Below the pieces are notes generated by a model that saw nothing but the letters and a program-made list of their open reading frames with translations, was not told the DNA's origin and searched no databases. The position numbers were made by a program, and so were the translations under genes. DNA of 64,000 bases, taken from NCBI GenBank assembly GCA_902781465.1, contig CACZJK010000002.1, positions 38,783 through 102,782 on the forward strand, read 5' to 3'. The stretch comes from an uncultured Pseudomonadota bacterium. Lineage in GTDB: Bacteria > Pseudomonadota > Alphaproteobacteria > Rs-D84. Of this stretch, positions 1-64,000 are shown piece by piece (position 1 is the first letter of the stretch; each line of letters starts with the position of its first letter).

Positions 1-73
1 CCTTTTTTGCAGGGGCTGCTTTTGTTGTTTTTGCAGCAGTTGTTTTTGTTGCTGTCTTTTTTGTTTCTGTCAT
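1..73 (-). CDS. rpsI: Probable 30S ribosomal protein S9, N-terminal fragment running off the window
   Basis: ATG overlaps the rplM stop (TAATG). Reads MTETKKTATKTTAAKTTKAAPAKK. Identity inferred only from the conserved rplM-rpsI gene order. Confidence 0.65.
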   Translation of the reverse strand, partial: MTETKKTATKTTAAKTTKAAPAKK

Positions 74-546
74 TATTCGCCCCTTTTGTTTTTACGATTC
101 AATGAACCAAAATCAATAACGATTGGGTTTTGTGCAGCGTGTTTGTGTTCTGCACCTGCGTAAACATGCAATTTTGTTAAACGTTGATTTGCCAAAGCAA
201 CCGCAGTGCGACGACCCATCATGCGTTTTACAGCATTTGTGATTAATTTTTCTGGTTTTTCAGAACGCATTTGACCCAAAGTTCTTTCTTTGGTGCTGCC
301 TGTCCACAAAGAGTGCCAAAAGAATTTTGTTTTGTCGGCTTTGTGTCCTGTCAAAGCAACTTTGTCAGCGTTGATAATGATAACATGATCACCGCAATCC
401 ATATTTGGTGTCCATGTTGGTTTGTTTTTGCCGCGCAGGATGTTTTCTGTAAAAGCAGCCAAACGACCCAATGTGCAATTTGTTGCGTCAATCAGATACC
501 ATTTGGCTTCTAATTCGCATTTTTTCAATGATTTAGTTTGTGCCAT
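73..546 (-). CDS. rplM: 50S ribosomal protein L13
   Basis: WYLIDA..TLGRLA..LRGKNKPTWTPNMDCGDHVIIINADKV and LHVYAGAEHKHAAQNP motifs. Confidence 0.97.
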   Translation of the reverse strand: MAQTKSLKKCELEAKWYLIDATNCTLGRLAAFTENILRGKNKPTWTPNMDCGDHVIIINADKVALTGHKADKTKFFWHSLWTGSTKERTLGQMRSEKPEKLITNAVKRMMGRRTAVALANQRLTKLHVYAGAEHKHAAQNPIVIDFGSLNRKNKRGE

Positions 547-577
547 TGTTTTTACCTTTTAGTGTTTGTTTAAAATA

Positions 578-614
578 GCGGGCTTATTATGTATCAAACC
601 CGCATAAAAGTCAA
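578..614 (-). promoter_or_regulatory. sigma70-type promoter of rplM
   Basis: TTGACT-N17-CATAAT followed by GC-rich AAGCCCGC; near-identical to the rpsP promoter. Confidence 0.65.
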
Positions 615-641
615 GAAAAATCTGTGTGGTATTATAATACC

Positions 642-1334
642 TTAGTGTTGTCTTTTTCGTAATTCCCCGAACATAAATGTTTTATGTTGGCGGACATATT
701 CTATTCCGCCCGTGGTGTGTTGGCGGGTTTCTATAATTTTATGATTTGCCATAACGTTGGCTAATTCTTGTGCTAATATTATGGAACCGGCCTGTTTATA
801 ACAAAAGTTTGCTTTTTCGCATAATGTTTTTAACAGGCTATAAAGGTGATTTAACTCTTTTTCGCCCAGGCAATATCTGCGTTCGTTTGTAAAAACATCG
901 GTGCGAAAATGAGAAGTTTTATAATTATATGCGAATATTCTGAAATCTTCGATAATTTCTGCTATTTTTTCGCCTGGAATTTTTGGTGTTGCAACCAAAC
1001 CATAATAATCTCCTTTTGGGACGCGATTATCATAATGTTTAATAACACCTTTATAGACTTTTGCTGGTCTGTAATTGATTCCGGTTTCGTCTTGGGCATC
1101 TGTCAAAGGATCATGATATTGATAATTATCAAGTACTAAAGTGTCTTTGCAAACAATAAAGCGTCTTGAATCGTTGGAATCCATCATCTCTTCGGATATG
1201 TAATAATATGCCGAAAAGATATCATCAATCGTGATATCTTTGGGTTGTTTATCTTTGAATTCGTCGAAAAACAGTTTCGAAGGGCCAAAATTACCGCAAG
1301 GAATCTGCTTAAATAATTCAATATGCTTATTCAT
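642..1334 (-). CDS. Hypothetical protein (orphan)
   Basis: 230-aa ORF directly downstream of argS; no recognised motif. Confidence 0.7.
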   Translation of the reverse strand: MNKHIELFKQIPCGNFGPSKLFFDEFKDKQPKDITIDDIFSAYYYISEEMMDSNDSRRFIVCKDTLVLDNYQYHDPLTDAQDETGINYRPAKVYKGVIKHYDNRVPKGDYYGLVATPKIPGEKIAEIIEDFRIFAYNYKTSHFRTDVFTNERRYCLGEKELNHLYSLLKTLCEKANFCYKQAGSIILAQELANVMANHKIIETRQHTTGGIEYVRQHKTFMFGELRKRQH

Positions 1335-1338
1335 AAGA

Positions 1339-2994
1339 TTACATTTCTCTTGGAATCTTCAAGCCCATTAAATCAATCGCGGTTGATAATGTATCAAATG
1401 CTAATTTTGCGATATATAAACGCCCTGCTTTGATATCTGCTGGAACATCGTCACGCAATATTGGACAGTTGTGATAGAAATTATTTATCAACTGACACAA
1501 ATCATACGCATAGTTTGCAATCATATCTGTGGCACGATTTTCGTATGCTGATAAAACGGTTCTTTCAAAATCCATAATTTCAATCAATAAATTACGTTCT
1601 TCTGTCGTCAATACGTACCGGTCTTGTTTGGCAATATCTGAATTTGCACGTTTTAGAACAGAATTCAAACGGACTGCAGTGTACAAGATATAAGGACCTG
1701 TTTTACCTTCGAAACTGGTTATCGCAGATGGGTCGAAAATATAATCTGATTTAACATCGTGGATTAAATCGTTGAATTTAACCGCCGCCAAGGCAATTGC
1801 TTTAATTGTTCCGTCATCCAGTGTTTTATCAGAAGCAACAACGCGTTCGCGAACGGCGCTTTCGACCATATCCAAGATATCTGTTAAATTTGCAACACCG
1901 CCATCGCGTGTTTTGAAAGGTTTGCCATCGTTTCCGGTCAAAGCACCAAATCCAGTGTGGAATAAATTGGCGTGTGTGATATCTGCCATTTTCGCAACAC
2001 GGAAAACCTGATTAAAATGTAATGATTGGCGTGAATCCGTGAAATACCCTATAACATCCGGATTATCGGTTTTTGTGCGGTAATATATCGCAGACAAATC
2101 AGCCGCCGCATAAGTTTGTGTGTCTGAACTGGTTCTGAACATCAAAGGCGGCATTGGTGCGTTATCCGATTCTTGTTTAACGTTGACAATCAGGGCGCCA
2201 TCATCTTTTTCTAACAAATGTTTTTCTTCCAGTATTTTTTGAGTGTCGGAAACATATTCTGCAACCCCGCGTTCGCCCATAGTCATATCAAAAGGCATAA
2301 CATTAAGGCGAACCAAAACATCGTCCATCTGTTTTAATGATATTTTCATAAAATCATCATAAATCTTGCGGTATTCTGGGTTCCCAGCCTGTAATTCAGA
2401 AGTAATTTGACGGGCGCGTTCCATCCATGCTTCGTCTTCTTTGGCGCGCGCAGAAGATAAAGGGTAAAATGTATTTAATTCATCGGCGCTTTCTGGCATA
2501 CCGTGTTCCAGAATCCAGGCAATAACCAGACCCATTGGGCGTCCCCAATCGCCAATATGATTATAACTTTTGGTTGTGTGACCAACAAATTTGGTTATAC
2601 GATTAAAAGTGTCACCGACGATAGTTGTGCGTAAATGGCCAATATGTAATGCCTTGCCAATGTTGTATCCGGCATAGTCTAAATCAATCTTCAAAGGTTT
2701 TTCAGCAACCATTTGTTTTGGTGCAATTGTATTGTTCAAAATAAAATCGTCTTTGACTTTGATGTTGATAAAGCCTGGGCCAGCGACGGAAACGTCCGCA
2801 ACAAAATCAAGTTCTTTCAATAATGGTAAATATTCGTTTGCCAGTTCGCGTGGGTTTTTGCCGGCATTTTTAGCGCCAACCATGGCAGCATTTGTTGAAA
2901 AATCACCAAAGTCGCGATTTTTAGGCACATCCAATTTTGCTTCAAAGCCTAATTTTTTATTGATTGCTTCTGATACATATTTATACAAATTCAT
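1339..2994 (-). CDS. argS: Arginine--tRNA ligase
   Basis: GDFSTNAAM, AGPGFINI, HIGH, NHIGDWG, KPFKTRDG, GKTGPYILY motifs. Confidence 0.96.
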   Translation of the reverse strand: MNLYKYVSEAINKKLGFEAKLDVPKNRDFGDFSTNAAMVGAKNAGKNPRELANEYLPLLKELDFVADVSVAGPGFINIKVKDDFILNNTIAPKQMVAEKPLKIDLDYAGYNIGKALHIGHLRTTIVGDTFNRITKFVGHTTKSYNHIGDWGRPMGLVIAWILEHGMPESADELNTFYPLSSARAKEDEAWMERARQITSELQAGNPEYRKIYDDFMKISLKQMDDVLVRLNVMPFDMTMGERGVAEYVSDTQKILEEKHLLEKDDGALIVNVKQESDNAPMPPLMFRTSSDTQTYAAADLSAIYYRTKTDNPDVIGYFTDSRQSLHFNQVFRVAKMADITHANLFHTGFGALTGNDGKPFKTRDGGVANLTDILDMVESAVRERVVASDKTLDDGTIKAIALAAVKFNDLIHDVKSDYIFDPSAITSFEGKTGPYILYTAVRLNSVLKRANSDIAKQDRYVLTTEERNLLIEIMDFERTVLSAYENRATDMIANYAYDLCQLINNFYHNCPILRDDVPADIKAGRLYIAKLAFDTLSTAIDLMGLKIPREM

Positions 2995-3009
2995 AATAAA
3001 TCCATTTTC

Positions 3010-4290
3010 TTATAAAGGTAATACAACACGAACTTTTAATCCGCCCAAATCACTGTTTTCCAGGAATATCTGACCACCATGATTTTCAATCGCTGTTTTT
3101 GCGATTGATAAACCAAGACCTGTTCCGCCGGTTGATTCACTGCGAGATTCATCTAAACGAACAAATGGTTGCATGGCTTGTTCTTTTTTATCGTCTGGAA
3201 TTCCGATGCCGTCATCTTCGATTATAACTGTTACAGAATCACTGGAATCGATTTCTTTGATTTTCAAGGTCTTGTTAGTAAATCGTGCGGCATTTTCAAT
3301 AATGTTTGTAAATGCACTGGTTAATGAATTTGGGCGTGCATAAAATTGAACCGGTTCTTCTGGAAATTCAAGAATAATGTTCTTTTTTGGTGCGGCATCG
3401 CGCGCAATACGCGTTAGCATCGCAGGTAATTCTACGGCCTGCTCTATTTCTGGTGTTTCACCACGTGCAAACGCCAGATAGCCATTTACCATTTCGCTCA
3501 TGCGGTCGATTTCGTGCAACAAATCTTGTTTGTTGGCAGAATCTGTTTCAATGGCCAATCTCATGCGGGTCAACGGGGTTTTCAAGTCATGTCCAACCGC
3601 ATTTAACATATCTGTTCTGGTTTTGTTATAACGATTAAGGCGTTCTTTCATTGTTATCATCGCGCTGGCGGCTTCACGAATTTCCAAAGAACCGCTTGGT
3701 TGAAATCCAGGAACGTCCATTCCGCGTCCGAATTTGTTTGCTGCCTTGGCAATACGACGTATGCTGCGCGTGTGGAATATCACAAAAGGCGTCACCAATA
3801 TTGAAACAATCAATATCGCGCCAACAACCCATATCAAGAAAACTTCTGCACTGGTTGAATATATACGATACATACTGGTTGCGAAAGTCGCAACTTTATT
3901 ATCTTTTGTTGGAATATCTATGAATATAAGGCGTTTGCCGCGATCAATATAGACGGCAGTTGGCTGTTTAATTCTTGATTGTAATTCTGAAACCAATGGG
4001 CCTGCTTCCATGGATTCGTTGTCGTTATCCTTTGGTCGATTCAGTTTTTCATTTACAGAAACATTGATGCCGATATCTTTTGCCAACATTTTTACTGCAT
4101 CGGTATTATTTTGATCCATAAAGTGCATCATAGTGGCAACTTCGCCCGCCAATGTGCGCGCCAATGTTGCATGGACTTTTTTCCAATGGTTCCCAAAAAA
4201 CGAATTAGCAACAATCAACAAAGCGACAATTAACGGTACCAGTACCATTAAAATTGTGCGGCCTAAGAAACTGCGAGGTATGATTCTCAT
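3010..4290 (-). CDS. EnvZ-like sensor histidine kinase (2 TM, HAMP, HisKA, HATPase)
   Basis: GHDLKTPLTRMRL H-box, NIIENA N-box, EDDGIGI, GTGLGLSIAK. Confidence 0.93.
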   Translation of the reverse strand: MRIIPRSFLGRTILMVLVPLIVALLIVANSFFGNHWKKVHATLARTLAGEVATMMHFMDQNNTDAVKMLAKDIGINVSVNEKLNRPKDNDNESMEAGPLVSELQSRIKQPTAVYIDRGKRLIFIDIPTKDNKVATFATSMYRIYSTSAEVFLIWVVGAILIVSILVTPFVIFHTRSIRRIAKAANKFGRGMDVPGFQPSGSLEIREAASAMITMKERLNRYNKTRTDMLNAVGHDLKTPLTRMRLAIETDSANKQDLLHEIDRMSEMVNGYLAFARGETPEIEQAVELPAMLTRIARDAAPKKNIILEFPEEPVQFYARPNSLTSAFTNIIENAARFTNKTLKIKEIDSSDSVTVIIEDDGIGIPDDKKEQAMQPFVRLDESRSESTGGTGLGLSIAKTAIENHGGQIFLENSDLGGLKVRVVLPL

Positions 4291-4301
4291 TTTTGTCCTT
4301 T

Positions 4302-4940
4302 TTAGTTTTTGTTTATAATTAGTTTATAGCCCATTCCACGAACCGTTATAATATCTGTATTTGATAATACACTATTTATTTTATTGCGCAAGCGTTTTGC
4401 GACCATTGGTGTTGCAGAAACAATATTGCCCACAGGACTGGTTAAATTCTGTAATAATTTCTTCTCTTCGGTGGACAGTGCCAATAATTTGTTTTGTCCG
4501 TCCGCGCTTTTTATGAAAAATTCACCATCTGCAAAGATTAAACCAAACGCGGCATCACTGTTTTCAGTCTTTTTAGGTGCTGTTTTTATAATATTGTTCA
4601 AGCGCAATATCAATTCTTGTAATTGAAAAGGCTTTGCCATATAGTCGTTCGCGCCACCTGATAAACCGTCAATTGCATTGTCTGCCCCGGACAAAGCGGT
4701 CAGCATAATAACAGGTGTATTATTTCCACTTAATCTTAATTGTTTAAGGAAAGTTAAACCGTCCATGCCGTCCATCATACGATCCAGAACCATAGCGTCA
4801 ACATTTATACGTGAAAGAATTTCTGTTGCAGATTCTGCAGATTCTGCGGTTATAACTTTGAAATCCGCACGGCGCAAACCATTGGCCAAACTGGTTCTTA
4901 ATATTTTATCGTCGTCAATAACAAGTATATTCTTGGTCAT
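4302..4940 (-). CDS. OmpR-family response regulator with shortened winged-helix domain
   Basis: ILVIDDD, LDRMM, MLTA, DYMAKPF, TVRGMGYKL; likely start is ATG at 4940. Confidence 0.9.
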   Translation of the reverse strand: MTKNILVIDDDKILRTSLANGLRRADFKVITAESAESATEILSRINVDAMVLDRMMDGMDGLTFLKQLRLSGNNTPVIMLTALSGADNAIDGLSGGANDYMAKPFQLQELILRLNNIIKTAPKKTENSDAAFGLIFADGEFFIKSADGQNKLLALSTEEKKLLQNLTSPVGNIVSATPMVAKRLRNKINSVLSNTDIITVRGMGYKLIINKN

Positions 4941-4986
4941 CGCTTTTATAATAAAACATTTCCTTTGGCGTCGGACCAATATTGAT

Positions 4987-5913
4987 TTATTTGTCTAACG
5001 CTTCGACTGCATATTCGCCTGGTTTGATTGCGTGTCCTGGATTATCAAGTGTTTCACCGTCCTTGTAAGTAGAAGCGCGGAATTTTGCACCATTTGTTGT
5101 AAATTCCGTCTTGAATACCAGGTATCCATTTGCACCACCAGATGCAGGCCCTTGTAATCCGATTGAATAATATGCACCAATAAGTCCGTAATCTAAATCT
5201 ATGTAGTCAACACTAAGTAATAAGGATATGTTCGACATACCGTCGCTTGTTAAATTGCAAGCAAATTCGCGGTTGGTCAAGGTAGCCTGGGAATTATTAG
5301 GCACAGAAATATCCATAATTGTTGGTTCGCAATTGCGCTGAATACCATTTACCAAGAATTCGTATGTCATGGTAGTTGTTGCGCGAGAAAGGCCGGTTGA
5401 TAAATTTACTTGGGATATAGTGGCCTTTGGTATTTTTACCAATGCGTTTGCAATACCAGAACGAACTGGGAACGAAATTCCTGATTGCAAACAACTGCGC
5501 GAAAAAGGGTCTGCTTCGCATATATAAAGACGAGAGTGCGCATTTGTCATAAACATATTTGCCAAACTGTTGAACAAGAAGGTACGTGTTATACGATTAT
5601 TCAAACGTGTGCAGTTAAAATCACGACAAATAACAGTAGGTCTTTCTGTGAATTGAACACCAGGATGGGCATTATATTCTTCACTGCGTGTTTGATAGAT
5701 AACTTCGTCATAATCAACAGTGTCGTCCATATTCATAAATTCTGTTTCTGGAATAAAGTTAGGATCATCAGGATATGCATAGTAGGAACGCACAGGAACT
5801 TCTGTATATACTGTTTGATATTCTTCAAAAGTATAATCATCAAAGTATTGTTCCGCACAAACTTTATTCGTACAGATTGCCAATATTGCAGCCAAAAAAG
5901 CATATTTTTTCAT
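4987..5913 (-). CDS. Secreted hypothetical protein
   Basis: Signal peptide MKKYAFLAAILAICTNKVCA, acidic N-terminal region, several Cys. Confidence 0.75.
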   Translation of the reverse strand: MKKYAFLAAILAICTNKVCAEQYFDDYTFEEYQTVYTEVPVRSYYAYPDDPNFIPETEFMNMDDTVDYDEVIYQTRSEEYNAHPGVQFTERPTVICRDFNCTRLNNRITRTFLFNSLANMFMTNAHSRLYICEADPFSRSCLQSGISFPVRSGIANALVKIPKATISQVNLSTGLSRATTTMTYEFLVNGIQRNCEPTIMDISVPNNSQATLTNREFACNLTSDGMSNISLLLSVDYIDLDYGLIGAYYSIGLQGPASGGANGYLVFKTEFTTNGAKFRASTYKDGETLDNPGHAIKPGEYAVEALDK

Positions 5914-6054
5914 CGGGTCACCCTTTCTCTCGTATACTTATGGTAAAATGATAGAATATTTTTATGGTCTATGTCAAAGCAAAAATATTTTTATTGAAAA
6001 TAATAAACAAATTGTTCTATAAATATGATATGGTTATAAGGAAAAGGTAAAGAA

Positions 6055-6714
6055 ATGGTAGATGTAATTATCACTGGTGAATCTGGAAAGCTGCATGCTG
6101 TATATCATAAATCAGAACTGGAAGCGGCGCCGTTGGCAGTTGTGCTGTCGGGCAGTCCACGTCAAAAGTGTCATATGAATGATCGTGTTTCGTATGCAAT
6201 GTTTCGTGCGTTTATGGATATCGGCTTTTCTGTTGTTCGTTTTAACTATCGTGGCGTTAATGATTCCGAAGGTGCTATTGGAACGACTGCTGAAAATATG
6301 CTGGATATCGCAACGGTTATTGATTGGATTCAAAATAAAAACGAAGACAGTGATAAAATCTGGTTGGCTGGAAATCAGTTGGGTGCCTGGTACGTATTAC
6401 AGGCGATGATGCGCCGTCCAGAAGTTTCTGGGTTTGCGCTGGTTTCGCCAGATGCATCTGTTTCTGATTTTGGCTTTTTGTCCCCACGTCCAAACCGTGG
6501 CTTGTTATTACAGGGCGCCAATGAAGGCGATGAAGCAACTGCGTTTGGTGTTCATTTGACCCAGGTTTTGAAAAAGCAAGCCCAAATAGATTTGGAAACA
6601 ATTCGTGTTAAAAATGCAGATGCGAATTATTCCCAGGCTGCTGATTTGCGCCAAATGTATAATGATTTAAAGGCGTATGTTGGTCGTGAAAATTCTGATG
6701 ATAAGTTGTTGTAA
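6055..6714 (+). CDS. Alpha/beta-hydrolase fold protein, apparently lacking the catalytic Ser
   Basis: [27 protein letters not shown] match the conserved alphaproteobacterial family; nucleophile elbow reads AGNQLG. Confidence 0.85.
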
Positions 6715-6716
6715 TT

Positions 6717-7709
6717 ATGATGAATGAAAATAAAAGATTTTTAGACCCAAATATCCCAGATGAAATGGCGAATACAATTCGACCGAAGACTTTGGACGAC
6801 TTTATTGGGCACGAGGCATTAAAACAGAATTTGTCAGTCTTTATTTCTGCTGCACGTGGTCGCAGTGAAGCAATGGATCATGTTTTGCTTTATGGACCTC
6901 CGGGATTGGGTAAAACCACATTGGCGCACATTGTTGCGAATGAATTGGGAACTAATTTTCGTGCGACATCTGCGCCTATGCTTACCAAACAAGGCGATTT
7001 AGCAGCGATTTTGACGGCTTTGGAACCGATGGATGTGTTGTTTATAGATGAAATTCACCGCTTACCAACAGCTATCGAAGAAGTTCTTTATTCTGCAATG
7101 GAAGATTTTAAGTTAGATATTATGTTGGGCGAAGGACCAACGGCAAAATCTGTGCGCATTGATTTGCCTCCGTTTACATTGGTTGGGGCGACAACCCGTA
7201 CCGGGTTATTGTCGAATCCTTTGCGCGACAGATTTGGTATTGATTTAAGATTGTCTTTTTATTCAGTGGCTGATTTGGCAAAGATTATTATGCGCAGTGC
7301 GAAAATACTTGGGACTAATATTGATGCGACTGGCGCAGAAATGTTGGCGGCCTCTTCGCGTGGAACACCACGTATTGCAAACAGATTGTTAAAGCGTGCG
7401 CGTGATTTTGCGGCGGCGGCCGGTAAAGATTTTATTGATGCCGATACAATTAAAACAACACTTTATCAATTACATATTGATGAAAAGGGTTTGGATGAAA
7501 TTGATCGCGAATATATCAATGCGATAATCAGAAATTATGCAGGTGGACCGGTCGGTATTGATAATTTGTCGGCGGCACTTTCTGAACCATCAGATACAAT
7601 CGAAGATGTTATAGAACCATATCTGATGCAACTTGGTTTTATTCAACGTACGCCGCGTGGTCGTGTTGTGACAGAAGCCGGCTATAAACATTTAGGCCTT
7701 GAAAAATGA
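6717..7709 (+). CDS. ruvB: Holliday junction branch migration helicase RuvB
   Basis: [50 protein letters not shown]. Confidence 0.98.
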
Positions 7710-8230
7710 AATTATATCATGGAACTCAACAACGTTTTAAGCGAGGTGATATATTAGAAGCGTTTAGAGATGAATCGCATGTGATGCGTAATGTATATGC
7801 AACAAGTTATATAAATTTAGCTGTTCAATACACCATACATCCAATACATCATGATTGGGCTAAAAAAGGTGTTGTTTATTTGCCTTTTATAGACACAATG
7901 TTAGTTCAAAATTATCATACTGATAATTATGTGTATGAAGTTGACCCAACAGGTTTTTCGTTTTTATTTAAATATGATGATGATAATGGGGACGAATGGA
8001 TAAATCCTGCAAATGTTAAGATTGTGAATTCTATTGAAATAACACCGGAAGTTTTGTCAGATTCTGGTTATAATGTTAGAATTATAAAGGGTAACAAATT
8101 TACCAAGAAAATTGTTTTTCGTCTGGCAAAGACACGAATGGTGGCAAACCTTTTCTTGAAAAACAAACCGTTGTTTGAGAAATTAACGAATTTATTTACC
8201 GAAAAATATCAATCTGAAAAAGACAAATAG
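7706..8230 (+). CDS. Hypothetical protein, possible ADP-ribosyltransferase (Arr-like) fold
   Basis: [23 protein letters not shown] motif order. Confidence 0.55.
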
Positions 8231-8241
8231 GGTTTATTATT

Positions 8242-8619
8242 ATGAAACGGACACATACATTTAATTTTGCTGTTGCGTATGCTGATACAGATGCCGAAGG
8301 TGTTATGTATCATGCGCGTTATATAGAAGTCGCAGAACGTGCGCGTTCTAATTGGTCGCGTGAAATGGTGATACCAAACGGAGATATTGGTTTTGTTGTT
8401 CGCGAATTAAATATAAAATATATGCGCCCTCTTTTGCTTAATGATGAATTTACAGTTGAAACCCAGGCGGTCAAGATAGGTGCTGCCTCTATGACGATTG
8501 AACAAAAGTTCGTGAAAGATGGTGAAATTTGTGCTATAATGAACATAACAATCGCGTATCTTGGTTCTGATATGCGCCCAAAGGCGATGCCGGAATCAAT
8601 CGTAAGTATGTTTGAATAA
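8242..8619 (+). CDS. ybgC: Tol-pal-associated acyl-CoA thioesterase YbgC
   Basis: DTDAEGVMYHARY..AERAR motif; position upstream of tolQ. Confidence 0.92.
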   Translation: MKRTHTFNFAVAYADTDAEGVMYHARYIEVAERARSNWSREMVIPNGDIGFVVRELNIKYMRPLLLNDEFTVETQAVKIGAASMTIEQKFVKDGEICAIMNITIAYLGSDMRPKAMPESIVSMFE

Positions 8620-8637
8620 TTTTATAAAAAGAAAGGA

Positions 8638-9138
8638 ATGGAAAAAATGGAAAACAGTTTTTCTTTGTTGTCGCTTTTCAGCGGTCGTGATTTAATGACA
8701 TTATTTGTGTCTTTGATTTTAGTCGGGGCCAGTATTTTGTCTTGGGCGGTTATTATTGAAAAAATCCGTTTATGGCATTTTCAAAAAAGAAACCCTGTCG
8801 CGGTAAAACGTGGCGATAATTTAGATACAATAGCAGATAAATTAATTCGTCCGTTTGATAAAAATTTATGGTTTTTGTCCATGGTTTCTTATGTTGCGCC
8901 TTTCATAGGTTTATTTGGAACCGTTTGGGGTGTTATGGATTCTTTTGCTTCAATTGGCGTTAATCAATCGGTCAGTATTGGTGTTATTGCCCCTGGTTTG
9001 GCGGTTGCACTTGGTACAACAGCCTTAGGATTGATTGCGGCAGTTCCTGCGGCTATTGCATATAATGTGTTTTCTAAGAAATCAGATGATTTGTATGATT
9101 CTTTCGAAGAATCTGTCAAAGAAATGAAACATAAATAA
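8638..9138 (+). CDS. tolQ: TolQ (MotA/TolQ/ExbB family), compact
   Basis: APFIGLFGTVWGVMDSF, APGLAVALGTTALGLIAAVPA. Confidence 0.92.
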   Translation: MEKMENSFSLLSLFSGRDLMTLFVSLILVGASILSWAVIIEKIRLWHFQKRNPVAVKRGDNLDTIADKLIRPFDKNLWFLSMVSYVAPFIGLFGTVWGVMDSFASIGVNQSVSIGVIAPGLAVALGTTALGLIAAVPAAIAYNVFSKKSDDLYDSFEESVKEMKHK

Positions 9139-9151
9139 TGGGGATATAAAA

Positions 9152-9556
9152 ATGTCAAGAAGACACTCTTGTACCAGCGATGCGAATATGTCCCTGACGC
9201 CAATGATTGACATTATGACAACATTGTTGGCGGTTTTTATGGTGACTACTCCAATGTTGACATCTGGTATAGATATTGAATTGCCACGTGCAGGAACTTC
9301 TGCGATGACTGGCAACGATCATGCAATTCAGATAAGTGTTGATGCGCGTGGAAATTATTATTTATTAAATCAACAATTGCCGCGTGATGAAATTGTAAAA
9401 CGTGCGGTTGCGATGCGTGGCGAAAATCCAAATTTGGCAATTACTTTAAGTGGTGATACGCATGCCGATTATGGTGCGGTTATGTCTATGATGGGTAAAT
9501 TAAAAGATGTTGGTTTTCAACGTGTAGGTTTACGAACAAAACTTGATGATAAATGA
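9152..9556 (+). CDS. tolR: TolR (ExbD/TolR family)
   Basis: LTPMIDIMTTLLAVFMVTTP, GDTHADYGAVMSMM. Confidence 0.92.
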   Translation: MSRRHSCTSDANMSLTPMIDIMTTLLAVFMVTTPMLTSGIDIELPRAGTSAMTGNDHAIQISVDARGNYYLLNQQLPRDEIVKRAVAMRGENPNLAITLSGDTHADYGAVMSMMGKLKDVGFQRVGLRTKLDDK

Positions 9557-10302
9557 TGAATAAAGATGTGCAATTTCAGAGCGAAAATTTTTTGATGTCT
9601 GTGCTTGGACATCTTGTTTTGGTTGCGTTGATAATGTTGTCTTTTTCTGTTGTTATTGAACGTGCAAAATTGGTGACGCCAAATCGTATTCAAATCACAG
9701 AAATAGATTTGAAAAATGTTAAAATAAGTGGTGACGAAACTAAACTTTATAACACCAATCAGATCAAGCCAGACGACAATGTAAAAACAGATAAAAAAAC
9801 CGAAGAAAAGAAAAATACAGAAATTGAAAAAATTGACTTGAAACAACCAACTATGGTTGACAATGAAAGCAAAGATTTAAAAAAAGAAAAAACAAAGAAA
9901 AAAGACGAAAAAAAGGTAGAAGATAAACCTGCTCCACGTAAAAAAACAGTTGTGCGGGTTAATCGTGAAGTGTTGTCAATTGACAGAACTATGACAGTAT
10001 CGGTTGCGGATGCTTTGCGTGTTGCTTTGACGCGTTGTTGGAATATTGATACGACGCATCCTGGTATTGAAGATATGCGTCTTACTGCGCATATAAAATT
10101 CTTGCCAACAGGTGTTGTTGACCGCCTTTGGTTTGAATCAGAATCGCGCGCACAAACAGATGCTGATTTTGCCTATGTGCTTGATACGGCCAAGGCGGCG
10201 ATAAAAACCTGTTCTCCGTTTTCGATGTTGCCACGTAATGAATATTCTAAATGGCGTGATACTTCTGTCACTTTTTATCCAAGCAAAGGAAAAGTTATGT
10301 AA
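9553..10302 (+). CDS. tolA: TolA-like protein
   Basis: N-terminal TM with SxxxH motif (SVLGH), Lys/Glu-rich linker, C-terminal RCWN..AIKTCSPF domain; follows tolR. Confidence 0.8.
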   Translation: MMNKDVQFQSENFLMSVLGHLVLVALIMLSFSVVIERAKLVTPNRIQITEIDLKNVKISGDETKLYNTNQIKPDDNVKTDKKTEEKKNTEIEKIDLKQPTMVDNESKDLKKEKTKKKDEKKVEDKPAPRKKTVVRVNREVLSIDRTMTVSVADALRVALTRCWNIDTTHPGIEDMRLTAHIKFLPTGVVDRLWFESESRAQTDADFAYVLDTAKAAIKTCSPFSMLPRNEYSKWRDTSVTFYPSKGKVM

Positions 10303-10305
10303 AAT

Positions 10306-10332
10306 AAAAAAATCGCGAAAAGCGATTTTTTT
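10306..10332. terminator. Bidirectional intrinsic terminator between tolA and rnpB
   Basis: AAAAAAATCGC-GAAAA-GCGATTTTTTT. Confidence 0.7.
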
Positions 10333-10334
10333 AT

Positions 10335-10669
10335 GCCGGGTGTTCAATAAGCCGGATTCTGTACAGCCTAAAACCAGTCATAAAAACAAGTTAAAGGTTG
10401 CAAGCATAATTAATCTGCACAATGCGTTGCCGCAAAGCGTCAAGCCCTCTACCCGATTCTCGTAACGGCCAGGACAAGCCTTGAATCCTGTTTGAGGTTG
10501 CTGCACATAGAGATTGCCCGTTTCACCGTGACTTAACACGCTCGTCTCTGCTGCTCTAATCATCAGGTTGCCCTGTGTGGTTGTTAACCACTATGTTGTC
10601 CCCGCAGTCCGGACTTTCCTCTTTGTCGTGATCTGAAAGACGACAAAGCTATGCTTTTTCGCACCCAAC
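10335..10669 (-). ncRNA. rnpB: RNase P RNA (compact)
   Basis: Minus strand carries GAGGAAAGTCCGGAC (CR-I) and ACAGAATCCGGCTTA (CR-V); P1 GTTGGGTG/CACCCGGC. Confidence 0.95.
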
Positions 10670-10725
10670 GTGTGAAATAGTATCATTAAAATCTATTTTT
10701 TCAATAATTTTGTATGTTTTTTTGT

Positions 10726-10935
10726 TTATTCGCCCATTGTTTTGGCGTTGTGTAAAGTTTTTATCAGAATTTCGGCTGCGATTTCACGAATCTTTTGGGA
10801 CAAAGGTCTTATGTTCATTGCTTCGGCCACGGCATCGCCGAACTTTTGAGAAATAATGTCTATTTGGGATGGTGCAATAATAAATACATCGCTAGTTATT
10901 TCATTATGTTTTAACATTTGAACATTTTCTTTCAT
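10726..10935 (-). CDS. Small hypothetical protein
   Basis: 69-aa ORF from ATG 10935 with a G-rich RBS. Confidence 0.55.
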   Translation of the reverse strand: MKENVQMLKHNEITSDVFIIAPSQIDIISQKFGDAVAEAMNIRPLSQKIREIAAEILIKTLHNAKTMGE

Positions 10936-11156
10936 TTTTTCCCCCCACCGTTCTGATGCTTTCATATTATCATAAAAATTTCAAAATAAAAACCAATTTT
11001 TTCGCATATATCTGTCTTGGGAACTTGTTTTATAAAAAATCTTTATTATATAGATAAAGTGTCTTGACCGGGGCGTCTAAAATTGCTATAAACGTATAAA
11101 TAATTTTGGTGCTTCTGGGACTTAAAAGTCTTTGAAAGAAATGGTAAGGATGAAAT

Positions 11157-13787
11157 ATGAAAAATGTATTGAAAATGCTGTTGGGTTCGGCAAATGACAG
11201 ATTGGTAAAATCTTACGATAAAACGGTTTCTGTTATAAATGGCTTGGAAAGTAAATATGCGGCAATGTCCGATGATGAAATTCATGGATTGACGACTGTT
11301 TTTCGTGAAAGATTGGCAAATGGCGAAAAAGAAAAAGATATTTTGCCAGATGTGTTTGCCGCTGTGCGCGAGGCTGCGAAGCGTTCAATCGGATTGCGTC
11401 ATTTTGATGTTCAATTGATTGGTGGTATGGTTTTATCTAATGGTCAGATTTCAGAAATGAAAACCGGTGAAGGTAAAACATTGGTTGCTACTTTGGCTTT
11501 GTACTTAAAGGCTTTGCATGGCAAAGGCGCGCATTTGATTACTGTTAATGATTATTTGGCATCGCGTGATGCTGGTTGGATGGGCCAAGTATACAGATTT
11601 TTAGGTATGACTGTTGGAATTATTCAACACGATATGTCTGACGAAGACAGACGTGCCGCGTATAATTGTGATATTACTTATGTGACTAATTCTGAATTGG
11701 GATTTGATTATTTGCGCGATAATATGAAATTTACAAAAGAACAACAGGTTTTGCGCCCGTTCTTTTATGCTATCGTTGACGAAGTAGACAGTATTTTGAT
11801 TGACGAAGCGCGTACGCCTTTGATTATTTCAGGCCCTGCGGAAGATACCAGTGAATTATATAACAAAGTTGATGCGGTTGTTGTTCAATTGGTCGCTGAT
11901 GATTACAAAATTGATGAAAAAGACAGACATGTCACATTGACAGAAAACGGCATAGATCATGCAACGAACCTTTTGAAAGAAGCAGGTATTTTGGTTGGTG
12001 ATAATTTATATTCTTCTGAAAATGCTGTTGTTGTTATGCATTTACAGCAATCTCTTTTGGCGCATCATTTGTATGAAAAAAATGTGAATTATGTTGTGCG
12101 TAATGGCGAAGTTTTAATTGTTGATGAATTCACAGGTCGTGTTATGTCTGGTCGTCGTTTTGGTAAAGGTTTACACCAGGCGATTGAAGCCAAAGAACAT
12201 GTAGAGGTTCAACCTGAAAATCAAACAGTGTCCAGTATTTCTTATCAGAATTTGTTTAGAATGTACCCTGTTTTGGCTGGTATGACCGGAACGGCGATGA
12301 CAGAAGCCGCAGAATTCGAAGAAATTTATAAATTGCGCGTTGTTTCAATACCAACAAACAAACCTGTTGCACGTATTGATCATCATGATGAAATTTATCG
12401 TAATAAATCTGAAAAATATGATGCGATTATAAAACAGATTTCTGAATGTATGGAACGTCAACAGCCTGTATTGGTTGGAACAGTGTCTATTGAAAAGTCC
12501 GAAGAATTGGCAAAAATTGTCCAGGAAAAATTGGGTATAAAACCAGCAGTATTAAATGCTAAACACCATGAATCAGAAGCAAAAATTGTGTCCCAGGCTG
12601 GTGCGCCTGGCGCGGTTACAATTGCTACAAATATGGCTGGTCGTGGAACCGATATTAAATTGGGTGGTAATGCCGAAGATTTGATTGCTGATTTGGATGA
12701 AACGGCACCTGATTTCGAAAAAAAGAAAAAAGAAATTATTAAAACAATAGAAGCGAATAAAGAAAAAGTTTTAAAGGCCGGTGGTCTTTATGTGATAGGT
12801 ACAGAACGTCATGAATCGCGTCGTATTGATAATCAGTTGCGTGGTCGTTCTGGCCGTCAAGGCGATCCGGGAGATTCTAAGTTTTTCTTGGCGTTGGACG
12901 ATGATTTGATGCGTATATTTGGTGCGGCCAGATTGCAAAACATGTTGACAACTTTGGGATTGAAACCTGGTGAAGCAATCACACATCCTTGGATAACCAA
13001 GGCATTAGAAAAAGCCCAAAAACGTGTTGAAACCAGATATTTCGAAGCACGTAAAGAATTATTGAAATATGATAACGTTATGAACGATCAAAGAACTGTT
13101 ATATATAAACAGCGTAATGATTTAATGGGGTCTGATGATTTGAAACCATTGGTCACCGAATTAATTGGTGATGTGGTTGAAATCATTTGTGAAAAGAATA
13201 TTCCAGAGAAAGTCCACCCTTCTGTGTGGAATATTGCAGGAATTCATGACGATATGATGCGTATATTCGCTTTGGATATTACTGATATTGATAAATGGAA
13301 AACAGACGAAACAATATCAGAACGTGGTGCATATAACACATTGTTTAATTTGGCAATGCATCGTTATAACCAGCAAAATGCAAAATACGGCGACGAATTG
13401 ATGCAGACTGCACAAAGACAGATGATGTTAGGTGCTTTGGATGCAGTATGGAAACGCCACTTGCAACAGATGGATTATTTACAAGGTGCAATTGGTTTGC
13501 GTGGTTATGCCCAGAAAAATCCTTTGTATGAATACAAAAACGAGGCATTAGAATTGTTCAAGAATACAATCCAAAACTTCAAAACAATGTCTGTTGCGTA
13601 TATATGCCGTATGGAATTGACCCGCGAAGATGTTGATGCAACTGCACAACAACAGGCACAACATGATTCTGCATTGAATCAAAATACAGCATCGAACAAT
13701 ATGGCAAATATGAATATATCGCGTAACGCTTTGTGCCCGTGTGGGTCAGGTTTGAAATATAAACATTGTCATGGTAAATTGCACTAA
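11157..13787 (+). CDS. secA: Preprotein translocase ATPase SecA
   Basis: MKTGEGKT, DEVDSILIDEARTPLIISG, ATNMAGRGTDI, C-terminal CPCGSGLKYKHCHG. Confidence 0.99.
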   Translation: MKNVLKMLLGSANDRLVKSYDKTVSVINGLESKYAAMSDDEIHGLTTVFRERLANGEKEKDILPDVFAAVREAAKRSIGLRHFDVQLIGGMVLSNGQISEMKTGEGKTLVATLALYLKALHGKGAHLITVNDYLASRDAGWMGQVYRFLGMTVGIIQHDMSDEDRRAAYNCDITYVTNSELGFDYLRDNMKFTKEQQVLRPFFYAIVDEVDSILIDEARTPLIISGPAEDTSELYNKVDAVVVQLVADDYKIDEKDRHVTLTENGIDHATNLLKEAGILVGDNLYSSENAVVVMHLQQSLLAHHLYEKNVNYVVRNGEVLIVDEFTGRVMSGRRFGKGLHQAIEAKEHVEVQPENQTVSSISYQNLFRMYPVLAGMTGTAMTEAAEFEEIYKLRVVSIPTNKPVARIDHHDEIYRNKSEKYDAIIKQISECMERQQPVLVGTVSIEKSEELAKIVQEKLGIKPAVLNAKHHESEAKIVSQAGAPGAVTIATNMAGRGTDIKLGGNAEDLIADLDETAPDFEKKKKEIIKTIEANKEKVLKAGGLYVIGTERHESRRIDNQLRGRSGRQGDPGDSKFFLALDDDLMRIFGAARLQNMLTTLGLKPGEAITHPWITKALEKAQKRVETRYFEARKELLKYDNVMNDQRTVIYKQRNDLMGSDDLKPLVTELIGDVVEIICEKNIPEKVHPSVWNIAGIHDDMMRIFALDITDIDKWKTDETISERGAYNTLFNLAMHRYNQQNAKYGDELMQTAQRQMMLGALDAVWKRHLQQMDYLQGAIGLRGYAQKNPLYEYKNEALELFKNTIQNFKTMSVAYICRMELTREDVDATAQQQAQHDSALNQNTASNNMANMNISRNALCPCGSGLKYKHCHGKLH

Positions 13788-13817
13788 ATTTGGGGCGATA
13801 TAAAAGGAAGGTAAATC

Positions 13818-16800
13818 GTGTCAGATTTTGTACATTTGCGGGTTCATTCAAAAATATCTGTTGGTGCAAGCACCCTGTCTGTGGCGGCTAATAAAAAATT
13901 AGGTATATTAAAAGGTATACCGGAATTATGCCATGATAATAATATGTTTGCGTGTGCTTTGACAGATACGAATATGATGTCGGGATGTGCGGAATTTTCT
14001 GATGTTATGCCGTCCAGTAAATTACAACCAATAATAGGTGTCGAATTATCTTTGAATCATCACAGTGCCGATCCAAAAATATTGCGTCAATCTTCTTTGT
14101 CCAAGATAGTGTTATTGGCAAAACATCATGAAGGATATCTGAATTTGTGTGAACTTAGCCGTATTATGTATATGCGCCAGGAAAATCATCATTTGGGCCC
14201 TTATATAACAATGGCAGAATTAAAGGCGCATAAAGATGATTTGATTTGTTTGTCTGGCGCGCATACCGGCGCAATTGGTATGGCAATTTTAAACAATCAA
14301 AATAATACCGCATTTAATCTGGCGCAGCAATTCTTGGATATATTTGGAAATAATTTTTATATAGAAATTCAGCGTCATGGATTGGCAGACGAAATAAAAA
14401 CAGAACCTGTGTTTTTACAGATAGCACGTGATTTGAATATTCCAATTGTGGCAACTAATGATGTGTGTTTTGCGCATCCTGATGATTATGAAGCAATGGA
14501 TGCCTTGGGCTGTGTGTTGGGACAAACAAAAGTTATTGACCCAGACAGACCACGTAAATCGTCTGAACAATATTTTAAAACAAGTGAAGAAATGTCGGAA
14601 TTGTTTTCTGATTTACCAGAAGCGATTGAAAATACAGTCAATATTGCAAAAAGATGTGCTTTCTTTGTAAATGTTCATGAAAAGCCTTTGTTGCCAAAAT
14701 TCGGTGATAATTTTGAAATTGAATGTCAAATGTTGCGTGATAATACGATTAACGGCTTAACGAAACGATTAAAAGATCATAATATTACAGATACTGCGCC
14801 CTATTTCGAACAGGCAGAATTTGAATTAAAAACCATTATTGGTATGGGGTTCCCTGGATATTTCTTAATCGTTGCAGATTATATCAATTGGTGTCGTAAT
14901 AATGATATTTTGACTGGACCGGGACGTGGTTCTGGTGCGGGTTCTATTGTTGCGTGGGCATTGGGTATCACTCACGTTGACCCATTAAAGTATGGTTTGC
15001 TTTTTGAAAGATTTTTGAACCCGGATCGTATTTCAATGCCAGATTTCGACGTTGACTTTGAACCAACGGGGATTGAACGCGTTCTAGATTATGTTGGTGA
15101 AAAATATGGCCGCGATTCAGTGTGTCGAATAATTACTTTTGGTTCATTGCAGGCGCGTGGTGCAGTTCGTGATATTGGGCGTGTATACGGTATGCCTTAT
15201 TCTAAATCGGACCGGCTTTCTAAATTGATACCACAAGATGCAAAGACTTTACGTGAAGCGGTAGATTCATCACATGAAATCCAAGAAGTTTTGGAAAACG
15301 ATCCAGATATGGCAAAAGTTGTTGAAGTGGCCGAAGATTTGGAAGGATCAATTCGAAATCTGGGCCAGCACGCATGTGGCGTTGTTATCGGTGACCGTCC
15401 AACAACAAAAATTGCGCCGGTTTATCGTGATCCGGCGAACCCGTTGCCATCTTGCCAATTTGACGGACATTATTTGGAAAGTGCCGGTTTGATTAAGTTC
15501 GACTTTTTAGGATTGGAAACATTGGTTGTGTTGAAATATGCAACTAAGTTGATTCAAAAAACACATGGTGTAAATATAGATTTGGATCAAATACCAACTG
15601 ATGATGAAAAAACAATGCAGTTGTGGCAATCAGGTTTAACCGAAGGCATATTCCAATTCGATGCGCCGTTTGTTCAGCAAACATTGAAAAAAATGCACCC
15701 AACCAGTTTCTTGGAAATATCGGCATTAAATGCTTTGAATCGACCAGGGCCTATTGCGTTTATTCCACAATTTATTGCGCGTATGCATGGCGAAGAAAAA
15801 ATTGAGTATGTTCATCCAAGGGCCGAAGCCATTTTGAAAGAAAGTTATGGTATTATCGTGTACCAAGAACAGGTTATGCTTTTGACGCGTGCTTTGGCGG
15901 GATTTACACGTGGTGAATCCGATACAGTGCGCAAGGCGATGGGTAAAAAGAAAGCCGATTTGTTGGCCAAGATGGAAATTAAATTCTTGGAAGGTTGTAA
16001 AACCGAAGGCACTTTGGACGAAGCAACTGCAAAAGATTTGTGGGAAAAGTTCAAGGAATTTGCAAAGTACGCATTTAATAAATCGCATGCTATCGCCTAT
16101 TCTATCGTTGCAAATCAATGTGCGTATATAAAGGCTCATTATCCGGCAGAATTTTTGGCTGCATCTATGTCCAGTAATATGAACGATACTGACCAATTGG
16201 CAATATTTGTAGATGATGCAAAATCAAACTTTAATATTCCAATTGTTGCACCTGATATAAATGAAAGTGAATCTTTGTTCACCGTTAAAAATGGCAAGAT
16301 TATTTATGCGCTTGCAGCGATTAAAGGTGTTGGAACTGTTGCGACAGATATGATTGTTGCAGAACGCGAGGCAAATGGCAAATTTAAGAATCTGACAGAC
16401 TTTATTAAACGTTGTTCGCCGTTTATCAATAAACGTATTTTAGAAGCCTTTGCAAAAGTTGGTGTTCTTGATTCATTGGAAAAGAATCGTGCGTTGATAT
16501 TTATGAATGCAGATGCGATATTGGCATACGCGTCTAAATCACGTGAAAGTGCAAATTCTCTGTCTTTGTTTGCTAACACAACCCAAGATGATGTCAGCGA
16601 AGACAGATTGTTAAAAGATTTACCAAAAACGAAACAATGGACTTTTGCGCAAAGACTTGAAAACGAATTGTCAGCACTGGGTTTTTATATTTCCGCACAT
16701 CCTCTTGATCAATATAAACATTTGATTGCGCGTACCAACTTGACGACCAGCCAGACATTATCGGCGTTGGGCGACAGAAAACCTGTTCAAATTGCCGTCA

Positions 16801-17252
16801 ATGTTAATTCTTTTTCGCGTCGCAGAACTAAAACTGGCAAAGATATGTTAACAATAAATGCTTCGGACAGTTTTGGTAATGTCGAAGGTGTTGCATTTGG
16901 TGAAGCGTCCATTGATTTATCGCAAACATTAAACACGGAAACAGAAGTTGTTATTTCTGGTAAAACATCTGTGCGCGACGACAGAATCTCTATATTTGTG
17001 GATTCTATAACGCCTTTGAATCAATGGGTTGCAAAAATAGCAAAAACAATGACTATTGATATCAATGATAAATCTGTGTTGATGGATGTAAAAAAAGCAT
17101 TGGCTGCATTGCCAATGGGATATACACGAATTGTTTTGAATTTGCATTCTGCGGAAAAAACAGTTGCTTTGACATTGAAAAACACAGTTGAATTAGGTGC
17201 CACAACTGCGAAAGATTTGATGGCTTTGGGAACAAGGGTTACAATAGAATAA
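13818..17252 (+). CDS. dnaE: DNA polymerase III alpha subunit
   Basis: PHP domain FVHLRVHS, GPGRGSGAGS, RISMPDFDVDF, KYAFNKSHA. Confidence 0.98.
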   Translation: MSDFVHLRVHSKISVGASTLSVAANKKLGILKGIPELCHDNNMFACALTDTNMMSGCAEFSDVMPSSKLQPIIGVELSLNHHSADPKILRQSSLSKIVLLAKHHEGYLNLCELSRIMYMRQENHHLGPYITMAELKAHKDDLICLSGAHTGAIGMAILNNQNNTAFNLAQQFLDIFGNNFYIEIQRHGLADEIKTEPVFLQIARDLNIPIVATNDVCFAHPDDYEAMDALGCVLGQTKVIDPDRPRKSSEQYFKTSEEMSELFSDLPEAIENTVNIAKRCAFFVNVHEKPLLPKFGDNFEIECQMLRDNTINGLTKRLKDHNITDTAPYFEQAEFELKTIIGMGFPGYFLIVADYINWCRNNDILTGPGRGSGAGSIVAWALGITHVDPLKYGLLFERFLNPDRISMPDFDVDFEPTGIERVLDYVGEKYGRDSVCRIITFGSLQARGAVRDIGRVYGMPYSKSDRLSKLIPQDAKTLREAVDSSHEIQEVLENDPDMAKVVEVAEDLEGSIRNLGQHACGVVIGDRPTTKIAPVYRDPANPLPSCQFDGHYLESAGLIKFDFLGLETLVVLKYATKLIQKTHGVNIDLDQIPTDDEKTMQLWQSGLTEGIFQFDAPFVQQTLKKMHPTSFLEISALNALNRPGPIAFIPQFIARMHGEEKIEYVHPRAEAILKESYGIIVYQEQVMLLTRALAGFTRGESDTVRKAMGKKKADLLAKMEIKFLEGCKTEGTLDEATAKDLWEKFKEFAKYAFNKSHAIAYSIVANQCAYIKAHYPAEFLAASMSSNMNDTDQLAIFVDDAKSNFNIPIVAPDINESESLFTVKNGKIIYALAAIKGVGTVATDMIVAEREANGKFKNLTDFIKRCSPFINKRILEAFAKVGVLDSLEKNRALIFMNADAILAYASKSRESANSLSLFANTTQDDVSEDRLLKDLPKTKQWTFAQRLENELSALGFYISAHPLDQYKHLIARTNLTTSQTLSALGDRKPVQIAVNVNSFSRRRTKTGKDMLTINASDSFGNVEGVAFGEASIDLSQTLNTETEVVISGKTSVRDDRISIFVDSITPLNQWVAKIAKTMTIDINDKSVLMDVKKALAALPMGYTRIVLNLHSAEKTVALTLKNTVELGATTAKDLMALGTRVTIE

Positions 17253-18100
17253 TGAAACATATACCTGTGCTTTTGAACGATGTGTTGGAAACACTTGGTG
17301 ATATAAGTGGCCGAACGATAGTGGATTGTACTTTTGGGGCTGGTGGTTATTCACGTGCTTTTTTGGAACGTGGGGCAAATGTTATTGCTTTTGATCGTGA
17401 TACAAATGTAATTGCCGATGCAGAAAAACTTAAACAAGAATATGGAAATAAATTTCGTTTTATAAATGCGCCCTTTTCCGAAATTAAACAATTAAAATCT
17501 GATGAATTTGACGATGTAGTTTTTGATTTGGGCATTTCGTCAATGCAGATAGATAATGCGGAACGCGGTTTTTCATTTCGTTTTGATGCACCACTTGATA
17601 TGCGTATGGATACGCGTACAGATATAACAGCGGCAGATTTGATAAATAACAAGACTGTTGAAGAATTGGCAGATATATTATATGAATATGGTGATATCAA
17701 AAAATCTTATAAAATGGCGGCATTATTAAAAGAAAAACAGCCCAAAACAACTTTTGAATTGCGTGATTTGATAAAGGTTCCTGGTGATATTGCGCCGATA
17801 TTCCAGGCATTGCGTATTGCGGTAAATGATGAAATGGGGCAAATCAAAGACGCGTTGAATTCTGTTGATGAATTATTACAAACTGGCGGTCGTTGTGTTT
17901 GTGTGACTTTTCATTCTATCGAAGACAGAATAGTTAAAAATACTTTTCGTAAATGGACAGAAAACGTTGGTGATCCGCGATTGCCAACAATAATTGCGCC
18001 AAAGTATAAACTTTTGAAAACCAAAACCCCAACAGATGCGGAATTGGACATGAATTCGCGTGCGCGTTCTGCACATTTAAGGGCTGTTCAAAAGGTGTAA
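17252..18100 (+). CDS. rsmH: 16S rRNA m4C1402 methyltransferase RsmH
   Basis: HIPVLL, DCTFGAGGYS, DLGISSMQID, FQALRIAVNDE, RARSAHLR. Confidence 0.97.
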   Translation: MKHIPVLLNDVLETLGDISGRTIVDCTFGAGGYSRAFLERGANVIAFDRDTNVIADAEKLKQEYGNKFRFINAPFSEIKQLKSDEFDDVVFDLGISSMQIDNAERGFSFRFDAPLDMRMDTRTDITAADLINNKTVEELADILYEYGDIKKSYKMAALLKEKQPKTTFELRDLIKVPGDIAPIFQALRIAVNDEMGQIKDALNSVDELLQTGGRCVCVTFHSIEDRIVKNTFRKWTENVGDPRLPTIIAPKYKLLKTKTPTDAELDMNSRARSAHLRAVQKV

Positions 18101-18163
18101 ATAATACTGTTGACCTGAGATTTAGTTTTTTGTTAAAATGACGAAAGGAAAAAGGAAAAAAGG

Positions 18164-18655
18164 ATGAAAAAGTTATTATTTGGTTTATTGGCTGTGTTGG
18201 GTATCTCTGACGCTTTTGCTAATCCGGCATGTGCAGTTTGTACGGTTGCCATTGGTGCAACACTTACTATTTCCAGAAAACTGGGTGTTTGTGATAATGC
18301 GGTGGCTGTTTGGTTGGGTGCTTTTTTGGTAATTATGGGATATTGGTTAATCAAATGGTTTGATAAAAAGAATTGGCATTTTTGGGGACGTGATGTCCTT
18401 TTAATGCTTTTAACATTTTCTATGATAGCAGGATTATATATTCATCATTTGTCTTACAGTCCATGCTATTGGATAATTGATGCATTTTTGTTTTGGGCAA
18501 TTATTGGTGGGGTTGTATATGTTGTTTCTCAGAAATTATATGAATATATGAAGCGTCGCAACAATAATCACGCACACTTTCCTTTTGAAAAAGTCGTGTT
18601 GGCAATAGTGATGCTGATGATAACAAGTATGTTGGTTTCGAAATTCGCAATGTAA
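18164..18655 (+). CDS. Membrane protein with an N-terminal CxxC
   Basis: Signal-like N-terminus, CAVC, about 4-5 hydrophobic segments, HFPFEKVV. Confidence 0.75.
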   Translation: MKKLLFGLLAVLGISDAFANPACAVCTVAIGATLTISRKLGVCDNAVAVWLGAFLVIMGYWLIKWFDKKNWHFWGRDVLLMLLTFSMIAGLYIHHLSYSPCYWIIDAFLFWAIIGGVVYVVSQKLYEYMKRRNNNHAHFPFEKVVLAIVMLMITSMLVSKFAM

Positions 18656-18671
18656 ATAAAGGGACAGTATT

Positions 18672-19271
18672 ATGAAAAAAAACAGTAAAAAATTATCTAT
18701 GGAAGAAATGATAGAAAAGTTGGATGCGGCGAAAAAAGCGAATCCTCTTGATTTATCTTCGGATCAGGATTTGTCGATAGCATTGATGAATCTGGTATCT
18801 TTGGAAGAACATTTCTTTTTCAGTGGTGCCAAAACGGGCAAAGTTGGTTTTTATGATTTAATTAATACTGTTCGTACTATGCGCAAAGAACTGATGGAAC
18901 GCATTGTGAAAAAATCCAGTGGCGACGATGGCGAAGTTTGGTGTATTTCTAAACATTTGTTGGCGGCTTCTATGCGTATTTATGAAGTTGGAACAAAGGC
19001 AATTGGTGCAGGCAAGAAAAAAGAAGCATACGAAATGTTTGAAAAAGCATACGATTTATATTCCTTGTTCTGGGGCTTGAATATGCACTTGATTGATTTG
19101 GACGGTGTCCATGAATCTGTGCCAACTTTTTATGACGGGGCTTCAAAAGCATGCGCAGATAATAAAGAAGTAAAAAAAGCAGTAAAAGCACCAAAAAAAG
19201 AAGAAAAAGTTTCTGGTGTAAAAAGACTGGGACAATGGGTTAAAAACGCGGTTAATTGTTGTATAGAATAA
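18672..19271 (+). CDS. Conserved hypothetical protein (SLEEHFFF / WCISKHLL / C-terminal CC)
   Basis: 199-aa ORF with RBS, co-oriented with the upstream membrane protein. Confidence 0.75.
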   Translation: MKKNSKKLSMEEMIEKLDAAKKANPLDLSSDQDLSIALMNLVSLEEHFFFSGAKTGKVGFYDLINTVRTMRKELMERIVKKSSGDDGEVWCISKHLLAASMRIYEVGTKAIGAGKKKEAYEMFEKAYDLYSLFWGLNMHLIDLDGVHESVPTFYDGASKACADNKEVKKAVKAPKKEEKVSGVKRLGQWVKNAVNCCIE

Positions 19272-19326
19272 ATTCTTGCGTTGATATACCAAAAAATGAT
19301 AAAATGAATAAAAAGAGAGAAAAGAA

Positions 19327-21759
19327 GTGGCGGGTTTTATCAAAAATATCTTGAAAATGTCAGTAATAGCGCTGGTTGTGCCAAGTGTTGTGTTTGGTGC
19401 GCAACAGCAAAATCCGCGTGGTGCGTCTGGTGCGCGTTCTGCTCGTTCTGCTGATTCTGTAAGCAATGCATCAATCCGTCGTTCTGCTACGTCAGTGATT
19501 GCACGTTCGGCAAATTCTAATAATCGTCAAAGTCGTGCGGTTGTGACTGCGCGTCCGGCAACCGTTCGCACGGCGTCAGTTCGTTCAGTGCGTCCTGTGG
19601 TGGTCACTGGCGGTAATACTGCGCGCGGCGCAACAAAATCTGCTTTTGCTCGTTCTGGGACTAAACAACAGAAAGTTGGTGGGGGAAAGTTATCTCGTGC
19701 TGGTGTTGCACGCGCAACGGCTGTGTTCAATGATATTACTAAAATTGGTGGCGGCTATGCAAATTGTCGTGATGCGTATGCAACATGTATGGATCAAATG
19801 TGTGCAAACGCCAATGATACATATCGCAGATGTTTTTGCAGTGATAGATTCACAGAATTTCGTGAAACAGAAGATAAAATGGATACTGCGTTAAAGATGT
19901 TGGCGGAATTCCAAGACAATAATTTAAACGCTGTTGATAAAACTGCGGCCGAAGTTGATGCTATGTACAGCGCAACCGAGGGTGAAAAAGCTATCAAGAG
20001 AGATTCTTCTGCTTCCAGTGATTTATTACAAAGTGTAACTGATATTTTATCGGGTAAAAAAACAACAACTCAACCGAAACAATCATCTACATCGTTGGGA
20101 ATCTTAGATTTTTCAGGTTTTTCATCAAATAATGATGATATATTTGGCGGTGGTTCTTCTTCTTTGTTTGGTGGAACGTCTTCTTCTTATACAGATGTTT
20201 CAACATTGGAAGGAAAAGAATTGTACGATAATGCAATGCAACAATGCAGTGAAATCACACGCGAAGCATGTGGTGGTGACGCTATGTTTAACCTGGCACG
20301 CAGTGCTTACTCTATAATGATAACTCAAGATTGTAATGCGTATGAAAAAAGCATAAACACAAAGAGAGCGAGTATAGAAGAAACAGTTAGAACCGCCAGA
20401 AAATATTTGATGGAAGCCAGATTGGAAGAACAACGCGCACATAATTCTGCCAGTGTTAATGGATGTCTTGAAAAAGTTGAGAATGAGATTCGCAAGCCTG
20501 TTGTATGTGGCGAAAATTATGAAAAATGTATGGATTATTCTGGACAATACATAGATTATTCAGGAAATCCTGTTTATTCTCAGGCGTTGTTTGGTCTGAA
20601 TAATTTAATTGTTTTGGATGGAACTGCCGATGTTTTGGGTGCAAATCCTAAATTTGATCAATGGTTGGATGAAAAAAGAAAATACGCAGAAACTGCATTG
20701 AATACATGCCGTGATGATGCAGAAACCGTATGGTATGAATTCAAACGTTCTGCCCTTATTCAGATTGCCCAGGCACAAGATGCCAAGATTCAGGAAGTTA
20801 AAGATTCTTGTGTTGCAACAATAAAACAGTGTTATGATAAAAATACTGGGGCTATGAAATCATTGGACAATACAAACACACAAGGAACCGGTGCTGTTGC
20901 GGCGGTTGCTGCGCGTGGTATGTGTTATGACCGTGTTCAGGCTTGTGCGGCATTGTATGGTGATCCGAACGGCTGTAAGTATGATGACGCGACAAAGAAA
21001 TTATCAAATGCAGACGGTAAAAAATGCGGTTTGCAATCTTTGTTGGCTTTCGTTGATACCGTTGACAGCGTAAAAGTTGCCGAAGGATGCGAATCTGTAC
21101 TTACAAAGTATGCACACGAATTATGTCCTGATATTCCAGAAGAAAAAGACGAAGATGGTAATGTTATTGTCGAAGCGGTCCCTTATGGACAATGCGCAAC
21201 TGGAACTATGAAGAAAAGCAAAAATGAATTGCGTGCTGCCATGAACAACAGAATGGAAGTGTTCTGTGTACACGATTTGGTAAATGAAGATGATTCACGT
21301 ACAATTGGCAATTCATCGGCGTTTAATACAAATATTATGAATCAAGTCATCAAAGAAATTTATGACAAACTGGGTATAGCGTTCACCATTGGTTGTGAAG
21401 AAATGGGTGGAACTTGGGTTACTGCTGGTGAAGTTGCACGTCCTGATTATAATATGCTGGTCCAAGAATATTATACAAAATACTATGGAACCACTGTAAC
21501 ATCACTAAGCCAATATAAGTCATTGGGGCTGGAAGATTATGGTTGGTGTATATCCGCTGACAGACAAAATCAATGTTTGAATTTGGGTGAAGAATATACT
21601 ACGGGTCTGGATTCAAACGGTTCTTGCAAATTGACAGATTTGTGGTTTATGGATATGTGTTTGGATATATTACATGGCCGTTGGGATGGCGCAAACTGTG
21701 TGATGGAAAATGTCACCCAAGAAATGGCAGGCGGAACATCTAGCAGTTCAAGAAGATAA
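19327..21759 (+). CDS. Large secreted Cys-rich protein with Arg/Ser/Ala-rich N-terminal region
   Basis: Signal peptide, ARSA-like low-complexity stretch, many CxxxYxxC-type motifs. Confidence 0.8.
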   Translation: MAGFIKNILKMSVIALVVPSVVFGAQQQNPRGASGARSARSADSVSNASIRRSATSVIARSANSNNRQSRAVVTARPATVRTASVRSVRPVVVTGGNTARGATKSAFARSGTKQQKVGGGKLSRAGVARATAVFNDITKIGGGYANCRDAYATCMDQMCANANDTYRRCFCSDRFTEFRETEDKMDTALKMLAEFQDNNLNAVDKTAAEVDAMYSATEGEKAIKRDSSASSDLLQSVTDILSGKKTTTQPKQSSTSLGILDFSGFSSNNDDIFGGGSSSLFGGTSSSYTDVSTLEGKELYDNAMQQCSEITREACGGDAMFNLARSAYSIMITQDCNAYEKSINTKRASIEETVRTARKYLMEARLEEQRAHNSASVNGCLEKVENEIRKPVVCGENYEKCMDYSGQYIDYSGNPVYSQALFGLNNLIVLDGTADVLGANPKFDQWLDEKRKYAETALNTCRDDAETVWYEFKRSALIQIAQAQDAKIQEVKDSCVATIKQCYDKNTGAMKSLDNTNTQGTGAVAAVAARGMCYDRVQACAALYGDPNGCKYDDATKKLSNADGKKCGLQSLLAFVDTVDSVKVAEGCESVLTKYAHELCPDIPEEKDEDGNVIVEAVPYGQCATGTMKKSKNELRAAMNNRMEVFCVHDLVNEDDSRTIGNSSAFNTNIMNQVIKEIYDKLGIAFTIGCEEMGGTWVTAGEVARPDYNMLVQEYYTKYYGTTVTSLSQYKSLGLEDYGWCISADRQNQCLNLGEEYTTGLDSNGSCKLTDLWFMDMCLDILHGRWDGANCVMENVTQEMAGGTSSSSRR

Positions 21760-21785
21760 AAAAACGCCAATTTGGCGTTTTTTTT
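21758..21785. terminator. Bidirectional intrinsic terminator
   Basis: A-run-CGCCAA-T-TTGGCG-T-run between convergent genes. Confidence 0.7.
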
Positions 21786-22200
21786 ATTTATCTTCACCAT
21801 TTAATAATTTCAACATATCCATAATGGTCTTTCGTTGGGAATCTGACGGTAAATTCCAATAAAGATTTATCAATTGCAAAGATTCGTTTTTGCTTAAGGG
21901 GTCATCTTCTTTTGCTTCCGAAACACGCATTGAACGTGTGGCTTTGGTTTCAGGTGGAAAATTACCTGGCAGGCCAGAAAAGAAAAACGCGACAGATGTT
22001 TCTAATGCCTGACTTAAATCAAACAGGCGTGCCGCAGGGATGCGATTGCCGGCGGTTTCATATTTTTGAATTTGTTGAAAACTTACGCCACATTTCTTTG
22101 CCAAATCTGTTTGTGTCATCCCCAGCATAACACGACGCAACTGTAAACGTTTGGCGATGTGTTGATCTACTTCGGTGATAATGATTGCTTTACGGACCAT
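21784..22200 (-). CDS. XRE-family HTH transcriptional regulator
   Basis: VDQHIAKRLQLRRVMLGMTQTDLA..GVSFQQIQKYE..NRI. Confidence 0.92.
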   Translation of the reverse strand: MVRKAIIITEVDQHIAKRLQLRRVMLGMTQTDLAKKCGVSFQQIQKYETAGNRIPAARLFDLSQALETSVAFFFSGLPGNFPPETKATRSMRVSEAKEDDPLSKNESLQLINLYWNLPSDSQRKTIMDMLKLLNGEDK

Positions 22201-22311
22201 TTTATTTCCTTATTGTAAGAAAAACTTCTTATGTTTTACAACATACAATGTTTCTTTTTGTTTTGCAATGAAAAAACATATATGATACCCTTTGTGCATA
22301 AAGGGAAAAAG

Positions 22312-23781
22312 ATGATGAAACCAATTGTTTTATGTATTTTGGACGGCGTGGGAATAAATGCAGATAAATCGCATAATGCGGTGGCGATGGCAAATATGCC
22401 CTATTTTGAAAGTTTATTAAAAGAATATCCTTGTTCGAAATTAAATGCTTCTGGGAACGCAGTTGGCTTGCCAGATGGAATTATGGGAAATTCGGAAGTT
22501 GGCCATATAACAATCGGTTCAGGACGTATAGTAAATCAATTTTTGCGTCGCTTTGAAATTGAAAATTTATCAATAAATGAACCATTAAATAACTTTATTA
22601 AATCAGTTAAAAATGATGGCGGCATTGTCCACGTGGCGGGCCTTATGTCTGATGGTCGTGTTCATGCAAATTTGGCAGATATAATAAAGACTATAAAATA
22701 CATTACAAAAAATGATTTGCGTGTATGTATTCATTTTATCGCTGATGGTCGTGATACACCGCCACAATCTGCACAGAAATATATCGATATAATAAAATCT
22801 GAATTGGCGGCAGATTTAGAAAAAGATACAGTATTTTTTGGAACTTTATCTGGTCGTTATTATGCAATGGACAGGAACAATAATCAGGATAGAACGCAAC
22901 AGGCTTTTGATGCAATAGAACGCGGTGAATCTGAATATCATTATAACAATATTGATTCTGCATTATTGGCGGCGTATGCGCGCGGTGAAACAGATGAATT
23001 TATTAAACCGACAGTCATAAATACAACAAAACTGACAACGCGTGATGGATTCTTGTTCTGTAATTACAGGTCAGACAGGGCGCGTCAAATTATGCGCAAA
23101 GTTGTTGAAAATGGTTGCCATATATTATGCTTTTCCCAATATGGCGAAGGTTTGGATGATGTTTGCCCTGCACTTTTGCCAGATATAAAAACAGAAAATA
23201 CATTGGGTGATATTTTGGCGGCAAACGGTAAATCGCAGTTGCGAATTGCAGAAACCGAAAAATATAATCACGTGACTTATTTTATGGATGCAGAACGTAA
23301 TATAGATTATGAAAACGAAGAAAAAGTTTTAATTCCATCGCCATCTGTTGCAACATTTGATATGAAACCTGAAATGTCTGCAAATGAAATCACAGATGCG
23401 CTTTTGCCACGTTTATCAAAGTTTGATGTTGTGCTGTTGAATTTTGCAAATGGTGATATGGTTGGACACACTGGTAATGAAAGTGCTGCAATAAAAGCAA
23501 TGGAATGTTTGGATAAGCAATTGTCAAAAATTGTTCCTGTGGTGCTTGATTTAGATGGTGCTGTTTTAATAATCGCAGACCATGGTAATGCAGAACAAAT
23601 GTGGGATAACGAACATAACGTTCCGTTGACATCACACACAACAAATCCTGTGCCATTTATAATCGTTTCAAACCACGTATTTGTCGCACATGATGGCGGT
23701 TTAAGTGATATTGCCCCAACAATATTAAAATTATTGGGTATAAAAAAACCGGCCGAAATGACCGGTGAAAGTTTGGTTTAG
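22312..23781 (+). CDS. gpmI: 2,3-bisphosphoglycerate-independent phosphoglycerate mutase
   Basis: ILDG, MGNSEVGH, DGRDTPP, GRYYAMDR, AETEKY, DMVGHTG, ADHGN; start at 22312 after an AAGGGA RBS. Confidence 0.97.
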   Translation: MMKPIVLCILDGVGINADKSHNAVAMANMPYFESLLKEYPCSKLNASGNAVGLPDGIMGNSEVGHITIGSGRIVNQFLRRFEIENLSINEPLNNFIKSVKNDGGIVHVAGLMSDGRVHANLADIIKTIKYITKNDLRVCIHFIADGRDTPPQSAQKYIDIIKSELAADLEKDTVFFGTLSGRYYAMDRNNNQDRTQQAFDAIERGESEYHYNNIDSALLAAYARGETDEFIKPTVINTTKLTTRDGFLFCNYRSDRARQIMRKVVENGCHILCFSQYGEGLDDVCPALLPDIKTENTLGDILAANGKSQLRIAETEKYNHVTYFMDAERNIDYENEEKVLIPSPSVATFDMKPEMSANEITDALLPRLSKFDVVLLNFANGDMVGHTGNESAAIKAMECLDKQLSKIVPVVLDLDGAVLIIADHGNAEQMWDNEHNVPLTSHTTNPVPFIIVSNHVFVAHDGGLSDIAPTILKLLGIKKPAEMTGESLV

Positions 23782-23810
23782 AAAAAATCCTGCAATTGCA
23801 GGATTTTTTT
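23782..23810. terminator. Bidirectional intrinsic terminator
   Basis: AAAAAATCCTGCAA/TTGCAGGATTTTTT palindrome. Confidence 0.75.
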
Positions 23811-24282
23811 ATCTTGTAAGTTGATTAAGTTCATACTTCATTTTTGCCATAGTTATATTATGTGCGATATACCATGTACCTTTATCTGATTTGTTTAACA
23901 ATACTTTGTCACCACGTCCAGAATATTTCGCGTATGGGGTTACATAATGATTTGTATCAATAATTTGGTTGCCGTTCTTTTTATCATAAACATACAAAAC
24001 GCCTTCATGATTGCCCAAAACAACTCCAAGTTGATAAGAATTAGAATAATTTAATTTTGTGATGTTTTTAAAGTTTTCATCTATGCTAACAATAGATCCT
24101 GGTTTTATTTGCCCTACTTTTGATGCAGTGAACACGTGTTCATAATATGGTGTTTTAGCAAATTCATCTAAAGATATAAAAGTGCATTTTATATATGGGG
24201 CGTTATCTTGATCTTTTTCGATTAAAAAAACTTTCATTGTTTTAGTTGAGCTTTCTTCTGCAGGAAGGTATTCTCTTGGCAT
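23809..24282 (-). CDS. Hypothetical protein (GD-x-V...NIT family)
   Basis: 157-aa ORF immediately downstream of tadA; ends NITMAKMKYELNQLTR. Confidence 0.7.
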   Translation of the reverse strand: MPREYLPAEESSTKTMKVFLIEKDQDNAPYIKCTFISLDEFAKTPYYEHVFTASKVGQIKPGSIVSIDENFKNITKLNYSNSYQLGVVLGNHEGVLYVYDKKNGNQIIDTNHYVTPYAKYSGRGDKVLLNKSDKGTWYIAHNITMAKMKYELNQLTR

Positions 24283-24283
24283 G

Positions 24284-24739
24284 TTAATTTCCTTTATGTT
24301 TTCTTTGTTGTTTAAAAAAATCTTTCAGCATTTTTGCAGACTCTTCTGCGTATTCTGGCATTTGAATAACATTTGGTTTCCAAAGGTGTTTGTCGCTTTC
24401 AAATATCTTTGCATTACTGGTTATGCCGCCACCCTTTTCATCTGTTGCTGCAAAATAAATGTTTTTTATGCGCGCAAAAGAAATCGCGGTTGCACACATG
24501 GCACATGGCTCCAGCGTCACATATAAATCGCATCTGTCCAGGAATTTAGCGTTTAATTTTTTACAGGCTTTGTTAATTGCAACAATTTCGGCGTGTAATG
24601 TTGGATTTTTAGATTTTTGAACACAGTTTTCGCCACGTGCGACAATTTTTCCATCGCGAACAATCACCGCGCCAATTGGCACATCTCCATGGGATTGTGC
24701 TTTTTTTGCTAATAAAAATGCTTGATTCATAAAATTCAT
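24284..24739 (-). CDS. tadA: tRNA adenosine(34) deaminase TadA
   Basis: DVPIGAVIV, HAEIVAI, LYVTLEPCAMCATAI. Confidence 0.92.
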   Translation of the reverse strand: MNFMNQAFLLAKKAQSHGDVPIGAVIVRDGKIVARGENCVQKSKNPTLHAEIVAINKACKKLNAKFLDRCDLYVTLEPCAMCATAISFARIKNIYFAATDEKGGGITSNAKIFESDKHLWKPNVIQMPEYAEESAKMLKDFFKQQRKHKGN

Positions 24740-24756
24740 AATGTAAACTTTACACC

Positions 24757-25308
24757 ATGAAATCGAATTTGCAAATTATTTCAGGAAAATATCGTGGCAA
24801 GAAATTAAATTTGCCCATTGATGCGCGTCCAACACAAAATATGGCGCGTGGTGCGCTGTTTAACATGTTAAACGGTATAATTGATACAACAAAACCGATT
24901 GCGGTATGGGACGTGTTCGCTGGTTCTGGTGCTTTTGGACTGGAATGTTTGTCGCGTTTTAATAATTCGATGGTTGTGTTTACAGACAATTCAAAATCGT
25001 CCATAGATACAGTCAAAAAGAACATGATATCAATAAATGAAAGCGCCACTATTGAAATGTGCGATGCAATTGGTGCAATATCGCGTTTTGGCGGAATTTC
25101 TGATTTGTTTTTTGTTGATCCGCCATATCCAGACTTTAATTTTGGGGTTTTGTTTATAAAAAAATTAAGTAAAGTTGTAAAAAGTGGCGCAATTTTAATC
25201 TGGGAATTTGAAAATACACAGAAATTGCCTGATTTTTCTGAAAATTGGGAGGTTTTACGCGACAAAACCTATGGACGCGCCAGGTTTGTGATGTTACAGA
25301 AAAAATAA
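24757..25308 (+). CDS. rsmD: 16S rRNA m2G966 methyltransferase RsmD
   Basis: IISGKYRGKKL, RPT, DVFAGSGAFGLE, DPPY. Confidence 0.93.
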   Translation: MKSNLQIISGKYRGKKLNLPIDARPTQNMARGALFNMLNGIIDTTKPIAVWDVFAGSGAFGLECLSRFNNSMVVFTDNSKSSIDTVKKNMISINESATIEMCDAIGAISRFGGISDLFFVDPPYPDFNFGVLFIKKLSKVVKSGAILIWEFENTQKLPDFSENWEVLRDKTYGRARFVMLQKK

Positions 25309-25426
25309 AATGACGATAATCCGCCTTCGCACAAAAATAATGGTAAATTGTTTCCTTAATAGTGACAATGCTACGGCGGGACACTAAATTTTTAGCCCGC
25401 GGTGTTGCCTTGGTAAAAATTTGTGC

Positions 25427-25487
25427 TTGATTTTTCGCATGTTTTAATAAATAATATACCCCGCATGACACCCTTGGAGGTCATGCG
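25427..25487 (+). promoter_or_regulatory. rplY promoter plus leader hairpin (candidate L25 autoregulatory site)
   Basis: TTGATT-N17-AATAAT, then the stem CGCATGAC/GTCATGCG enclosing ACCCTTGGAG. Confidence 0.55.
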
Positions 25488-25521
25488 ACGAATAAACTAA
25501 TGCTATTAAAAGGATTATAAA

Positions 25522-26142
25522 ATGGCGATTAAATTAAATGCTGAAATTCGCAAAGTTGCTGGCAAGGGGGCCGCACGTGCAGTTCGCAAGAACCAAAACA
25601 TCCCTGCTGTTATCTATGGCGAAAAGAAAGAAGCTGTGTCTATTGAATTGAATGGACGCGAATTCAATATGTTGTTGGTACAACCATCATTGCGAACAAA
25701 ATTGTTTGAAATTACAACTGCTAATGGCAAAGAAGACGCTATGTTGATGGATATTCAATATCATCCAGTGTCTGACAAAGTTGTTCACGTTGATTTTAAA
25801 CGTATCAATGTCAAAGAACCTGTTCATGTTGTTGTTCCGGTAGAAGTTATCAATTCTGATATTTCCAAAGGTATTAAATTGGGCGGTGTTTTGAACTTTG
25901 CTGTTCGTAAAGTTGCATTGGTTGGTTTGGTAGATAAAATGCCTGAAAAAATCACAATCGATTTGACTGACGTCACAATTGGCGACACAATTCACGGTTC
26001 TGATTTGGTATTACCAGAAGGTATTACATTGGGCTTGCACATGGCTGATTTGGCTTTCGCTACTATCGGTGGTAAAATGCCAGAAGAAGCAGATTCTAAA
26101 CAGGCTGCGCCTGCTGCCGCTGCTGCACCAGCAAAGAAATAA
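25522..26142 (+). CDS. rplY: 50S ribosomal protein L25/Ctc
   Basis: GKGAARAVR..IPAVIYG, QYHPVSD..HVDF, GIKLGGVL. Confidence 0.96.
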   Translation: MAIKLNAEIRKVAGKGAARAVRKNQNIPAVIYGEKKEAVSIELNGREFNMLLVQPSLRTKLFEITTANGKEDAMLMDIQYHPVSDKVVHVDFKRINVKEPVHVVVPVEVINSDISKGIKLGGVLNFAVRKVALVGLVDKMPEKITIDLTDVTIGDTIHGSDLVLPEGITLGLHMADLAFATIGGKMPEEADSKQAAPAAAAAPAKK

Positions 26143-26164
26143 TATAACAGATTGTATTATTCAT

Positions 26165-26189
26165 AACCGCCCATTTGGGCGGTTTTTTT
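26165..26189 (+). terminator. Intrinsic terminator after rplY
   Basis: AACCGCCC-ATTT-GGGCGGTT plus T-run. Confidence 0.8.
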
Positions 26190-26249
26190 ATTTGACAATA
26201 CGATTTTTTTGTAATAATGTTCTCTTTATAAAGAATAAAAAGGATAAAA

Positions 26250-26699
26250 ATGTTAGATTTGTACCTTAGCCCTAATGATACACCAGAGTCTAAAAAGACA
26301 ACACATGTCGCAAGGATTATAAAAATACCTTATTTTTTAAATCCATGCTTAGGTTCTGCGAGCGAAATAACACTATATTCTCCAGAAAAAGGTGAATTTC
26401 ATACTCATAGATGGAGCCATTTGCTTGAAACTGCGCAACTTGGGGATTTTGTTGAATATAAAGAATGGATTGAAAATGATGATGGGCAAATTGTTAAAAA
26501 GAAAGGCGAATATTACCGTTATCATAGCAGAGGCGGTCAACTTATAAACCCATTAGCAAAAAAACACAAATATATAGTTAGACAAGTTGTAGAAAATTTA
26601 TCAGAAAATGCCAGAATAGACAATCTTAAGAAAAAGTATAATGAAGAATTAGCACGATTACAATCAGTCAACAAAAGTTTAGAAGAAAAGCATAAGTAA
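26250..26699 (+). CDS. Hypothetical protein (self-contained cassette)
   Basis: Own TTGACA box at 26192, AAGGA RBS, downstream terminator at 26706-26728. Confidence 0.7.
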   Translation: MLDLYLSPNDTPESKKTTHVARIIKIPYFLNPCLGSASEITLYSPEKGEFHTHRWSHLLETAQLGDFVEYKEWIENDDGQIVKKKGEYYRYHSRGGQLINPLAKKHKYIVRQVVENLSENARIDNLKKKYNEELARLQSVNKSLEEKHK

Positions 26700-26766
26700 A
26701 ATATTCCGCCCGTTTTTGGGCGGTTTTTCTTTGAATAAAAACCTGAAATTATTTTATATTTAACCC

Positions 26767-26794
26767 CTTGAAACTACGGTCGCTTTAACTATAT
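26767..26794 (+). promoter_or_regulatory. Putative RpoH (sigma32) promoter of dnaK
   Basis: CTTG-N17-ACTATAT resembles the alphaproteobacterial CTTG-N17-CYTATNT consensus. Confidence 0.55.
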
Positions 26795-26833
26795 TTGTGT
26801 TAAGCGAAAAAAATTACTTAAGGAGTAAAAATT

Positions 26834-28735
26834 ATGTCAAAAGTATTAGGTATTGATTTAGGTACAACAAATTCCGCTATGGCTTTCATGGATGGAAATG
26901 ATCCAAAAATTATCGAAAACAGCGAAGGTCAACGTACAACGCCTTCTGTTGTTGCAATCACAAATAATGGTGACCAATTGGTTGGTATTACCGCAAAAAA
27001 CCAGGCTGTCACAAATCCTGAAAATACAATTTATGAAATTAAACGTTTAATGGGTTTAAGATTTGACAGCGAAGCCGTCAAAGAAATTCAAAAACGCGTT
27101 CCTTATAAAATCGTTGCGGGCGATAATGGTGATGCCTGGGTTGAAATCGAAGGCAAAAAATATGCCCCTTCTCAAATCTCTGCGATGATTTTGTCTAAAT
27201 TGAAAAAAGACGCAGAAGCCTATCTGGGTGAAACAATCACAGATGCAGTTATTACAGTTCCTGCATATTTTAATGATTCACAACGTCAGGCTACAAAAGA
27301 CGCCGGTCGTATCGCAGGCTTGAACGTATTGCGTATTGTCAATGAACCAACAGCGGCTGCTTTGGCGTATGGTTTGGATAAAAACAAAGATGGTACAATT
27401 GCGGTGTATGACCTTGGTGGTGGTACATTCGATGTTTCTATATTGGAAATCGTAGATGGGGTGTTCGAAGTTAAATCTACCAATGGTGATACAGAATTGG
27501 GCGGTTCAGACTTTGATGCACGCGTTTTGAAATATTTGATGGACGAATTCAAATCACAAACAGGTATTGATTTGTCTAACGATAAATTGGCTTTGCAACG
27601 TTTAAAAGAAGCCGCAGAAAAGGCAAAAATCGAATTGTCTTCTAAGACATCAACAGATATTAATTTGCCTTATTTGACAGCCGATGCCACAGGTCCAAAA
27701 CATTTCAACACAACACTTACACGTGCTAAATTGGAATCTTTGGTTGCTGATTTGATTGAAAAGACAATTGAACCTTGCAAAAAGGCTTTGAAAGATGCGG
27801 GTCTTACAACATCCCAAATCAACGAAGTTATTTTGGTTGGTGGTCAAACACGTATGCCAAAAGTTGTTGAAACAGTAAAAGAATTCTTTGGTAAAGAACC
27901 TCACAAAGGCGTAAACCCTGATGAAGTTGTGGCTTTGGGTGCCGCAATTCAGGGTGGTGTTTTGAAAGGCGAAGTCAAAGACGTTTTGTTGTTGGATGTC
28001 ACCCCGTTGTCTTTGGGTATTGAAACATTGGGTGGTGTGTTCACACGTTTGATTGACAGAAATACAACGATTCCAACCAAGAAATCTCAAATCTTCTCTA
28101 CTGCCGAAGATAATCAATCAGCCGTAACAATTCGTGTATTCCAAGGCGAACGTGATATGGCGGCAGATAATAAATTGCTTGGTCAATTTAATTTGGAAGG
28201 TATTGCACCTGCCCCACGTGGTATGCCTCAAATCGAAGTATCTTTTGATATCGATGCGAACGGTATTGTTCATGTATCTGCGAAAGATAAAGGCACAGGT
28301 AAAGAACAAGCGATTTCTATTAAATCTGACGGTGGTTTAAGCGAAGAAGAAATCAAACGTATGGTTGATGAAGCCGCTGCTAATGCCGAAGCAGATAAAA
28401 AGAAAAAAGAATTGGCCGAAGCCAAAAATACAGCAGAAACAGCAGTGTTCAGCATTGAAAAATCACTGAAAGAACATGGTGATAAGATTTCTGCCGAAGA
28501 ACGCCAGGCAATTGAAGATGCCAAGAAAGAATTGTCTGATGAATTGGCAAAGGCTGATGCGACTGCGGAATCTTTAAAGGCAAAAACAGATGCTTTGACA
28601 GAAAAGGCTATGAAATTGGGCGAAGCGGTCTATAAAGCCGCCCAGGCTGAACAAGCGGCCCAACAAAACGGCCAATCAGAATCTTCTGAATCTGGTGATA
28701 AAGGTGCCACAGACGCAGATTTTTCTGAAAAATAA
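26834..28735 (+). CDS. dnaK: Chaperone DnaK
   Basis: [36 protein letters not shown]. Confidence 0.99.
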
Positions 28736-28758
28736 TTAAGGATTCTCCCTTCCTTAAA

Positions 28759-28782
28759 AAAAACCGCCCAAACGGGCGGTTT
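28759..28782 (+). terminator. dnaK terminator; first copy of a 24-bp direct repeat
   Basis: AAAAACCGCCCAAACGGGCGGTTT, identical to 29225-29248. Confidence 0.8.
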
Positions 28783-28845
28783 TATGTTGAATTGTTTATT
28801 TTTTATTGTATAGTGCTGTTGCGAGACATATAAAGGATATAAAAT

Positions 28846-29226
28846 ATGGCAAATTCATATCTTGAAGATATTGGCGACAAAGGTTCGAAATTATATGATT
28901 TTATTAATAATGTAAATCAAAAGGCAGTGGTTTATGCTGTTTATGTTTTAAATAATAAAATCGCTGTCAAATGTTACAGCCCTGTTTTTGGTGATTTAGT
29001 AATACGTGATGCTGAACGTATGGGCGTTAGAGATATTCGTCGTGGCGACATAGTTGTTGTTTCGTGTGCTTTTGATGAACTTGGTAAAGAAATTTTTGTA
29101 ATAAACGAAAATATAACACAAAAAGAAATTCAAGCGGCTGGTGTAAGAAAAATACTGAAAGACTTTAACGAAATTGAACACCAAAAAATATCATTTGCGG
29201 CTGCAAAAAAACAATTAACAAAATAA
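28846..29226 (+). CDS. Hypothetical protein (GD-x-V...NIT family)
   Basis: Own promoter (TTGAAT..TATAGT), AAGGA RBS; ends KKQLTK. Confidence 0.7.
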   Translation: MANSYLEDIGDKGSKLYDFINNVNQKAVVYAVYVLNNKIAVKCYSPVFGDLVIRDAERMGVRDIRRGDIVVVSCAFDELGKEIFVINENITQKEIQAAGVRKILKDFNEIEHQKISFAAAKKQLTK

Positions 29227-29248
29227 AAACCGCCCAAACGGGCGGTTT
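29225..29248. terminator. Bidirectional terminator; second copy of the 24-bp repeat
   Basis: Identical to 28759-28782; lies between convergent genes. Confidence 0.8.
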
Positions 29249-29251
29249 GTT

Positions 29252-30340
29252 TTATTTTCTTTTTTCGCCAATATAAATTCCCATATCTGTTGCGATTTGT
29301 AATAATACATCGTCTGGTTCTACATAACGATTAGATGTTATTGCACCCGTGATATTCGGGTCTTTTTCTTTTTTTCCGGCATTAAAGAAATCGTCCAACG
29401 ATACGGTTTTATACTCGCCGTCTTGTAAGACAGTCATAACATAGGTTTCATTGTTTTCGATTGCTTTCAATGCCGTATCTGCAAAACCAGTGGCCAGTAT
29501 TCTGTCGCTTGCAACTGTATCACCTGCCCTTTGAATATGTTCTGGATATGCAGTGCGATTTGGTATGTTTGCGCTATTTAATGCGCGCGATATCATATCT
29601 GCCGGTTTTCCAGAATGACCGCGAATAGAAATGCCTTCGGACACCATAATAATACCATAGTCGCGTTTTGATTGTTTTATATGTTTCACTAAATTTTCTA
29701 CATCAAATTTAATTTCTGGAATCAATATGGCGTCTGCCGCAACAGCGATGCCTGCATTTAATGCCAAATTACCGCAATCGCGCCCCATTGTTTGAACCAC
29801 GAACCAGCGATGATGACTGCGCGCGGTCAACAATAATTGATCGCAATAAGATACTAATTGTTGAACTGCTGTATCAAAACCAATTGTTTTGTCAGTCAAA
29901 GGAACGTCCATATCTATCGTCTTAGGAACACATACCAGCGATAAACCATTATATATCTCGCGATACATATGCGCCAAAGATAACGAACCGTTTCCACCAA
30001 TCAAAACCAAAGCATCCAGATTCAAATCTTTTAATGATTTTTGTAATTTTTTATTAAAACTGCCTAATTTTCCAGCCTTTGCAGAAGATTCAAAATTTTC
30101 AGCCCATGAATGACCGTTTGATAAAATGCTGCCTGCCAGATGAGAAGCGGCAAATTGAAAACTTTCATCTGTTAAATCAACTGTTTTTGCAGGGGTGCAA
30201 CATAATCCGTCTGTGCCGTCTTTGATGCCTATAATATCCCATTTTCGGCGAACACATCCATCAACAATACGCTGAATAGCAGTATTTAATCCCGAACAAT
30301 CCCCGCCTGTTGTTATAATTCCAATTTTCTTGTGATTCAA
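29252..30340 (-). CDS. pfkA: 6-phosphofructokinase (PfkA family)
   Basis: TTGGDCSGLN, IGGNGS, PKTIDMD, TMGRDCG, HIQRAG; TTG start. Confidence 0.93.
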   Translation of the reverse strand: MNHKKIGIITTGGDCSGLNTAIQRIVDGCVRRKWDIIGIKDGTDGLCCTPAKTVDLTDESFQFAASHLAGSILSNGHSWAENFESSAKAGKLGSFNKKLQKSLKDLNLDALVLIGGNGSLSLAHMYREIYNGLSLVCVPKTIDMDVPLTDKTIGFDTAVQQLVSYCDQLLLTARSHHRWFVVQTMGRDCGNLALNAGIAVAADAILIPEIKFDVENLVKHIKQSKRDYGIIMVSEGISIRGHSGKPADMISRALNSANIPNRTAYPEHIQRAGDTVASDRILATGFADTALKAIENNETYVMTVLQDGEYKTVSLDDFFNAGKKEKDPNITGAITSNRYVEPDDVLLQIATDMGIYIGEKRK

Positions 30341-30446
30341 TTTTATCTCCTGTTTTTATATCTTTGTAATTATACCATAAAAACATTGACAAATAAATAT
30401 TTTTTGGAATAATTTTGTCAAAGAAATAAAACTGGGGGTAATAACT

Positions 30447-31574
30447 ATGGCGGCTACTAATATAGGTAAAACTAAACGCACAACAGATGATTTAATAGAC
30501 AGCGCGGTCAATCGTCAACAAGACTGGTTGGAAAACCGTCGTGCTTTTACACGTAAATTCTTACAAAGATTCAATGTTTTTCATAAACCAGAAGAACAAA
30601 CTGCAACAGTTAAAAAAACAGAAAAAATAAAACATTCTAAAAATAAAGTTGCTTTGCGTGCATACTGGTTTCCTATTACTTGCGCATTGTTGGTTGTTTT
30701 GATTGCTGTATTTGTTATGTTGTTCAAAATCAACGCACCAGTCAAAGTTATTGCGCCGTCTGTCCCAGAACCGGTTGTTCGTACAATTAAAAACACAGAA
30801 AAACATACTACACCTTCTTTTGACCTGGTCCGTATAGAAAAGACTGGCAATATAATTGTTGCAGGTCGTAATGTTCGCGAATCAAATATTTCAATTGTGA
30901 TAAATAAAAAAATAGTCGCCACAGAACATACTAACAAAGACGGTGAATTTGTATATACCCCAAGTGAAGCGTTAAAACCAGGCAACTATGTGATTTCACT
31001 GATTGATACGGATAAAAACATTAAATCCGCGGATAAAGTATTCGTTTATATCTCTGAACACGGTTATAAAAATTCTGTTTCGTTATTGATGACAAAAAAT
31101 GGCAGCAAAGTTATGCAGGCGCCTGAATTAATGGATGGTGATTTGGTTGTTTCTAAAATAGATTACCTTAGCACTGGCCGTATTGTCGTGACAGGTAAAG
31201 CATTACCAAGATTGCGAGTATCTTTATCTTTGAATGATAAATATATTGGCTTTTCACGTGTGTCAGATTATAAAAACTTTGGTTTGGGTGCCGATATCGG
31301 CAAATTAGAAAGTGGTAAAGAATACAAATTGAATATTCGTTTGCACGATAGCGAAGGAACCACAATTGCAAACATAGAACACAATTTTGTTATGCCAGAA
31401 ATGACTGGCGATGACGATACTTTCTATACCGTTCGTCGTGGCGATTGTTTATGGATTATTGCACGTAATTTCTTGCGTCGTGGTATCTTATTTACAATGA
31501 TAGCGGAACGCAATACTATCAAAAATCCAGACTTGATTTACCCAAATCAATTATTACAAATTCCGGTAAAATAA
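30447..31574 (+). CDS. Membrane-anchored LysM domain protein
   Basis: Single TM, PSFDLVRIE..IVAGR, C-terminal YTVRRGDCLWIIA..IKNPDLIYPNQ. Confidence 0.9.
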   Translation: MAATNIGKTKRTTDDLIDSAVNRQQDWLENRRAFTRKFLQRFNVFHKPEEQTATVKKTEKIKHSKNKVALRAYWFPITCALLVVLIAVFVMLFKINAPVKVIAPSVPEPVVRTIKNTEKHTTPSFDLVRIEKTGNIIVAGRNVRESNISIVINKKIVATEHTNKDGEFVYTPSEALKPGNYVISLIDTDKNIKSADKVFVYISEHGYKNSVSLLMTKNGSKVMQAPELMDGDLVVSKIDYLSTGRIVVTGKALPRLRVSLSLNDKYIGFSRVSDYKNFGLGADIGKLESGKEYKLNIRLHDSEGTTIANIEHNFVMPEMTGDDDTFYTVRRGDCLWIIARNFLRRGILFTMIAERNTIKNPDLIYPNQLLQIPVK

Positions 31575-31589
31575 CATAAGGGGTGTAGT

Positions 31590-31838
31590 ATGCCAAAGTA
31601 TCGTGAGAATTATACAGCGACAAGACAAACACTCAGAGAACCAAATTGTCACAAAGCAATAAGTCAAATTAAATCTATAATTAGCAGCCATTGGTTTGAT
31701 TGCTTAACTTTGAAAGAAAAACAACAACTGTTAGTATATTTGCAAGAAATAGAACGCAGAAATAAATCACTGGATTGGGACAAATTAAATGAAATAAAAG
31801 AATTTGTCAGCAACATATATAAAACTTACAACAGGTAA
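31590..31838 (+). CDS. Small hypothetical protein
   Basis: 82 aa, GGGG RBS, followed by a terminator at 31837-31865. Confidence 0.6.
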   Translation: MPKYRENYTATRQTLREPNCHKAISQIKSIISSHWFDCLTLKEKQQLLVYLQEIERRNKSLDWDKLNEIKEFVSNIYKTYNR

Positions 31839-31885
31839 AAAAGCCGGTCTAATGACCGGTTTTTTGTGTGTGCAAAGAGAAAAAA

Positions 31886-32136
31886 CTCTGTTCGGGTTCT
31901 CTTCCGTTGCCACATGCCATAAATTAAACCGACACAAGGTCGGTTAAATTTCTGGTGCGGGCAAAGGGAATCACTCGGTGCAAGCACCTGCGTGGAAACC
32001 GTGACGATTTTGGCGCGCATTGCTTCCAAAATCTACTTGTTTACAAACCCTCTGTTCGGGTTCTCTTCCGTTGCCACATGCCATAAATTAAACCGACACA
32101 AGGTCGGTTAAATTTCTGGTGCGGGCAAAGGGAATC
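31886..32136. repeat. 87-bp perfect direct repeat (31886-31972 and 32050-32136) including the last 20 nt of tRNA-Gly
   Basis: Identical CTCTGTTCGGG...GCAAAGGGAATC blocks with a 164-bp period. Confidence 0.9.
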
Positions 32137-32190
32137 GAACCCTCGTCTAAAGCTTGGGAAGCTTTCGTTCTACCATTATACCATGCCCGC
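32117..32190 (-). tRNA. tRNA-Gly(CCC)
   Basis: GCGGGCA acceptor stem, AAAGC-TTCCCAA-GCTTT anticodon arm, GGTTCGATTCC, encoded CCA. Confidence 0.96.
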
Positions 32191-32338
32191 ATGAAGTGGG
32201 TAATTTTAATAATACCTATTTTTACCAAAAAAGTCCAGGGCTTTTAATGCATTTTTTCTTTTTTGTATGTTATTTTTAATGTCTGTTTTGTGTAATAATA
32301 TGTTGTGTCGGGGACTTAAAAACAGAGAGGAAGAACAA

Positions 32339-32936
32339 ATGACCAATAACGAAGTCAAAAATACTTTAAAGGAAGTCCGTCGAATGATGGATATGATGGA
32401 TAAATCTCACATAAAGAATCTGCTTAAAATTTTAATAAACGCACAGGGAATAAAAAACTGTGCGTTTTTTCTTTCTTTGGATATGCGAAAAATCACAAAA
32501 AAGTTATTATCAGATTTTATAAAGTCTGATTTTGTAAATGTCCGACTTTCTCGTAGGCAGATGAAACAGATATATCAGATTCTGGGTGATTACCATATAT
32601 ACCCAAAATGCGGGTTGTGCGGACAACCTATTCTAATTGATTCTGATTATATGAGATACGAACCTAATTTAGATAAAATGGCTTTTTCTTGGGACCATAT
32701 GGACCCTAAATCGATGGGGTGGCAGTGATGATTTGGAAAATATGCAGCCTACACATAAACTGTGTAATAACAAACGTGGCACAACACTTGCTTATGATCA
32801 AAATTGCTCAATAAATATTAATATCAGTATCAAGATATCATTGCCATCAGATATGTGTTGCCAGAAATATCGCCCTTCCAGTTTCGGTTTGTGTAAATAT
32901 GTGAATCAAAACGGTTGTTGCGGATATCAGCGATAA
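32339..32936 (+). pseudogene. HNH endonuclease-like gene interrupted by a frameshift
   Basis: CGLCG..WDHMDPKS in one frame and DLENMQPTHKLCNNKRG in another; removing one G from the run at 32716-32719 restores PKSMGGSDDLEN. Confidence 0.75.
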
Positions 32937-32950
32937 AACCCAAGAAATAT

Positions 32951-32987
32951 TTGACTTTTGATAAATTTTAATACATAATAAGCCTGC
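32951..32987 (+). promoter_or_regulatory. sigma70-type promoter of the rpsP operon
   Basis: TTGACT-N17-CATAAT-AAGCCTGC. Confidence 0.65.
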
Positions 32988-32990
32988 AAA

Positions 32991-33097
32991 TCCCAAAGAT
33001 TGCCATTACTAATAACCCTGTGTACGGTATGTACAAGGAACATCAACCGGCGAGTTTTCGCTCTTGATGGCGGTTTTTTACGTATGGTTTTTTGGGA
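32991..33097 (+). other. Structured 5' leader of rpsP (candidate cis-regulatory RNA)
   Basis: Closing stem TCCCAAAGA..GCCAT/ATGGT..TTTTTGGGA enclosing two hairpins. Confidence 0.45.
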
Positions 33098-33165
33098 AAC
33101 AAAGATAATCACCCTTCGCCTAGGCTATGGGTGACAAGCCAAAAGCAAAAATTAAGGAGTAAAAT

Positions 33166-33603
33166 ATGGCAACAGTTATCAGATTAGCACGTTATGGTGC
33201 AAAAAAACGTCCTTACTATCACGTGGTCGTCACAGATTCTCGTAACGCACGTAATTCAGGGGCAATTTTGGAAACAGTTGGTAAATACAACCCAATGTTG
33301 GCAAAAGACGATGCAAAACGCGTTGTTTTGGATATTGAAAAAGTTAAATCTTGGATGGCCAAGGGTGCAAAACCATCTGACCGTGTTTACAAATTCTTGG
33401 TAAACGCAGGTTTGGTTGCTGCTAAACCAATTCCAACACAAACAAAGAAAAATCAACCTTCTGAAAAAACTCAGATGAAAGCGAAAGATAAAGCCGACAA
33501 ATTGGCTAAAATCGCAGAAGAAAAAGCCGCAGCAGAAGCCGCCGCAAAGGCTGCTGCCGAAGCCCCAGCGGAAGAAGTTGCATCTGAAACAGTTGCTGAA
33601 TAA
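33166..33603 (+). CDS. rpsP: 30S ribosomal protein S16 with Ala/Glu/Lys-rich tail
   Basis: IRLARYGAKKRPYYHVVVTDSR, GKYNP, GAKPSDRV. Confidence 0.97.
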   Translation: MATVIRLARYGAKKRPYYHVVVTDSRNARNSGAILETVGKYNPMLAKDDAKRVVLDIEKVKSWMAKGAKPSDRVYKFLVNAGLVAAKPIPTQTKKNQPSEKTQMKAKDKADKLAKIAEEKAAAEAAAKAAAEAPAEEVASETVAE

Positions 33604-33657
33604 TTTTTTGCTTAAAACACTTGGCGGGAAACCGCCAAGTTGTTTAGGGGATGAAAT

Positions 33658-33963
33658 ATGATTAAAAAATTATACATTTTACCAAATACAACTATCGTAA
33701 CAATATCAACAAATGATATGTTAGTTGCTTTTGGTTGCAGCCAACCACACAGAAACGATTACAGTTCTTCAACCAGATGCCCTTTTAACGGTTTGTGGTG
33801 TGTAAAAAAACAAAATCGTTTTGATGAATGGAAAAATGCCGTAGAAACATATTCTAAAGAACGTAAGAATTATACATTCTATACGCGTGGCGATATGTTT
33901 GATGGTTGTCCATACGACTATACTGCTTTGTGTAAAAAACATGATCAAAGACAACGCGGTTAA
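33658..33963 (+). CDS. Hypothetical Cys-containing protein
   Basis: 101-aa ORF with RBS between rpsP and rimM. Confidence 0.65.
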   Translation: MIKKLYILPNTTIVTISTNDMLVAFGCSQPHRNDYSSSTRCPFNGLWCVKKQNRFDEWKNAVETYSKERKNYTFYTRGDMFDGCPYDYTALCKKHDQRQRG

Positions 33964-33966
33964 AAG

Positions 33967-34428
33967 ATGAACAAAGAAAATAAAATCTTGGTTGGTAAAA
34001 TTGTTGCGCCTCAGGGAATTCGTGGTGAATTTCGTGTGCAATCTTTTGCAGAAACGCCAAATGATTTTAAAAAATTTTATATTATTTGTGATAAATGTGA
34101 AAGTAATGCTTTTCGTTTTGTTCGCGTATTAAAGCAAAATATTATAATTGCAAAAATAGACGGTATAAACGACCGTAATACGGTTGAATCGTTCCGTGGC
34201 ACAGAATTATTTATTTCGCGTGATGATTTGCCAAAATTAAAAGAAAACGAATATTATCAATCAGATTTAATTGGTTTTGATGTTATTCGCGGGGGAATAA
34301 AGATAGGCGTCGTCGATTGTTTTCAAAACTTTGGCGGCGGCGATATTATCGAATTAGATAATGGAGAGATGGTTTCTTTTAAAAACGCAGATGTTGATAT
34401 AAAAAACAAAAAAATAGTTGTGTTATAA
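33967..34428 (+). CDS. rimM: Ribosome maturation factor RimM
   Basis: VGKIVAPQGIRGE, EYYQSDLIG, NFGGGDIIE. Confidence 0.94.
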   Translation: MNKENKILVGKIVAPQGIRGEFRVQSFAETPNDFKKFYIICDKCESNAFRFVRVLKQNIIIAKIDGINDRNTVESFRGTELFISRDDLPKLKENEYYQSDLIGFDVIRGGIKIGVVDCFQNFGGGDIIELDNGEMVSFKNADVDIKNKKIVVL

Positions 34429-34443
34429 AAAAGGAAAGAAAAG

Positions 34444-34839
34444 ATGACTTTTATTATATCAAATAAAGAACATCAAGAAAAGGTTATAAAACTTGCGTTG
34501 CCTGTGTTTAATAATGTTGAAAATCTGTTGTGTATTTTTAATGCTAATGGTAATAAACGTATATATAGACGTGTTAAAAATGCTGTTTTGGATTTGAACA
34601 AATTGATGTTTCTTTATCGTGATAATGTACCGACTTGGAATTTACAAGATATGCAAAATGCTTTGCGTAAAATAATTAACGGTATGCCAAACAAATATCA
34701 GGACGATATTAAATATGAGGAATTGCAAGATTACCTGGAACTGTTAAATGGCCCTGTGATAACAAAAACTGGTTTTGTTGATAAATTAAAGCAACTATTT
34801 AATAATATTGGTAAAAATGCAAGATTAAGGGTGTTTTAA
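34444..34839 (+). CDS. Hypothetical helical protein (paralog of the N-terminal part of 35052-35624)
   Basis: HQEKVIK..VENLL..LRKII.GMP.KY..YEELQDYL aligns with QQEKIKE..VDNIL..LKKLI.LVP.QY..YKKLQEYL. Confidence 0.7.
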   Translation: MTFIISNKEHQEKVIKLALPVFNNVENLLCIFNANGNKRIYRRVKNAVLDLNKLMFLYRDNVPTWNLQDMQNALRKIINGMPNKYQDDIKYEELQDYLELLNGPVITKTGFVDKLKQLFNNIGKNARLRVF

Positions 34840-34840
34840 G

Positions 34841-35035
34841 ATGGCTTTTATAGACGAAAAACCTAATATGAATCCTGGTTGTCCATTAGGGACAAATAAA
34901 GATTATAATTGTCGTAAAATGGCAGTTCAAAAGGCTTTGACTGGCGTAAGTTTTTCGCCAAGGGCTTATTATGTTGATTTACCGTCTGTGTTAAATGAAG
35001 TTTGTGAATTTTGCAAAAAAGAACACGGAAGATAA
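34841..35035 (+). CDS. Small 4-Cys protein (CP-x8-C...CxxC)
   Basis: Paralog of 36388-36573. Confidence 0.7.
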   Translation: MAFIDEKPNMNPGCPLGTNKDYNCRKMAVQKALTGVSFSPRAYYVDLPSVLNEVCEFCKKEHGR

Positions 35036-35051
35036 ATAAAGAGGTTCAAAT

Positions 35052-35624
35052 ATGTCAAAAAAACTTGTACAAAATCATGTACAACAAGAGAAAATAAAAG
35101 AGTATGCAGAACATTTGTTTTCTGAAGTTGATAACATATTAAACGAATTATATTATATTTATGACAGAAGTGGACAAACAGAATTTAAGATTCGTTATAA
35201 TGCATTGTTAAAAAGAAAAAATAAGTTAAAACAGAAAATATACGAAGAACAAAATTTAGTTGTATCTGAATTAAAAGAATTACTGAAAAAACTGATAAGA
35301 CTGGTACCAAAACAATATTTATATCAAGTACAAGGAACATATAAAAAATTGCAAGAATATTTGAATGATCTGAACAAAATGCAACAAAATGAAGGTATGG
35401 TGACACGTTTTGAAATACATATACCTGTGTTTTCGCAATATTGCCCAATGTCACAAACAGAGGCAACCTGTGCTTTGCGTTCGTTTATAAAAGATAATAA
35501 AGTTTATACTAATTTTCCAACCCATCCAAACTTGTTAACGCCAGATACAAAAGATTGGAAAGTTGCACGCGAAACTATCAATCAAATGTATGATATTTGT
35601 GATAAATGCAAAGGACAAAGATAA
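35052..35624 (+). CDS. Hypothetical protein: helical domain fused to a CP..C..CxxC domain
   Basis: GAGG RBS; ends ICDKCKGQR. Confidence 0.72.
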   Translation: MSKKLVQNHVQQEKIKEYAEHLFSEVDNILNELYYIYDRSGQTEFKIRYNALLKRKNKLKQKIYEEQNLVVSELKELLKKLIRLVPKQYLYQVQGTYKKLQEYLNDLNKMQQNEGMVTRFEIHIPVFSQYCPMSQTEATCALRSFIKDNKVYTNFPTHPNLLTPDTKDWKVARETINQMYDICDKCKGQR

Positions 35625-35636
35625 AAAGGATTTACA

Positions 35637-36386
35637 ATGAATTATGGTGCGCTTCTTATTCGTAATCCTTTGGAAAATGATATAAAGTTCAAAAATGTAG
35701 TAATGTCCATTATGGACTTTGCCAGTGAACAGTTATGGAATTATCATGGAAAATTTACAACAGAAAAACATTATTATCAAAACCGTAAAGATATAGAATA
35801 TCAATTTGAACACCCTGTTGCCCGCGATAAATTTGGTGTTTTGTGCAGTTTGGAAAATATGATTATGTATTTGCCACCACCAAAGGTTAAAAAGGTTGTG
35901 CGTGAATATTACGATGCAATAATGACGTCTTATTGCCAAACCTTACGCGGTTTTTCCAAAGAAATTCCAAATTATCCATATAAATCTGATAATATCGTCG
36001 ATTTGTTGGATGAAGTAGAAAGTGTGCACGATGAAAAGAAAAACGCTTTTAGAACAGAATTTTCGCCAAAACCTTTCTGTTTTTCGTGTTATAACAACAG
36101 AGAATTTTCAAATTCTGTCTATATGCCAAGAAGAGATGTTTGGGTTGATGGTAAGGGTGATTCTTGTTGCCTTTGTGTTCATATGTGTAAAAAGTTTTTA
36201 ACATACCCTATTGTAAAAGGCGGAATTAGACTTATTCCAGATGGCGAAAAATGTTGTCATAGTGATTGTGGAAGCCAATGCCATGGTTCGGTTGTTTTTA
36301 AAAACGGTGTATATTCAAATGAACATCAATCTATAGAACACACGCCATATATGATGCGTCTTGAAAACAAACAAAAGCAAAAATAA
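35637..36386 (+). CDS. Hypothetical protein with a Cys-rich C-terminal half
   Basis: AAGGA RBS; CFSC, CCLC, CCHSDC motifs. Confidence 0.7.
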   Translation: MNYGALLIRNPLENDIKFKNVVMSIMDFASEQLWNYHGKFTTEKHYYQNRKDIEYQFEHPVARDKFGVLCSLENMIMYLPPPKVKKVVREYYDAIMTSYCQTLRGFSKEIPNYPYKSDNIVDLLDEVESVHDEKKNAFRTEFSPKPFCFSCYNNREFSNSVYMPRRDVWVDGKGDSCCLCVHMCKKFLTYPIVKGGIRLIPDGEKCCHSDCGSQCHGSVVFKNGVYSNEHQSIEHTPYMMRLENKQKQK

Positions 36387-36387
36387 A

Positions 36388-36573
36388 ATGTTCACAGATA
36401 AACCAATAACAAAAACATGCCCACAAAAAGAAAATCCGAACATAGAATGCCGGAAATCTTTGGTGTATCAGGCATTGCATGGTGTTGAATTGTCATACGA
36501 TTCAACGTTCAAATTAGACAGTATAATCAAAGATGTTTGCAATTTTTGCATCAAACAAAACAATGGACGATAA
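36388..36573 (+). CDS. Small 4-Cys protein (CP-x8-C...CxxC)
   Basis: MFTDKP..CPQ..ECRK..ALHGV..VCNFCIKQNNGR; paralog of 34841-35035. Confidence 0.7.
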   Translation: MFTDKPITKTCPQKENPNIECRKSLVYQALHGVELSYDSTFKLDSIIKDVCNFCIKQNNGR

Positions 36574-37248
36574 ATGCATTTTAATATACTGACTGTTTTT
36601 CCAGAAATGTTCCCGGGAACCCTTGACAAAGGGGTTGTTGGTCGTGCCCTGGATAAAGGAATCTGGTCTTATAAAGCAATAAACATTCGTGATTTTGCTA
36701 TCAATAACTATGGCAGTGTAGATGACGAACAATTCGGTGGCGGTGCGGGTATGGTTATGCGCCCTGATGTCCTTGGAAATGCGTTAGATTCTATTGAAAA
36801 ACCAGGCAAAATTATATTCTTTTCGCCACGTGGTAAAACTTTGAATCAAAAATTAGTGCATGAATATGCAAAATGTGATACAATAACCCTGCTCTGTGGT
36901 CGGTATGAAGGTATTGATCAGCGGGTTATCGATGAGTATGATATCGAAGAATTATCTATCGGCGACTATGTATTGTCTGGCGGTGAAATCGCAGCGCAAG
37001 TTTTAGTTGACAGTTGCGTTCGTGTGTTAGATAATGTATTGGGTGGTGGCGAAGAAGCCATCCAAAATGAAAGTTTCGAAATCGGCGGGCTTGAATGGCC
37101 ATTATATACCCGTCCGTCAGTATGGCGTGGACACAAAGTCCCAGAAGTCCTGCTGTCCGGTCACCATGGCAATATCGAACGGTGGCGGAAACAACAATCG
37201 GACGAAATAACAAAAGAACGTCGTCCGGATTTAATAAAGGAAAACTAA
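36574..37248 (+). CDS. trmD: tRNA (guanine37-N1)-methyltransferase TrmD
   Basis: [45 protein letters not shown]. Confidence 0.98.
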
Positions 37249-37249
37249 A

Positions 37250-37642
37250 ATGAGCATTATTAAAAAAATTGAACAAGAACAAGTTGCTAAATTAAAAGGC
37301 AATAAAGTTATCCCTGAATTCAAAGCGGGTGATACTGTAAAAGTTCATGTTAAAATTAAAGATGGTGATAAATTCCGTATCCAAATGTTTGAAGGTGTTG
37401 TTATTGCACGTGATGGCGGAAACGGAAATAACGCTTCTTTCACTGTGCGCCGTGAATCTTACGGTGTTGGTGTAGAACGTAAATTCCCATTATACAGCCC
37501 AGCAATCGAAAAGATTGAAAAAGTTCGCGTCGGTAAAGTCCGTCGTTCGAAATTGTTCTTCTTGCGCGCTTTGTCTGGTAAAAAGGCTCGTATTGTTGAA
37601 GATTTGTCTGCAAATGCTAAAAACGGCAGCGAAGACAAATAA
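37250..37642 (+). CDS. rplS: 50S ribosomal protein L19
   Basis: [43 protein letters not shown]. Confidence 0.98.
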
Positions 37643-37665
37643 TTTCTTACCAAGGGGGTGTAAAA

Positions 37666-38025
37666 ATGAACATTGCAAAATTGTTGTGTTTGTTTATAAC
37701 ACCCCTTTTCTTTTTATCTAATTCCCCTGCTTTCGCATATGTTGAAAAAGATACTGCGGTTTTGCGTGTTATGAACAAGGCTGCGGGTAAAACTCAAATT
37801 GTTCCTGTCAAGGTTGGTGATACTAAACAATATGATGGATTGAACATAACCATCAGAAGTTGCAAGCAAACAGATCCTTTTGATGCGGAAAATCATTTTG
37901 TTTTTCTTGAAATATATACAAAAGCAGATGAAAGAATTTTTAGTGGTTGGATGAATCATAATGAACCGGGGCAAAATCCGTTACAAGATGATACTTATGA
38001 TGTATGGCTGGAAAAATGTGAGTAA
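37666..38025 (+). CDS. DUF2155 family secreted protein
   Basis: AVLRVMNKAAGKT, IFSGWM, YDVWLEKC. Confidence 0.85.
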   Translation: MNIAKLLCLFITPLFFLSNSPAFAYVEKDTAVLRVMNKAAGKTQIVPVKVGDTKQYDGLNITIRSCKQTDPFDAENHFVFLEIYTKADERIFSGWMNHNEPGQNPLQDDTYDVWLEKCE

Positions 38026-38028
38026 GAT

Positions 38029-38373
38029 ATGACAAAACAAACTAAAATACAAAAGTTAAAGTTGTTTATAAAGGCATCAATTATTATTGGTGTTTTATTT
38101 GTTTTTGTTGTTTGTGGAATCTTGTTGCACCCTGCCCATACTTTTGAAAATGCAAATATGAAGAAATGGTTGTCTTTGGATGAAACACAACGCACATCAA
38201 CAATCGAACGCGTAATCAAAGATTCTGTTGATACAGAACTGATGATTAAATGTGTTTCTAAAATTGCCACATTTGAAAACTCAAATGAAATGGCCATCAA
38301 AGATGCAATTGTTATTTGTGATGCAGGGATAAAAGCAAATATTGAAAAAAACGAAGACAAAGAATCAAAATGA
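38029..38373 (+). CDS. Membrane-anchored hypothetical protein
   Basis: Single N-terminal TM; stop overlaps the tsaD start (ATGA). Confidence 0.7.
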   Translation: MTKQTKIQKLKLFIKASIIIGVLFVFVVCGILLHPAHTFENANMKKWLSLDETQRTSTIERVIKDSVDTELMIKCVSKIATFENSNEMAIKDAIVICDAGIKANIEKNEDKESK

Positions 38374-39494
38374 ATACAGATAAACTTATTATAACCGATA
38401 TGGGAGCCAGCACAGAACACAAACAATCTGAAAAATCTGTGTTATGTTTGGGCATAGAATCATCGTGTGATGAAACCAGTGCTGCAATTATAGACAGTGA
38501 CAGAAATATTTTGGCGCATATCATATATTCTCAAATTCCAGAACATCAAAAATACGGTGGTGTTGTTCCGGAACTTGCGGCACGCGCACATATATTGGCT
38601 ATTGATGAAGTTATTAAACTGACATTAGAACGCGCAAATAAAACGATTGATGACATAGATGTTGTTGCGGCAACTGCTGGCCCTGGTTTAATTGGTGGTG
38701 TTTTGGTTGGTTGGATGGCGGCGACAGGTATTGCAAATGCCACGAACAAACCACTGGTTGCGGTCAATCATTTGGAAGGACACGCATTGGTGCCACGTCT
38801 TAAAGCCGCATCTGCAACTGATTCTGCAACAAATATTGATGTAGAATTTCCTTATTTGTTAATGTTGGCATCTGGTGGGCATTGTCAGATATTATTGGTT
38901 CATGGTGTTGGCAAATATGAATTGATTGGTCAAACTTTGGACGACAGTGCTGGTGAGGCCTTTGATAAAATATCGAAAATGTTGGGTCTTGGGTATCCAG
39001 GCGGACCAATTGTTGACAAGCGTGCACAATTAGGAAATTCAAAACGTTTTCATTTCCCGCGCCCATTATGTGATAAACCAGGCTGCGATTTTTCTTTTTC
39101 TGGTATAAAGACAGCAGCCCGTATGTTGTTAGATAAAACACCGGAATCTGATATAAACGAACAGTTTATAAATGATTTTTGCGCATCTTTCCAATCAGCT
39201 GTGGTTGATTGTATAATAAACAGATTACACAACGCATTACACGATGAACGTGTTATTGCGGCAAATCCTAAAACAATGGTTGTTGCTGGTGGGGTTGCGA
39301 AAAACAGCGCTGTGCGTGCGGCTATGGAAGATTTGGCAAATAAATCAAATATGTTGTTTGCTGCACCGCCTATGAACCTGTGTACAGATAATGGTGCAAT
39401 GATTGCCTGGGCTGGTTTGGAAAACTATCGCGTTGGCAATGTTGTTTCTGAACCAATTGCGCCCCGCCCGCGTTGGCCATTGACAGAATTGTAA
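38370..39494 (+). CDS. tsaD: t6A37 threonylcarbamoyltransferase TsaD
   Basis: LGIESSCDETS, GGVVPELAARAH, NHLEGH, ASGGH, DDSAGEAFDK, CTDNGAMIA. Confidence 0.98.
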   Translation: MNTDKLIITDMGASTEHKQSEKSVLCLGIESSCDETSAAIIDSDRNILAHIIYSQIPEHQKYGGVVPELAARAHILAIDEVIKLTLERANKTIDDIDVVAATAGPGLIGGVLVGWMAATGIANATNKPLVAVNHLEGHALVPRLKAASATDSATNIDVEFPYLLMLASGGHCQILLVHGVGKYELIGQTLDDSAGEAFDKISKMLGLGYPGGPIVDKRAQLGNSKRFHFPRPLCDKPGCDFSFSGIKTAARMLLDKTPESDINEQFINDFCASFQSAVVDCIINRLHNALHDERVIAANPKTMVVAGGVAKNSAVRAAMEDLANKSNMLFAAPPMNLCTDNGAMIAWAGLENYRVGNVVSEPIAPRPRWPLTEL

Positions 39495-40357
39495 GCAGTT
39501 TCGAGTTTTTGAATATTTTCGTGTAATATTTTATTGTATATCAATGCCATTTTTGGTTGGTTTATTATTGAATTACAGGTTGACTGTATTGTGCGCAAAC
39601 AGTTAAATATGTTTACCATACCTTTGTCAGGTATTATGGTAATTTGCCTTTGTTTTGTTGTATTTTTGTATCTTTCAATCAATTTATTTGTGTCCAGCCA
39701 TTGTAATCGTGATAAGTCACTGAAAAACATATAATCAGCATTTTCGTATCGTGCCTCTGTAAAATCTATAAATGAAACGGTATTTGTTGTGATGTCAAAG
39801 AATATATTGTTTTCATTCATATCGCCGTGAAAGAAAACACGTGATGGCATTTTATTTGAATGCAATTTTAATAATTCGTATGCGTTATTAATCAGTGTAA
39901 AATCTTCGTCTGATATAAAATCTCGAACAGATTTTAATAAACTGATAAAATCTTTGCCATTTGCCATTTGAAATTGGCTTGTTATATCCAATACGGGCAT
40001 ATGTTGATTCATATCGGATATAAATATTGCCAATGTATTGTATATAATATCTTGCTGGGTTTTGTTAAGGCTAAAAAACAGCTCTTGTGTAATGGGTTTA
40101 CCATAAACGCGTTCTTCGCGTATATATGTGTTTGGATTGTCTGATACTTCAACAATTTTGGGGATAAAATACAATTTACGATTTCCGTTATATGATAATA
40201 ATCTGTTAACGACATCGCGCGCATGCTGTTGTCGTTTTACCCATTCGCCGACATGCGCAGGATTTGTTGCCGTTGGGTATTTTATAACATAATCACCGTC
40301 GGCAAAAACCAGGCTGTCGCGTGGCTTGTTTGTATTTATTTGTTTATTGTCTGACAT
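39425..40357 (-). CDS. Aminoglycoside phosphotransferase-like (APH) kinase
   Basis: YVIKYP, FFHGDMNENNIFFD, FIDFTE; likely start ATG 40357; 3' end overlaps tsaD by 70 bp. Confidence 0.82.
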   Translation of the reverse strand: MSDNKQINTNKPRDSLVFADGDYVIKYPTATNPAHVGEWVKRQQHARDVVNRLLSYNGNRKLYFIPKIVEVSDNPNTYIREERVYGKPITQELFFSLNKTQQDIIYNTLAIFISDMNQHMPVLDITSQFQMANGKDFISLLKSVRDFISDEDFTLINNAYELLKLHSNKMPSRVFFHGDMNENNIFFDITTNTVSFIDFTEARYENADYMFFSDLSRLQWLDTNKLIERYKNTTKQRQITIIPDKGMVNIFNCLRTIQSTCNSIINQPKMALIYNKILHENIQKLETAYNSVNGQRGRGAIGSETTLPTR

Positions 40358-40445
40358 GTGTAATATGTTATCATTTTTACAATACAATTGCAATTTTTTA
40401 ATATTTTGGTAAAATACAATAATCATTAAAACAAGTTGCAGAATT

Positions 40446-41678
40446 ATGTTACCTAAACCAGAACCTTTTGTTAAACCAGATATGATATTCAGCGTCTCTG
40501 ACGCATCCGCATTATTGAAAAATGTTGTAGAAACAGCTTTTCCTGAAATACGAATTCGTGGTGAATTGTCGCAAATTACACGTGCGACATCCGGACATAT
40601 GTATATGACTGTCAAAGATGCTAATGCTGCGATAAATGCAATTATTTGGCGCGGAACACCTGTTAATTTCAAATTGGAAGAAGGGACAGAAGTTATTGTC
40701 ACCGGTCGTTTTACAACATATCCTGCACGCAGTAATTATCAAATTATTATATCATCAATAGAGATGGCTGGTGTTGGTGCAATTCTTAAAATGTTGGAAG
40801 AACGCAAACGTAAATTGGCTGCCGAAGGCTTGTTTGACGCATCTCGTAAAAAAACTTTGCCACGTTTCCCGCAAACAATAGGTGTGGTGACCAGCCCTAC
40901 TGGTGCCGCTTTCCAGGATATTCAAAACAGATTGCGCGAAAGATTTCCGGTAAAAGTATTGTTATATCCTGCAACTGTTCAAGGTACAACTGCGGCGGCC
41001 GAAGTTGCAGCGGGTATTGAATATTTTAACACAAAAAATAATGTAGATGTGATTATCGTTGCACGTGGTGGTGGTGCATTGGAAGATTTGTTGCCTTTCA
41101 GCGAAGAAATCGTTGTTCGTGCTGCCGCAGCCAGTCATATACCATTGATTTCTGGTGTGGGGCACGAACCTGATTGGATGTTGATTGATTTTGCGGCCGA
41201 CGTTCGTGCGCCTACCCCAACTGGTGCGGCAGAAATGGTTGTGCCAACAAAAATATCCTTGATTCAAGAACTGGATAATTTATCGCATCGTTTAAATACG
41301 GCCTTTACAACGCATTTGGTTAATTTAAAACGTGGTTTGAATTCTATAAATCTTAAAAGTCCAAAACAGGTTTTGATGGAACAATCACAAAGACTGGATG
41401 ATTTGGCGCGCACTATGAATATTGTTATCGATAAAAAATTACAATACGTGCATCAACGAATTGAATTAATGTCGCGCTTTCCAACGATTTTATCAAACAG
41501 ATTGGCTGTTTTGAATCAGTCTGTAAATCATATGGGACAAATGTTAAATTCTTTGTCTTATAAAAATGTTTTACAACGTGGCTTTGCGATAGTTCGTGAC
41601 GCCGATAATAAAATAATCAGTACATCAACCGCATCGCCGGCATCTATTGAATTTAGTGACGGAATTATAAAGTTATGA
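40446..41678 (+). CDS. xseA: Exodeoxyribonuclease VII large subunit
   Basis: SGHMY, GVVTSPTGAA, ARGGGALEDL, SGVGHEPD, APTPTGAAE, VLQRGFAIV. Confidence 0.97.
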   Translation: MLPKPEPFVKPDMIFSVSDASALLKNVVETAFPEIRIRGELSQITRATSGHMYMTVKDANAAINAIIWRGTPVNFKLEEGTEVIVTGRFTTYPARSNYQIIISSIEMAGVGAILKMLEERKRKLAAEGLFDASRKKTLPRFPQTIGVVTSPTGAAFQDIQNRLRERFPVKVLLYPATVQGTTAAAEVAAGIEYFNTKNNVDVIIVARGGGALEDLLPFSEEIVVRAAAASHIPLISGVGHEPDWMLIDFAADVRAPTPTGAAEMVVPTKISLIQELDNLSHRLNTAFTTHLVNLKRGLNSINLKSPKQVLMEQSQRLDDLARTMNIVIDKKLQYVHQRIELMSRFPTILSNRLAVLNQSVNHMGQMLNSLSYKNVLQRGFAIVRDADNKIISTSTASPASIEFSDGIIKL

Positions 41679-42067
41679 TATACACCGGATATTGGTCTAA
41701 ATTAAAAGAATACGAACGATATGGATTAATCCCGGTTGGTATATCTGGCAAAATTCCAGACGGTTTTAATGGCGCAAGATATCAACAATTGGCACCTAAA
41801 TACAGTTGGTGGAAACAATGGCATGACGAACATATGTCTAATGATTGGTTTGTTGAGAAATATTATGAAACAGTATTATCGCAATTGAATCCAAATGAAG
41901 TTATTACTGATTTAAGTAAATTTGGCGCAAACGTTGTCCTGTTGTGTTATGAAACACCAGAAAAGTTTTGTCATCGGCATTTGGCGGCAGATTGGTTAAA
42001 CAAAAACACAGGTGCGGATATCATTGAATACGAATTGCCAGAAAAACAACCAGAATTTAATTTTTAA
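41675..42067 (+). CDS. DUF488-like protein
   Basis: IYTGYW, LAP, VLLCYE..FCHRHLAADWL. Confidence 0.8.
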   Translation: MIYTGYWSKLKEYERYGLIPVGISGKIPDGFNGARYQQLAPKYSWWKQWHDEHMSNDWFVEKYYETVLSQLNPNEVITDLSKFGANVVLLCYETPEKFCHRHLAADWLNKNTGADIIEYELPEKQPEFNF

Positions 42068-42146
42068 TTATTTTTTTAACAAAATGCTTGACAAATAAAT
42101 AATTTGTATTATATTATATTCGTATAAAGATGACAAAGGAGACGAA

Positions 42147-42539
42147 ATGTCAGGCATAATTAAAAATTTAACAAAAGAAAAATTGCAAGAAATCAAAGAT
42201 AGTATTGATATAAGCAAAACATACGTAACTTATGATAAAGAAGAAGTTTGGTATAAAAAGGATGTTTCTAACGAACGCCATATTTTTAAAGTATATTCTC
42301 TTGATGGAGATAAGGTATACAGTTTTATTATAAACAAAATCAAATCCTTTAACGGTGGTGTTTGTATGGCTTTTGATAACAAAAGCAACTTAATTGCTGC
42401 AGAAACATTTTTAGACTCGGAATTGAACAATACAAATTCTGTGCTTTTAAATTTTATAAATCAGCTTTATTGGTTTCGTAAGCAAAACTCATATATGTTT
42501 GATGCACGTATGATGAAAAATATGTTCAGATCCAGATAA
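42147..42539 (+). CDS. Hypothetical protein
   Basis: Own TTGACA box at 42088 and an AAGGAG RBS. Confidence 0.7.
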   Translation: MSGIIKNLTKEKLQEIKDSIDISKTYVTYDKEEVWYKKDVSNERHIFKVYSLDGDKVYSFIINKIKSFNGGVCMAFDNKSNLIAAETFLDSELNNTNSVLLNFINQLYWFRKQNSYMFDARMMKNMFRSR

Positions 42540-42559
42540 AAATGCTCTTTTGGGCATTT

Positions 42560-44212
42560 TTAATTTTTAATCAATGTTTTTGCGGATGCAATTGATTCTT
42601 CTGTAATTTTTGCACCACTGATTATGCGCGCGATTTCGTTTATTCGTTCGTCGCCAGTTATTTCGTCAACACTGGTTATTGTAGTGTCTTTATCACTGTG
42701 TTTTGAAATCTTGAAGTGTTTATCCGCAAAACCGGCAACCTGGGCAGAATGAGTGATAACCAACAATTGTTCGTTTTGTGCCAATTTATTTAGTCTTTCG
42801 CCAACCGCAGACGCTGTTGCACCACTGATTCCTGTATCTAATTCATCAAACACAATCGTCTTTTTGTCGTTTGGGTTATTAAGCGCGACACGTAACGCCA
42901 ACATAAAACGCGATAATTCGCCCCCAGACGCAATTTTGTGTAATGGTGCAAATGGTGTTCCAGGGTTTGTCTTTATCATAAATGTAATGGCGTCTGTGCC
43001 ATTTGCGGTTGGTTCACATTTTTGAATATCTACAACAAAGTCCGCAGAACCTAATTTCAAATCTGGCAATTCAGTAAGTATTTGTTTTCTTAAACTATCG
43101 GCCGCGTCTTTGCGTAAACCAGATAATTTGCTGGCAAATTCATTAAATGCTTTTGTGTATTTGTTAACATCGTTTTTACATTTTTGTAATTCAGCATCAG
43201 AATTATCAATTGCATTTAATTGATTTTCCATTTCAATCAATTTATCGTGTAATTCGTCTGCGCTGCAACGGTGTTTGCGTGCCGCCGCACGTATTGCGAA
43301 TAATCTTTCTTCAACAGAATCTATGTCGTCTATGTTTGTGTTTTCCGGATGTATTTGTTCGCCTATTTCTGCAACAGTTGAAGCAGCATCATACAATTTA
43401 TCAATTATTTCAGAATAAGGATTTGGATCTGTTTTTACGCGCTCTAAAATATGTGCAACAGAACAAATTTGTTCATCTAATGAATTACCGTTGTTTTTCA
43501 AAACATCCAAAGCGTCATTCAAAATACCTGCGTTTTTTTCAGCGTCCATCATCTTGGCGCGCGCATTTGCCAATTCTTCTTCTTCGCCAGGTTGTGGGTT
43601 TAATTTACGTAATTCATTAACATTGTGTTCCAAGAATTCACGTTCGGATTCTGATTTTTCAAGTAATTCGGTCAGTTGTTTTAATTTCTTTTGTGCTTCG
43701 TGTAAATCGCTGTACGCCGATTTAGTTTGCGACAACACAGATTCAAATTCTTTATTATACAACAGCGCATATTCATCCAACGAAGTCAGATGAGTTGTTG
43801 CATCTAACAGAGAATGATTTTCAAATTGTCCATGAATTTCAACTATCTCGTCACCTATTTGCTTTAATACCTTAACAGACACAGGAACATCGTTGACCCA
43901 GGCCCGGCTTTTGCCATCGGCAGATAAGGTTCTGCGTAAAATCAAACCATCACTATAATCTATGCCGTTTTCGTCCAATATTTCACGTGTTTTATCATTA
44001 ACAAAATCAAATTCAGCACTTACAGTTGCCATATCGCAGCCGCTGCGAATTAAACCTGTATCAGAACGCGCCCCCAGTGCCAAAGACAACGCATCAAGCA
44101 AAATACTTTTGCCGGCACCAGTTTCACCGGTCATAATATTAAGGCCTTTGCCAAACTGCAAATTCAGTTTTTCAATTAAAACGATATTTGAAATATATAA
44201 ACTGTTTAACAT
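42560..44212 (-). CDS. recN: DNA repair protein RecN
   Basis: TGETGAGKS, EIHGQ, ASGGELSR, FDELDTGISG, ITHSAQVA; start ATG 44212. Confidence 0.97.
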   Translation of the reverse strand: MLNSLYISNIVLIEKLNLQFGKGLNIMTGETGAGKSILLDALSLALGARSDTGLIRSGCDMATVSAEFDFVNDKTREILDENGIDYSDGLILRRTLSADGKSRAWVNDVPVSVKVLKQIGDEIVEIHGQFENHSLLDATTHLTSLDEYALLYNKEFESVLSQTKSAYSDLHEAQKKLKQLTELLEKSESEREFLEHNVNELRKLNPQPGEEEELANARAKMMDAEKNAGILNDALDVLKNNGNSLDEQICSVAHILERVKTDPNPYSEIIDKLYDAASTVAEIGEQIHPENTNIDDIDSVEERLFAIRAAARKHRCSADELHDKLIEMENQLNAIDNSDAELQKCKNDVNKYTKAFNEFASKLSGLRKDAADSLRKQILTELPDLKLGSADFVVDIQKCEPTANGTDAITFMIKTNPGTPFAPLHKIASGGELSRFMLALRVALNNPNDKKTIVFDELDTGISGATASAVGERLNKLAQNEQLLVITHSAQVAGFADKHFKISKHSDKDTTITSVDEITGDERINEIARIISGAKITEESIASAKTLIKN

Positions 44213-44248
44213 GCCAAGATTATAGACAAAAACGGCAACGAAATTCAA

Positions 44249-44695
44249 TTAAATAATTTTATCAAGCACCCAATCGTGCAACCATAAAATATAACCAGTT
44301 ATTTTATAACCAGGATACGCAGAATGCAGTAATTCCGCGTATTCTTTTAATTGGTATTTATATTGTTCTATGAACACGTTTTTATCTGTATCTGTTTTAT
44401 AGTCAATAAAATCTATGGTTTTGTGGTTATGGTTTATTAACAATCTGTCTATTCTGCGACTTACAAAATGTCCGCGAACATTGCCCGCAATTGGAACTTC
44501 TGTTTGTGTGTTTTTGCCAAAGAAATGTAATAAATCCGGGCGCTTTTTGATGTTGTCTATTATATCTGCATCGCCAGATTCAATATCTGCATCAATAACA
44601 ACGCGTTGTAAAAGCGCGTGCATGTGTGTTCCAGCATTTGTTGCAAACTCTTTATTCTTTGCACCAGTCAAAAATTCTGTCAGTTTCTGTGTCAT
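44249..44695 (-). CDS. Stand-alone PD-(D/E)XK nuclease equivalent to the AddA C-terminal domain
   Basis: GTHMHALLQ, EVPI, RIDRL, IDYKTD, QLKEY; ATG at 44695 lies inside the addA 3' end. Confidence 0.85.
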   Translation of the reverse strand: MTQKLTEFLTGAKNKEFATNAGTHMHALLQRVVIDADIESGDADIIDNIKKRPDLLHFFGKNTQTEVPIAGNVRGHFVSRRIDRLLINHNHKTIDFIDYKTDTDKNVFIEQYKYQLKEYAELLHSAYPGYKITGYILWLHDWVLDKII

Positions 44696-47294
44696 TTGTA
44701 ATCCGTAAAGTATCTTCGTTGATAAACAGTTCTTTTTTATCGCCAAAAACGGTCCACAATTGTTTGTGCCAAACCATCTCTGGCGCCCTGTCCATATCGC
44801 AACCATAAATATATAATTCATCGCGTGTACGTGTCATTGCTACATACAATAAACGATAATATTCTGCAATTTGGTCGGCCTTGTTTTTATCTATAATCGG
44901 TTGCAAAGTTTCACTGATTGTTGTTTTCCACAGCCAAATATCATAATTCATGTTGTTGTGTAAATGGTTAACATTTAATATCGTTTCAGGCTTTGGAAAG
45001 GTCAAAGTATCTATTAAAAACACAACAGGCGATGCCAACCCTTTGCTGCCATGAACGGTCATTATACGAACGCCTTGTGATGCATCCATATCGCGTTTAA
45101 TTTCACTGTCGCCAGTAATAAACCATTTTATAAAATGATATAATGTTCCGGGCTGAGTTCTTTCGTATGCCAAACACATTGTTAAAAATTCTTCGATTGG
45201 ATCAACAACTTGGTTGCCAAGCGCAGATATAAACTTTTTTCGTGTATTATTTTTATTCAAAATGTATGTAAAAAATGAATATGGCGCCAATGTTTTCGAC
45301 TTTTCAATTGTGTCCGAAATATCGTTATAAACATCTGGTGCTTGGGTGGCCAGAATTTCAAAAATCGTGGCATTTTCCGAATTATTTTTGTTTTTACATA
45401 AATTGAAAATATCGCGTTCTTTCAATTGGTAAATTGGGCTTTTTAATAAACAACATAAACTGTAATCGTCTGTTTTGTCTAAACAAAATCTGACCAAGTA
45501 AAGCATATCTTTTATTGCTGAAAATTCTGGTAATTTTATTCGGTCATTACCAGCAATATCTATACCACGTTTTTTCAATGCGTTTGATAACAAATCAACA
45601 TACGCCCCACGTTTTTGGACAAGAACCATAATGTCTTTTGGATTACGACCTTGACGAACCAGTTCCTCTATTTTATCAGCAATCATATTCACATAAAGTC
45701 GATTTTTATCAGTGCCAACTTTATCACATTTGAAAGTATCATGTATTTCAACAAAACCCGTATCGTTTGTTCTGAAACATTTGTGTTTGTTGTTATAAAA
45801 ACCGGTTTTTTGAACAATATCTGGACAACCAAAGAAACAATCAACCGTATCTAATATCGGTTTAACAGAGCGGAAACTTTGGTCCAACGCAACTTCGTGT
45901 ATTGTACGATAATTTTGTTGAATTTGATCTGATATGGCGTTACGACTTTCAGCAAACGCCCGTGGGTCGGCATTTTGAAACCCGTATATAGATTGTTTTG
46001 TGTCACCTACTACGAATATAGAACGATTGTTTTTAGTGTCGCCCTCTGTAAAGAAATCGCCGGCCAGGCTGCGCAGTATATTCCATTGTTGTGGACTGGT
46101 ATCTTGTGCTTCGTCAACCAATATATGTGACAAAGACACATCCAGTTGCGACAACACCCACCCCATAACATCAGGTTTGGAAAATAATTTCTGGGTATAT
46201 AAAATCAAATCTTCAAAATCTAATAAATTGCGTTCTTGTTTTATTTTGCGATAAGTATTTGCAAAATCCATAGCCAAATCAAATAAAGCGAGTGTATCTT
46301 TGAATATGGTCGTATTTAATATGTATTGTTGAGTATTATATACGCGGGTTGCTTCAACCAAAAAACAGTCATTTTTCAATACGTTTTTTATGATTGTGTT
46401 ATCGGCTGTTAAATATGCAGACTTATATTTATCAAAATTTATAGTGTTATCAACGTATTGTTTGGTTAAATCTATAATATTTTGTATGTATTGTGCCGGC
46501 TTTTTTGATGATTTTTGAATGTTTTCGGCAGATTCTATAATTTGTTTTAAATAATCTGGTTTAACATCGGTATCAATATCAGTGTCAAGATTCAGAATTT
46601 TTCGTGTTGTTTCAATAAAGTATTCGCGATATTTGGTAACATCTTCAACCTGAAAAAATGAACGATAACGCGATAATAATAATTCGCGTAATTCATCCAT
46701 AAAATGCTCTGATTTAATATCAATAATACGATAGAAAGCGTTTGTTGTATTTTGAACATCGCCCGTTCCATTAAAAGACTGTTTAATCATAGAATCAAAT
46801 GCATCTTGTAATAAAACAGATTGCGCAGCACCCGATACCAAAGACCAAGATGGTGATATTCCGGCCTCTAACGGGAATCTGTGTAAAATTTCTTCGCAAA
46901 AACTGTGTATGGTTTTTATTTTCAAAACTTCTGGATTGTCGATATACATATAAAAGACACGACGTGCATAGGTCAAATCTTGTTTGGTTGCTGGTGTGTT
47001 TTCTGATATACCATCCAAAAGTTCTGACAATTCATCGTCACCAGCCATTGCCCATTGGCGCAGTTGAGCCAAAATACGATTGCGCATTTCGCCTGCGGCG
47101 GCATTAGTATATGTTAAACAGAGTATCCCCGGTGCAATATCATTACTGAATTCGCCGTTTCGAAATAAAATACGCAATAAACGCCGAACCAGGACGGTTG
47201 TTTTGCCTGTTCCTGCGTTTGCTTGGACCCAAATGTTTTCAGATGGATTCGAAGCAATATTTTGCGACGAAGAAAAAACTTCATTTTGTGACAT
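44652..47294 (-). CDS. addA: AddA-type UvrD helicase lacking the fused nuclease domain
   Basis: ANAGTGKT, LTYTNAAAGEM, TIHSFC, VDEAQDT, VGDTKQSIYGFQ, MTVHGSKGL, RLLYVAMTR. Confidence 0.9.
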   Translation of the reverse strand: MSQNEVFSSSQNIASNPSENIWVQANAGTGKTTVLVRRLLRILFRNGEFSNDIAPGILCLTYTNAAAGEMRNRILAQLRQWAMAGDDELSELLDGISENTPATKQDLTYARRVFYMYIDNPEVLKIKTIHSFCEEILHRFPLEAGISPSWSLVSGAAQSVLLQDAFDSMIKQSFNGTGDVQNTTNAFYRIIDIKSEHFMDELRELLLSRYRSFFQVEDVTKYREYFIETTRKILNLDTDIDTDVKPDYLKQIIESAENIQKSSKKPAQYIQNIIDLTKQYVDNTINFDKYKSAYLTADNTIIKNVLKNDCFLVEATRVYNTQQYILNTTIFKDTLALFDLAMDFANTYRKIKQERNLLDFEDLILYTQKLFSKPDVMGWVLSQLDVSLSHILVDEAQDTSPQQWNILRSLAGDFFTEGDTKNNRSIFVVGDTKQSIYGFQNADPRAFAESRNAISDQIQQNYRTIHEVALDQSFRSVKPILDTVDCFFGCPDIVQKTGFYNNKHKCFRTNDTGFVEIHDTFKCDKVGTDKNRLYVNMIADKIEELVRQGRNPKDIMVLVQKRGAYVDLLSNALKKRGIDIAGNDRIKLPEFSAIKDMLYLVRFCLDKTDDYSLCCLLKSPIYQLKERDIFNLCKNKNNSENATIFEILATQAPDVYNDISDTIEKSKTLAPYSFFTYILNKNNTRKKFISALGNQVVDPIEEFLTMCLAYERTQPGTLYHFIKWFITGDSEIKRDMDASQGVRIMTVHGSKGLASPVVFLIDTLTFPKPETILNVNHLHNNMNYDIWLWKTTISETLQPIIDKNKADQIAEYYRLLYVAMTRTRDELYIYGCDMDRAPEMVWHKQLWTVFGDKKELFINEDTLRITNDTETDRIFDWCKE

Positions 47295-47372
47295 TTATAC
47301 TCTTGCTTTATATGAAAGATTTTAGTATAAATTTCCTTAGACTTCAAGGATGTTGTTTAAGGGAGAAATTTT

Positions 47373-49292
47373 ATGAATCAGACATTATTAATTATATCGT
47401 CAATACTTGGATTTTTATTATTTGTTAATTTGATTTGTTTGTTTTTTATTTCGCGCAAATCTCAACGTGTTATGCAATCTTTATTGGAAATTATGACGCG
47501 TCCGGAACAAGCAAAAGTCAAAGACGCAACGCGTGTATTACAGACCATATTAAAAGACGAAATCGCCAAGATAGATAACAATTTCAAATCTTTGTCGGAT
47601 ACTTTATCTAATCAAATTGCGCACACCGAAGAAATCAAACACAATCTTGGTGAACAGAACGACAAATTGGTTGCGACAGCCGATGAAGCAACCAAGAAAA
47701 TCGCACTTATGTCGCAAAGACTTGATAATACTATTGATGGTTTAAATAATATAGTATCTTCTAATGGCTGGGTGGAAGTACAACATAGCACTGACAACTT
47801 TTCTGCGACAATGGAAACATTGTTAAATAAAATATCAGATACAACCACAACGGCGACTGAAAACGCAACAAAAGTCCAAGAACAAATCAATCAATGCATT
47901 GAAACAGAAAACCAAATCAGCGAACAATTACAGTCGCATTTTACTAATAATACTGAAAATATGGAAAAATTGTCTGCATCGGCGGCTGATTTGCAACAAA
48001 AATTGTCTGATTTAAGCACCAGTGTCACAGGCGGTTTTGAAAACGTGACAACTGCGTCCCAAGGCTATGACGAAACAATGCATCAAAATGATAAATTATT
48101 AAGTGATTATCTGACAAAATTATCTGAATTTACAAAACGCGCAGGCAAAGAATTGACACGCCAAGTAAACACTATGACCGAAACCGCAAATGTAGTTGGT
48201 GCAAATGTTCGTATGGCTGAATCTTCGATTGATAAACAGTTGCGCAAATTAGAATCTGCGATTGATTCATTGAACAATTCAACAACCAACACAACAGAAT
48301 CTGTGCGTGGAATCACAAATGAATTGGCAGGATTAACCAATCGTTTCGACAGTGAAATTCATGAATTTTCAACTGGTGTAGTCAAAGAAATCAAAGATGT
48401 ATCTGGCGTGGCAAACGAAACATTGGAAAACACAAAATCTGCTGCAACTGAATTTGCAGATTCTGTAAAGAGTATGGGTATTGGTGTTCGTGAAACATTG
48501 ATTGAAATGAACAAAGCGCACACTCAATTATCAGGACAATCTGAAAACCTTATTAAAATGTCGCAAGACACCACAGAACAATTAAAACCTTTGTCCGAAT
48601 TGATTGAAAAGTATTATGTGGCCCTGCCCGATTTGGCGGCTGGTTCACGCGATATGAGTGAGAATTTGAACACTATCGTCAACACATTGGTTGAAAAAAT
48701 CAATACAATGAATACAACGATATCTGAATCTTTGGACAAGATAAATACTTCATCAACACAATTAGGTGATTTGGCGGGCGAATCACGTCAACAAATGATA
48801 GATTTGATGTCTGATTATGCCAAGGCTGTGGAAGCAATGCAAAGTTTGAACAAACAAATGATGGTCGCGCGTGCCTCTGCCCCTATGGATGCAATAAAAG
48901 TTGCACCTAATGCACCTTTTAAGCCGGTCAGCACGAAAGACTTTTTGAATAATGTTGATAAGTTATTTGAAAAATTATATGAACAAGCAGTTGATTTAAC
49001 ACGTGCAACAAATTCAGAAATTCCTGAAATCGTGTGGAATAAATATAATAGTGGCGACACAAAGATATTCGCGAAATGGTTGGTAAAAATGTTTAACGCA
49101 ACCGATAAAAAGCAGATTCGCGAATTGTTAAAATCTGATAAAATATTTAATTCCCAGGCAACACAATTTGTGCGCAATTTTGAAAAAATATTGGCTGGGG
49201 CTGATCAAACCAATGATGCAGACAAATTAAAAGCAACATTGTTAAAAACGGACCTTGGGACGATATATACTGCCTTGCACAAGAATATGTAA
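47373..49292 (+). CDS. Membrane-anchored long coiled-coil protein, TipN/GPR(RgsE)-like
   Basis: N-terminal TM, long coiled coil, C-terminal WNKYNSGD..F..FEKIL..TDLGTIY. Confidence 0.65.
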   Translation: MNQTLLIISSILGFLLFVNLICLFFISRKSQRVMQSLLEIMTRPEQAKVKDATRVLQTILKDEIAKIDNNFKSLSDTLSNQIAHTEEIKHNLGEQNDKLVATADEATKKIALMSQRLDNTIDGLNNIVSSNGWVEVQHSTDNFSATMETLLNKISDTTTTATENATKVQEQINQCIETENQISEQLQSHFTNNTENMEKLSASAADLQQKLSDLSTSVTGGFENVTTASQGYDETMHQNDKLLSDYLTKLSEFTKRAGKELTRQVNTMTETANVVGANVRMAESSIDKQLRKLESAIDSLNNSTTNTTESVRGITNELAGLTNRFDSEIHEFSTGVVKEIKDVSGVANETLENTKSAATEFADSVKSMGIGVRETLIEMNKAHTQLSGQSENLIKMSQDTTEQLKPLSELIEKYYVALPDLAAGSRDMSENLNTIVNTLVEKINTMNTTISESLDKINTSSTQLGDLAGESRQQMIDLMSDYAKAVEAMQSLNKQMMVARASAPMDAIKVAPNAPFKPVSTKDFLNNVDKLFEKLYEQAVDLTRATNSEIPEIVWNKYNSGDTKIFAKWLVKMFNATDKKQIRELLKSDKIFNSQATQFVRNFEKILAGADQTNDADKLKATLLKTDLGTIYTALHKNM

Positions 49293-49353
49293 ATATAAAA
49301 CGGCATATATGAATATGCCGTTTATTTTTTCGCTTTTATTCGCATATATTTTT

Positions 49354-49362
49354 TGCTAGAAT
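49354..49362 (+). promoter_or_regulatory. Extended -10 promoter of leader copy 1
   Basis: TGcTAGAAT with the conserved G 7 nt downstream; same spacing in copies 2 and 3. Confidence 0.65.
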
Positions 49363-49368
49363 AAATTC

Positions 49369-49547
49369 GTCAGAAAGAGTTTTTCTGATGAGGCTTAAGA
49401 ACCTGAATAATCCGCGTCAAAGATATGACGTTAAATATCTCCAATCAAATATATGGTTGGAGGGCTGTGATATACATAAATAAACGGCGCAATTTTCGGA
49501 TTAAATTGTTCTTAACCTCCAACCGCCCTTTTAAGAGCGGTTTTCTT
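49369..49547 (+). ncRNA. Structured leader RNA, copy 1 (attenuator / C4-CI-like candidate)
   Basis: Three homologous copies with compensatory pairs; ends in an ACCGC..GCGGT hairpin plus T-rich tail. Confidence 0.85.
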
Positions 49548-49570
49548 GTAATAGAAAACGGGGGTAAAAA

Positions 49571-50038
49571 ATGAAAAAATCTGTTTTAATAATGGCGACA
49601 CTTTTATCTGTGCCATCATACGCAACAACCATGTGTGCAGAAAACGATTCTGTTGCAGTAATCCTGGACCCAAGTATTAACGGAACAGGATTTGGATATG
49701 AAAAAAGCAGAGGAACATGGTCAACTTCTTTTCCTTACGGTTATGTATCTGGTATAAGCGTATGTTTGAATAGCAACAAAGGCCAAGGAACTGGTGGATG
49801 GGTGGCAAATTTGACAGACATTAATCCTGATGGCGAAGAAAAAACGGTTGCAGGTTCTGAAAAATATGGTCGTTATTGTTGGTGTAAGGCTACACATCCT
49901 GTGTCCTCGCGTTGGGTATTTAACTCTGATCGAGGATCGGCTTCTTCTTGTAATTCCGTTTGTGCGGAAAACTGTGGGTATTACACACGAATTAACGAAG
50001 CAATGCGCACAGGTTTATTAAATTCAATAAACAATTAA
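49571..50038 (+). CDS. Secreted Cys-rich protein
   Basis: Signal peptide MKKSVLIMATLLSVPSYA; YCWC and CNSVCAENC motifs. Confidence 0.8.
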   Translation: MKKSVLIMATLLSVPSYATTMCAENDSVAVILDPSINGTGFGYEKSRGTWSTSFPYGYVSGISVCLNSNKGQGTGGWVANLTDINPDGEEKTVAGSEKYGRYCWCKATHPVSSRWVFNSDRGSASSCNSVCAENCGYYTRINEAMRTGLLNSINN

Positions 50039-50068
50039 AAAAACGCCCGTATGGGCGTGATTTTGTTT

Positions 50069-50677
50069 TTAATGTGTCTTTGTTCGTTTTGATTCAATAA
50101 ACGCGCGCAGATGGTCGTCGTATGCCAATATGTATGGATTACAAGTGACGATATGGTCTATCTGTAATTTGGCGTCTTTGAAATCTTGCAAATCACAGGT
50201 GTTTGCTTTGCGGACTTCTAAATCATTTGGCATATTTTGACGCTTTTTGGCTGTTTCAAAATTGTCCAGTGGTGGCAAGAACCATAAAACACGAAAATCA
50301 TATTGGTTCTTTTTGTCGTTTTTATTAAACCAACTTATCATCTGTCGAACATATTTGGGCTGAATCACATCATAAGTAAAATTTGCACCCCAATTATTCC
50401 AAATTTCAAATTCTGGCACACCATAAAGCCATTTAGGTTGACCCGGTTGCCAAAATTGTTCGTTCACAAAAAGTTTTGTCGCAAATTTTTCTGTTTCAAA
50501 ATAAGTTTCATCACGAAAATAATATTCGCGACCATCCATTTCACCGTTGCGCATAGGCCGTGTTGTCGCACTGCGTAAATTATAAAACGCACCATAAGGC
50601 AAAACATTTTTTATAAAGTATGATTTACCACTGCCGGACAGGCCTGTACAAAATAAAACTGTTGGTTTTTGTTTCAT
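50069..50677 (-). CDS. Guanylate kinase-like protein (divergent C-terminal half)
   Basis: GLSGSGKS P-loop and the SATTRPMRNGEMDGREYYF GK signature; start ATG 50677. Confidence 0.75.
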   Translation of the reverse strand: MKQKPTVLFCTGLSGSGKSYFIKNVLPYGAFYNLRSATTRPMRNGEMDGREYYFRDETYFETEKFATKLFVNEQFWQPGQPKWLYGVPEFEIWNNWGANFTYDVIQPKYVRQMISWFNKNDKKNQYDFRVLWFLPPLDNFETAKKRQNMPNDLEVRKANTCDLQDFKDAKLQIDHIVTCNPYILAYDDHLRAFIESKRTKTH

Positions 50678-50721
50678 ATCTTTTACCTCATAAAAACCCC
50701 GCACAAGGCGGGGTATTAAAA

Positions 50722-52809
50722 TTAGTCTTCCAAGAAACTGCGTAATTTACGCGCACGTGTTGGATGTTTCAGTTTATTCAACGCCTTTTGTTCAATCTGG
50801 CGGATACGTTCACGTGTCACGCCGATATATTCACCAACCTCTTCCAGTGTGCTGGTTTTATTGGTTGACATACCGAAACGTTGACGCAAAACAGTTTCTT
50901 CTTTTGGATCCAATTCAGACAAAATTTGTGTGACGATTTTACGCAAATTCTTTTGCGCCGCCGAAGTAAATGGATTCTTGGCGGTTTCGTCTGCAATGAT
51001 TTCGATACGTGAACTGTCGTCTTCGCTGCCTACTGGTGCTTCCAAAGACATAGGTTTAAGGTTCACTTTCATTGCCTTGTGAATCTTGTCTACTGGCAAA
51101 TATATAATCTTTGACAATTCTTCAGCAGTTGGCTGACGTCCGTATTTATGCATAAACTGACGCGAAGCACGTTGAATCTTGTGTATGTTATCAATCATAT
51201 GCACAGGGATACGAATTGTACGTGCTTGGTCGGCAATACTGCGTGAAATACCCTGTTGTATCCAGTTAGTTGCATATGTAGAAAATTTATTACCCAAACG
51301 ATAATCGAATTTATCAACCGCCTTCATCAAACCGATGTTTCCGTCTTGGACAAGGTCAGAAAAGTCTAAGCCCAATCCGCGGTTGCTTGATTTCTTGGCA
51401 AATTTGATAACAAGACGCAAGTTCGCCTCTATCATTTCACGTTTTGCACGTGCGGCTTCACTTTGACCACGTCGCACCAATTCAACGACCTTTTTATATT
51501 CAGATGTTGGTTGACCTGCTTCGAAAGCGATTGCGGTAATATCTTCTTGAATTTTCAAGACATCAGCCTGATGTTTAGTAGCAAAGTTTTGCCATGCAGC
51601 GCTTTTGTTCTTTGCCAATTTCTTTACCCAGTTGCGGTTTATTTCGTTCCCTGCATATTCAGCCAAGAAATCTTCGCGTTTGATTTTGCAAGCCAACGCA
51701 AGACGCAACATTTTACCTTCTAATCCCATAAGCAATTGGTCGCGCTGAGTCAATTTTTCCATAATTTCGGCAATTCTTTCGTCGTTAAGACGGATTTTAC
51801 CGACATATTCGAACAATTCTACACGAGATTTGTTATATTTCTTTTCCAATGCTTCATCAGGTGCAGAAGAAGTCAACAAATTTTCCAAACGTTTGGCTTG
51901 CAACTTTTGCATACCAGAAAATACGCGTTTAATCTTTGCGAACAAATCTGTTATCATAGGCATAAGTGCATCTTCCATAACTGGAATCGGCACGCCAGAA
52001 GAACTGCGTTGACCGTCTTCTTTTTTGCCGTCTTCGTCTTCATCCAATTCTTCGTCATCTTCATCGTCAGACGCGACAGAATCTTCCAAGGCATCTAAAT
52101 CTTCATCGTTCAAATCATCAACCTGATCTACGCCTTTGGATTTCAGAGTATCTGCCAAAGCCGCCAATGATTTTTGTTCGGATTCACTGGAATACATAAC
52201 TTCCAAATTCACGATATGGCGCAATCTGATATCGCCGTTTAACAACTGTTGATACCAATCTAACATCGCCTGAATTGTCATAGGGCTTTCGCACAAACCA
52301 TAAACCATTAAACGAGAGGCCGCTTCGATACGTTGCGCGATAGCAATTTCGCCCGCCGCAGTCAACAATTGAACTGTACCGATTTGTTTCAAATATGATT
52401 GGACAGAATCTTGAATTCCAAGAACTAAATTACCCGTAGAACTGCGTTCCAACTGTTTGGCGTAATGTTCGTAATCATCGTCATTAACATCAACTTGTTC
52501 AGCATCAGCATTCAATAAATCACGGGTTTTATCACGATTATAGTTTTCGTCATCATCTTCGTAATATTTTTCCATATCACGAGTAAATCTGTCACCATCA
52601 GTTTCCAGGATTTCCAATTCCAAATCTTGCTTAAAGAATTCCAAAACTTCGTCTTTTTCTTCGTCTGGCACTTCGTCAGCCTGAATCGCAGCATCAAAGT
52701 CCATTTGGGACAGATAACCGTCTTCAGTCGCCGACAAAGCCAATTCTTTCAAACTTTCTGGCAAAGAATCAATTAATAATCTTGTTGCTTCGTCTAGTTT
52801 TTTAGTCAT
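50722..52809 (-). CDS. rpoD: Primary sigma factor RpoD
   Basis: Region 1.1, non-conserved region, [45 protein letters not shown]. Confidence 0.95.
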
Positions 52810-52847
52810 AAAAAAACCTTTGATTTATTGGTGTGAAACATAAAAAC

Positions 52848-53378
52848 TTATTTACCGCTTTTGCGTTGTGCCTTTGCGATTGCTTCGTGCAAAGCAGATT
52901 CAGAAACCAAACCCAACACAATCGGACTTTGGATTTGAATCAAAGAATAAGATTTATGTGTTTTTTCACGAATAGATTTCACAGTTGGATTTGTACTGCG
53001 CATAAGGCGTGCAATTTGACCATCTGTCAAATCTGGATAATTTTTCAAAATCCACAAAATACCACCCAAACGGTTTTGACGATGTAATTTTGGAGTGTAC
53101 CCTACGCCTTTTTTGTTTTGTTTCTTTTGGGCTTCGACAATGACTTCACGCAAAGTCAATCTGGCATCTGGGTCAGCTTCACATTTTTCAATATCTTCAC
53201 GAGTGACCTGGCCATTGATAATTGGGTTAAGACCTTGCATTTTATTTGATTCTGCATCGGCAATATTTTTAACTTCCAATTCGTGCAAGCCGCAGAATTC
53301 CCCAATTTGTTCAAATGTTAATGCTGTGTTTTCAATCAACCAAAGTGCGGTAGATTTAGGCATATATGGATAATTCAT
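52848..53378 (-). CDS. trcR: DUF1013 / TrcR family protein
   Basis: MPKSTALWLIENTALTFEQIGEFCGLHELEV, GYTP..RQNR..ILW. Confidence 0.88.
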   Translation of the reverse strand: MNYPYMPKSTALWLIENTALTFEQIGEFCGLHELEVKNIADAESNKMQGLNPIINGQVTREDIEKCEADPDARLTLREVIVEAQKKQNKKGVGYTPKLHRQNRLGGILWILKNYPDLTDGQIARLMRSTNPTVKSIREKTHKSYSLIQIQSPIVLGLVSESALHEAIAKAQRKSGK

Positions 53379-53453
53379 GGATTTTTCCTTTGTTAAGACG
53401 CGTTTTAATATAGCACAAAATGCGCTATATTCAAGCAGTTTTTTTAATATTTT

Positions 53454-54881
53454 TTATTGTTTTTTTACCAATTTGAATCCGTCAACCGTATCCATCACAG
53501 TCCAACCTGCTTCGTCGATTTGATGGCGCAATTTATCAGCTGTTTCAAAATCGCGGATTTTCTTTGCGTCCAAGCGTTGCTGGGCCATTTGTTTTACAGA
53601 TTCTGGGGCATCTTGATTTTCAAGTTTATGCAACTTTTGTGCGTGTTCCATAAACTGTAATCCCAACAAATCATCAACGAACTTTATCAATTCCAATTTA
53701 GTATTTGCATTTGTTGATTTGTCTTTTAATAAATCTTGTAAAACGACCAAGGATTCTGCGGTTTTCAGGTTGTCCGACACCGGCATCAACAGTTTGTCGT
53801 GCCATTGATTATATTGTTCGTTATCGATTGGGGTTTTATCGTCAGAATTGATTAAATCAGCAACCTTGCGAACAATATTTTTATAGCCCGCTTCGGCAGA
53901 TTCCAATGCTTCAAATGAAAAAGCCAATTGAGATTGATAATGTCCCAAAACAATCCAATATCTGTACACTATCGGTTCAATATTGCGAGCGCGAACTGCG
54001 TTCATACCCAAGAATTCACCCTTGGATTTTGACATTTTATCGCCACTTTTATCCACCAAGAAACTGAAATGTACCCAATAATGCACCCAAGGTTTGCCAA
54101 CAACAGGTTCGCTTTGCGCTATTTCATTAGTATGATGTACACGCGATAAATCTTCACCGCCGGTATGAATATCAAAATGAGCACCCAATAATTTCATACT
54201 CATAACACAACATTCTGTATGCCAGCCCGGAAAACCAACACCCCAAGGGCTGTCCCATTCCATTTGGCGCTTTACATCTTTTGGCGAATATTTCCAAAGT
54301 GCAAAATCAGTTGGGTTGCGTTTCGCATCATTATATTCCACACGCGCACCCGCACGTTGGCCAGACAAAGAACCGCCTGTTAACGCGCCATAATCTGCGA
54401 ATTTAGAAGTATCATAGTAAATACCATCACCAGGAATTTCATATGTATAGCCACGTTTTTCAAGTTCTTGAATCAATTCAATTTGTTCATTGATATATTC
54501 AGTAGCGCGCGGCATAGTTGTTGGGCGTATAATATTCAAATCATCACTGTCGCGCAAGAATTCATCCAGATAAAACTGTGCAATGTCCCACACGGACTTA
54601 TGATCGCGTGCAGCGCCCTTTTCCATTTTATCTTCGCCGGAATCATTATCTTCATCGGTTAAATGCCCAACGTCAGTAATATTCATAACATGGTTGACCG
54701 TATAACCATTTGCCAAAAACATACGCTTTAATAAATCGTTATGAACCATAGTTCGCAAATTACCCAAATGCGCATAATGATATACCGTCGGCCCACAAGA
54801 ATAAAAGCCAACATGATTTGGAATAATTGGGTTAAAATCTTCAATTTTGCGCGATAAAGTATTAAACAATCTGACTTGCAT
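53454..54881 (-). CDS. cysS: Cysteine--tRNA ligase
   Basis: YSCGPTVY, HLGN, MNITDVGH, DFALWK, GFPGWHTEC, KMSKS. Confidence 0.98.
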   Translation of the reverse strand: MQVRLFNTLSRKIEDFNPIIPNHVGFYSCGPTVYHYAHLGNLRTMVHNDLLKRMFLANGYTVNHVMNITDVGHLTDEDNDSGEDKMEKGAARDHKSVWDIAQFYLDEFLRDSDDLNIIRPTTMPRATEYINEQIELIQELEKRGYTYEIPGDGIYYDTSKFADYGALTGGSLSGQRAGARVEYNDAKRNPTDFALWKYSPKDVKRQMEWDSPWGVGFPGWHTECCVMSMKLLGAHFDIHTGGEDLSRVHHTNEIAQSEPVVGKPWVHYWVHFSFLVDKSGDKMSKSKGEFLGMNAVRARNIEPIVYRYWIVLGHYQSQLAFSFEALESAEAGYKNIVRKVADLINSDDKTPIDNEQYNQWHDKLLMPVSDNLKTAESLVVLQDLLKDKSTNANTKLELIKFVDDLLGLQFMEHAQKLHKLENQDAPESVKQMAQQRLDAKKIRDFETADKLRHQIDEAGWTVMDTVDGFKLVKKQ

Positions 54882-54949
54882 AACGATTTTTCCTTTGATT
54901 ATATGGCGATATGATAATAAATCGATGCGAATATTGCAAATATTAAAAT

Positions 54950-55693
54950 TTAAGAATTACGTTGTTTTTGCGTGGTACAAATTTCATTGATTAAATCAAC
55001 AAACAAACCGAAATTAGATACAGTACCCTCTTTCCAGCCTTCCAAAACTTTTATACTTTGTGCTATTTTTTCCAATTCTTCATCACTCAAATCGGATAAC
55101 TTACGGTTTGGTTTTATACCAGTACTTTCGTATAAATGTCGTTGGTATCTTATTGGGTCATTGCTATCACAAAAAGGCGCGTATTTATGTATTGCGTCAT
55201 ATATAGATAATTTAGAATAACTTTCTGTACGCAACAAAGCCTTTAATGCAATCATACCCTGTTCTTCACTAGGGAAAACAGCAAAACCGCCTGCATCACC
55301 AATTGCGCCCATTTTACGGGTAAAAGGACTTGTTCTGATTGCTCCTGGATTTTGATTACGCCAAGTGCGCGAACCAGATTTGCGAACAAAGCCCGAACCA
55401 TCAGGGCGTGTATATTGAACACTGTTATCTTCAAAAGATTGTATTTTGAAAACCGTATCTGTATATTCATAGCCGAATTCATGAAACAATTGTTGCTTTA
55501 TATCTGATAAAAGAACGGCTTTCGACACAATATTGTAATCAGTTGGACAAACCAAAAAATCGTCAGAGTGTACATATCGAACCCCTTTGGAAAAAGAGTA
55601 TTTCGCATTGTTTTTATTTGCATCACGAACGCCCTTTATAACAAAAGGCAACATAAACATTAACGAAAATATTAAAACGTTCTTTTTATTCAT
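54950..55693 (-). CDS. Exported protein with a lysozyme-like domain
   Basis: RNQNPGAI, FAVFPS..G..AL..LL, KYAP..SND..Y, LEGW. Confidence 0.65.
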   Translation of the reverse strand: MNKKNVLIFSLMFMLPFVIKGVRDANKNNAKYSFSKGVRYVHSDDFLVCPTDYNIVSKAVLLSDIKQQLFHEFGYEYTDTVFKIQSFEDNSVQYTRPDGSGFVRKSGSRTWRNQNPGAIRTSPFTRKMGAIGDAGGFAVFPSEEQGMIALKALLRTESYSKLSIYDAIHKYAPFCDSNDPIRYQRHLYESTGIKPNRKLSDLSDEELEKIAQSIKVLEGWKEGTVSNFGLFVDLINEICTTQKQRNS

Positions 55694-55815
55694 GATATTT
55701 TTAAATTCAGGCCATTTTATAGTGCGACCAAGCGATTGTCAAACTTTAAATAAAAAAAAAACACCAAATTCGTACTTGCATTTAAAAAAGTGTTTATATA
55801 TAATAACACCCATCC

Positions 55816-55904
55816 GGAGCGTTGGCAGAGTGGTAATGCAGCGGATTGCTAATCCGTGACCGTAGTAATGCGGTCCATAGGTTCGAGTCCTATACGCTCC
55901 GCCA
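55816..55904 (+). tRNA. tRNA-Ser(GCT)
   Basis: GGAGCGT/ACGCTCC acceptor stem, loop TTGCTAA, long variable arm, GCCA end. Confidence 0.96.
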
Positions 55905-55909
55905 GATTT

Positions 55910-55935
55910 AAAACCCCATATTTTATGGGGTTTTT
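55910..55935. terminator. Bidirectional terminator
   Basis: AAAACCCCATA-TTT-TATGGGGTTTTT. Confidence 0.75.
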
Positions 55936-56404
55936 AATTTTGATTTTTCACTCTCCACCCACCGAATTTATAACCTGGCCTGACTGGTGTTGGTGGTAAT
56001 GTTATTGACTGACCGTATGTACAGGTATTTTGCACAGTATTTGTTCCATCGTCCCAATTTATCGTTATCGTATTTGGTTCGAATACCGCAACCAATTTAT
56101 GTCCAAAGTTAGACGAACACGCGTTTGATACACTTTCATTAAATTGTGTTTTATATTTTATTCCCTGCGATTCTGTTGCGTTATAACTGAATGTTCCACC
56201 ACTACATGTATATCCATTTGGGCATTGTACACATCCCAAAGTATCTGCAGGCAAAAATTCACCAGATTGACATGTATAAGTATTTACTTCAAACACCGCA
56301 AGTAAATTATTACCAATAACCCCACATTGGTTGGGTATTGTTTCGGTATAATATGCTAACGATGGTTGTGTAAGTAATAAAGATAATAATAAAATTTTTT
56401 TCAT
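55934..56404 (-). CDS. Secreted Cys-rich protein with a C-terminal InlB B-repeat-like domain (cassette gene B)
   Basis: Signal peptide; CQSGEFLP..CVQCPNGYTC; CTYGQSITLPPTPVRPGYKFGGW. Confidence 0.8.
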   Translation of the reverse strand: MKKILLLSLLLTQPSLAYYTETIPNQCGVIGNNLLAVFEVNTYTCQSGEFLPADTLGCVQCPNGYTCSGGTFSYNATESQGIKYKTQFNESVSNACSSNFGHKLVAVFEPNTITINWDDGTNTVQNTCTYGQSITLPPTPVRPGYKFGGWRVKNQN

Positions 56405-56419
56405 ATCTATCTCCTTATT

Positions 56420-56530
56420 CTCCCCTTGGGGTGAGTACGTCCGAAGGACGGGAGGGAGGTTAAGATTCCAGATAACTTATTATCAGTGAACCCTCCCCCC
56501 GGCTGCGCCGCACCCCCTCCAAAGGGGGAA
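56420..56530. repeat. GC-rich REP-like palindromic element
   Basis: CTCCCCTTGGGG..GGGAGGGAGGTT / AACCCTCCCCCC..CCCCCTCCAAAGGGGGAA nested inverted repeats. Confidence 0.6.
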
Positions 56531-57256
56531 TTAATAAAATTTATCTTCGACCCGGTCATACATACATGGCGTGCCATTTTTGTCGAGAACGGGAATCATG
56601 TCTACCAATACCTCCCCTGTAGAGGATAAAACTTTATAATCATATATTCGTAAATTATTATTTGTTTGCTTTAACGCAACGCCATTATAATTAACATCAA
56701 ACAAGTAAATATTATTTGTATTTAAGCCAGAATTTTCTGACGTGCTACTTTCGTGTATATTTGACGTAGTTAAATTTGTAATTTTACACGTATTATTTCC
56801 TGGATAAAGTAATAAATCATATCTGTATATTTTGTTATTTTCAACTGTGGCTACTTTTATATTTGGTTGTCTAACAACTCTAAACATTAATTGACTGCTA
56901 TCTATACCAATATAAATACCATTTTCAGTGGCTAAACTGCCTGCAATTCGCATCTCATATTGTGTTGTAAGATATTTAACAGTCAGAATATATCTATGAC
57001 CATAAACGGCTGGATTCCCCGTATCAATATATTGTGTCCCGGTGGATTCCAAATATTCAATCGGTATATAACTACTTGCCCAGCCTTTGAAAGTATACCC
57101 TCGTTTGGTTGGGGTGGTTGGTAATAATATATCATTACCACTTTCACATGTTGTGGTTGCGTAAACATCATCGCCTATATACCAATTTAATGTTTCGGTT
57201 TGTGCGTATGCTGTGCCACAAAACAGCATTGATAATAATATTAAAAACTTTTTCAT
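56531..57256 (-). CDS. Secreted protein with an N-terminal InlB B-repeat-like domain and a beta-rich domain (cassette gene A)
   Basis: Start ATG 57256; signal peptide; LPTTPTKRGYTFKGW; EYLESTGTQYIDTG..DMIPV..MYDRV. Confidence 0.8.
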   Translation of the reverse strand: MKKFLILLSMLFCGTAYAQTETLNWYIGDDVYATTTCESGNDILLPTTPTKRGYTFKGWASSYIPIEYLESTGTQYIDTGNPAVYGHRYILTVKYLTTQYEMRIAGSLATENGIYIGIDSSQLMFRVVRQPNIKVATVENNKIYRYDLLLYPGNNTCKITNLTTSNIHESSTSENSGLNTNNIYLFDVNYNGVALKQTNNNLRIYDYKVLSSTGEVLVDMIPVLDKNGTPCMYDRVEDKFY

Positions 57257-57280
57257 CACTTCCCCCTGTTTCTTTTCTTT

Positions 57281-57360
57281 GTCGTTCCGAGGAAGCCCAA
57301 AGGGCTGACGTGGGAATCCAATGTGGATCCTCACGCGAATTTGCGTTCGCTCAGGATGAC
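57281..57360. repeat. RPE/REP-like palindromic element in the 5' UTR
   Basis: GTCGTTCCGAG..GACGTGGGAATCC / GGATCCTCACG..CTCAGGATGAC. Confidence 0.65.
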
Positions 57361-57372
57361 ACCACTGCGTGG

Positions 57373-57553
57373 TTAAAAGATTACCGCCAGAAAATCAGGC
57401 GGTTGGAGGTTAGTAACAATTCTATATGAGATTGCGCTGCTTATTCCGTATATTCACAGCCCTCCAACCTTATATTTGATTGGAGATTTTAACGTCTTCA
57501 TGGACGCATATAGATACAGGTTACTAAGCCTCATCAACAAAACTCTTGCTGAC
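57373..57553 (-). ncRNA. Structured leader RNA, copy 2
   Basis: Homolog of copies 1 and 3 with compensatory TTAGTAAC/GTTACTAA; TGaTAGAAT at 57560-57568. Confidence 0.85.
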
Positions 57554-57623
57554 AGTTTTATTCTATCAAATAATAATCAGCAATGAAAGTAAAAAATTAA
57601 AAACCACCCAAACTGGTGGTTTA

Positions 57624-64000: not shown

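Follow-up and report, generated by a model that had tools for sequence, protein, structure and literature searches.

C4 and CI antisense RNAs are single-copy immunity devices of proteobacterial phages, plasmids and islands, and C4 is processed by RNase P. IsrK of the phage Gifsy-1 (RF01394) has a short terminated form, which activates translation of the long form. Three-element attenuators, such as the S-box (SAM-I) and the PyrR-controlled pyr leader, consist of an anti-antiterminator, an antiterminator and a terminator, and they sense a metabolite or a protein.

Judging from the Rfam alignments and the P1 sequence, the P1 module begins with a -10 box, a first hairpin and an abutting second hairpin, whose 8-nt loop is the target a1. 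The target b1 follows a few bases later, then a hairpin and finally C4. In the C4-type RNAs of P1 and P4, the first strand of a closing stem is followed by a hairpin, a second hairpin with b' in its loop, the single-stranded a', the closing strand and ACC. Two Rfam models, C4 (RF01695) and c4-a1b1 (RF03163), are placed in the clan CL00128. According to the accessible part of one report (PMC4825925), the CI RNA undergoes processing and base-pairs with sites both upstream and downstream of itself, and the outcome is termination of transcription. sRNA-Xcc1 occurs in Xanthomonas integron cassettes and also in Xylella islands, and the available text on it (PMC2996969) describes an 88-nt RNA detected by Northern blots. 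In Xylella it adjoins IsrK and C4 genes (PMC12189769, Table 4, the part available), and the accessible portion of a preprint presents it as a free-standing trans-acting RNA 5' of symE (bioRxiv 10.1101/2025.06.18.660453). In these excerpts sRNA-Xcc1 is not described as a terminator-fused leader with built-in targets, which is how we read the leaders reported here. A literature search found no paper on this leader. Among the matches listed, the titles and abstract openings of the Enterousia literature did not deal with RNA regulation, and those of the sRNA-Xcc1 literature did not mention the lineage.

A multi-copy leader

The window, that is, the whole 64,000-nt stretch of DNA that was analysed, comes from a gut alphaproteobacterium resembling Candidatus Enterousia, whose genome is 0.9 Mb in size. 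The original prediction described a ~70-nt unit closed by GGTTGGAGG/CCTCCAACC and followed by GCC, and all of these strings were confirmed in position in the three leader copies of the window. These three are among 39 sense copies in the genome, and each of the 39 lies directly 5' of a gene. As judged by eye, the products of most of them have a signal-peptide-like N-terminus. A fortieth copy, which is diverged, exists beyond the 39. Among the aligned copies, a T-A-(G/T/A)-A-A-T box is conserved 6-7 nt 5' of the first hairpin, and the promoter of copy 3 (TTTACA-17-TATAAT) was called by a promoter scan. The parts of the three leaders are as follows.

Copy 1
49354..49362, + strand: extended -10 element (TGcTAGAAT), putative promoter
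49369..49389, + strand: hairpin P0 (GUCAGAAAGAGUUUUUCUGAU), counterpart of hairpin 1 of Rfam c4-a1b1
49390..49405, + strand: hairpin H1, formed by GAGG, the 8-nt loop CUUAAGAA and CCUG
49395..49402, + strand: site V1 (TTAAGAAC), an a1-like target held within the H1 loop plus the next C; pairs with 49508..49515
49408..49414, + strand: site V2 (TAATCCG), a single-stranded b1-like target; pairs with CGGATTA at 49497..49503
49415..49430, + strand: hairpin P3 (CGUC...GACG), in the position of the terminator hairpin of IsrK/P1
49439..49446, + strand: element A (CUCCAAUC), alternative partner of B and putative anti-antiterminator
49455..49527, + strand: C4-like unit including GCC, delimited by structure counts and model R1
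49455..49463, + strand: element B (GGTTGGAGG)
49464..49488, + strand: hairpin P5
49490..49508, + strand: hairpin H6, with V2' (49497..49503) in its loop
49508..49515, + strand: V1' (GTTCTTAA), complement of TTAAGAAC
49516..49524, + strand: element C (CCTCCAACC), then GCC at 49525..49527
49521..49547, + strand: terminator-like hairpin (AACCGC...GCGGUU) with U-rich tail; its AACC is common with element C
49560..49564, + strand: ribosome-binding site GGGGG
49571..50038, + strand: gene of 155 aa with a signal-peptide-like start; no Pfam family found

Copy 2
57375..57565, - strand: leader, with -10 box 57565-57560, P0 57553-57533 and H1 57532-57517
57527-57520, - strand: V1 (TTAGTAAC), with V1' (GTTACTAA) at 57417-57410
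57514-57507, - strand: V2, with V2' at 57428-57421
57506-57492, - strand: P3
57485-57478, - strand: element A
57469-57401, - strand: unit, with B 57469-57461 and C 57409-57401, then GCC 57400-57398
57403-57383, - strand: putative terminator hairpin, with tail to 57375
56531..57259, - strand: gene of 242 aa with a Listeria-Bacteroides repeat, separated from the leader by a GC-rich insert

Copy 3
62813..63005, + strand: leader, with -10 box 62813-62818, P0 62825-62845 and H1 62846-62861
62851-62858, + strand: V1 (TTAAGAAC), with V1' (GTTCTTAA) at 62963-62970
62863-62871, + strand: V2, with V2' at 62952-62960
62872-62885, + strand: P3
62893-62900, + strand: element A
62911-62979, + strand: unit, with B 62911-62919 and C 62971-62979, then GCC 62980-62982
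62977-62997, + strand: putative terminator hairpin, then tail
63060..63800, + strand: gene of 246 aa with a signal-peptide-like start

Elsewhere in the window
10333..10667, - strand: RNase P RNA gene, class A (165.1 bits); putative link to the leader

Comparison with phage C4 and sRNA-Xcc1

The leader has the same parts as the P1 a1b1-C4 module, and they stand in the same order. In both, the -10 box is followed by a 7-bp first hairpin and an abutting short G/C hairpin; P0 and H1 have no spacer between them, as in c4-a1b1. The unit and C4 both have a 7-8-nt single-stranded antisense stretch and RCC after the closing strand. In the leader as in P1, the pairing with target 1 extends past a one-base bulge into the closing stem, and specificity is set through compensated changes, as in P1/P7. 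The unit also resembles P4 CI, which in the accessible text on that RNA is derived from a leader and pairs with an upstream site of the same type of transcript.

A resemblance to C4/CI had been claimed in the original prediction. It holds at the level of the plan, and an element-by-element match to a1b1-C4 of this kind would be hard to ascribe to chance. It does not extend to the Rfam C4 model (cut-off 45 bits), which had no match at E <= 10 in the 39 copies or in the whole genome (46 candidates); the same tool gave 68.8 bits for P1 and 74.9 bits for P4. Similarly, c4-a1b1 (cut-off 46.7 bits) had no match at E <= 10 in the 39 copies. Among 20 related loci, one gave a sub-threshold c4-a1b1 match of 28.7 bits (E = 3.3e-5 alone and 7.9e-4 in 16 kb), which lies on the 5' half, just 5' of the unit and in the right orientation. 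We also built our own covariance model of the C4-like unit, R1. A reciprocal search of P1 C4 and P4 CI with R1, filters off, gave no match at E <= 10. Because R1 misses both, the case for common descent with phage C4 is made from the plan and from weak matches, and such descent can be suggested only tentatively.

The leaders also depart from the phage systems in several ways. The closing stem is 9 bp long, against 17 bp in C4. P1 has downstream targets a2/b2 at the ribosome-binding site, whereas the leaders are without a copy-specific one in the 170 nt searched. P4 likewise has a downstream seqC and trans immunity, whereas no second site was found for the leader and its trans action is putative. 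Two parts are extra to the leader, namely element A, which competes for the closing stem, and a terminator-like hairpin that overlaps the closing strand. Finally, there are tens of copies per genome 5' of secreted-protein genes, in contrast to one copy 5' of icd-ant in P1.

The best-scoring Rfam family was sRNA-Xcc1 (RF02221, cut-off 53 bits). It matched 9 of the 39 copies at E <= 0.08, with a best score of 43.3 bits, and the fortieth, diverged copy at 43.8 bits. Genome-wide, 11 matches had E <= 10, and 6 of 20 related or extra loci matched as well. All of the alignments were full length (model positions 1-87) and lay on the unit. Both RNAs have the same 9-bp closing stem, a second hairpin, an A-rich internal loop in hairpin 1 (GAAUA.../...AAUAAG), a UUUGAG-type single strand and CCC(U) after the stem. 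No Rfam family reached its own cut-off in the leader copies. In the window itself, the proposed comparison with Rfam was negative: C4, c4-a1b1 and every other family, sRNA-Xcc1 included, had no match at E <= 10 in the three copies.

Each copy has a private two-part code

An 8-nt segment beside the closing stem had been reported as complementary to an upstream site. We found it in copies 1, 2 and 3, and the V1 helix that it forms covaries among the 39 copies, with changes on both sides in 7 of 12 pairs (at one pair, for example, AU 21, GC 17 and CG 1, with none unpaired). The V1 match is far beyond chance. It is half of a two-part pairing, V1 plus V2. The predicted duplex between the 5' sites and the 3' unit of the same copy had a mean energy of -21.9 kcal/mol, compared with -9.6 kcal/mol for the 1482 non-own pairs, and the best partner of the 5' sites was the own 3' unit in all 39 copies.

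The seed variants were catalogued across the genome and proved variable. There were 38 distinct V2 sequences in 39 copies and 39 distinct complete codes, so that none of the 741 pairs of copies was identical. The specificity groups of the original prediction, with copies 1 and 3 in one and copy 2 in another, are not upheld by this catalogue. Copies 1 and 3 have only V1 in common, and their cross energy is about -14 kcal/mol versus -21 to -24 kcal/mol for own pairing. Even near-identical copies carry differing codes. Among the 15 closest pairs of copies, which are not independent of one another, there are differences at 74 of 235 code positions and at 225 of 1887 positions in the rest of the leader. 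Overall V2 diversity is 0.685, which is not above that of unpaired loops (0.75-0.79). Together these comparisons are only suggestive of diversifying selection on the codes.

We did not find a convincing target other than the own leader. The phage RNAs also have downstream targets; up to 170 nt downstream of the 39 copies, no copy-specific site was found, and own pairing was no better than foreign pairing (-15.3 versus -15.1 kcal/mol; Mann-Whitney P = 0.45). A second near-complementary site had been proposed for copy 1. The string TTAAGAGC is indeed present at 49531-49538, but it lies in the loop and 3' strand of the terminator-like hairpin and is without a counterpart in the family. A lenient pattern search for trans targets in the genome gave noise at chance level. 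An exact search for V1..V2 gave seven extra sites, five of them in or opposite long reading frames, and these look like chance matches.

Two mutually exclusive helix sets

The covariation observed for the whole structure was reached by none of 500 shuffles. Element B has two possible partners, A and C, and the two pairings exclude each other. In the helix set of the off state, 20 of 36 pairs had changes on both sides, and in that of the on state 17 of 34; again, none of 500 shuffles reached these values in either set. The A:B helix was paired in 98.4% of cells. The closing stem B:C (GGTTGGAGG/CCTCCAACC) was paired in 100% of cells, and 2 of its 9 pairs had changed on both sides. In a diverged copy (G000:C7:8665-8751) the closing stem is GGUCGGGUG/CACCCGACC, and A, B and C have all changed together. 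The fold of the C4-like unit was paired in 95.4% of cells (both-side changes in 9 of 20 pairs), P0 in 96.2% (5 of 7 pairs) and P3 in 98.1% (2 of 4 pairs). The local hairpins H1 and H6 covary too; a pair of the H1 stem (columns 45/60) was AU in 14 copies, GC in 13, GU in 10 and other in 2. Three unpaired stretches are invariant: UUAAAAU 5' of A, the P5 loop GAAUAUAUUGAAUAAG and GCGCAAU.

The off fold is preferred energetically. In calculations that take no account of pseudoknots, the unconstrained minimum-energy fold combined the long-range duplex, A:B and the terminator-like hairpin in 38 of 39 copies, and forcing B:C cost a mean of 10.8 kcal/mol (range 2.8 to 18.0 over the 39 copies). When the a1b1 side was blocked, the gap between the off and on folds fell from 10.8 to 2.6 kcal/mol. 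In this fold model, the terminator state gains ~8 kcal/mol when the unit is paired to the upstream sites. As H1 and H6 covary and the energies ignore pseudoknots, a pseudoknotted state in which the unit is bound to its own a1b1 may also exist.

All 39 copies have a hairpin that we read as a probable terminator. In 28 of them its tail contains five or more U within 8 nt; the other 11 tails are U-poor. B:C overlaps 4 nt of the stem of this hairpin. A simple terminator scan did not call the leader hairpins, because their loop is longer than 8 nt.

A proposed default-off switch acting mainly in cis

In part, these features resemble those of three-element attenuators: B pairs with either A or C, C overlaps the putative terminator, and the default fold is the terminator state. 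The difference is that attenuators have a defined aptamer or binding site, whereas the sensor part of the leader is an antisense module with private codes. We think there is about an even chance that the leader is a chromosomal, multi-copy form of the phage a1b1-C4 module, working mainly in cis as a default-off transcription switch.

Such a switch would run as follows. Transcription would start ~7 nt 3' of the extended -10 box, and the first 45 nt would fold into two abutting hairpins that show V1 in an 8-nt loop, with V2 just behind. P3 and element A would follow, and B would be captured by A as soon as it is made. Next would come P5, H6 with V2' in its loop and the single-stranded V1', and V1' and V2' would pair with their own V1 and V2. 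With B held by A, C would be free, and its AACC together with GCC...GGCGGUU would form the terminator hairpin with the U-rich tail, so that the transcript would stop 5' of the gene. The gene would be read only when B:C forms, since the 9-bp closing stem would withdraw half of the terminator stem. One point against the cis switch is that pairing in cis only would not require 39 differing codes.

Action in trans and other explanations

The differing codes are what an RNA acting in trans would need to tell the leaders apart, as expected under selection against cross-talk, a pattern with which the excess of changes in the code segments of the closest pairs agrees. The unit would then be cut at its 5' end by RNase P and trimmed at its 3' end, and the resulting ~73-nt RNA would act on a nascent leader with the matching code, in the way that CI of P4 acts on seqA and C4 of P1 on the targets it has. 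This small RNA would start at GGUUGGAGG and be ~70-75 nt long. Because the code of every copy is private, each gene would regulate only itself, through feedback or through a self-sustaining on or off state. Several observations are compatible with processing. GCC stands 3' of the closing stem in 37 of 39 copies (compare the consensus aCC of C4 and aCCC of sRNA-Xcc1), 32 of 39 units are preceded by U at position -1, and the genome encodes both the RNase P RNA and, outside the window, the RNase P protein. The nearest families are discrete trans-acting RNAs, namely sRNA-Xcc1 (PMC2996969) and CI RNA (PMC4825925), as far as the available parts of these reports describe them, and blocking the a1b1 side, which mimics a trans RNA, narrowed the energy gap as given above. 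However, the target is on the same molecule ~100 nt away, and pairing in cis would be expected to prevail if the RNA is not cut beforehand. Near the ribosome-binding site, where P1 has downstream targets, none was found for the leaders; the closing stem is shorter than that of C4, and Hfq was not found in the genome (94.6% complete). Moreover, the codes would also be expected to diverge where the sequence is unconstrained, as the V2 diversity below that of the loops illustrates, and the pairs of copies on which the excess was counted are not independent. We consider this trans mechanism possible but somewhat unlikely.

A bolder extension is that ~40 secreted-protein genes each have their own RNA immunity circuit. 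The unit cut from a leader would then affect only leaders of identical two-part code, and each gene could sustain its own on or off state, much as P4 maintains immunity, independently of the paralogs. It seems improbable to us. If it were true, it would give a gut symbiont with a tiny genome combinatorial, heritable surface variation without DNA rearrangement, and it would explain the absence of like codes within the genome.

Returning to the cis switch, a trigger that would free B from A would be supplied by another explanation, in which the leader is a ligand riboswitch or the site of an RNA-binding protein. The C4 likeness would then be convergent or functionally irrelevant, and the long-range helices would be the ordinary scaffold of a sensor domain. 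Riboswitches are usually laid out as three-element off switches closed by a long-range helix, the invariant unpaired stretches (UUAAAAU before A, the P5 loop and GCGCAAU) could be read as part of such a sensor, and the secreted-protein genes behind the leaders look like a regulon. Nevertheless, among 4227 Rfam families only C4-related ones match, the conserved internal loop of P5 also occurs in sRNA-Xcc1, an RNA that is not a riboswitch, and the part-by-part agreement with a1b1-C4 argues against convergence. The leader on a phage-like contig, described below, stands before a gene outside the supposed regulon. We regard a riboswitch or protein site as doubtful.

Variable surface-protein families often have common 5' regions. 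A constitutive processing or stabilising module (e.g. an mRNA 5' end made by RNase P) or a 5' sequence homogenised by recombination would fit this, and the former also the GCC and U-1 features, but it is very unlikely, as a constitutive module has no use for exclusive A:B and B:C helices with co-changes or for the overlap of C with the terminator, and compensated private codes are not accounted for by recombination alone.

Two other identities were rejected. A hammerhead ribozyme was suggested by CUGAUGAG at 49385-49392, but the motif varies among copies (CUGAUGGG, CUGACGAG, UCGGUGGG, CUGAUCGG), the CUGAUGA core is not constant, a conserved GAAA is lacking, and Rfam gave no hammerhead match. 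A leader peptide after the SD-like GGAGG of B was also considered. By eye, a 40-codon GUG frame was present in copy 1, but other copies were without a start or had hairpin insertions there.

Possible meaning and distribution

A large family of secreted-protein genes seems here to have a whole C4-type module, targets included, for its standard 5' leader. This suggests that a phage switch has been re-used for the gene-by-gene control of surface proteins, and it hints at a way in which bacteria that have almost no regulators could control their surface or make it vary. For the upstream a1/b1 sites, which are poorly understood, the leaders offer a role that can be tested. As dozens of RNA-RNA code pairs that occur naturally on a common scaffold and are orthogonal to one another, they may be of interest for RNA engineering.

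The original prediction supposed that no prophage was involved. The leaders are indeed chromosomal, yet one copy was found on a phage-like contig, where the gene behind it encodes a non-secreted protein. Among nine pattern matches on viral contigs, one was a real copy as judged by R1.

The lineage, order Rs-D84, consists of uncultured Alphaproteobacteria with reduced genomes from the gut and rumen. The unit was present in 126 of the 151 genomes sampled from this order and, within the genus, in 105 of 107, and the number of copies per Rs-D84 genome went up to at least 32.

A family of leaders

Three stretches of the window (49395.., 57401.. and 62911..) were found to be copies of one leader of ~190 nt. 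Copies 1-3 each start at a sigma-70-type -10 box and end directly before a gene. The encoded proteins (155, 242 and 246 aa for copies 1, 2 and 3) have starts that resemble signal peptides. Candidatus Enterousia is described as belonging to the uncultured order Rs-D84 of the Alphaproteobacteria, with reduced genomes from animal guts (PMC12306168). The host genome (898,703 bp, 37% G+C, 94.6% complete) encodes Rho; Hfq was not found in it. A motif search of this genome gave 43 raw hits, four of which were dropped as antisense artefacts, leaving 39 sense copies. A fortieth, diverged copy was revealed by an Rfam search. The parts of copy 1 are listed below; V1 and V2 are the two 5′ code sites, and V1′ and V2′ the matching segments in the 3′ C4-like unit, which runs from element B to element C.

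Features of copy 1
49354-49362, +, extended -10
49369-49389, +, hairpin P0
49390-49405, +, hairpin H1, its 8-nt loop filled by V1 (TTAAGAAC, 49395-49402)
49408-49414, +, V2, single-stranded
49415-49430, +, hairpin P3
49439-49446, +, element A (CUCCAAUC)
49455-49463, +, element B (GGUUGGAGG)
49464-49488, +, hairpin P5
49490-49508, +, hairpin H6, whose loop holds V2′ (49497-49503)
49508-49515, +, V1′
49516-49524, +, element C (CCUCCAACC)
49525-49527, +, GCC
49521-49547, +, hairpin AACCGC...GCGGUU with U-rich tail
49560-49564, +, ribosome-binding site GGGGG
49571, +, ATG of the copy 1 gene

Element B can pair with either A or C, and AACC is common to C and the last hairpin. The gene adjoining copy 1 upstream (47373-49292, +) encodes a 639-aa protein with weak coiled-coil-type Pfam matches and is closed by a strong terminator at 49298-49323.

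Long-range pairing

The original prediction reported complementarity between the 5′ and 3′ parts of the leader. Covariation, shuffles and cross-pair energies over 39 copies indicate that it is real, so that the observation held as stated and can be extended. In the 39-copy alignment, the set comprising the long-range duplex, A:B, P0, P3 and P5 was paired in 94.8% of cells, and 20 of its 36 pairs had changed on both sides; for the V1 helix, this was true of 7 of 12 pairs. None of 500 shuffles reached the values observed for the duplex and A:B set, and sliding its partners reduced pairing to 38-49%. The alternative set of H1, H6 and B:C was paired in 95.6% of cells and showed two-sided changes in 17 of 34 pairs. 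Examples are columns 45/60 in H1 (AU 14, GC 13, GU 10, other 2) and columns 199/219 in H6 (AU 34, UA 5). B and C are near-invariant across the 39 copies, with two co-variations among them. The diverged copy has altered versions of all three elements, A, B and C (CCUGACC, GGUCGGGUG and CACCCGACC), which still fit one another.

As V2 was not reliably alignable, its pairing was tested without an alignment, by predicting the duplex energy of each leader's 5′ side with every leader's 3′ side. Own pairs had a mean of -21.9 kcal/mol (sd 2.6), and the 1482 non-own pairs one of -9.6 kcal/mol (sd 3.4). The best partner of the 5′ side was its own 3′ side in all 39 copies, and the reverse was true in 37.

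Private codes

Among the 39 copies there are 23 distinct V1 7-mers, 38 distinct V2 sequences and 39 distinct combinations; none of the 741 copy pairs shares a code. Copies 1 and 3, which had been proposed as one specificity group with copy 2 as another, have V1 in common and nothing more of the code. Their cross energies (-14.1 and -13.8 kcal/mol) are weaker than those of their own pairs (-21.0 and -23.8), and cross-pairing with copy 2 gave -6.5 to -9.7 kcal/mol. The proposed groups thus break up into codes private to each copy. Between the members of the 15 most similar copy pairs, 74 of 235 code positions differ, against 225 of 1887 in the remaining leader. Loci L161 and L182, for instance, differ at 4 of 126 non-code positions, yet each of their code sites, V1 and V2, shows a compensated dinucleotide swap. 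These comparisons are suggestive of selection for distinct codes. They fall short of proof, because the copy pairs lack independence and V2 as a whole is no more diverse (0.685) than unpaired loops (0.75-0.79).

Comparison with phage C4 and CI

At Rfam's own thresholds no family matched the leaders, copy 1 had no relevant match at E <= 10, and C4 (RF01695) matched nowhere in the genome at that limit. The leader is outside every Rfam family as those are defined. Below the cut-off of 53 bits, sRNA-Xcc1 (RF02221) matched the B-to-C unit over the full model length in 9 of 39 copies (28.1 to 43.3 bits, E 1.9e-5 to 0.076). Its best match in the genome, also below this cut-off, was the fortieth, diverged copy at G000:C7:8665-8751 (-; L185 1501-1587), with 43.8 bits. 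This copy represents a diverged leader subfamily that keeps the same plan, and it stands between a tRNA gene, immediately upstream, and a gene for a secreted protein. Among 20 related or extra loci, six matched sRNA-Xcc1 and one matched c4-a1b1 (RF03163, same clan as C4) in its 5′ half. The latter match scored 28.7 bits (E 3.3e-5 searched alone, 7.9e-4 within 16 kb) and lay 37 nt upstream of the unit there, in the same orientation; its alignment takes in the -10 box.

The plan of the phage module, taken from Rfam consensus lines and the P1 sequence, is closely mirrored. P1 and P4 carry Rfam C4 (68.8 and 74.9 bits), with matches to c4-a1b1 and the IsrK type upstream. In P1, a -10 box and a 7-bp hairpin are followed by an abutting hairpin, CCGG[UUUUGACAG]CCUG, with the target site a1 (UUGACAG) in its loop; three bases later comes b1 (GUUAGUG), and then a terminator-like hairpin. 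C4 itself, which is an RNase P substrate, has a closing stem, a hairpin, a second hairpin with b′ (CACUAAC) in the loop, single-stranded a′ (CUGUCAA), the closing strand and ACC. The consensus of the family shows the a1 pairing extending into the closing stem past a single bulged base (GGG-U-UUGGCA with UGCCAA-CCC). All these features recur in the Enterousia leader, including the bulge (GAGG-C-UUAAGAAC with GUUCUUAA-CCUC) and RCC after the stem.

Two leader features have no described counterpart in C4: element A, and a terminator hairpin that C overlaps. By eye, a possible counterpart of A is UUACGCCC, just upstream of C4 in P1 (L192 1478-1525), which might base-pair with GGGGCGUGA in the 5′ closing strand. 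A further difference from phage C4 is the lack of a second target site downstream: within 170 nt past the unit, complementarity to a leader's own unit was no stronger than to the units of other copies. The second site that had been proposed in copy 1, TTAAGAGC, falls within the terminator hairpin, partly in its loop and partly in its 3′ strand. The phage-module resemblance survives from the earlier interpretation, without its groups and second site. The leader likely shares descent with the C4 superfamily, judging from these sequence features. This is not proven, because R1, the model of the unit that we built, did not find P1 C4 or P4 CI.

A search of the literature found no paper on the leader RNA. 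Titles and abstract openings of the Enterousia papers listed did not mention RNA regulation, and the terms riboswitch, non-coding and sRNA were absent from the one such paper searched. The sRNA-Xcc1 papers listed concerned other bacteria. The leader should be of high interest to RNA biologists.

Cis or trans action

A terminator-type hairpin is present in all 39 copies, with at least five U in the next eight bases in 28, which points to a transcription terminator at the leader end; a simple terminator scan did not call the leader hairpins. By nearest-neighbour folding from the start to the U tail, 38 of 39 copies adopted the long-range duplex, A:B and the terminator hairpin. Forcing B:C cost 10.8 kcal/mol on average. 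The off/on gap was 2.6 kcal/mol when the a1b1 side was made unavailable, and blocking A alone let B:C appear in 14 of 39 copies; all these energies are model values without pseudoknots. A and B would be transcribed first, 8-20 nt apart, and A:B would form first, so that the default is probably termination. Since the gap falls and B:C emerges upon blocking, release of B from A, or a competitor for the a1b1 side, would turn the gene on. As H1 and H6 covary, a pseudoknotted state is also likely, with the folded unit bound to the a1b1 sites of its own leader in the way that C4 pairs with its targets.

That the unit acts mainly within its own transcript, as an attenuator that is off by default, has in our judgement an even chance of being correct. 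In favour of this are the position of the target within the same RNA, an arrangement like that of classical attenuators, and the lack of other apparent targets: exact V1..V2 sites elsewhere in the genome were few, and the seven examined looked like chance.

By analogy with C4 and CI, a processed unit might instead act in trans, which we consider rather unlikely. This alternative draws on the resemblance to discrete RNAs. By Northern blot and mapping of its ends, sRNA-Xcc1 is reported to be 88 nt long (PMC2996969), and P4 CI is reported as a processed RNA whose pairing with seqA and seqC terminates transcription (PMC4825925). GCC follows the closing stem in 37 of 39 copies, with U at -1 in 32, and the codes are wholly orthogonal. 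RNase P RNA is encoded in the window and its protein in the genome. The RNA gene (10333-10667, -) is of class A, scores 165.1 bits and, compared with the model, has an insertion of ~23 nt close to its 3′ end.

Distribution and possible mobility

R1 matched 126 of 151 sampled Rs-D84 genomes: 105/107 in the genus, 115/121 in the family and 10/29 in other families, with up to at least 32 matches per genome. It also matched ~59 of 80 genome_contigs loci (metagenome-assembled genomes from gut, rumen and other sources). Of nine pattern matches in IMG/VR, one proved to be a genuine copy, scoring 54.1 bits against R1 and 39.6 bits against sRNA-Xcc1. Its contig (L202, 12,090 bp, 35% G+C) carries a large terminase (phrog_38, E 3.7e-110), a ParB-methyltransferase and a serine integrase (phrog_95, E 4.1e-85) next to a DUF2924 gene. 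The leader (9543-9620, minus strand) precedes a three-gene operon of two unknown genes and, last, an ADP-ribosylglycohydrolase-like gene; none of the products is secreted. This single case fits movement of the module between phage and host.

GC-rich inserts were seen between leader and gene at copy 2 (57372-57262, -) and at G000:C1:67650, C1:309440, C5:85, C7:39390, C9:9380 and C10:950. One conserved type (GCCGTTCTGGCTGTTCTTGGAACG...CCCCTTGTTGGGGGAGTGCGG) lies behind six leaders. Five of these are at contig ends, which indicates that the repeat breaks the assembly.

Two tRNA genes with long variable arms were also noted. One is at 55816-55901 (+); the other (62638-62725, -) ends ~90 nt before the copy 3 promoter, on the opposite strand. 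At 57624-59363 (-), the AccD and AccA carboxyltransferase halves of acetyl-CoA carboxylase are fused in a 579-aa protein with an N-terminal zinc ribbon.
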